Positions 1 through 32,000 of a stretch of 32,000 bases of DNA are shown here, in pieces. Position numbers and translations under genes: made by a program. Positions within the stretch are counted from its first letter, which is position 1. Each line of letters starts with the position of its first letter. The notes beneath the pieces were generated by a model, which saw only the letters and a list, made by a program, of their open reading frames with translations, made no database searches and was not told where the DNA came from. Origin of the DNA: Bifidobacterium longum subsp. longum JCM 1217 (GTDB taxonomy: Bacteria; Actinomycetota; Actinomycetes; Actinomycetales; Bifidobacteriaceae); assembly GCF_000196555.1 (NCBI RefSeq), contig NC_015067.1, forward strand, positions 960,001 through 992,000. The letters run 5' to 3'.

Positions 1-708
1 GGCATTATCCGTAAACTGCGAGACCACGGAACTGTATCCGCAATCGGAAATCGCGGCGACGACGTTGCGGGGGAGTCGCGCATCGCCGGCCGCCATCATC
101 ACCGTGGCGGCGCCCATCGAATTGCCATGCAACAGAATGCGTGCATCCGGATCAGCTGCGGTGATCAGCGAAACCCAGCCCAACAGATCGTCGCTTTCCA
201 GCAATCCCATACCCACGTAACGCCCTTCGCTCAACTCATGGGCGCGCTGCGCGGGTAGCAGGACCGTAAAACCGAGTTGCGCATAGCGATGCGCCCATTT
301 GGCCATTTCCGCGGGCTCTCCGGCATAGCCATGGCAGCAGATCGCGTATAGATGCGGCTGTGGGTCGGAACAATCCGGGTCCAACAGCCAGCCGTGGAGT
401 TTCAATCCATCATGGCTGCGCAGCGTGACCGATTGCTTGGCCTCCTCGAACCACCGGGCGGCCTCAAGCTGCTCGGACATGTCGAATTCGATGCCTTTCG
501 GTGTCTCCTCGTGCGGCATGTTGAACATCGAACGTTTGGCCTTGGTGTCCAGCGCGAACGTGAACATGACGTTGGCGGCCGCGGCTGTGACGCCGGCTCC
601 TGTGGCGGCTATCGCGGCAAGTGCCGCAGCCATACCCCTGACAACGCGAGTGTGTGCGGCGATGACGTCATGGCCATCCTCATTGATGACGTCGTCCGAA
701 CGAGTCAT
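1..708 (-). CDS. alpha/beta hydrolase, partial (C-terminus lies beyond the left window edge)
   Basis: Minus-strand frame is open from position 1 to the ATG at 706-708 (checked triplet by triplet; not in the ORF track). GGGAGG SD just upstream. Translation MTRSDDVINEDGHDV... has an N-terminal hydrophobic segment and a GxSxG nucleophile elbow (LLHGNSMGAATVMMAAG). Confidence 0.7.
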   Translation of the reverse strand, partial: MTRSDDVINEDGHDVIAAHTRVVRGMAAALAAIAATGAGVTAAAANVMFTFALDTKAKRSMFNMPHEETPKGIEFDMSEQLEAARWFEEAKQSVTLRSHDGLKLHGWLLDPDCSDPQPHLYAICCHGYAGEPAEMAKWAHRYAQLGFTVLLPAQRAHELSEGRYVGMGLLESDDLLGWVSLITAADPDARILLHGNSMGAATVMMAAGDARLPRNVVAAISDCGYSSVVSQFTDNA

Positions 709-736
709 ATCAACCTCCCGATACGGTACTCACCAT

Positions 737-905
737 CGTACGTTATTTTCGAAATCATCCCCAACTTCGTGAAAGACCGTACACTGAGTGTCGCTGAGCG
801 TACGATTTTCACGAAATGGCGGACGATTTCGTGAAAACCGTACGTTGAGAACGGGTAAGCGTACGTTCTTCACAAAGTTAGGGATTATTTCGCGGAAACC
901 GTACG
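737..905. repeat. Array of three 46-nt hairpin (REP-like) units, 61-62-nt period
   Basis: Units 737-783, 799-844, 860-905. Each is CGTACG.TT.TTCACGAAAT, an ~8-nt loop, then ATTTCGTGAAAACCGTACG, with 15-nt linkers. Same family at 14377-14466 and 15631-15832. Confidence 0.85.
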
Positions 906-1057
906 TTGACGTGGCTGGGACGGCCGGGATGCAGTGTCATCGAAGCATCACCGCGCCAAAGTCCGGAGTTGGCGTATACTTGACAATTGTTGCTTTGGCG
1001 AGGGAAGTGTGCGTGCTGACACATGACACAGCTTCCGTTATCGACTCGGTGTATTTC

Positions 1058-1129
1058 ACTCCTTGTAGGGTGTCTTTCGGCGTGTCGTGGCGTCTGAGCG
1101 AGACAGAACGAAACGAAACTACAAGGAGT
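1058..1129 (+). promoter_or_regulatory. Candidate rplY leader helix that sequesters the Shine-Dalgarno
   Basis: ACTCCTTGTAG (1058-1068) is the perfect reverse complement of CTACAAGGAGT (1119-1129). The latter contains the AAGGAG SD (1123-1128), 8 nt before the ATG at 1137. Confidence 0.35.
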
Positions 1130-1136
1130 ATCCATT

Positions 1137-1757
1137 ATGGCTACCACCATTAAGCTTGAGGGCGAGGCCCGTTCCGAGTTCGGCAAGGGCGTTGCTCGTC
1201 GTCTGCGCGTTGCCAACAAGATTCCGGCCACCATCTACGCCGGCGGCGAAGAGCCCGCCTTCGTGACCTTGCCGATGCGCGAGACCACCCTGGCCCTGCG
1301 TCACACCAACGCCCTGTTCACCATCGCCTTCGACGGCAACACCAAGATGGCCGTCGTCAAGGACGTGCAGAAGAACCCGGTCAAGCGCATCATCGAGCAC
1401 GTTGACTTCCTTGAGGTCAAGGCCGGTGAGAAGATCGACGTCGAGGTGCCGGTCTTCGTTGAAGGCACCCCGAAGGGCGCTGCTGTGGCATTCGTCGACA
1501 TTCAGGAGCTCAAGGTTCGCGCTGACGTCGCCAACCTGCCTGAGAAGATCGTTGTGAGCGTCGAGGGCCTAACCGACGGCACCAAGGTGTTCGCTAAGGA
1601 CGTTGTTCTGCCTGAAGGCGTTGAGCTCGACGTTGAGGACCCGGAAGAGTCCGTCGTCACCGTTGAGGTGCCGGAAGATGCTTCTGAGTCCACCGCCGCT
1701 CCGGAAGCTGCTGCTCCGGCTGCCGACGCTGCTGCTCCGGCTGCCGACGCCAAGTGA
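1137..1757 (+). CDS. rplY: 50S ribosomal protein L25 / general stress protein Ctc
   Basis: 206-aa ORF with AAGGAG SD. N-terminus MATTIKLEGEARSEFGKGVARRLR is typical of the L25/Ctc family, with an Ala/Pro/Asp-rich C-terminal tail. Followed by a strong terminator. Confidence 0.95.
   Translation: MATTIKLEGEARSEFGKGVARRLRVANKIPATIYAGGEEPAFVTLPMRETTLALRHTNALFTIAFDGNTKMAVVKDVQKNPVKRIIEHVDFLEVKAGEKIDVEVPVFVEGTPKGAAVAFVDIQELKVRADVANLPEKIVVSVEGLTDGTKVFAKDVVLPEGVELDVEDPEESVVTVEVPEDASESTAAPEAAAPAADAAAPAADAK
1707..1748 (+). repeat. Perfect 21-bp tandem duplication inside the rplY tail
   Basis: GCTGCTGCTCCGGCTGCCGAC occurs at 1707-1727 and again at 1728-1748, encoding AAAPAAD twice. Confidence 0.9.
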
Positions 1758-1803
1758 GTCGATCGCTTCGATAGCGAACAATTCAGAACATAACTGAAAC
1801 GTG

Positions 1804-1847
1804 GAAGCCCGCAGCCGTTGAGAACGGTGCGGGCTTCTTCGTTTTTT
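1804..1847 (+). terminator. Rho-independent terminator of rplY
   Basis: GAAGCCCGCAGCCGTT / AACGGTGCGGGCTTC stem (1804-1837) followed by TTCGTTTTTT. Confidence 0.75.
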
Positions 1848-1981
1848 CACCATGTGAACTCTGCCACACGAGTAACACATGGGTGTGCAAAAGTATGCAA
1901 CAGAGCTCGCGCCACAAGCGCACAGCACACACCCCATATGGTGGCTTTCGGGCCGCCAAAGTCAAGAAGAAGTAGCTAGTA

Positions 1982-3109
1982 ATGACTGAAAACACGCACC
2001 ACGATCCGGCAGCGCTCGACAAGCTCGCCGAACCGTTCACCGTACTGCCGAACGACAACCCCGCATCCGATGAGAAGCGCCAGTCCCTCATCGACAAGCC
2101 GGCTTTCGGCCAGGTGTTCTCCGACAACATGACCCACATGACCTGGACCAAGGGCGAAGGTTGGTCCGACCGCCGCGTCGAACCGTACGCACCGCTCAAG
2201 ATGGATCCGGGTGCTTCCGTGCTGCACTACGCACAGGAGTGCTTCGAGGGCCTCAAGGCTTACCGTCATGCCGACGGCTCCACCTGGCTGTTCCGCCCGG
2301 ATGCGAACGCCGAGCGTTTCCAGAACTCCGCCAAGCGTCTGTACCTGCCTGAGCTGCCGATTGACGACTTCCTCGGTTCCGTGGCCGCGCTGGTCAAGCG
2401 CGACGCCAACTGGGTGCCGTCCCGCCGCGAGTACACGCTGTACATGCGTCCGTTCATGTTCGCTTCCGAGCCGTTCCTCGGCGTGCGCGCCCCGCAGGAA
2501 GTCGACTACTGCGTGATCGCCTCCCCGTCCGGCCCGTACTTCCCGGGCGGCGTCAAGCCGGTGAGCATCTGGGTTGAAGACAAGTGGTTCCGCACCGGCC
2601 CTGGCGGCACTGGTTTCGCCAAGTGCGGCGGCAACTACGCCGCCTCCCTGCTCGGCGAGTACAAGGGGGTTGAGAACGGCTGCGAGCAGGTGTGCTTCGT
2701 GGACGCCGCCACCAAGACCTACCTCGAAGAGCTCGGTGGCATGAACATGATGGCCGTGCACAAGGATGGCCACGTGGAGACCCCGTCCCTGACCGGTAAC
2801 ATTCTGCCGGGTGTGACCCGTCGCTCCCTGATTCAGCTGCTGCAGGACAAGGGCCACGACGTAGTCGAGACCATGATTGCCCTCGACCAGCTGCTCGAGG
2901 ACATCAAGTCCGGTGAGGTCACCGAGGTGTTCGCTTGCGGCACCGCAGCCATCATCACCCCGATCGGTCGCTTCAAGTCCGAGAAGTTCGATGTCGCCGT
3001 CGCCGACGGCGGCTCCGGCAAGCTCACCTGCGAACTGCGTGACGAGCTGCTCGGCATCCAGCTCGGCGAAGTCGAGGACCCGCACAACTGGATGTGGAAA
3101 GTGTGCTGA
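1982..3109 (+). CDS. ilvE: Branched-chain amino acid aminotransferase (class IV)
   Basis: 375-aa ORF with BCAT-type stretches: ECFEGLKAYR, GTGFAKCGGNYAASLL, EVFACGTAA. Confidence 0.93.
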   Translation: MTENTHHDPAALDKLAEPFTVLPNDNPASDEKRQSLIDKPAFGQVFSDNMTHMTWTKGEGWSDRRVEPYAPLKMDPGASVLHYAQECFEGLKAYRHADGSTWLFRPDANAERFQNSAKRLYLPELPIDDFLGSVAALVKRDANWVPSRREYTLYMRPFMFASEPFLGVRAPQEVDYCVIASPSGPYFPGGVKPVSIWVEDKWFRTGPGGTGFAKCGGNYAASLLGEYKGVENGCEQVCFVDAATKTYLEELGGMNMMAVHKDGHVETPSLTGNILPGVTRRSLIQLLQDKGHDVVETMIALDQLLEDIKSGEVTEVFACGTAAIITPIGRFKSEKFDVAVADGGSGKLTCELRDELLGIQLGEVEDPHNWMWKVC

Positions 3110-3129
3110 ATCGCCTTTTGTTTCTGACT

Positions 3130-3166
3130 AAGACCCCTTGGAACAGCAACAATTCCAAGGGGTCTT
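3130..3166 (+). terminator. Terminator-like hairpin after ilvE (no U-tract)
   Basis: 14-bp perfect stem AAGACCCCTTGGAA (3130-3143) / TTCCAAGGGGTCTT (3153-3166) with a 9-nt loop. The tail GGCGTATT is not T-rich. Confidence 0.45.
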
Positions 3167-3302
3167 GGCGTATTGGAAATGTTCTTGGCTAGAGAGATAC
3201 AGATGGATTTAGCAACATTCCGCAACAAATAATATGATCTAGGTCTTCTGCACGTTGCGGGGGGTGGTTATGGTTCATCCAGATGAGAACAGGAGCAAAC
3301 CT

Positions 3303-4202
3303 ATGAGCAAGATGAGTGACATGACGGAATACCATGCTTCAGCCTACCGTTTGCCGTCAGGCTTCGAACACTGCTCGAAATTGAAGCCGGTGGCTGAGGC
3401 AGCGACGGCGCTGGACCGGGTCAAGGCCGTGGTGGATGTGCTGTATTCGCCGGGCGGCTGCCCGTGGGACGGCAAGCAGACGAACAAGTCGCTGCTCAAG
3501 AATCTGCTCGAGGAAACCTACGAATACGTCGACGCGGTGGAGACTCACGACCGTGACAACATGCGCGAGGAACTGGGTGATGTGTTGCTGCAATCCGTGT
3601 TTCAGGCGCGGGTCTGCGAATCGGATACTGAGGACCCGTTCGGTATTGATGAGGTCGCCGATCGGTTGGTGAACAAGCTCATCACTCGGCATCCGCATGT
3701 GTTTGCGGCTGATGATGCCGGCAATTCCTCTGATTCTTCTGATGCTTTTGATGCTGACAGTAACGACGGGGGAGAAGCTGCCCAACCCGAATCCCCGGAA
3801 GCTGTGCTGGCTCTATGGGAAAAGATGAAACAGCAGGAAAAGCATCGTAAATCCGTGCTTGAGGGCATTTCCCGCGTTCAAGGTGCGTTGCCTCGCGCGG
3901 CCAAAGTCGTTTCTCGTATCTCCAAATCGCCGAATGCTGATAGATTGTTCGCGGCGTTTGATGAGTCGGCTGCGGCTGATGCTCAGCGAGATGATGTACA
4001 TCCTCAAGCGGCGAACCAATCCGAATCAAGCGGCGACAATTCCGCTGAACGGGAGAAGGCCGATGCCTACGCCGATGAAATCCTCGCCGTCGTGCGCAAG
4101 GCCCGCGTTGACGGCATCGATATCGAGTCCGCACTGCGCAATCGCTTGCGTGATGTCGAAGAAAAAGTCGCCTTGATTGAATCAGAAATCAACAACGATT
4201 AA
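3303..4202 (+). CDS. mazG: MazG-family nucleoside triphosphate pyrophosphohydrolase
   Basis: The ORF opens at TTG 3255. ATG 3303 is preferred because AGGAGC lies 6 nt upstream. MazG core motifs are EETYEYVDAVE and REELGDVLLQ. There is an acidic low-complexity linker and a second helical region. Confidence 0.85.
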   Translation: MSKMSDMTEYHASAYRLPSGFEHCSKLKPVAEAATALDRVKAVVDVLYSPGGCPWDGKQTNKSLLKNLLEETYEYVDAVETHDRDNMREELGDVLLQSVFQARVCESDTEDPFGIDEVADRLVNKLITRHPHVFAADDAGNSSDSSDAFDADSNDGGEAAQPESPEAVLALWEKMKQQEKHRKSVLEGISRVQGALPRAAKVVSRISKSPNADRLFAAFDESAAADAQRDDVHPQAANQSESSGDNSAEREKADAYADEILAVVRKARVDGIDIESALRNRLRDVEEKVALIESEINND

Positions 4203-4449
4203 GTCCATACATGTTTTTTGATCACGGATCGTAAAACTTAGAGGTGCTGAGTTGCCAACGACTACCGGCAAGCTGGCGTCATTGCCATCCTATTCACGTC
4301 TTAGTGGCCCCTTCCTCCCCGGCCATACTACTCAGGCAAGGCCTGTTGTAGGCTCGGGTACGACGGGCTGTAGCGCCGAATAAGGATGAACGGGAACAGA
4401 ACGAAGACGGACTGAGACGAACCGAAGCGGTACCAGAGGGGAGTGGCTC
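4203..4449 (+). promoter_or_regulatory. Long (247 nt) leader of the UPF0126 gene with a possible anti-SD hairpin
   Basis: Hairpin GGCC (4306-4309) / GGCC (4321-4324) with loop CCTTCCTCCCC. CTCCCC is complementary to the GGGGAG SD at 4438-4443. No confident riboswitch class can be assigned by eye. Confidence 0.2.
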
Positions 4450-5241
4450 ATGCAGGTGGCGTTGGAGAACAACATCGTTTTTGTGGTCATCGAGTATTTA
4501 GCAATCCTGTGTTGGGGATTATCGGGCGGACTTGCCGCCATTCGCAAGGGCTACGACATCTTCACCATCATGCTGTGCGGATGGCTTACCGCACTCGGCG
4601 GCGGTCTTGTGCGCGACGTGATGCTCGGTGCCCTGCCGCCGGTCGGCATCACCGACAAAGGCTATGTGCTCACCACGCTGTTTTCCGGCATTATCGTGGT
4701 GGTGGCCCATCCGGAGATCACCAAACTCAAATGGACGATGACTGTCATCGATGCTCTGGGCCTCGGACTATTCGCAGTCAGCGGCACCGCAAAAGCTCTG
4801 GCCTACGGTTCCTCAGGCATGACAGCCGTATTCCTTGGCATGTTCACAGCACTGGCCGGCGGCCTCATTCGTGACATCTTCATTGGCGACGTGCCAATGA
4901 TTATTCGAGACAAACACCTCTATGCTGTGCCTTCGTTCATCGGCTGCATCCTGACCGTGCTGGTATGGCGCGGCGTAAGCTACGGCTGGTTCGACATGCG
5001 CTCGGAAATGCTGCTCGACGTGCTGATCGTCATCATCGTGGTGGCGCTGCGACTGCTCTCGGTAGGCTTCAACGTCACTCTGCCCGGAGCCGTCGAACGT
5101 CATCGCGTCTACCTGCCCAGCGAAAGCCGATATCTCAAGCGCCCGGTCATCCATCCGCACGCCGATACCGTCGATCCCGGCGATACCACCAAGGACGAAG
5201 AAGACAAGCCTCAGGATGGTTCAAGGCCGCCTCAGGGCTAA
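4450..5241 (+). CDS. UPF0126 / TRIC-like membrane protein (Pfam Gly_transporter-type)
   Basis: 263-aa hydrophobic ORF with the duplicated family motif (LGGGLVRDV and LAGGLIRDI). GGGGAG SD 6 nt before the ATG. Hydrophilic C-terminal tail. Confidence 0.85.
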   Translation: MQVALENNIVFVVIEYLAILCWGLSGGLAAIRKGYDIFTIMLCGWLTALGGGLVRDVMLGALPPVGITDKGYVLTTLFSGIIVVVAHPEITKLKWTMTVIDALGLGLFAVSGTAKALAYGSSGMTAVFLGMFTALAGGLIRDIFIGDVPMIIRDKHLYAVPSFIGCILTVLVWRGVSYGWFDMRSEMLLDVLIVIIVVALRLLSVGFNVTLPGAVERHRVYLPSESRYLKRPVIHPHADTVDPGDTTKDEEDKPQDGSRPPQG

Positions 5242-5246
5242 CTGTC

Positions 5247-5424
5247 TTCAAAGAGGTACATCTGGCCTTCTGCAGAATGCTAACTGCTTTCAAAGAGGTA
5301 CCTGAAGCACGAAACGTTGAGTATAAGTGTTGCAATGATGGCGTTTATAGTTGGTTTTTCCCGTATTCGGTACCTCTCTGAACGGAGATGTCATTTCGCA
5401 AGACCGCCAATGTACCTCTTTGAA
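5247..5424. repeat. Nested inverted repeats of TTCAAAGAGGTAC between convergent genes
   Basis: Outer pair 5247-5261 (TTCAAAGAGGTACAT) / 5410-5424 (ATGTACCTCTTTGAA) is a perfect 15 bp. Inner pair is 5289-5302 / 5369-5382 with 1 mismatch. The right arms are part of a ~44-bp tandem duplication (GTACCTCTYTGAACGGAGAT...). Confidence 0.7.
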
Positions 5425-5432
5425 CGGAGATA

Positions 5433-5466
5433 CAAAAAGTCCCGCAAGCCAGATGACTTGCGGGAC
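5433..5466 (-). terminator. Rho-independent terminator of rpsT
   Basis: GTCCCGCAAG (5439-5448) / CTTGCGGGAC (5457-5466) stem. On the minus strand it is followed by TTTTTG (5433-5438). Confidence 0.75.
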
Positions 5467-5492
5467 TTTCTAAAACCTTAAGAGGCTTATGC

Positions 5493-5753
5493 TCACAGAG
5501 CGTTGATCGCAACAGCGAGGCCGGACTTGCGGTTGGCGGCCTGGTTCTTGTGGATCACGCCAGCGCCAGCAGCCTTGTCGAGCTTCTGGGCGGCAACCTT
5601 GTAGGCGGCCTCGGCGGCAGCCTTGTCACCGGCGGCGATGGCTTCGCGGGTGGCGCGGATGGCGGTCTTCAGGCCGGACTTCACAGCCACGTTGCGAAGG
5701 TGCGCCTTCTCATTGGTGAGCACGCGCTTCTTCTGCGACTTAATGTTTGCCAC
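5493..5753 (-). CDS. rpsT: 30S ribosomal protein S20
   Basis: 86-aa [24 protein letters not shown]..., GTG start at 5751-5753 with GGAG SD. Confidence 0.95.
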
Positions 5754-5899
5754 GTTTACTCCAAACGATGTGTGTTATAAGGACATACAAAAGTTAGAGG
5801 ATAGCATGAGCCCCGGAAAAACCCGCGCAATGCCACGCCGAATACAGTCCCTCGGCTACACTAGGTGAAGTTTGAGTATATGCCAAGAGGAGGAATGCG

Positions 5900-7779
<1,880 letters not shown>

Positions 7780-7780
<1 letters not shown>

Positions 7781-9189
7781 TGTTCGAGGTCTACATCCAC
7801 GTCCCGTTCTGCTTGCGGCGCTGCGGTTACTGCGACTTCAACACCTACACGGCTACGGATCTTGGTGCGGGGGCCTCGCGCGGCAACTATGCCAATATGG
7901 TCATTCGGGAAATGAAATTGACCAAGCAGTGGCAGCTCGACCACGGCATCGAGGAGCCGCCGGTTTCCACCGTGTTCTTCGGCGGCGGCACCCCCACAAT
8001 TCTCGCCGCCCGCGATCTGGTCGCCATGCTCGATGCCGTCCGCAAGATCTGGAGCATCGCGCCCGACGCGGAAATCACTACCGAAGCCAATCCGGACACG
8101 GTCAACGAGTATTACATCAATGAGCTCGCTGCCGGCGGCTTCACCCGTGTTTCCTTCGGCATGCAATCTGCCGTGCCGCACGTGCTCAAAACCCTCGACC
8201 GCACGCATACGCCGGCCAACGTGGCCGTAGGCGTCAATGCGGCGAACAAGGCTGGGCTGCGCTCCAGCGTGGATCTGATTTACGGCGCTCCGGGGGAGAG
8301 CCTTGACGATTGGCGCACCTCGGTCACGACCGCCATCGATCTTGGCGTAAACCACATCTCCGCCTACGCATTGACCGTGGAACCCACCACGAAAATGGGC
8401 CGTCAAATCGCGGCCGGCACTCTGCCCAAGCCCAATGACGATGACGAGGCCGCTAAATACGAGATCGCTGACGACCTGTTCGCCGCCGCCGGCCTCGAAT
8501 GGTATGAGGTCTCCAACTGGGCTCGCCCCGGATACGAAAGCCAGCACAACCTCGGCTACTGGCGCAACGTTGATTGGGCCGGTCTAGGGCCAGGTGCCCA
8601 CTCCCACTACAACGCGGTGACCGAGGCTGACCACCCCCAGTCGGCTTCGCTGACAGCCCCCGCTGGCGGGAGCAAGTCCGAAGCCATTGCCTCTGCCTCA
8701 GCTGATGGACAGGCCAACGCCGAACTAGGTATGATCAACGCGCATGGGAACAACTCCCAAGAAATTCATGCCCCCGCTGGCGGGGGTTGTCCGGCGGATG
8801 CCGGACTGGGGGTGGTTTCTGTCTCACACGGTCTGCGCAGCTGGGACATCGCGCACCCGCGTTTGTGGGGCACGGCCATCAACGAGAACCGTGTGCCGTG
8901 GGCCGATAGCGAGACGATCACTCCCGAGGAAAACCTCGAAGAGCTCATCATGCTCGGGCTGCGCCTGCACGAGGGCCTTGACCTCGACCGCATCAACCGC
9001 GCCATCAACGATGCGGGTATGAGCAGCACGCCCCAGACTCTCCGTAATGTTTCCCTTGACCAACTCGCCCCAATGGTCAGCGAAGGCCTGATTACCGTAT
9101 CCGATAATCATCGAGTGGTGCCCACTCGTCGTGGCCGGTTGCTCAATGACTCGGTAATCGAACAGTTCTTCGATTTCGTCGGTGTATGA
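7780..9189 (+). CDS. hemW: Radical SAM heme chaperone HemW / oxygen-independent coproporphyrinogen-III oxidase-like protein
   Basis: GTG start overlaps the lepA TAG by 1 nt (TAGTG). Radical-SAM CxxxCxxC motif ([10 protein letters not shown]). 469 aa, including a ~63-aa low-complexity insertion that coincides with a repeat element at 8629-8817. Confidence 0.88.
8629..8817. repeat. Inverted pair of GC-rich structured repeat units inside the hemW reading frame (MITE-like)
   Basis: Left unit 8629-8673 in reverse orientation (GACCACCCCCAGTCGGCTTCGCTGACAGCCCCCGCTGGCGGGAGC). Right unit 8770-8817 in forward orientation (GCCCCCGCTGGCGGGGGTTGTCCGGCGGATGCCGGACTGGGGGTGGTT). The termini are inverted repeats, and the span is 189 nt, a multiple of 3. 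Confidence 0.7.
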
Positions 9190-9268
9190 GTCGGTGGTAT
9201 GGTGCGCGGCAGTCGCCATTACCTGTTCGCTAGTTGTGGTTACACCGTCAGAGGGAGCTATTTTTGTT

Positions 9269-10369
9269 TTACCGGCGGGGGAGGGAACCGCGTAGGACTA
9301 CGTCCGGGGCGCTTTGCACGTAGATCAGGCGGTTGGCAGTGCCGCCGGTGGCCTCCCCGTCATCGCGGTTGGACAGGATGCTGTCCACGGCGGCCTGGCC
9401 CATTTCGGCCAGCGGCAGATGCACGGTGGTCAGTGGCGGAAACACGTCGGCGGAGTAGGGGATGTCGCCGAAACCGGTGACGCCGATTTCCCGACCCGGC
9501 TCGATGCCGTTGGCGCGCAACGCGGTCATCGCACCGATGGCCATCACGTCGTTGAGCGCGATGATTGAATCGATGCCTTTGCCGTCGTACAGTGCGCCTT
9601 CGCCCGGCTTCAGCAGTCCGGATCGGGCCATTTGCATGACGGCCGCATAGCCGTCGGTACGGCTGAACTTACCATTCGCCACGGCTTTCGGATCCACGGT
9701 GATGCCTGCCTCGTCCAACACTTCCATCACGCCGGCCAGTCGTTCTTTGGAGGAGCGATGTGCGTCATCGCCCTTGAGAATCGCAGGGCGCGTATACCCG
9801 GAATCGACGATCAGCTTTGCGATGGCGCGCGCGCCGACATCGTTCGCCATGTCCACGGCCGGGAAGGGCAGGTTGCGGTTGAGCACGAACACGGCACGTC
9901 CGCCGGATGCTTCGTACTGGGTGAGTTCCGTCTGCAACGCCTGGCGTTCCGGCGCGTCGGTGTATTCACTTTCGGAGATGATGATGCCGCGCGGCCTGGT
10001 GGATACGGACTTACGCACCGCCTCCAACTCTTCGTGCGGGGTGGCTGCCACGCCGATGGTCACGGAAATGCCGCGTTCGGCCGCCGCCTTGACCACGCCT
10101 TGAGATACGGATGCGAAGTAGGGATCGGAGATATCGGAGACCAGCAGCACGATGTTCGGTGCGGTGCCTTTGGCCACTGCCTGAGCATAGGCGTTGGGAC
10201 GATAGTTGAGCTTGGTGGCTGCTTCCATCACCTTGACATACGATTGGTTGCGTACCTTGCGGGTGCTGCCGTTGAGCACGCGGGATGCGGTGGCGATGGA
10301 GACTTGGGCTTCTTTGGCGACATCCATCAATGTCGCTGGCGATTGCGCCTTATCGTTCTGTACAGCCAC
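9269..10369 (-). CDS. LacI-family transcriptional regulator
   Basis: HTH LMDVAKEAQVSIATASRVLNGS near the N-terminus, then a periplasmic-binding-protein-like sugar-binding domain. The ORF extends to 10501, but the GTG at 10367-10369 (AAGG upstream) gives a normal-length 366-aa protein. Confidence 0.85.
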   Translation of the reverse strand: MAVQNDKAQSPATLMDVAKEAQVSIATASRVLNGSTRKVRNQSYVKVMEAATKLNYRPNAYAQAVAKGTAPNIVLLVSDISDPYFASVSQGVVKAAAERGISVTIGVAATPHEELEAVRKSVSTRPRGIIISESEYTDAPERQALQTELTQYEASGGRAVFVLNRNLPFPAVDMANDVGARAIAKLIVDSGYTRPAILKGDDAHRSSKERLAGVMEVLDEAGITVDPKAVANGKFSRTDGYAAVMQMARSGLLKPGEGALYDGKGIDSIIALNDVMAIGAMTALRANGIEPGREIGVTGFGDIPYSADVFPPLTTVHLPLAEMGQAAVDSILSNRDDGEATGGTANRLIYVQSAPDVVLRGSLPRR

Positions 10370-10408
10370 GATCGAATCGATCCTTTTCTTCCCTGAAACG
10401 GAAAACGT

Positions 10409-10424
10409 GTCTAAACGTTTACCG
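10409..10424. promoter_or_regulatory. LacI-type operator candidate (site 1)
   Basis: Perfect CG-centred palindrome TAAACGTTTA (10412-10421). Shares the 12-mer AAACGTTTACCG with site 2. Lies ~40 nt upstream of the LacI gene start. Confidence 0.5.
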
Positions 10425-10509
10425 CAACGATATCGCATTTTTGCTTGCAATAGTAGCATTGTGGATTGGAAAGCCTGAATTCTGAACAAAAAAATAATCA
10501 CGCGAATTA

Positions 10510-10525
10510 CGGAAAACGTTTACCG
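10510..10525. promoter_or_regulatory. LacI-type operator candidate (site 2) upstream of glycerate kinase
   Basis: CGGAAAACGTTTACCG is a 16-bp palindrome with one mismatched pair, 31 nt upstream of ATG 10556. It overlaps the presumed -35 region of a TATGCT -10 box (10544-10549). Confidence 0.5.
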
Positions 10526-10555
10526 TTTCGTCGTGTCGTGCGGTATGCTCGAAGC

Positions 10556-11686
10556 ATGACGCGATACTTATGCGCCCCTGACTCCTTCAAAGAGAGCCTG
10601 ACCGCCATGGAGGCGGCCCGGGCGATGGCTCAGGGGATTGAGAATGCCGACCACGATGCCGAGGTCCGTTGCCTTCCCATGGCCGACGGCGGTGAAGGCA
10701 CCGCACGCGCGCTTGTCGACGCCACCGGCGGATCGATGCGCGCCGTGCCGGTCCACGACCCGCTCGGCCGGCCTGTCGAAGGCCACTTCGGTCTGCTCGC
10801 CGACGGCACGACCGCCGTGGTCGAGACAGCCGAAGCCAGCGGACTGGCACTGCTTGAAGCCAAAGAACGCAACCCGTTGATCGCCTCCTCCTACGGCACC
10901 GGCGAACTCATGCTCGCCGCCGTCCGTTCCGGAGCCAAGCGCATCATCGTCGGGCTCGGCGGCAGCGCCACCAACGACGCCGGTGCCGGACTTCTGCAGG
11001 CCCTCGGCGTTCGTCTTCTGGACAAGAACGGTAACGACTTGGCACACGGGGGAGCGGCCCTCGCCAATCTGACCACCATCGATATCAGCACGATGGACCC
11101 GGCTCTCAAGAACGTCGCCATCACCGCCGCCTGCGACGTGACCAACCCGCTGACCGGCCCCACCGGCGCCAGCGCCGTGTTCGGCCCGCAGAAAGGTGCG
11201 TCCAAAGATGATGTCGCCACATTGGACGCCGCCCTCGCGCATTTTGCGCAGGTAATCGACAGCCAGCTCGGCGTTGCCGTGAACGACGTGCCGGGTGCCG
11301 GCGCGGCCGGTGGCATCGGTGCAGCGCTGAAGGGCTTCCTAAACGCCGAATTCCGCCCGGGCATCGCCATCGTCATCGAACAATCCGGACTCGATGCGGC
11401 CGCGCAATGGGCTGACGTGGTGTTCACCGGCGAAGGCTCCATCGACTTCCAGACCAAGTTCGGCAAGACGCCGGCCGGCGTGGCCGAAACCGCCAAGCGC
11501 CACGGCAAGCCGGTCATCGCAGTAGCCGGGCATATTGGCACCGGCATCGATGAGCTGCATGAGGTCGGCATCGACGCGGTATTCGGCATCGCGCCCGGAG
11601 CCGCCAGCCTCAGCGAACTGCTGGCCGACGCGGCCGCCAACGTGACCCGCACCACCGAACAAATCGTACGAACCCTACAACTGTGA
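10556..11686 (+). CDS. glxK: Glycerate kinase
   Basis: 376 aa from ATG 10556 (MTRYLCAPDSFKESLTA...). Family stretches include MADGGEGT and TGEGSIDFQTKFGKTP. The upstream part of the track ORF (from TTG 10466) runs through the operator region and is unlikely to be coding. Confidence 0.9.
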   Translation: MTRYLCAPDSFKESLTAMEAARAMAQGIENADHDAEVRCLPMADGGEGTARALVDATGGSMRAVPVHDPLGRPVEGHFGLLADGTTAVVETAEASGLALLEAKERNPLIASSYGTGELMLAAVRSGAKRIIVGLGGSATNDAGAGLLQALGVRLLDKNGNDLAHGGAALANLTTIDISTMDPALKNVAITAACDVTNPLTGPTGASAVFGPQKGASKDDVATLDAALAHFAQVIDSQLGVAVNDVPGAGAAGGIGAALKGFLNAEFRPGIAIVIEQSGLDAAAQWADVVFTGEGSIDFQTKFGKTPAGVAETAKRHGKPVIAVAGHIGTGIDELHEVGIDAVFGIAPGAASLSELLADAAANVTRTTEQIVRTLQL

Positions 11687-11690
11687 GCAG

Positions 11691-11791
11691 GCTCCCGCTG
11701 GCGGGGGCTGGCGGGCTTCGCCCGACTGGGGGGGGCAGCGCTGAGAACCACCCTCAGTCTCGCTATGCGAGACAGCTCCCGCAGCGGGAGC
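11691..11791. repeat. Composite (forward + reverse) GC-rich structured repeat 4 nt after the glxK stop
   Basis: Forward unit 11691-11736 (GCTCCCGCTGGCGGGGGCTGGCGGGCTTCGCCCGACTGGGGGGGGC). Reverse unit 11745-11791 (GAACCACCCTCAGTCTCGCTATGCGAGACAGCTCCCGCAGCGGGAGC). Together they form a ~100-nt imperfect palindrome. Confidence 0.75.
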
Positions 11792-12063
11792 GAGTACCGG
11801 AAAGGAAGACGTGCGCGCCACACTGGAAACCGTGAGCTGCGGCGAACTGACCGCCGTGTATCGCAAAGATAGCGACACCGGCATCGTGGAACTGGTATCA
11901 TGGATCGTCGACGCGAGCTCGGTCTTGTGACATGATTGGTGGTGATGGAATCAACGATGAGTCCAACAAAACGGCACCGCCTCCCATTGCGCAATATCGC
12001 GCGCAATATTACGCAGCGTATTGGCTCTCCGAATGCGTGTCTGCTAAACCTCGTGTTGCTCTA

Positions 12064-13428
12064 TCAGCGAGCTTTCCGACTGCGCAGCTCAGGCAACATC
12101 ACGACGAACAGGATGACCGCCACAATCGCGGTCAGCAGATCGGCGATGGCCTGCGCGGCGATTACACCCTGATAGCCGGCCAGCCGGGAGCCGACGAACA
12201 GGGTAATCGCCAGCATCACACCCTGCCTGCTGATCGACAGCACAAAGGCGCCGACCGCCTTGCCTGCGGACTGGAAGGTGCAGGTCGTGACCATCACGAC
12301 GGCTACGCACACCAGGCTCAGCAGCTGAACCCGCAGCATGCCGGCGCCCAGCGTGATGATGGTGGCGTCCTCGATGAAGAATCCCATCAGTAGACGGTCG
12401 GACAGGCTGAGCACCACGGTCATCACCAGGGCGAACAGGGACAGGAACAGGTAGGAAAAACGCAGAATGCCGCGCAGTCGAGGCATATTGCGGGCGCCGT
12501 AGTTGTAGCCGATCAGCGGCTGCGCGCCGAACGCGAATCCCACGAAAACCAGCACCGCGATCATGATGACTTTCAGCGCGATGCCCATCGCGGCTACCGC
12601 GTCGGTACCGTAGGGGAGCAGGAACAGGTTGATCATGACGATGCCGACGCTCTGCGTGAGGTTCGTGATCGCCGAGGGGATGCCGATGGCGAGGATGCTC
12701 CCGACCTCCCGGGCCGTGACCGCCAGACGCCGGCGCGCGCGGTCGATGACGGTCCGCGGGTCGATGGACAGGTTGCTGCTGTGACGCAGCGTGAACCAGA
12801 CGAAATAGGCGTCGGTGCAGATGTTGGCGATCACGGTGGCACCGGCCGAACCCGCAGCACCCCAGCCGAATCCGTGGATGAACAGGGGATTGAGCACGAT
12901 GTTGACCGCCGTGCCGGCCACCGAACCGATCATGGACTGCACGGCGTGGCCTTCGGTGCGCAGCAGGTTGGACGGCGTCATCGACACGATGATGAACGGC
13001 GAGCCGACGATGATCAGCGTGTAGAAGTCGGAGGCATACTGCCAAGTGTCGTCAGTGGCGCCGAGCAGCGCGAGCATCGGGTCGCGGAACGCCAGGCCCA
13101 GCACCAGAATCAGCAGGCCGGTGGCGATGGCGGCATAGAAGCAGAACGCGCTGAGTCGCTTGCCGTCGGCGAACCGGTGTTGGCCGAACAAGCGCGAGAT
13201 GACCGAACTGCCGCCGAGGCCGAAGATGTCGCCGAGGGCGATCATCACGGTGAACACTGGCGCGGTGAGGGAGACGCCCGCCACCATATCGGTGTTTCCC
13301 GTATGCGCGATGAAATAGGTGTCGACCATGTTGTACACCAAGGTGACCAGCATGCTGAGCACCACGGGCATCGCCAGCGAGAAATACGCCTTCGGAATCG
13401 GCGCCTTTTCGAAGAGTTCGTTATCCAT
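12064..13428 (-). CDS. MATE-family efflux transporter
   Basis: 454-aa polytopic membrane ORF (about 12 hydrophobic segments) with a MATE-like N-terminus (KAYFSLAMPVVLSMLVTLVYNMVDTYFI). Confidence 0.9.
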   Translation of the reverse strand: MDNELFEKAPIPKAYFSLAMPVVLSMLVTLVYNMVDTYFIAHTGNTDMVAGVSLTAPVFTVMIALGDIFGLGGSSVISRLFGQHRFADGKRLSAFCFYAAIATGLLILVLGLAFRDPMLALLGATDDTWQYASDFYTLIIVGSPFIIVSMTPSNLLRTEGHAVQSMIGSVAGTAVNIVLNPLFIHGFGWGAAGSAGATVIANICTDAYFVWFTLRHSSNLSIDPRTVIDRARRRLAVTAREVGSILAIGIPSAITNLTQSVGIVMINLFLLPYGTDAVAAMGIALKVIMIAVLVFVGFAFGAQPLIGYNYGARNMPRLRGILRFSYLFLSLFALVMTVVLSLSDRLLMGFFIEDATIITLGAGMLRVQLLSLVCVAVVMVTTCTFQSAGKAVGAFVLSISRQGVMLAITLFVGSRLAGYQGVIAAQAIADLLTAIVAVILFVVMLPELRSRKAR

Positions 13429-13794
13429 TTCCGTCCCTTGGTGTTTCGTTCTTCAGTCACTGTGCAGGATGCCGTTCGGCGTGCATCACAGGCATTGTAG
13501 AGGCAACAGTGTGGACAACGGACGGGGGAGTATCTCATGATGCGGTGAGGGCGTTGATGATGACGCATCGTGTATTGGCGGCCGTGTGCATCGTATGTGA
13601 ACCTGTGCTGGCGCGGCGTACGCACGATGGGAAAAGAAAGAATATATGGACCCCGTTGTCCCGGTTATTGTTCAGTTTTACTGTGTTGAATTATTGCGTT
13701 ATTCAATTATTGTGGTGTGCCGGCCGATTGCGGCCTGCGGGGGATTGCCTTCGTATGTGTCGTGCAATCTCATGAACGGGATTGTTCGCTAGAT

Positions 13795-13923
13795 TCAGCG
13801 AGCGTCCTTGTTGGCGGCGTTGATGATGTCGGCGAACATCTTGGAGTCGGCGTAGCCGGCGCGGGCGATGGCATCCATACCGGAGAGGGCGAGACCGCGA
13901 ATCATGGAATCCTTGAGAGACAT
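13795..13923 (-). CDS. Small hypothetical protein, 42 aa (paralog A)
   Basis: Below the ORF-track cutoff. MSLKDSMIRGLALSGMDAIARAGYADSKMFADIINAANKDAR, with AAAGG SD 8 nt upstream and GC3-rich codons. It is 57% identical to the ORF at 14039-14167 with exactly the same length. Confidence 0.55.
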   Translation of the reverse strand: MSLKDSMIRGLALSGMDAIARAGYADSKMFADIINAANKDAR

Positions 13924-14038
13924 AATCATTACCTTTCGTTTGCGCATCGCCGTGAGCGGCTTTGCGATTGTTGTTTAAGCTTTGTTGTTATGGGGTCCGT
14001 GGCTAATCTGATTGGATTGCCGGACCGGAGCCGATGGC

Positions 14039-14167
14039 TCAGCGAGCGTTCTTGTTGGCTTCGTTGATCAGGTCGACGAGCGTGCTGCTGTTGGCGCGAC
14101 CGCACTGGCTCATGGAGCTCAGGCCGTACACAGCCAGACCGCGAATCATGGAATCCTTGAGAGACAT
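14039..14167 (-). CDS. Small hypothetical protein, 42 aa (paralog B)
   Basis: MSLKDSMIRGLAVYGLSSMSQCGRANSSTLVDLINEANKNAR, with AAAGGA SD. An in-frame ATG one codon upstream (14168-14170) is an alternative start. The first 32 nt are identical to paralog A. Confidence 0.55.
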   Translation of the reverse strand: MSLKDSMIRGLAVYGLSSMSQCGRANSSTLVDLINEANKNAR

Positions 14168-14224
14168 CATGTTTCCTTTCGTTGGTCAAAACCTTGGGGC
14201 TTTGAGTTTTGTTTATCGGCTTCT

Positions 14225-14244
14225 TTCTGAAACCGGTTTCAGAA
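14225..14244. promoter_or_regulatory. 20-bp perfect palindrome (candidate operator) upstream of the small-ORF pair
   Basis: TTCTGAAACCGGTTTCAGAA is its own reverse complement. It lies 57 nt upstream of the ATG at 14167 on the minus strand. Confidence 0.4.
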
Positions 14245-14376
14245 TAACGCAGTCCGATGACAAACGCAAGGGGACTATTCCGCTCTCGGCGTTTCTGGCG
14301 GAATATCGCCGTTCTTTAGATACCATTCGGTAGTTAAGAGGTTGTCTAGTCGACCTTCTGACGGCCTTGTTCTGAG

Positions 14377-14466
14377 CGTACGGTTTTCACGAGGTATGGC
14401 CTCATGTCGCGGAAATCGTACGCTGAGTCGTCGTAAGCGTACGGTTTTCACGAAATGGGGCCTATC
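14377..14466. repeat. Hairpin-repeat array (1.5 units), inverted relative to the array at 15631-15832
   Basis: Full unit 14377-14422. The half unit 14438-14463 is identical over 26 nt to the reverse complement of unit 15692-15737. It abuts the stop codon (14468-14470) of the DUF559-like gene. Confidence 0.85.
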
Positions 14467-14467
14467 T

Positions 14468-15421
14468 TCACCGGATTTTGGGCACACCGGCCTTGAGCAG
14501 CTTGGTCTCAAGATTGATGGGGCGTAGCAGATCCTCATAGAACACATGGACGATTTCGGTGACGCCCTGTTCCCGGAGATGCCGATCACGTCTGCGGTCG
14601 TACTCCATTTTCGCCTGGAGGCTTGCGCGATTCTTGTTGCTGATGTCGGCGTATTTGGCCATGCCGTCGTATTCTGCCACGATGATGCGGCCGTCTGCGA
14701 GCTTCCAACAGAAATCGACGCGATATGACATTGCGGGATTGTCGGGATTCATGAACTGCACCTGCAGCAGGGGGATGCCGAAAGACAATTCGGTGATCTG
14801 GCCACGCATCAATGATTCGCCGCCGTTTTCGCTCAGGGGATCCGCGTACTTCAGCAGCTTGGTCACGGAGACCTCGTCGCAGACGCTTTGAATCATCAGC
14901 GACTGCACCTCTTCGATGGTCGTCAGGGACTTTCTCAGAGCCGAATCGTATATGGGCAGCGCCTGTGGGAATGGGAATGCCGCGCAGTCGAGCAGCGTTC
15001 GCGCCGGAGTCGTCAAGAGAATGCCGTTATGCTTCCGCGTCGGAATCCGATTGATATAGATGCGGTTGAGACGCGCCTCGTCTCCGCCGCCGATGCCGGA
15101 CTTCGAGGCGATGTGCACTGTGCCGTCGTGCAGGGAATAGTTGTGCTGCAGTCCGTATACGCACGCCGCACTCAACCCCGCAAATACCCACTGAGGGTGG
15201 ATTGCGGACAACGCACGTATGACCTGCAATGACTGTTGCTCTCTGGTCATGGTGTTCCAAAGTGTTCGGTCGGCGTACAGGTTCTTATACGGTGACACCA
15301 GCTCCCCGGCATGCAGGCGACGTTTCAGGGCGCGCCGTTGCGCATCACTGGTGCCATAGCAGCAGCGACGCTCCTGCTTCGCCTGCTGCAGCAGTGCAGA
15401 AACTTCCTTGTGTTCTTTCAT
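14468..15421 (-). CDS. Hypothetical protein with AbiEi-like N-terminal region and DUF559 / Vsr-like endonuclease-fold C-terminus
   Basis: 317-aa ORF. The C-terminal stretch YRVDFCWKLADGRIIVAEYDGMAKY...RRRDRHLREQGVTEIV fits the DUF559 pattern (xDFxW...vEyDG...K...R...L...G) as I remember it. Confidence 0.8.
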   Translation of the reverse strand: MKEHKEVSALLQQAKQERRCCYGTSDAQRRALKRRLHAGELVSPYKNLYADRTLWNTMTREQQSLQVIRALSAIHPQWVFAGLSAACVYGLQHNYSLHDGTVHIASKSGIGGGDEARLNRIYINRIPTRKHNGILLTTPARTLLDCAAFPFPQALPIYDSALRKSLTTIEEVQSLMIQSVCDEVSVTKLLKYADPLSENGGESLMRGQITELSFGIPLLQVQFMNPDNPAMSYRVDFCWKLADGRIIVAEYDGMAKYADISNKNRASLQAKMEYDRRRDRHLREQGVTEIVHVFYEDLLRPINLETKLLKAGVPKIR

Positions 15422-15630
15422 ATCTCGACGCTAAGGGTGATTTTGATCGTTGCACAAGCTCAACCGGCAAATGTGGATACTATGTCACGCGAATTGTTGC
15501 TGTGGATAACTTGAATCGACGTCGACGGCTTTGCCGACGGTCTTGTCGGAGGCGATATTAGCCTAGGACACCTTGCTGCGCCGCCTTCCATACCGAAAAC
15601 AGTCATCAGTGACACCGGGGGCATCTTCAG

Positions 15631-15832
15631 CGTACGTTCTTCACGAAATCAGCTGCCATTTCGTGAAAACCGTACGCTCAGAATGACTCAGTGTACGTTC
15701 TTCACGAGATGAGGCCCCATTTCGTGAAAACCGTACGTTGACGACGATTCAGTGTACGTTCTTCACGAAATTAGGGATGATTTCGCGGAAACCGTACACT
15801 CACCGCAACTCAGCGTACGGTTTTCACGAAGT
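15631..15832. repeat. Hairpin-repeat array (3.5 units), strict 61-nt period
   Basis: Units 15631-15676, 15692-15737, 15753-15798, and a half unit from 15814. Arms are (C/T)GTACGTTCTTCACGARAT and ATTTCGYGRAAACCGTAC. Loops vary. Confidence 0.9.
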
Positions 15833-16008
15833 TATCGATTTGGGTATAGGTTCCCCCGTCATGAACTACAATGAATCGCGGCGAAAAACGGAGAACCGAA
15901 GTCGGAGCGCGGCTGAACGGATATGGGTGTGACTGGATGGCTGTCATAGTGATGCCGGTTCTCTAACATACGCAATAACAACAACTGACAACAACAGGGG
16001 AGACAAGG

Positions 16009-17055
16009 ATGGCGAGAAGTGCGGGCCGCACCCGGCCGGTGATCAAGGACGTGGCCAAACTGGCCGGAGTCTCGGCACCGACCGTCTCCCGGTATCTCAA
16101 CGGCACCGTCAACGTCACCGAAGACAAGCGTGAACGCATCGCCAAGGCCATCAAGGAGCTGGGCTACGAGCCGAGCATTGTGGCGCGCGCTCTGTCGAAC
16201 CGGGAGATGGACTCCGTGGTGGTGTTCGCGGCCAATCCTTCCGCCTTCTCCACGTCCGAAACGAACCATGGGGTGGAGGCCGCCGCCCGTAAACGTCGGT
16301 TCCTGCTCAATATTGTTTCTTTGGACGAGTCCGACATGGACTCCGTCAAGGCTCGCGTGCGCATGGGTTTGTCGATCAGGCCGGCGGGCGTGATCGTCTA
16401 CGAGTACGACCGGGCCGGCATCGCCGCACTGGAATACATTCCCAAAGATATGCCGATGGTCGTGGTGGGTGGCAGCCTCGGCGACGGTGAATACCAGGTC
16501 ATCAACGCCGAAAGGGATGGCGGCCGTTGGATGACCATGCATCTGCTGGATCTCGGCCATCGCACCGTGTTCCATGTGGGGCGTCCGGAAGGTCCGACCG
16601 ATAACACCCGCACCAATGGGTGGCGTGACGCGCTCAAGGAGCGCGGCGTCACGGCACCTGACCCAATCATCGTGCCCGACGATGATTTGGAGGAGTCGGT
16701 CAAGGCTGGACGCACCTTGGGCCGTCGTGGTGATGTGACTGCGATTTTCGCCGGCAACGACGAGACTGCCATCGCTGTGATCCGGGGTCTAAGGGAGGTT
16801 GGTCGCCGCGTGCCTGCTGACGTGAGCGTCGTAGGCTTTGACGACCGCAACTTCGGTGCCATGTGGAATCCGGCGCTGACCAGTTACACCCAGAACTTCC
16901 TGGACATGGGGGAGCGGTCCTTCCGAATGCTGTTCGAACAGATCCAGGCCAAGCGCGCCGGCGATGACGCGCCGCCCTCGCAGGTCGAGGTGGTGCAAGG
17001 CAAGCCGTGTCTGCGAGCCTCCGAACGCGCGTACGGCGACGGTGAAATCGCGTAG
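16009..17055 (+). CDS. LacI-family transcriptional regulator
   Basis: 348 aa. HTH IKDVAKLAGVSAPTVSRYLNG and the C-terminal effector-domain hallmark VSVVGFDD. SD GGGGAGACAAGG before the ATG. Confidence 0.9.
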   Translation: MARSAGRTRPVIKDVAKLAGVSAPTVSRYLNGTVNVTEDKRERIAKAIKELGYEPSIVARALSNREMDSVVVFAANPSAFSTSETNHGVEAAARKRRFLLNIVSLDESDMDSVKARVRMGLSIRPAGVIVYEYDRAGIAALEYIPKDMPMVVVGGSLGDGEYQVINAERDGGRWMTMHLLDLGHRTVFHVGRPEGPTDNTRTNGWRDALKERGVTAPDPIIVPDDDLEESVKAGRTLGRRGDVTAIFAGNDETAIAVIRGLREVGRRVPADVSVVGFDDRNFGAMWNPALTSYTQNFLDMGERSFRMLFEQIQAKRAGDDAPPSQVEVVQGKPCLRASERAYGDGEIA

Positions 17056-17130
17056 TCGATGGGGCGTGCGTATCAATCATAGTGACTGTAGCGCATCCAT
17101 ATCGTGGTGAGGAGTCTCTCATGCCGAACT

Positions 17131-17142
17131 GTAAGCGCTTAC
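17131..17142. promoter_or_regulatory. LacI/cre-type operator candidate
   Basis: Perfect 12-bp CG-centred palindrome GTAAGCGCTTAC in an AT-rich gap. A degenerate second copy, GTAACCGCTTTC, lies at 17286-17297. Confidence 0.45.
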
Positions 17143-17317
17143 CTTAAGTAGTTTGTAATATGGTTTACGTCATACTAATAGATATTCTAAATCATAGTGT
17201 TTTGCAAGGGCTTTTGCGGAAAATGGCTATTTATCAACAGTTTTCGAAAAGTCCGCATGACGGGCGACTGTGAGCACGCTTTATGGTAACCGCTTTCTGT
17301 AGCATTATCGTTAGAGT

Positions 17318-17506
17318 ATGACTTTTGAACAATCGGCAACTCTGAAGACTCAGCCCCAGACCTCGGGCACTATCTCAGCGGCAGACGCCGTGATGCAATC
17401 GGCCCGCGACGAACGCATCCCCGGCAAACTCATCTGTACGATCATGGCCGTGGTCATTGTTATCGTGTTCGTCGCCATGCTCCACGCCCTACGTAACCGG
17501 AAGTAG
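17318..17506 (+). CDS. Possible small membrane protein (62 aa)
   Basis: ORF with a single C-terminal hydrophobic segment (LICTIMAVVIVIVFVAMLHAL) and a weak SD. Coding status is uncertain. Confidence 0.35.
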   Translation: MTFEQSATLKTQPQTSGTISAADAVMQSARDERIPGKLICTIMAVVIVIVFVAMLHALRNRK

Positions 17507-17562
17507 GTTGTAGGCGGGATTGGTCTGACTGGTATCCGCCACAGCCGGGTTCGGTAGAGCGG

Positions 17563-17991
17563 CTACCAATCGGCCAGTGTCTCTATGGCATCGAATCCTG
17601 TTCTGCGATGTTGTTCGTCAAGGTTGTTCCAGTAAGGTGATTCATCGGTGAGCATGTCGTACGGGAGCTTGATACGTCTGCGATCCGTGTGGCTATGTAG
17701 TCGCCGAGTTTCGGCATCAGGGTCGGTGATGAGGGATGCGAGCATTGCGGCATCGTACAGATGTCTATCTCCATATCCGGCATGGTCTGCTTGGTATGCG
17801 GCGCTCTTAAGAATCAACGCGCCAAGCAGATCCGCGTCGGTAGCGGGACGCACGTCGAGACCGCCCATGATGGCGTGCAACTGCACCATGAGACCGCCGG
17901 TGAGCAGTCATGATTCGGCAATGCGCTCGGCCACCATGTATACGATATTCCACGGATGAGCGCCGCTGGGGATTGCAATGCGGGAAATCAT
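17563..17991 (-). pseudogene. Decayed gene, possibly nucleotidyltransferase-like; in-frame TGA plus an upstream frameshift
   Basis: ATG 17989-17991 (AAGGAA SD) opens a frame that runs to the stop at 17563-17565 but is interrupted by TGA at 17908-17910. A coding-like signal continues upstream (to ~18230) in another frame (IWPNPTTRENDAQGLETLTELITAYNKEM). Confidence 0.4.
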
Positions 17992-18346
17992 TGCTCATTT
18001 CCTTGTTGTATGCCGTGATGAGTTCTGTAAGGGTTTCGAGCCCCTGCGCGTCGTTCTCTCGGGTCGTTGGATTCGGCCAGATCAGCGGCGCATACGCCGA
18101 TGGGCATGGGCCCCTGCCCGGCGGGCAGAAAATCAGCGAGATGCCGTGATTCGGCGGGAGGACCTGTACTGGCCCAGCCCTTCTGTTCGGTAGTGGTACC
18201 GCTACACCGACTCTCCCCGACACTCCAGTGCCGCCGATATCAGTGAATGCCCAGCCTGATGTCGGTAGAGTAAAGGCTATTGGCTTGGTCTCGACGGCGA
18301 GACTTCTCCAATGGCCAATATGCACTGTTGCAAAGGAGCATGCGGT

Positions 18347-19372
18347 ATGCAACCAATCAAAGCCATTCAATACGGCTGCGGCAAAATGGCGAAGTACACG
18401 ATTCGCTATATGCACGAGAAAGGCATTCAAATCGTCGGTGCCATCGACGTGAACCCGGAAGTCGTGGGCATGGATGCCGGTGTGTTTGCAGGCATCGGCC
18501 CCATCAATGTGCCGATTCGCGCCGATGCCGAGGCTGTACTCAACGAGTGCGACGCGGATATCGCGGTAGTCACGCTATTCAGCTTCGAGAACGAAATCGC
18601 CACCATGTGCGAGCAGTGCTTGGCCCGCGGCATCAGCGTGATCACCACCTGCGAGGAATGCATCTACCCGTGGACCACCGATCCGGCCACCACGAACCGT
18701 CTCGACATCATCGCCAAGGAAGCCGGTGCCACCATGGTCGGCTCCGGCATGCAGGACATCTACTGGGTGAACATGGTCTCCACCGTCGCCGCCGGATGCC
18801 ACAGCATCAAGAAGATCACCGGTGCGGTGAGCTACAACGTCGAGGAATACGGCCTGGCTTTGGCCAAAGCGCACGGTTGCGGTCTGACCGCCGAGGAGTT
18901 CGAGGCCGAGCTTGCGCATCCCGAAACCGTGGTGCCCTCGTATGTATGGAATTCCAATGAAGCGCTGGCCCAGAAGCTTGGGCTTACCATCGCATCGCAG
19001 ACCCAGGCCAGTGTGCCGTATTTCAGCGATGTCGACGTGTATTCCGAAACGATGGGCGAGATGATTCCGGTCGGCAAATGCATCGGCATGTCCGCCGTGG
19101 TAACCACCGAAACTAATCAGGGCATCACGTTGGAAACTGCCTGTATCGGCAAGGTGTACGGGCCGGATGATGGCGATATGTGCGATTGGAAGATCGAGGG
19201 TGAACCGGACGTGGAGTTCCACGTGGTCAAGCCGGCGACCGTCGAACATACGTGCGCCACAATCGTCAACCGCATTCCGGACGTGCTCAACGCGCCAGCC
19301 GGATATGTGACGGTCGATCAGCTCGATGAGATTTCGTATCTTACGTATCCCGCCGCGCTGTACGTGGCATAG
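18347..19372 (+). CDS. DapB-like / NAD(P)-dependent amine dehydrogenase-family oxidoreductase
   Basis: 341 aa from ATG 18347 (AAAGGAG 8 nt upstream). N-terminal Rossmann-type IQYGCGKMA...VGAIDV, with length and layout like dihydrodipicolinate-reductase-fold dehydrogenases. The exact function cannot be determined from sequence alone. Confidence 0.8.
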
Positions 19373-19424
19373 CCTTCATATTTTCAAGGATGAAGGCCGG
19401 CACTCATAAGGGTGCCGGCCGGTA

Positions 19425-19709
19425 TCAGGCGGCCAGAGTCGACGTGCGTGGCATCACCTGGAACTGGATATGGTCATGGGTGATGTCATCGGGCCGTTCA
19501 TGCCGTAGGTTCGACTCGTTCAGCGTCACCATGCGATCGATAACCGTACGAGCCATTGCGGGGACGTCCATCGCCACAGTGCTGATGGGTGGGTTGGTGC
19601 AGGCGGAGAAGGGGATACCGTCGAATCCCATGAGCCGTACGTCGTCGGGCGCGTGGATGCCATGTTCGGTGAGTTCGCGGAGCGCGCCGATCGCTATGGT
19701 GTCAGACAT
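19425..19709 (-). pseudogene. C-terminal remnant of a LacI-family regulator
   Basis: The 94-aa ORF matches only the last part of LacI effector domains (DTIAIGALRELTEHGIHAPDDVRLMGFDGIPFSACTNPPISTVAMD). There is no HTH or N-subdomain. A repeat unit (19724-19769) sits directly upstream. Confidence 0.65.
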
Positions 19710-19723
19710 GCACAGTTCTCATG

Positions 19724-19769
19724 TTCCCGCTGGCGGGAGCTGTCATGCGAAGCATGACTGAGGGTGGTC
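19724..19769. repeat. Single GC-rich structured repeat unit
   Basis: TTCCCGCTGGCGGGAGCTGTCATGCGAAGCATGACTGAGGGTGGTC closely matches the reverse complement of 11745-11791. Confidence 0.7.
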
Positions 19770-19809
19770 CACAGCCGCCAATCCGTAACATCACCCAACG
19801 CAGCATTTC

Positions 19810-19879
19810 ACGATACGGACGTTTCCGTATCGTATTTTCGTGTGGTCAAATAGACATTTCGAGCGAAAAAGTTCGAAAT
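19810..19879. promoter_or_regulatory. Two inverted repeats in the AT-rich gltB upstream region
   Basis: ACGATACGGA (19810-19819) / TCCGTATCGT (19824-19833) is a perfect 10-bp pair with a 4-nt spacer. ATTTCGA (19856-19862) / TCGAAAT (19873-19879) has a 10-nt spacer. Confidence 0.3.
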
Positions 19880-20052
19880 ACCCCCATAACTGGCCATAAA
19901 AAAATTGCTTGAGAATCACTATTGACTTTTATGGCGACTCGGTATATGGACACATGAAACGTAAATGACATGGAGCGACGGTACTGTGTCAACAGCAATG
20001 AACGAAGAGGCATGATTTTCTTACGTGCCCACAACCAATTGAGGTGATTTCG

Positions 20053-23000
20053 GTGACATTCAAAGCCCCGCTCGATCTCACGGTCCACGCTCCGGACGGT
20101 ATGTATGATCCCGCCAACGAGCATGACGCCTGTGGTGTGGGTATGGTCACCACTTTGAACAAGCGTCCTGAGCGCAAGATCGTCACCGACGCCATTGAGG
20201 TGCTGGTCAACCTTGATCACCGTGGTGCCGTGGGTGCCGAGGAGAACACAGGTGACGGCGCCGGCATTCTGATGAGCATGCCGGATGAGTTCATGCGTGC
20301 CACCGTGCCCGCCGAACTGCCGGAAGCCGGTCACTATGCGGCAGGCATCGCCTTCCTTGACCGCGACATCGAAACCTCCGGTCAGCAGGAACAGGCCATT
20401 GCCAAGATCGTGCGCGAGGAGGGACTCGAAGTCCTCGCATGGCGCGTGGTGCCCACCAACCCGGACGGCCTTGGCCTGCAGGCCCTTGCCGCCATGCCAG
20501 GATTCAAGACTCTCGTGGTCGCCTCTCCGGACGGTGCTCTGGCCGGCGTGGACTTGGATCGCAAGACCTTCCGCATCCGCAAGCGCGTCGAGCATGAGGT
20601 GGGCGTCTACTTCGCATCCCTGTCCGCCCGTACCATCACGTACAAGGGCATGCTCACCACCATGCAGCTCACCCACTTCTTCGAGGATCTGAACGACGAG
20701 CGCATGAAGGCCACCATCGCCATCGTCCACTCCCGCTTCTCCACCAACACCTTCCCGAGCTGGCCGCTGGCCCAGCCGTTCCGTCTGCTGGCCCACAATG
20801 GCGAGATCAACACCATCCAGGGCAACCGCAACTGGCTCTCCGCCCGTGAAGGCCGCCTGAGCAGCGAACTGCTCGGTGAATTCGAGCCGCTGCTGCCGAT
20901 CACCACCCCGGGCTACTCCGATTCCGGCACCTTCGACGAGTGCCTCGAACTGCTGCACCTCGCCGGCCGCTCCCTGCCGCACGCCATCTGCATGATGCTG
21001 CCGCCGGCTTGGGAGAAGAACCCGGATCTCGATCCGGACGTGCGCGCCTTCTACGAGTACAACAACACGCTTATCGAGCCGTGGGATGGCCCGGCCGACA
21101 TCGTCTTCACCGACGGCACCCAGGTCGGCGCCCTGCTCGACCGCAACGGCTTCCGTCCCGGCCGCTGGCAGCTCACCGATGACGGCTACATCGTTCTGGC
21201 CTCCGAGGCCGGCGTTCTGCCGGAGATCGCGCAGGAACACATCGTGTCCAAGGGCCGTCTTGAGCCCGGCGAGATGTTCCTGGTCGACACCGCCGAAGGC
21301 CGCATCATTCCCGATGAAGAGGTCAAGAGGAACCTCGCTGCCCAGCACCCGTACCGCAAGTGGGTGGAAGGCAACTCCGTTGAAATGAGCGACCTGCCCC
21401 GCCGCGAGCACGTCAGCCACTCCGGCCAGTCCGTCCAGCGCCGTCAGCGCGCCTTCGGCTACACCGAAGAGGATCTGAAGCTCCTGCTCACGCCGATGGC
21501 CAACACCGGCAAGGAACCGCTCGGTTCCATGGGTAACGATGCGCCTATGCCTGCGCTTTCCAGCCGCAGCCGCATGCTGTTCGACTACTTCACCCAGAAG
21601 TTCGCGCAGGTCACCAACCCGCCGCTGGACTGGGAGCGTGAGGAGATCGTCACCTCGCTCGAATCCGCCATCGGCCCCGAGCCGAACCTGCTGGCCGATT
21701 CCGAGCTGCACGCCAAGAAGATCCTCATCCCGCTGCCCGTGGTCAACTCTGATGAGATGGCCCAGCTCAAGCGCCTTGACAAGGCCCGCATCCTCGGCGG
21801 CTACTACCGCCCGTACGTGGTCAAGGGCCTCTACCAGGTCGCCGGCGGCGGCAAGGCCCTCGAAGAGCGACTTGACGAGATCTTCGCCGAAATCGACGAG
21901 GCCATCGCCAACGGCAAGAACTTCATCGTGCTCTCCGACCGTGAGTCCAACCATACGTGGGGTCCGATCCCGTCCCTGCTGCTGACTTCCGCCGTGCAGC
22001 ACCACCTGCTGCGCCGCCACACCCGTACACAGATTTCCATGGCCGTCGAGGCCGGTGACGTGCGCGAGATTCACCATGTCGCGCTCCTCATCGCCTATGG
22101 CGCCGCCTGCGTGAACCCGTACTTGGCATTCGAATCCGTGGAAGATCTGGCCCGTAACGGCTACCTCAAGGTCGACGCGGACACCGCTGTGAAGAACCTC
22201 ACCAAGGCCCTCTCCACCGGCGTGCTCAAGATCATGTCCAAGATGGGCGTCTCCACCATCATGAGCTACCGTGGCGCGCAGCTGTTCGAGGCTGTGGGCC
22301 TGAGCCAAGAAGTCATCGACGAATACTTCACCGGCACCACCTCCCGTGTGGGCGGCGTGGGCCTTGAAGAAATCGCCGAAGAAGTGGCCATCCGCCACCG
22401 CGTGGCCTACCCGAACCAGTGGAGCGCGTCCCCGCACCGCAACCTGCGCACCGGCGGCGACTACAAGTGGCGTCGCACCGGCGAGGACCACCTCAACGAT
22501 CCCGAGGCCATCTTCCTGCTTCAGCAGTCCACCCAGCGTGGCGACTACCAGATGTTCAAGAAGTATTCGCACCACATCAACGACACGTCGAACCGACTCA
22601 TGACCCTGCGTGGCCTGATGAAGTTCAACACCAACCGCAAGCCCATCGACATCGCCGAAGTCGAGCCGGCCTCCGAGATCGTCAAGCGCTTCTCCACCGG
22701 TGCCATGAGCTACGGCTCCATCTCGCAGGAAGCACACGAGACGCTCGCCATCGCCATGAACTCGATTGGCGCACGCTCCAACTCCGGTGAGGGCGGCGAA
22801 TCCGACGACCGTATCAATGATCCGCAGCGCTACAGCCGCATCAAGCAGATCGCGTCCGCCCGCTTCGGCGTGACCTCCGATTACCTCGTGCACGCCACCG
22901 ACCTGCAGATCAAGCTCGCCCAGGGGGCCAAGCCTGGTGAGGGTGGCCATTTGCCCGGTGCCAAGGTCCCGCCGTGGATCGCCAAGGTCCGTCACGCCAC

Positions 23001-24624
23001 CCCGGGCGTGGAGCTTATCTCCCCGCCGCCGCACCACGACATCTACTCCATCGAGGATCTGAAGCAGCTGATCAACGATGCGAAGATGGCCAACCCGAAG
23101 GCACGTATCCACGTCAAGCTCGTTTCCGAGTTCGGCGTCGGCACCATCGCCGCAGGTGTGGCCAAGTGCCATGCCGACGTGGTGCTTATCTCCGGCTATG
23201 ACGGCGGTACGGGTGCAGCCCCGCTCAACGCCATCAAGCACGCCGGCACCCCGTGGGAGATCGGCCTGTCCGAAACCCAGCAGACGCTGATCCTGAACGG
23301 CCTGCGCTCCCGCATCGTCGTCCAGTGCGACGGCGAGCTCAAGACCGGTCGTGACGTGGTCATCGCCGCTCTGCTTGGTGCCGAGGAATTCGGCTTCGCT
23401 ACCGCAGCCCTGATCGTGGAAGGCTGCGTCATGATGCGCGCCTGCCAGAAGAACACCTGCCCGCAGGGCATTGCCACCCAGGATCCTGAGCTGCGCGCCC
23501 GCTTTAAGGGCAAGCCCGAGTACGTGGTCAACTTCTTCATGTTCATCGCTGAGGAGGTGCGCGAGATCCTCGCCCAGCTCGGCTTCAGGACTCTTGAGGA
23601 GGCCATCGGCCACGTTGAGTGCTTGGATCAGGACGAGGCCATCAAGCGCTGGAAGTCCAGCGGCATCGACCTGTCCAACGTGCTCAAGCAGGCCGGCCCG
23701 GTACCCGGCACGATCCTGCACCAGACCATCGAGCAGAACCACGAGCTGGAGAAGGCGCTGGACAACAAGCTCATCGAACTTGCCCAGCCGGCCCTCGAAC
23801 ACAAGGAACCCGTGCGCATCGAAATGCCGATTCGCAACGTCAACCGTACGGTCGGCACCATGGTCGGCTACGAGATCACCCGCCGTTACGGCGAGGAAGG
23901 TCTGCCGGACGACACCATCGACATGACCCTGCACGGTTCCGGAGGCCAGTCCATCGGTGCGTTCATCCCGCGCGGCGAGACCATGCGCATCTACGGCGAA
24001 GTCAACGACTACGCCGGCAAGGGCCTGTCCGGCGGTCGCATGATCGTGCGCCCGGAAGATAGCGTCACCTTCGACAAGCACAGCAACGTCATCGCCGGCA
24101 ACGTCACCGGTTTCGGCGCCACTTCCGGCCAGATGTTCGTGGCCGGACGCGCCGGCGAACGTTTCGGCGTTCGTAACGGCGGTGCTACGTTTGTGGTCGA
24201 AGGCGTGGGCGACCACGGCTGCGAGTACATGACCGGCGGCACTGTTGTGGTGCTCGGCCCCACCGGACGCAATTTCGGTGCAGGCTTCTCCGGTGGTAAC
24301 ACTTATGTGCTTGACCTCGATATGAAGAAGGTCAACCCGGGTGCCATCAAGTCCGGTGCACTGCTCTTCAAGTCGCTTGATGCCGAAACCTCCAAGCTGG
24401 TGTACGCACTGGTCAAGCAGCATGCTGAAGAGACCGGTTCGCAGTTCGCTGCGGCTTTGCTGGAGGACTGGAACGAGACCGTCAAGCGGTTCACTCACGT
24501 GGTGCCGAAGCAGTTCGTGGCCATGACGAAGGCCATGGAAGAGGCCAAGGCCAACAATGTAGATTTCAATGCGCCCGGCGCCTGGGAAAAGGTGTACGAG
24601 CAGGTTATGGAAGGAGCGCGCTGA
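20053..24624 (+). CDS. gltB: Glutamate synthase large subunit
   Basis: The ORF opens at GTG 20044. GTG 20053 is preferred because GAGGTGA lies 5 nt upstream (ATG 20101 is also possible). It has an N-terminal amidotransferase Cys (EHDACGVGMV), a central FMN domain, and a C-terminal GXGXG-type domain (GFGATSGQMFVAGRAGERFG). Confidence 0.95.
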   Translation: MTFKAPLDLTVHAPDGMYDPANEHDACGVGMVTTLNKRPERKIVTDAIEVLVNLDHRGAVGAEENTGDGAGILMSMPDEFMRATVPAELPEAGHYAAGIAFLDRDIETSGQQEQAIAKIVREEGLEVLAWRVVPTNPDGLGLQALAAMPGFKTLVVASPDGALAGVDLDRKTFRIRKRVEHEVGVYFASLSARTITYKGMLTTMQLTHFFEDLNDERMKATIAIVHSRFSTNTFPSWPLAQPFRLLAHNGEINTIQGNRNWLSAREGRLSSELLGEFEPLLPITTPGYSDSGTFDECLELLHLAGRSLPHAICMMLPPAWEKNPDLDPDVRAFYEYNNTLIEPWDGPADIVFTDGTQVGALLDRNGFRPGRWQLTDDGYIVLASEAGVLPEIAQEHIVSKGRLEPGEMFLVDTAEGRIIPDEEVKRNLAAQHPYRKWVEGNSVEMSDLPRREHVSHSGQSVQRRQRAFGYTEEDLKLLLTPMANTGKEPLGSMGNDAPMPALSSRSRMLFDYFTQKFAQVTNPPLDWEREEIVTSLESAIGPEPNLLADSELHAKKILIPLPVVNSDEMAQLKRLDKARILGGYYRPYVVKGLYQVAGGGKALEERLDEIFAEIDEAIANGKNFIVLSDRESNHTWGPIPSLLLTSAVQHHLLRRHTRTQISMAVEAGDVREIHHVALLIAYGAACVNPYLAFESVEDLARNGYLKVDADTAVKNLTKALSTGVLKIMSKMGVSTIMSYRGAQLFEAVGLSQEVIDEYFTGTTSRVGGVGLEEIAEEVAIRHRVAYPNQWSASPHRNLRTGGDYKWRRTGEDHLNDPEAIFLLQQSTQRGDYQMFKKYSHHINDTSNRLMTLRGLMKFNTNRKPIDIAEVEPASEIVKRFSTGAMSYGSISQEAHETLAIAMNSIGARSNSGEGGESDDRINDPQRYSRIKQIASARFGVTSDYLVHATDLQIKLAQGAKPGEGGHLPGAKVPPWIAKVRHATPGVELISPPPHHDIYSIEDLKQLINDAKMANPKARIHVKLVSEFGVGTIAAGVAKCHADVVLISGYDGGTGAAPLNAIKHAGTPWEIGLSETQQTLILNGLRSRIVVQCDGELKTGRDVVIAALLGAEEFGFATAALIVEGCVMMRACQKNTCPQGIATQDPELRARFKGKPEYVVNFFMFIAEEVREILAQLGFRTLEEAIGHVECLDQDEAIKRWKSSGIDLSNVLKQAGPVPGTILHQTIEQNHELEKALDNKLIELAQPALEHKEPVRIEMPIRNVNRTVGTMVGYEITRRYGEEGLPDDTIDMTLHGSGGQSIGAFIPRGETMRIYGEVNDYAGKGLSGGRMIVRPEDSVTFDKHSNVIAGNVTGFGATSGQMFVAGRAGERFGVRNGGATFVVEGVGDHGCEYMTGGTVVVLGPTGRNFGAGFSGGNTYVLDLDMKKVNPGAIKSGALLFKSLDAETSKLVYALVKQHAEETGSQFAAALLEDWNETVKRFTHVVPKQFVAMTKAMEEAKANNVDFNAPGAWEKVYEQVMEGAR

Positions 24625-24625
24625 C

Positions 24626-26161
24626 ATGGGCGACCCGAGAGGATTTCTGAAGGTCCGTACCCGCCGAGAGCTGGCTGAACGCCCCGTTGAGGAACGTATC
24701 AAGGACTGGTTCGACGTTCACGCCGAAACCGGCCTGCAACCGTGGACCCAAGCGCAGGCGGCCCGCTGCATGGATTGCGGCACCCCGTTCTGTATGACCG
24801 GATGTCCGCTGGGCAACCTGATTCCTGAGTGGAACGATCTGGTCCGTCAGGGCAAGTGGGAGGACGCGTACAACCGTCTGTCCATGACCAACAACTTCCC
24901 TGAAGTCACCGGTCGTATCTGCCCGGCTCTGTGCGAGCAGGCCTGCGTGCTCGGCATCCACCAGCCGCCGACCATGATTCGCAACGACGAATGCACGATT
25001 ATCGATCAGGCCTGGGATCTTGACATCGTCAAGCCTTTGCCGCCGCAGCGTCTGACCGACCAGACGGTCGCCGTCGTCGGCTCCGGCCCTGCCGGCCTCG
25101 CCGCCGCACAGCAGCTCACCCGCGCCGGCCACACCGTCGTCGTCTACGAGAAGGACGACGCCATCGGTGGTCTGATGCGTTACGGCATCCCGAACTTCAA
25201 GCTTGAAAAGGGTCTGATCGACCGCCGTGTCAAGCAGATGGAGGCCGAAGGCACCCGCTTCCGCACCAACGTGGAAATCGGCAAGGACATCACGTGGGAT
25301 GACCTGCGTGACCGTTACGACGCCGTCGTAGTGGCCATCGGCTCCCGCGTGCCGCGCGATATGAAGATTCCGGGCCGCGAGCTCGACGGCATCCACTTCG
25401 CCCTCGACTTCCTGCCCGACGCCACGCGCCGTATCTTCGGCGTCAAGCCGGTGCACGACATCACCGCCAAGGACAAGCACGTCATCGTCATCGGCGGTGG
25501 CGACACCGGTTCCGACTGCCTCGGCACCTCGATCCGTCAGGGTGCGAAGGACGTCACCGTGCTACAGATCATGCCGAAAGAGCCGTCAAGCCGTCCGGAC
25601 AACAGCCCGTGGCCGACCTTCGCCCGCACCTACCAGAAGACCTCCTCCATGGAAGAGGGCGGCGAGTACATCTACTCCACCGACTCCGTGAACTTCGAGG
25701 GCACCGAAGAGGAGAAGGCCAAGGTCACCATTGATAACTCGACCACCGCCGAAGGCTTCGTGGCCGATGAGCGTGGTCATGTCACCGGCTTGAAGGTCGT
25801 CTCCGTGGCTCCCGGCGAAAATGGTCCGTTCACCCGCCAGCCCGGCACCGAGCGCGTGCTGCCCGCCGATCTGGTCCTCATCTCCGTGGGCTTCCTGCAC
25901 CCGGACACCGAGACCATCCTCGACCAGCTGCCCGTCGAACTCGACAAGCGTGGCAACATCGCTCGCAATGACAAGTTCGCCACCTCCCAGGATGGCGTGT
26001 TCGTGTGCGGCGATGCCGGCCGTGGCCAGAGCCTCGTGGTCTGGGCCATCGCCGAAGGCCGCTCCTGCGCCGCAGCCGTGGACGAGTACCTCTCCAAGGA
26101 AAAGAGCGAGCTGCCGGCCCCGATCAAGTCCAGCCAGCGTCCGATGATGCTGCCTCGCTGA
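24626..26161 (+). CDS. gltD: Glutamate synthase small subunit (NADPH)
   Basis: ATG 24626 lies 1 nt after the gltB TGA, with GGAAGGAG SD. Fe-S Cys clusters (CMDCGTPFC, GCPLGN) and dinucleotide motif VVGSGPAGLAAA. The track ORF start at 24569 overlaps gltB and is not needed. Confidence 0.95.
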   Translation: MGDPRGFLKVRTRRELAERPVEERIKDWFDVHAETGLQPWTQAQAARCMDCGTPFCMTGCPLGNLIPEWNDLVRQGKWEDAYNRLSMTNNFPEVTGRICPALCEQACVLGIHQPPTMIRNDECTIIDQAWDLDIVKPLPPQRLTDQTVAVVGSGPAGLAAAQQLTRAGHTVVVYEKDDAIGGLMRYGIPNFKLEKGLIDRRVKQMEAEGTRFRTNVEIGKDITWDDLRDRYDAVVVAIGSRVPRDMKIPGRELDGIHFALDFLPDATRRIFGVKPVHDITAKDKHVIVIGGGDTGSDCLGTSIRQGAKDVTVLQIMPKEPSSRPDNSPWPTFARTYQKTSSMEEGGEYIYSTDSVNFEGTEEEKAKVTIDNSTTAEGFVADERGHVTGLKVVSVAPGENGPFTRQPGTERVLPADLVLISVGFLHPDTETILDQLPVELDKRGNIARNDKFATSQDGVFVCGDAGRGQSLVVWAIAEGRSCAAAVDEYLSKEKSELPAPIKSSQRPMMLPR

Positions 26162-26183
26162 ATACTTTCCAAACAGAAACATG

Positions 26184-26211
26184 AAAATCCCTTCTTCATG
26201 AGGGGATTTTT
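26184..26211 (+). terminator. Rho-independent terminator of gltBD
   Basis: AAAATCCCTT / AGGGGATTTT stem (about 10 bp, 7-nt loop) running into a T-run. Confidence 0.7.
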
Positions 26212-26349
26212 GCGTTTCTGGGATTAATTACTGCCTTGAGTCTTAAGTAATGTCTATATTTCGAGAATATTGCATACGTGGTTAACATGAAGCTCCTATG
26301 GTGTCTTTCGTCGCCAAAAAGACGACGCCAGAATATTTGGGAGAGATTC

Positions 26350-27990
26350 ATGAACACACGTCATGTCACTTCACTGGTCGCGGCCGGTGCGGCAATCGTC
26401 ATGCTGCTCAGCGGCTGCGGATCGACCGGTACCTCCAATTCCAGCAATGCTTCAGATTCCAATATCATTTCCGTGTACGGCAGTGAGCCGGCACACCCAC
26501 TATTCCCCGGCAACACCACTGAGGCCGGTGGCGGCAAGGTTGTAGACCAGCTGTTCGCAGGTCTGGTGACCTACGATGCGAAGGGCGGCATCCACAACGA
26601 GGTAGCAGACAGCATCACCTCCAGCGACAACGCCACGCATTACGTCATCAAGCTCAAGAGCGGATGGAAGTTCACCGACGGCACTCCGGTGACCGCGCAC
26701 TCCTTCGTAAACGCATGGAATTACACCGCCAACAGTGCCAACAAGCAGGCCAGCGCCAGCTTCTTCAGCACAATCGAAGGCTATGATGATCTGCAAAAGC
26801 CGGACGTGGACCCCAAGGCCACGCTGAGCGGCCTGACCGTCGTTGACGACAACACCATCGATGTCAAGCTCAGCCAGCCCGACTCGGCATTCCCGGTCAA
26901 GGCCGGCAGCCACGCCTACATGCCGTTGCCCGAATCCGCGTTCAAGGACCCGAAGAAGTTCGGTCAGCACCCAGTGAGCAACGGCCCATACAAGTTCGTG
27001 TCCTGGCAGCACAACCACAGCATCGAAATGGTGAAGAACCCTGACTACAAGGGCAATCGTGTCGCCAAGAACGATGGCCTGAACTTCAAGATCTATACCT
27101 CGCCTGATTCGGCATACGCCGACCTACGCGGTGGCAACCTGGACTTCACGAACACGATTCCTGACACCGCACTTACCTCCTTCCAATCCGACAAGTCGCT
27201 GAAGGCATACAACGAGCCCGGTGGCAATACGCTCACCTTCACCATTCCTGAATGGCTGGAACACTTCGGCCAGAACGAGGAAGGCAACCTGCGTCGTCAG
27301 GCCATTTCCATGTCCATCGACCGCAAGACCGTCGCCGAGAAGATCTTCCACGGCACCGCCACGCCCGCCGTCGACTTCCTTGCAGCCCCAATCAGCGCCT
27401 ACTCCAAGGAACTCAAGGGAAATGAAGTACTGAAGTACAACCCGTCCAAGGCCAAGGAACTGTGGGCCAAGGCCAACGCCATCTCCCCGTGGAGCGGTGA
27501 GTTCGGCATTGCATACAATGCTGATGGCACTGCGAAGAACTGGGTTGAGGCAATCTGCAACTACATCAAGAACACGCTGGATATCGATGCCAAGAGCATC
27601 CCGATGTCCACTTCCGACGAGTTCCTGTCCAATGTGGATTCAGGCAAGATGACCTCCGCATACCGTAGCGGTTGGGGCCCTGATTATCCATCCGCGGACA
27701 ACTATCTGGTACAGCTGTACGATTCCAGTTCGGCCGACGGCAAGGGCGGCAACAGCGGCAACTACAAGAACCCCGAGTTCGATGCCATGATGGACAAGGC
27801 TCTTTCCGCCCCGTCCACCGAGGAAGCCGACAAGTATTATCAGCAAGGTGAGGAGATTCTGCTGCAGGACCTTCCGGCTATCCCGTTGTGGAACCAGAAT
27901 GCCACCGCAGCCAGCACCTCCGCAATCTCCGGCGTCGCATTCGACTACGGCGGCGGCCCAGTGTTCACCGCACTGACCAAGAAGCAGTAA
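26350..27990 (+). CDS. ABC transporter substrate-binding lipoprotein, family 5 (peptide/oligosaccharide type)
   Basis: Start at ATG 26350 (GGGAGAG SD) gives signal peptide MNTRHVTSLVAAGAAIVMLLSGC with a lipobox. It has the length and composition of OppA/DppA-like SBPs. No permease or ATPase genes are adjacent. Confidence 0.9.
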   Translation: MNTRHVTSLVAAGAAIVMLLSGCGSTGTSNSSNASDSNIISVYGSEPAHPLFPGNTTEAGGGKVVDQLFAGLVTYDAKGGIHNEVADSITSSDNATHYVIKLKSGWKFTDGTPVTAHSFVNAWNYTANSANKQASASFFSTIEGYDDLQKPDVDPKATLSGLTVVDDNTIDVKLSQPDSAFPVKAGSHAYMPLPESAFKDPKKFGQHPVSNGPYKFVSWQHNHSIEMVKNPDYKGNRVAKNDGLNFKIYTSPDSAYADLRGGNLDFTNTIPDTALTSFQSDKSLKAYNEPGGNTLTFTIPEWLEHFGQNEEGNLRRQAISMSIDRKTVAEKIFHGTATPAVDFLAAPISAYSKELKGNEVLKYNPSKAKELWAKANAISPWSGEFGIAYNADGTAKNWVEAICNYIKNTLDIDAKSIPMSTSDEFLSNVDSGKMTSAYRSGWGPDYPSADNYLVQLYDSSSADGKGGNSGNYKNPEFDAMMDKALSAPSTEEADKYYQQGEEILLQDLPAIPLWNQNATAASTSAISGVAFDYGGGPVFTALTKKQ

Positions 27991-28017
27991 GCAGTAAGTA
28001 ATAAACAGACAGCGCTA

Positions 28018-28120
28018 GCCCCCCGCTGGCGGGGGCTGTCGGCAAAGCCGACTGGGGGTGGTCTCAAACAGCAGACCACCCCTAATCTTGTTATATGAGC
28101 GAGCTCCCGTAAGCGGGAGC
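28018..28120. repeat. Composite (forward + degenerate reverse) GC-rich structured repeat between the SBP and GH genes
   Basis: Forward unit 28018-28063 (GCCCCCCGCTGGCGGGGGCTGTCGGCAAAGCCGACTGGGGGTGGTC). Reverse remnant 28074-28120 (GACCACCCC...GAGCTCCCGTAAGCGGGAGC). GGTGGTCT/AGACCACC pair across the junction. Confidence 0.75.
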
Positions 28121-28149
28121 AATCGAGAACATACAGGAGCACATTAACT

Positions 28150-30045
28150 ATGGAATTCACCGTATCCGGCACTACCGTGCGATTCGATGAACGAACAATG
28201 CAGTTCGCTTTTACGCGCGACGGTGCCGAATGGAATACCTGCGCTGATTTCAAGCCGACCCTGCAATGCGCGCAAGGCACCTTCGCGTTCGCGGATGCCA
28301 CTTCCATCACCCATGAGCAGCGTGAAACCGGCACGGGAACCGGCATTCGCAGCATCTTCACCGGCTTTGGGCACAGCGCATACTCCTTTGAAACCTATGT
28401 ATGGGTGGAGCGTGCCTCAGGCGATGTGCTCTTCGAATGGATTCCGCTCAATGAGCAAGGCCTGAACATCACCAATGTGACGTGGCCCGCAGCCATGGAC
28501 TTCGATTGCGCCGACGACCATGACACGACACTCATCACCCATGAGCAAGGTGTGATGATCCCCAACACATGGCCTACCGCCGTGAGCACCAAAGACATCG
28601 CCTTCGACGGCCGCTTCGAAACGGCTGGCGGTTACATGCCGTGGTTCGCGCAGCTCCGCGCAGACGGACACGGGTATATCGCCATCTGCGAAACTCCATG
28701 GAATGCCGGTTACGGCATCGACCATCCCAGCAATGGCCCGTACACCCATATCAATACTTGGTTTGAGCCAAGCCTCGGCACAATGAATTATCGCCGCGTG
28801 GTACGCTACCAGTTCCTCGACCACGCCGATCACACGGCGGTGTGCAAGGCCTATCGTTCGTACGTCAACGAACGAGGTCGCCTGCGTACGCTCGCCGAAA
28901 AGGCGGCGCGCAATCCCTCCGTGCGTGACCTGATTGGTCGCTCGTGGGTGCACATCGGCATCAAAACCAAAGTGCAGCCCGACTCGTACTACTACGATAA
29001 GGACCACCCCGAGAAAAACGAGTCGCTGGTCACCTTCGCACAGCGCGAAAAGCAAATGCGAACACTGCACGGCATGGGTGCAGGCCGACTGTACATGCAC
29101 TTGGATGGTTGGGCACAGCCCGGATACGACAACGCACACCCCGACTATCTGCCGGCCTGTCAGGAGGCAGGCGGCTGGGAAGGCATGAAGTCGCTGGTCG
29201 ACGCCTGCCATGAGCAAGGCGATATTTTCGGCACGCATGACCAGTACCGCGATTACTACTTCACCGCGCAAACCTTTGATGCCAACAATGCGATTCGGCT
29301 GGCAGACGGTACGATGCCCGAACACGCACGCTGGGCGGGCGGCCGCCAGACCTACCTGTGCGCCGAGCTCGCACCGGACTACGTGCGCCGCAATTTCACC
29401 CAGATTGCCGCGCATGGCATCAAACTCGACTGTGCATACTTGGATGTCTTCACCTGCAACGAAGGCGACGAATGCTCGAACCCCGAACACCGCATGACCC
29501 GCCGCGAATGCTTTGACCGCCGCGCCGAATGCTTCGAATATCTGCTCTCGCACGGCATCCTCTCCTCGTCCGAAGAGGTATCGGACTGGGCAGTGCCAAG
29601 CCTGATATTCTGCCATTACGCGCCATACGACTTCCAGATGCGCTCACCCAACGAGCCGCGCCAAGGTGTACCGGTGCCGCTGTATAACCTCGTCTACCAT
29701 GATTGCGTTATCGAGCCGTGGATGATGGAGCGTGTGGTGGACGGCGACGATTACATGCTGTACGCCTTGCTCAACGGCGGAGCTCCATACCTGATTCGCG
29801 ATGCCGCATACATCGGCGTTGACGGCGACATGGACGACGAACAGCGCGCTCGCACGGAAAACGACATCGAACGCTGCCATACGGTCGCTGCATTCCATGA
29901 GCGGGTCGGCATGCAGGAACTGGTTCGTCACGAGTTCGTGGATGATGATCCGCTGGTGCAGCGTTCGGTATTCGCGGACGGCACTGCGGTCACTTGCGAC
30001 TTCCATACGCAAACCTATCGCATCACCGACTGCCCGCATCACTGA
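28150..30045 (+). CDS. Glycoside hydrolase, GH129-like (putative alpha-N-acetylgalactosaminidase)
   Basis: 631-aa cytoplasmic ORF (no signal peptide) with AGGAGC SD. Size and sequence character match my recollection of the bifidobacterial GH129 enzyme NagBb, a distant relative of GH101. Candidate catalytic acids are in YLDVF (D432) and SSEEV (E475/E476). The family call is from memory. Confidence 0.6.
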   Translation: MEFTVSGTTVRFDERTMQFAFTRDGAEWNTCADFKPTLQCAQGTFAFADATSITHEQRETGTGTGIRSIFTGFGHSAYSFETYVWVERASGDVLFEWIPLNEQGLNITNVTWPAAMDFDCADDHDTTLITHEQGVMIPNTWPTAVSTKDIAFDGRFETAGGYMPWFAQLRADGHGYIAICETPWNAGYGIDHPSNGPYTHINTWFEPSLGTMNYRRVVRYQFLDHADHTAVCKAYRSYVNERGRLRTLAEKAARNPSVRDLIGRSWVHIGIKTKVQPDSYYYDKDHPEKNESLVTFAQREKQMRTLHGMGAGRLYMHLDGWAQPGYDNAHPDYLPACQEAGGWEGMKSLVDACHEQGDIFGTHDQYRDYYFTAQTFDANNAIRLADGTMPEHARWAGGRQTYLCAELAPDYVRRNFTQIAAHGIKLDCAYLDVFTCNEGDECSNPEHRMTRRECFDRRAECFEYLLSHGILSSSEEVSDWAVPSLIFCHYAPYDFQMRSPNEPRQGVPVPLYNLVYHDCVIEPWMMERVVDGDDYMLYALLNGGAPYLIRDAAYIGVDGDMDDEQRARTENDIERCHTVAAFHERVGMQELVRHEFVDDDPLVQRSVFADGTAVTCDFHTQTYRITDCPHH

Positions 30046-30152
30046 CTGAAAATACAATGACACACAGTGGGTTCCGATGGACTGGTGGCAAATTGCCGCC
30101 GATAAGCGAGTAATATAGCCAACAGTGTCACCGTCGAAACAGGAGTAGTGAA

Positions 30153-30617
30153 ATGCCGAATCGTGCAGAACGCCGTGCCCAAGCCAAAGCAGGCCGCAGG
30201 GGAGTGCCGTCGCAGTATGACCAGACCCGTGGCCGTGGCCGTTCGGGAATGATTGACGAATACCAGCTGCAGCAGAAGTCCCAGCGTCTGCAGGACGGCA
30301 CCGACGGCACCGAATGGAAGCCCAGCGGCGGTACGATTGCGGACACCGAAACCCTGCTGACCACTAACCCGAACTACACGAATCCGAAGATGTTCAAGGC
30401 ACCGCATTCGCTGCGTCAGTGGTTCCGTGTGGGCAGCTGGACGCTGATCGCCATCGCGATTATCGCGTTCTTCGTGGTTATGTGGCTGCCAAGCCATCCG
30501 ATGTGGCTGATCATCACCGTTTCCGCGGTGTTCATTGTGGGTGTGCTGAGCCTGTTCTTTACGGCTGGCGATTCCAAGCATAATCCGAATTTGGATCAGA
30601 ACGGCACGGCAGTCTGA
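30153..30617 (+). CDS. Hypothetical membrane protein (two TM segments)
   Basis: 154-aa ORF with AGGAG SD. Basic N-terminus (MPNRAERRAQAKAGRRG) and two hydrophobic helices near the C-terminus. Followed by a terminator. Confidence 0.75.
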   Translation: MPNRAERRAQAKAGRRGVPSQYDQTRGRGRSGMIDEYQLQQKSQRLQDGTDGTEWKPSGGTIADTETLLTTNPNYTNPKMFKAPHSLRQWFRVGSWTLIAIAIIAFFVVMWLPSHPMWLIITVSAVFIVGVLSLFFTAGDSKHNPNLDQNGTAV

Positions 30618-30648
30618 TCTTTTGCCCGGTAAATCCGGCTTGAAAAGC

Positions 30649-30680
30649 AAAACGCACGACGGAAGTTGTGCGTTTTCTTG
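30649..30680 (+). terminator. Rho-independent terminator
   Basis: AAAACGCAC (30649-30657) / GTGCGTTTT (30668-30676) with a T-rich tail. Confidence 0.7.
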
Positions 30681-30745
30681 TATGCGGTGCCCTAAAGTAA
30701 GAAGTGCTTGAGTTTCTTTCTGACGCACGAAGGAGAGGCAGTCCG

Positions 30746-31996
30746 ATGAAAGTTGATATTCTAACCCGCGAATACCCGCCGCATGTCTATGGTGGGGCCG
30801 GTGTACACGCCGAGGAACTGTCCAAGGTGCTTGCCGAGCGCATCGACGTAACCGTTCGTGCGTTTGATGGCAAGCGCACCGAGGCGGACATTCCTGCTAT
30901 CCCGAATGCTGCCGATGCTAAGGGCAGCTTGAAGGTCGTCGGCTATGACACGCCTTCTGAGCTGGCTGATGCCAACCCCGCATTGAAGACCTTCGGCGTT
31001 GATTTGCAGATCGCCAATGATGTGGACGCCGACATCATCCACGCGCACACCTGGTATGCCTGCCTGGCGGGCTACATGGCCAAGATGCTGCACGGCACTC
31101 CATTGGTTATTACCGCGCACTCTCTGGAACCGTTCCGCCCGTGGAAGCGTGAGCAGCTCGGCGGCGGCTACAATCTGAGCTCCTGGGCTGAGAAGGATGC
31201 TTACGAGCACGCCGATCGTGTGATCGCCGTGTCCGGTGGCATGCGCAAGGATATTCTGACTGCTTACCCGAACCTCGATCCGAACAAGGTGGTTGTGGTG
31301 TACAACGGCATCACCATGGCCGACTTCGCTACCCCGGCACCAGACGATCCGGGTTGGAAGGTGTTCGAGCGTTACCACATCGACCGTTCGAAGCCCACCC
31401 TGCTGTTCGTGGGCCGTATCACCCGCCAGAAGGGCCTGCCATACCTGCTCAAGGCACTGCACCTGATTTCCAAGGACATTCAGGTGGTGCTGTGCGCCGG
31501 TGCTCCTGACACCCCGGAAATCGCCGAAGAGGTCAAGATCGCGTTCGCCAAGCTGGATGAGGAACGCGGCAACATCGTCTGGATTGAAGAAATGCTGCCG
31601 AAGCCTGAGCTGAATGCTTTGGAACACGGCTGTGATGCCTTCATCTGCCCGAGCATCTACGAGCCGCTGGGCATCGTGAACCTTGAGGCCATGGCCTGCG
31701 GTCTGCCGGTCGTCGCATCCGCCACTGGCGGCATTCCGGAAGTCGTGGTCGACGGCGAAACCGGCTATCTGGTCCCGATCGACCAGCTGCACGACGGCAC
31801 CGGCACCCCCACCGATCCGGACAAGTTTGTGCACGACATGGCCGCCGCCATCGACAAGATCATGGCTGACCCCGAACTCGCCAAGAAGATGGGCCAGGCC
31901 GGCTACGAACGCGCCCGCGACGTGTTCAGCTGGGAGACCATCGCCGACAAGACCGTGGAAGTCTACCAGTCCGTGCTCGACGAGCAGAAGAAGTAA
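30746..31996 (+). CDS. glgA: Glycogen synthase (actinobacterial GT4 type)
   Basis: 416 aa from ATG 30746 (GAAGGAGAGG SD). N-terminus MKVDILTREYPPHVYGGAGVHAEEL and GT-B C-terminal motif (EPLGIVNLEAMACGLPVVASATGGIPEVV). Confidence 0.88.
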   Translation: MKVDILTREYPPHVYGGAGVHAEELSKVLAERIDVTVRAFDGKRTEADIPAIPNAADAKGSLKVVGYDTPSELADANPALKTFGVDLQIANDVDADIIHAHTWYACLAGYMAKMLHGTPLVITAHSLEPFRPWKREQLGGGYNLSSWAEKDAYEHADRVIAVSGGMRKDILTAYPNLDPNKVVVVYNGITMADFATPAPDDPGWKVFERYHIDRSKPTLLFVGRITRQKGLPYLLKALHLISKDIQVVLCAGAPDTPEIAEEVKIAFAKLDEERGNIVWIEEMLPKPELNALEHGCDAFICPSIYEPLGIVNLEAMACGLPVVASATGGIPEVVVDGETGYLVPIDQLHDGTGTPTDPDKFVHDMAAAIDKIMADPELAKKMGQAGYERARDVFSWETIADKTVEVYQSVLDEQKK

Positions 31997-32000
31997 GTAG

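Follow-up and report, generated by a model that had tools for sequence, protein, structure and literature searches.

Organisation of the locus

The locus lies in a 32,000-nucleotide stretch of the chromosome of Bifidobacterium longum subsp. longum JCM 1217 (positions 960,001 to 992,000 of NC_015067.1), which was analysed as a whole and is hereafter called the window. Its centre consists of two small open reading frames (ORFs) in tandem on the minus strand: ORF B, the B-type paralog (14039..14167), and ORF A, the A-type paralog (13795..13923). Each has 42 codons followed by TGA, and the translations, MSLKDSMIRGLAVYGLSSMSQCGRANSSTLVDLINEANKNAR for ORF B and MSLKDSMIRGLALSGMDAIARAGYADSKMFADIINAANKDAR for ORF A, match exactly the peptides quoted in a previous reading of this DNA made from its letters alone (the sequence-only reading). 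That reading described the ORFs as paralogs with conserved termini, and our figures reproduce it: 24 of the 42 residues are identical, the first 32 nt are the same in both ORFs, and a single base distinguishes their last 21 nt. The Shine-Dalgarno (SD) boxes that it placed before both ORFs are GAAAGG(A) motifs 6-7 nt before each ATG. The box of ORF B, GAAAGGA (14174..14180, minus strand), has an AAAGG that is invariant across loci, and that of ORF A, GAAAGG (13932..13937, minus strand), is also found before second and third copies elsewhere. For ORF B there is an additional in-frame ATG at 14170. The ORFs had been presented as hidden, which is true of a gene track with a 60-aa cut-off but not of the databases, where both are already deposited as 'hypothetical protein'. 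ORF B is identical to BLLJ_0779, and the exact ORF sequences are present in many B. longum genomes (BLLJ_0779, HMPREF0175_0315 and a WP 'MULTISPECIES' record, each in at least 1000 contigs). The tryptic peptides GLALSGMDAIAR and MFADIINAANK would be diagnostic of the ORF A product.

The surroundings are also as previously described. A perfect 20-bp palindrome (14225..14244) lies 57 nt from ORF B, and the start of a MATE exporter gene (Pfam match MatE) is 366 nt downstream of ORF A. The hairpin repeats reported upstream correspond to palindromic arrays at 14372-14463, and further arrays of this type occur at 15622-15836.

A small-protein family of Bifidobacterium

Both 42-codon ORFs are genuine small-protein genes and conserved within Bifidobacterium. 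Among 1.84 billion representatives, the family forms 85 clusters at 90% identity and 27 at 50%, and its members are 39-43 aa long throughout, with the exception of mis-called or fused ORFs. One to three tandem copies are found in B. longum, B. breve-like genomes, B. scaligerum, B. myosotis, B. olomucense, B. aesculapii, B. parmae and B. stellenboschense, with single-copy loci in B. longum (L009) and B. myosotis (L004). The minimal locus consists of a regulator gene, the small ORFs and then a convergent glycerate kinase gene. The family is confined to Bifidobacterium and matches no known family: an exhaustive HMM search of the 1.84 billion representatives returned only further 39-43-aa peptides of the Bifidobacterium type and found the motif in no larger protein; searches of Pfam (to E<=10), NCBIfam, PHROGs and PADLOC with both peptides gave no match; a PDB sequence profile search with both gave a chance match only (E=0.07); and Rfam, run on the whole window at gathering threshold and on the locus at E<=1, gave only a chance IRES match. 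We found no paper whose main text has the peptide strings, the operator string or the locus tags Bbr_0934/5, BL0838/9, Blon_1483, BLLJ_0778-81 or BLJ_0910, and the peptides are absent from the SIHUMIx small-protein proteogenomics supplements, which cover B. longum NCC2705.

Promoter, operator and regulator

Upstream of ORF B we predict a sigma-70-type promoter on the minus strand, with a -35 element TTGCGT (14264..14269), where CTTG is invariant in 11 loci, a 17-nt spacer, and a -10 element TATTCT (14241..14246), part of an TATTCTGAAACCGGTTTCA that is also invariant in 11 loci. The promoter consensus of B. breve is TTGACA/TATAAT with a spacer optimum of 17 bp (PMC5746004). A conserved box, GA[AC]ACGCCG (14287..14295, minus strand), stands some 16 nt before the -35 element; it is an invariant block in the upstream alignment of 11 species and is also present in the divergent loci L018 and L019, where the operator differs; a site for a second factor and an UP-like element are both candidate roles for it. 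A generic promoter/terminator scan picked up neither the conserved promoter nor the 3' hairpin described below.

The palindrome, TTCTGAAACCGGTTTCAGAA with the core TGAAACCGGTTTCA, lies over both the -10 box and the transcription start, which is predicted at about 14234. The last 4 nt of TATTCT are the first 4 nt of the palindrome and CTTG lies 17 nt upstream in the 11 loci, so the position of the palindrome on this predicted promoter would suit repression. Operators of the LacI/GalR family follow the consensus TGNAANCGNTTNCA, with which the core agrees at 10 of the 10 specified positions, including a central CG. The LacI motif description in PMC4746261 is a second source for this consensus. 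The remark that the palindrome looks like an operator has thus aged well: it fits the LacI consensus, shares bases with the -10 box and has been published as a predicted site of the regulator MsmR1. Its association with the homologs, also raised in the sequence-only reading, is found in 35 loci that carry both operator and family ORFs. The core occurs exactly once and at the same position in the 17 of 17 related loci first examined. From there to the first small ORF downstream it is about 57-66 nt in each of the 17 genome-derived loci and 55-75 nt in all 18 metagenomic loci with family ORFs, the latter range thus holding for 35/35. With up to 2 mismatches, the 14-nt core is expected by chance 0.04 times per window, which makes a chance occurrence of the palindrome unlikely, and the window holds no second site within this limit. 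The pairing of operator and small ORFs is not universal, because in L018 and L019 the small ORFs are under a different promoter and operator; in L018, an MsmR1-type operator precedes a GH88 gene and a one-mismatch copy lies upstream of an epimerase-like gene. These two genes would point to sugars derived from uronates or glycosaminoglycans as candidate effectors, besides alpha-galactosides.

The real conserved partner of the small ORFs, overlooked in the sequence-only reading, is a divergent gene of the LacI family (16009..17055, plus strand). It encodes Pfam LacI HTH and Peripla_BP_3/1/4 domains and is the ortholog of 'MsmR1' (BL0838/Bbr_0934/Blon_1483 group). Orthologs with 74-99% identity stand divergently beside the small ORFs in L002-L006 and L009-L017, and likewise in 15 metagenomic loci, those in which a LacI ortholog was detected; the regulator of the window is 98.9% identical to that of the B. 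longum genomes L009/L010. The gene is absent within 6 kb in L007/L008, and B. parmae and B. stellenboschense do not have it next to the small ORFs. Cluster names and the GlxR site of BL0845/46, found exactly at 10508-10527 of the window, confirm the synteny with BL0838-BL0846. This regulator is presumed to be the repressor that would bind the palindrome.

The exact 20-mer has been listed as a predicted site of the LacI-family MsmR1 and read as autoregulatory (Khoroshkin et al. 2016, Front Microbiol 7:120, PMC4746261). In B. breve and B. longum subsp. infantis it is the sole MsmR1 site given, at -181, -182 and -210 of msmR1, and NCC2705 has no entry; msmR1 itself is the only named target of the B. 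breve/B. longum regulon, in which the small ORFs go unmentioned; and the function 'alpha-galactoside utilisation' was inferred from the B. dentium operon, whose site differs (PMC4746261). The missing NCC2705 entry would be expected if an insertion had carried the site beyond the region upstream of msmR1. The window locus shares with this regulog the 20-bp site, the ortholog group and the chromosomal neighbourhood, but differs in the target: the published one is msmR1 itself, and here the operator tracks the promoter of the small ORFs and not the regulator gene. That the palindrome mainly autoregulates msmR1, with the small ORFs merely sharing its intergenic region, is distinctly unlikely in our assessment. 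It would account for the listed sites and for the compact loci L002 and L012, where the site is about 190 nt from the start codon of the regulator and one operator could serve both divergent promoters. Yet operator and regulator gene lie anywhere from about 190 to 1830 nt apart across loci: the distance is 1.4-1.8 kb in L009 and L015 and 1.77 kb in the window, where a 317-aa ORF and the repeat arrays intervene and no other site lies near msmR1, and L007/L008 have no regulator nearby. Throughout, the site retains its 57-66 nt spacing to the small ORF and the overlap with its -10 box. The fixed spacing and -10 overlap, the varying distance to the regulator gene, and the two species without a regulator nearby together suggest that the small-protein operon is the likely real target of MsmR1, one that has been overlooked. 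It is this target assignment that is new, the palindrome itself being already known.

Transcript elements and translation

The predicted transcript carries three hairpins, all on the minus strand. The first, in the 5'UTR, is TCAAAGCC-CCAA-GGTTTTGA (14186..14205), which a consensus fold of 11 UTRs predicts about 6 nt before the SD box. It retains seven pairs, G-C/G-U changes included, and B. scaligerum and B. olomucense have CGAAG...CTTCG instead, i.e., one compensatory A-U to G-C change, which was read from the upstream alignment, MAFFT having mis-aligned that stretch in the consensus fold. The second, CGCAAAGCCG-CTCA-CGGCGATGCG (13943..13966), precedes ORF A, appears in the MFE as well as the centroid fold of the full transcript, and is the duplicated counterpart of the first; GC hairpins of a similar kind precede the later copies in L012 and L015. 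The third, GGAC-AACGGG-GTCC followed by the T/C-rich tail ATATATTCTTTCTTTTC (13631..13662), ends the 3'UTR between ORF A and the MATE gene and is likely to be the terminator of the transcript. It has 4-5 bp only and is too weak for the generic scan, so some read-through into the MATE gene may occur in this strain. Six loci from at least four species have the 3'UTR element GGACAAYGGNGTCC unchanged or almost so, at distances where the synonymous sites of the neighbouring gene are saturated. The transcript is predicted to end near 13631-13648. The start-site tables of B. breve UCC2003 have no entry for Bbr_0933-0935, a gap that would be compatible with an operon that is silent in laboratory medium.

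A number of arguments favour translation of the ORFs, which we consider very probable, as had been proposed. First, ATG, SD box, a frame of 39-42 codons and TGA are intact in 18 of 18 divergent copies. Second, protein motifs survive codon changes: the codon of Ser6 switches between TCC and AGC (L018), and RGLAMYG is retained in L020 despite four third-position changes. Third, the sense frame has the best BLOSUM score (3.07, against at most 2.83 in other frames). The expectation of a dN/dS below 1 as a clean coding signature fared less well, with ratios of 0.4-1.6. The in-register antisense frame is likewise open in 17 of 18 copies by the stop-codon test and the variability per codon position is symmetric (28/21/28), so substitution statistics alone are no proof of translation. 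Codon use beyond codon 10 (NNC codons 22/23, A-ending codons 0-3%) is matched by that of rpsT (14/16 and 2.3%); the figures for neighbouring genes are 70-79% and 7-15%. The first 10 codons retain A/T-ending codons, and the near-invariant first 32 nt include the non-preferred GAT5, ATT8 and GGT10. Strong SD boxes, these A/T-ending first codons and the ribosomal-protein-like bias afterwards suggest a high output of both proteins.

Between the same genome pairs, the adjacent regulator gene has a dS of 0.7-2.7 and the small ORFs one of 0.08-0.5. Such low values are accounted for by codon bias and a translation start with little structure, although constraint at the RNA level, rather than codon bias, could also be behind them. 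An RNA of dual or purely regulatory function, in which the transcript (about 0.6 kb), either entire or as a processed fragment, would pair with RNA or bind a protein as SgrS and SR1 do, the ORFs being secondary, is accordingly worth weighing, and we find it unlikely. It would make sense of synonymous sites whose conservation exceeds that in the adjacent gene by a factor of 5-9, of the constancy of the ORF starts down to their non-preferred codons, and of the conserved 5'UTR hairpin, 3'UTR block and 3' hairpin; there is also a parallel with sgrR-sgrS/sgrT, in that a regulator of the sugar type is divergent from a short transcript for a peptide of about 42 aa. However, there is no Rfam match even at E<=1, and the whole transcript folds only weakly better than shuffled sequences (z = -1.9). 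Every copy keeps a strict 42-codon frame with SD box and ATG, whereas the intercistronic part varies freely, from 67 to 132 nt, and at deeper divergence (L018, L020) it is the nucleotides that change and the protein motifs that stay.

Properties of the proteins and the MATE neighbour

Both proteins have a net charge of +1 or +2, a pI of 8.2-9.5, a GRAVY of -0.25 to 0.01 and no Trp. Their mean hydrophobicity is around zero, and neither has a hydrophobic stretch of about 18 residues or more. AlphaFold2 predicts, with moderate confidence (mean pLDDT 78), a helix over residues 3-41, a single helix being uninformative on partners. The ends, predicted to be amphipathic, are conserved and the middle evolves fast, and this pattern of conserved ends with a variable core is the only RiPP-like trait that we observe.

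Standard bacteriocins, RiPPs and type I toxins, which the sequence-only reading had excluded, remain excluded. The proteins are not strongly cationic, hydrophobic or Trp-rich and have no conserved adjacent export or immunity genes, as would suit leaderless (class IId-type) bacteriocins; they match no Pfam family at E<=10, Staph_haemolytic (PSM-beta) included; no genes for modification enzymes or peptidases, as RiPP precursors would have, occur in the neighbourhood within the window or in conserved synteny; and a type I or other small membrane toxin is rejected by the lack of a hydrophobic transmembrane helix and of a PADLOC match.

The coupling to the MATE exporter, on which the sequence-only reading built its leading idea, did not survive. 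The MATE gene is variably present: B. breve-like and marmoset-species loci lack it, as do some B. longum strains, and the conserved terminator-like hairpin stands between it and ORF A. Furthermore, MATE pumps are not known to export peptides. Leaderless secreted peptides of the two-peptide bacteriocin or PSM type, exported by this pump, are very unlikely, even though a tandem paralogous pair of about 42 aa with a predicted amphipathic helix and no signal peptide resembles them, dN/dS near or above 1 in close pairs for the fast-evolving middle is what an arms race would give, and the pump gene does lie downstream on the same strand in this strain. Loci that lack the MATE gene keep the ORFs, the minimal locus has no conserved transporter or immunity gene, the charge and a GRAVY at or below zero are far from those of leaderless bacteriocins and PSM-beta, and database matches are limited to the chance hit in PDB. 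A secreted or signalling pair is unsupported.

The same neighbourhood bears on leader peptides, i.e., ribosome-stalling or attenuation ORFs that control the MATE gene, and on a small toxin/antitoxin pair, which we regard as extremely unlikely. Short ORFs with conserved C-termini (KNAR/KDAR) that precede a co-oriented efflux gene, with no canonical terminator in the generic scan, have the look of leader peptides, but the next gene in most loci, including the B. breve-like and B. parmae ones, is the convergent glycerate kinase gene, which leaves nothing downstream to regulate, and the terminator-like element follows the last ORF. The codon bias also speaks for an abundant product and not for a sensor ORF. 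An obligate toxin/antitoxin pair, another suggestion of the sequence-only reading, is at odds with the single-copy loci and with the lack of a transmembrane segment and of PADLOC or Pfam matches.

A probable repressor-controlled small-protein operon

Our preferred reading, which we hold with moderate confidence from sequence and comparative data, is that the region is a self-contained, repressor-controlled small-protein operon. This would involve 1) a minus-strand transcript of about 0.6 kb from the promoter TTGCGT-17 nt-TATTCT, comprising in order the 5'UTR hairpin, SD box and ORF B, the second hairpin, SD box and ORF A, and the 3'UTR with its hairpin and T-rich tail; 2) an operator of the MsmR1 type over the -10 box and the predicted start, on which the regulator would block RNA polymerase; 3) a carbohydrate effector that would free the regulator, upon which both 42-aa proteins would be made in large amounts; and 4) a MATE pump that is a strain-variable neighbour outside the unit. 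The products would be abundant, soluble, helical cytoplasmic modulators induced by sugar, as far as their sequence lets us infer. Speculatively, their action is most likely intracellular: they would bind a partner, be it a transporter, an enzyme or the regulator itself, and thereby adjust carbohydrate physiology. Bifidobacteria are not known to have classical CcpA/HPr-type catabolite repression. A more specific proposal, tentative and rather unlikely as it stands, is that the proteins are Bifidobacterium-specific sugar-induced small regulators, in which the variable middle of each paralog would dock on a different transporter or enzyme, in an inducer exclusion like that of SgrT, or on LacI-type regulators, so that they would constitute a small-protein layer in the control of carbohydrate hierarchy, the 'orphan' MsmR1 being solely its switch.

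Carbohydrate regulons of bifidobacteria serve to predict responses to prebiotics, and small ORFs that are unannotated or ignored can make a local regulator seem purely autoregulatory. A conserved and probably highly expressed small-protein operon under its operator gives MsmR1 a plausible purpose and provides a genus-restricted family with a regulatory context. Should the proteins indeed modulate transporters or regulators, they would add a new layer of control to an important commensal of the gut; should they be no more than abundant stress or storage peptides, the finding would be a minor one.

Comparison with known systems

Several known systems resemble parts of this locus. Enterocin L50A/B, garvicin KS and the staphylococcal PSM-beta also have tandem paralogous genes for helical leaderless peptides of about 30-44 aa. 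However, the leaderless bacteriocins are strongly cationic and hydrophobic and PSM-beta clearly hydrophobic, whereas the Bifidobacterium peptides are near-neutral; and both groups depend on dedicated ABC exporters or immunity genes, whereas the Bifidobacterium loci have no conserved transporter. The small helical-hairpin modulators Sda (46 aa) and SinI (57 aa) of Bacillus subtilis, which have no homology to the 42-aa proteins, are alike in size, in their all-helical prediction and in the lack of membrane or secretion signals, and sinI-sinR pairs the gene of a small protein with that of a regulator.

The closest parallels in layout are regulatory. In enterobacteria, the gene of the sugar-stress regulator SgrR is divergent from a short transcript, SgrS, that encodes the 43-aa SgrT, and in B. 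subtilis, SR1 and its product SR1P are under the control of CcpN/CcpA. A relationship by homology was rejected, as Pfam, NCBIfam and Rfam gave no match, and the likeness is one of analogy only: a carbohydrate-responsive factor controls a short transcript, which encodes a cytoplasmic protein of about 40 aa. The regulator is the divergent neighbour both in sgrR-sgrS and here, but SgrR is an activator and the regulator here a LacI-type repressor, there is no sequence similarity, and the Bifidobacterium transcript has one to three tandem paralogous ORFs.

A family of small proteins in Bifidobacterium

The minus-strand sequence between 13300 and 14900 and the ORF list matched exactly what the sequence-only reading had described: two tandem ORFs on the minus strand, ORF A (13795-13923) and ORF B (14039-14167), each of 42 codons plus TGA, with Shine-Dalgarno (SD) boxes, a palindrome and a downstream MATE exporter gene. 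They share 24 of 42 residues, their first 32 nt are identical, their last 21 nt differ at one base, and a GAAAGG(A) box lies 6-7 nt 5' of each ATG. Searches with both peptides in Pfam, NCBIfam, PHROG, PADLOC and PDB gave no relative. Searches of a collection of 5.8 billion proteins retrieved 43 and then 85 clusters, and an exhaustive profile search of 1.84 billion representatives retrieved only 27 clusters at 50% identity. Once obvious mis-calls and assembly fusions are set aside, all members have 39-43 aa, with the consensus M-S-[LF]-K-D-S-M-[IML]-R-G-L-A-x-Y-G ... D-[IL]-[IV]-N ... K-x-A-R. Many B. longum genomes have exactly the ORF A and ORF B sequences on deposit as 'hypothetical protein' (each on 1000 contigs or more; records include BLLJ_0779, HMPREF0175_0315 and a MULTISPECIES WP record), which identifies the window as a locus of the B. 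longum type. Although annotated in some genomes, the genes are uncharacterised; our literature search found no paper mentioning them.

A species-level genome scan placed the family in B. scaligerum, B. myosotis, B. olomucense, B. aesculapii, B. parmae, B. stellenboschense and two MAGs, and an HMM scan of all fetched loci found one, two or three tandem copies per locus. The B. longum group has three paralog types, in the order B, C, A, which are differently retained. In four metagenomic clusters (P0017, P0021, P0031 and P0047) the peptide is chimeric, with its N-terminal part from one paralog type and its C-terminal part from a second (A/B, A/C). Some of these may be assembly chimeras, but the pattern suggests that the tandem copies have recombined and is compatible with gene conversion or unequal crossing-over aided by the identical first 32 nt.

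AlphaFold2, run on a 16-sequence alignment, gave one helix over residues 3-41 (mean pLDDT 78, pTM 0.31). Glycines at positions 10, 15 and 23, conserved amphipathic ends and a variable middle suggest to us a helix-loop-helix, which is not the output of the model. The peptides have a net charge of +1 or +2, a pI of 8.2-9.5, a GRAVY of -0.25 to 0, no Trp, and neither a transmembrane segment nor a signal peptide. These properties are unlike those of leaderless bacteriocins or PSM-beta, a comparison that is only indicative.

Evidence for translation

The earlier proposal that these peptides are translated came with the expectation of dN/dS below 1 at the termini. The ratios, 0.4-1.6 across orthologs and paralogs, give no clean signal of this kind, and variable columns are distributed 28/21/28 over the three codon positions. 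The in-register antisense frame is open too in 17 of 18 copies, as expected of a GC3-rich gene. The case for translation comes instead from three other arguments. First, all 18 copies keep the ATG, a correctly spaced GAAAGG box, a length of 39-42 codons and the TGA stop, while the intercistronic spacers are free to vary in sequence and length (67-132 nt). Second, residues are kept through codon changes: Ser6 is encoded by TCC or TCG in most copies and by AGC in a locus from a marmoset-type Bifidobacterium (L018), and the RGLAMYG motif, CGC GGT CTC GCC ATG TAC GGT in most copies, reads CGC GGA CTT GCT ATG TAT GGT in a lower-GC locus (L020). Third, of the six frames, the sense frame has the highest BLOSUM62 similarity (3.07 vs at most 2.83). 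The proposal thus stands on grounds other than dN/dS, and by this comparative evidence the small ORFs are very probably genes.

Synonymous sites evolve unusually slowly in these genes, with a dS of 0.08-0.5 against 0.7-2.7 in the adjacent regulator gene for the same genome pairs, in which the dN of the regulator is only 0.05-0.17; residues 13-31 of the peptides change faster than does the neighbouring regulator protein. The slow sites may be explained by codon usage. Beyond codon 10, 22 of 23 two-fold, pyrimidine-ending codons are NNC and 0-3% of codons end in A, which resembles rpsT in the same window (14/16 and 2.3%), whereas the genes neighbouring the small ORFs have 70-79% NNC and 7-15% A-ending codons. 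The A/T-ending GAT5, ATT8 and GGT10 are invariant within the first ten codons, as expected of a start region held free of structure. We keep constraint at the RNA level as a rival explanation for the slow sites, and we read low dS and codon bias together as the probable signature of a heavily translated gene.

The palindrome is a predicted LacI-family operator

The perfect palindrome TTCTGAAACCGGTTTCAGAA (14225-14244) had been noted as operator-like, and it fits this role: TGAAACCGGTTTCA matches the LacI-family operator form TGNAANCGNTTNCA, and its 14-nt core is expected 0.04 times in the window with two mismatches allowed. The identical 20-mer is already a predicted site of the LacI-family regulator 'MsmR1' in the supplement of Khoroshkin et al. 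2016 (PMC4746261), at -181/-182 of BIFBRE_03928/Bbr_0934, and a one-base variant, TTTTGAAACCGGTTTCAGAA, lies at -210 of Blon_1483. For both the Bbr_0934 and Blon_1483 sites the only target given is msmR1 itself, and B. longum NCC2705 (BL0838) has no listed site. The label 'alpha-galactoside' derives from B. dentium, whose msmR1 is the last gene of an agaL1-msmEFG1 operon with a different site (PMC4746261).

In the window, msmR1 (16009-17055) encodes LacI HTH and sugar-binding domains and is 98.9% identical to B. longum genomes. Synteny with BL0838-BL0846 is fixed by a GlxR operator, AACGGTAAACGTTTTCCGTA (10508-10527), an exact match to the published NCC2705 site of BL0845/BL0846 (PMC4746261). 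It lies between a second LacI gene (9269-10501, minus strand) and the glycerate kinase gene (10466-11686, plus strand), whose longest ORF calls overlap by 36 nt, so that for at least one of them the real start codon is probably further in.

The operator tracks the small ORFs

In 17 of 17 loci taken from genomes or contigs, the core occurs once, on the correct strand, with the first small ORF starting about 57-66 nt downstream of it. Scanning metagenomes with TNTGAAACCGGTTTCANA gave 115 loci. In all 18 that have family ORFs, the operator lies 55-75 nt upstream of the first ORF; any of the 115 loci with a regulator ortholog also has small ORFs, and the 97 without family ORFs (30-70% GC) are other organisms or chance matches. 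The distance to the regulator start codon, in contrast, varies widely, from about 190-320 nt in the compact loci L002-L006 and L012 to 1.4-1.8 kb in the window, L009 and L015, which have an insertion of a 227-317-aa ORF and repeats. B. parmae and B. stellenboschense have no LacI gene within 6 kb, and metK and priA lie upstream.

An alignment of 11 upstream regions revealed four conserved elements: a -35 element, TTGCGT, on the minus strand, with invariant CTTG; a conserved 17-nt spacer; an invariant -10 element, TATTCT, whose last four bases start the palindrome; and a box, GA[AC]ACGCCG (14287-14295, minus strand), about 16 nt upstream of the -35. TTGCGT-17-TATTCT conforms to the consensus of B. 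breve promoters, whose optimal spacing is 17 bp (PMC5746004). Because of the overlap, the operator covers the -10 box and the predicted start (~14234), which is the classical position of a repressor on the predicted small-ORF promoter. No second site with up to two mismatches occurs in the window, so autoregulation of msmR1 through the palindrome would need to act over 1.77 kb in this genome. The simplest reading is that the small-ORF operon, as it appears from these comparisons, is the real local target of the regulator; on this view the small ORFs were not considered, which would explain why the published assignment is 'autoregulatory' and why NCC2705 has a blank.

Locus L018 (GCA_002860355.1, NMWU01000012.1) has a LacI gene (853-1887) that is 64% identical, with an almost identical recognition helix, and operator-type sites at positions 756, 3497 and 6462: a GH88 gene is preceded at 37 nt by an exact MsmR1-type operator, an N-acylglucosamine-2-epimerase-like (AGE-like) gene by a copy with one mismatch and another gene by a copy with two. 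Its 41-aa family members lie between the GH88 and epimerase-like genes under a different promoter with the palindrome-like ACCTACCAATCGGTAAGT. This arrangement hints at the ancestral regulon of the regulator and at a possible effector class, a sugar. The GA[AC]ACGCCG box has the same position in the 11 loci and in L018 and L019; its retention despite a different operator suggests a second regulatory input or UP-like element of all family promoters.

Predicted transcript elements

Downstream of the operator, a 5'UTR hairpin, TCAAAGCC/GGYTTTGA (14186-14205), is conserved and followed by the SD box; the consensus fold computed from 11 UTRs contains it. In B. scaligerum and B. olomucense it reads CGAAG...CTTCG, a compensatory A-U to G-C change that we read by eye from the upstream alignment, as the automatic fold alignment split it. 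A GC hairpin between ORF B and ORF A (13943-13966) repeats, with the second SD, this hairpin-SD module; no second operator or promoter is evident between the ORFs, from which we infer a bicistronic mRNA.

The 3'UTR after the last small ORF (13631-13700, minus strand; L003, L004, L009, L012, L015) shows nucleotide-level conservation across species in which synonymous sites of the neighbouring genes have reached saturation. Repeated GATAAYTSAAC-like motifs lead to GGACAAYGGNGTCC, the loop of which is conserved, and a T/C-rich tail, this end (13631-13662) being found in six loci of at least four species. Long canonical GC hairpins follow the last ORF in B. parmae, B. aesculapii and L018 instead. 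The short 3' hairpin is not picked up by a generic terminator scan; where it lies and how well it is conserved argue for it as the normal end of transcription, some 200 nt ahead of the MATE start codon. The 3'UTR may be more than a terminator, e.g., a protein-binding site or a 3'UTR-derived RNA.

Variable neighbours

The conserved synteny comprises the divergent regulator, the small ORFs, the convergent glycerate kinase, HemN-like, LepA and rpsT. The MATE gene, 366 nt downstream of ORF A and formerly suggested as a possible exporter of the peptides, is outside it. B. breve-like loci (L012-L014, L038, L080), marmoset-species loci and L015-L017 lack this gene; in B. longum it is cut to its first 35 codons in L009-L011 (in L009/L010, at 6499-7789, the stump is followed by an IS, Transposase_20), missing in L040 and L062, and intact in L097, L101 and L128. 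This shows that it is dispensable and decaying in part of B. longum, and we reject it as a partner of the small ORFs.

The hairpin-repeat arrays noticed upstream correspond to 61-nt palindromic units (AGCGTACGKTYTTCACGA...TTCGTGAAAACCGTACGCT) at 14372-14463, which recur at 15622-15836. The two arrays flank a 317-aa ORF (14468-15421, minus strand) with no Pfam match and weak similarity to AbiEi antitoxins (PADLOC E about 1e-3). This block, between msmR1 and the operator, is lacking in B. breve-like and marmoset-species loci, some B. longum strains have it in truncated form, and with such patchy presence it looks like an inserted cassette or a repeat-mediated insertion.

A candidate sugar-responsive small-protein operon

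Comparison across loci shows, at the level of sequence, that promoter, operator, UTRs, ORFs and terminator form a conserved unit, in tight linkage with a LacI-type operator and usually with the gene for its regulator. We propose that MsmR1 would repress at the -10 box and start site, that a sugar effector would induce the operon, and that both peptides would then be translated at a high level. Speculatively, they may act in the cytoplasm on a protein partner tied to carbohydrate use. New here is the pairing of a familiar type of switch with a family of small proteins that is uncharacterised and restricted to the genus, and whose function can now be tested via regulator, operator and predicted transcript. 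As working analogies, sgrR-sgrS/sgrT and CcpN/CcpA-SR1/SR1P come closest to the small-ORF operon, without any homology to it.
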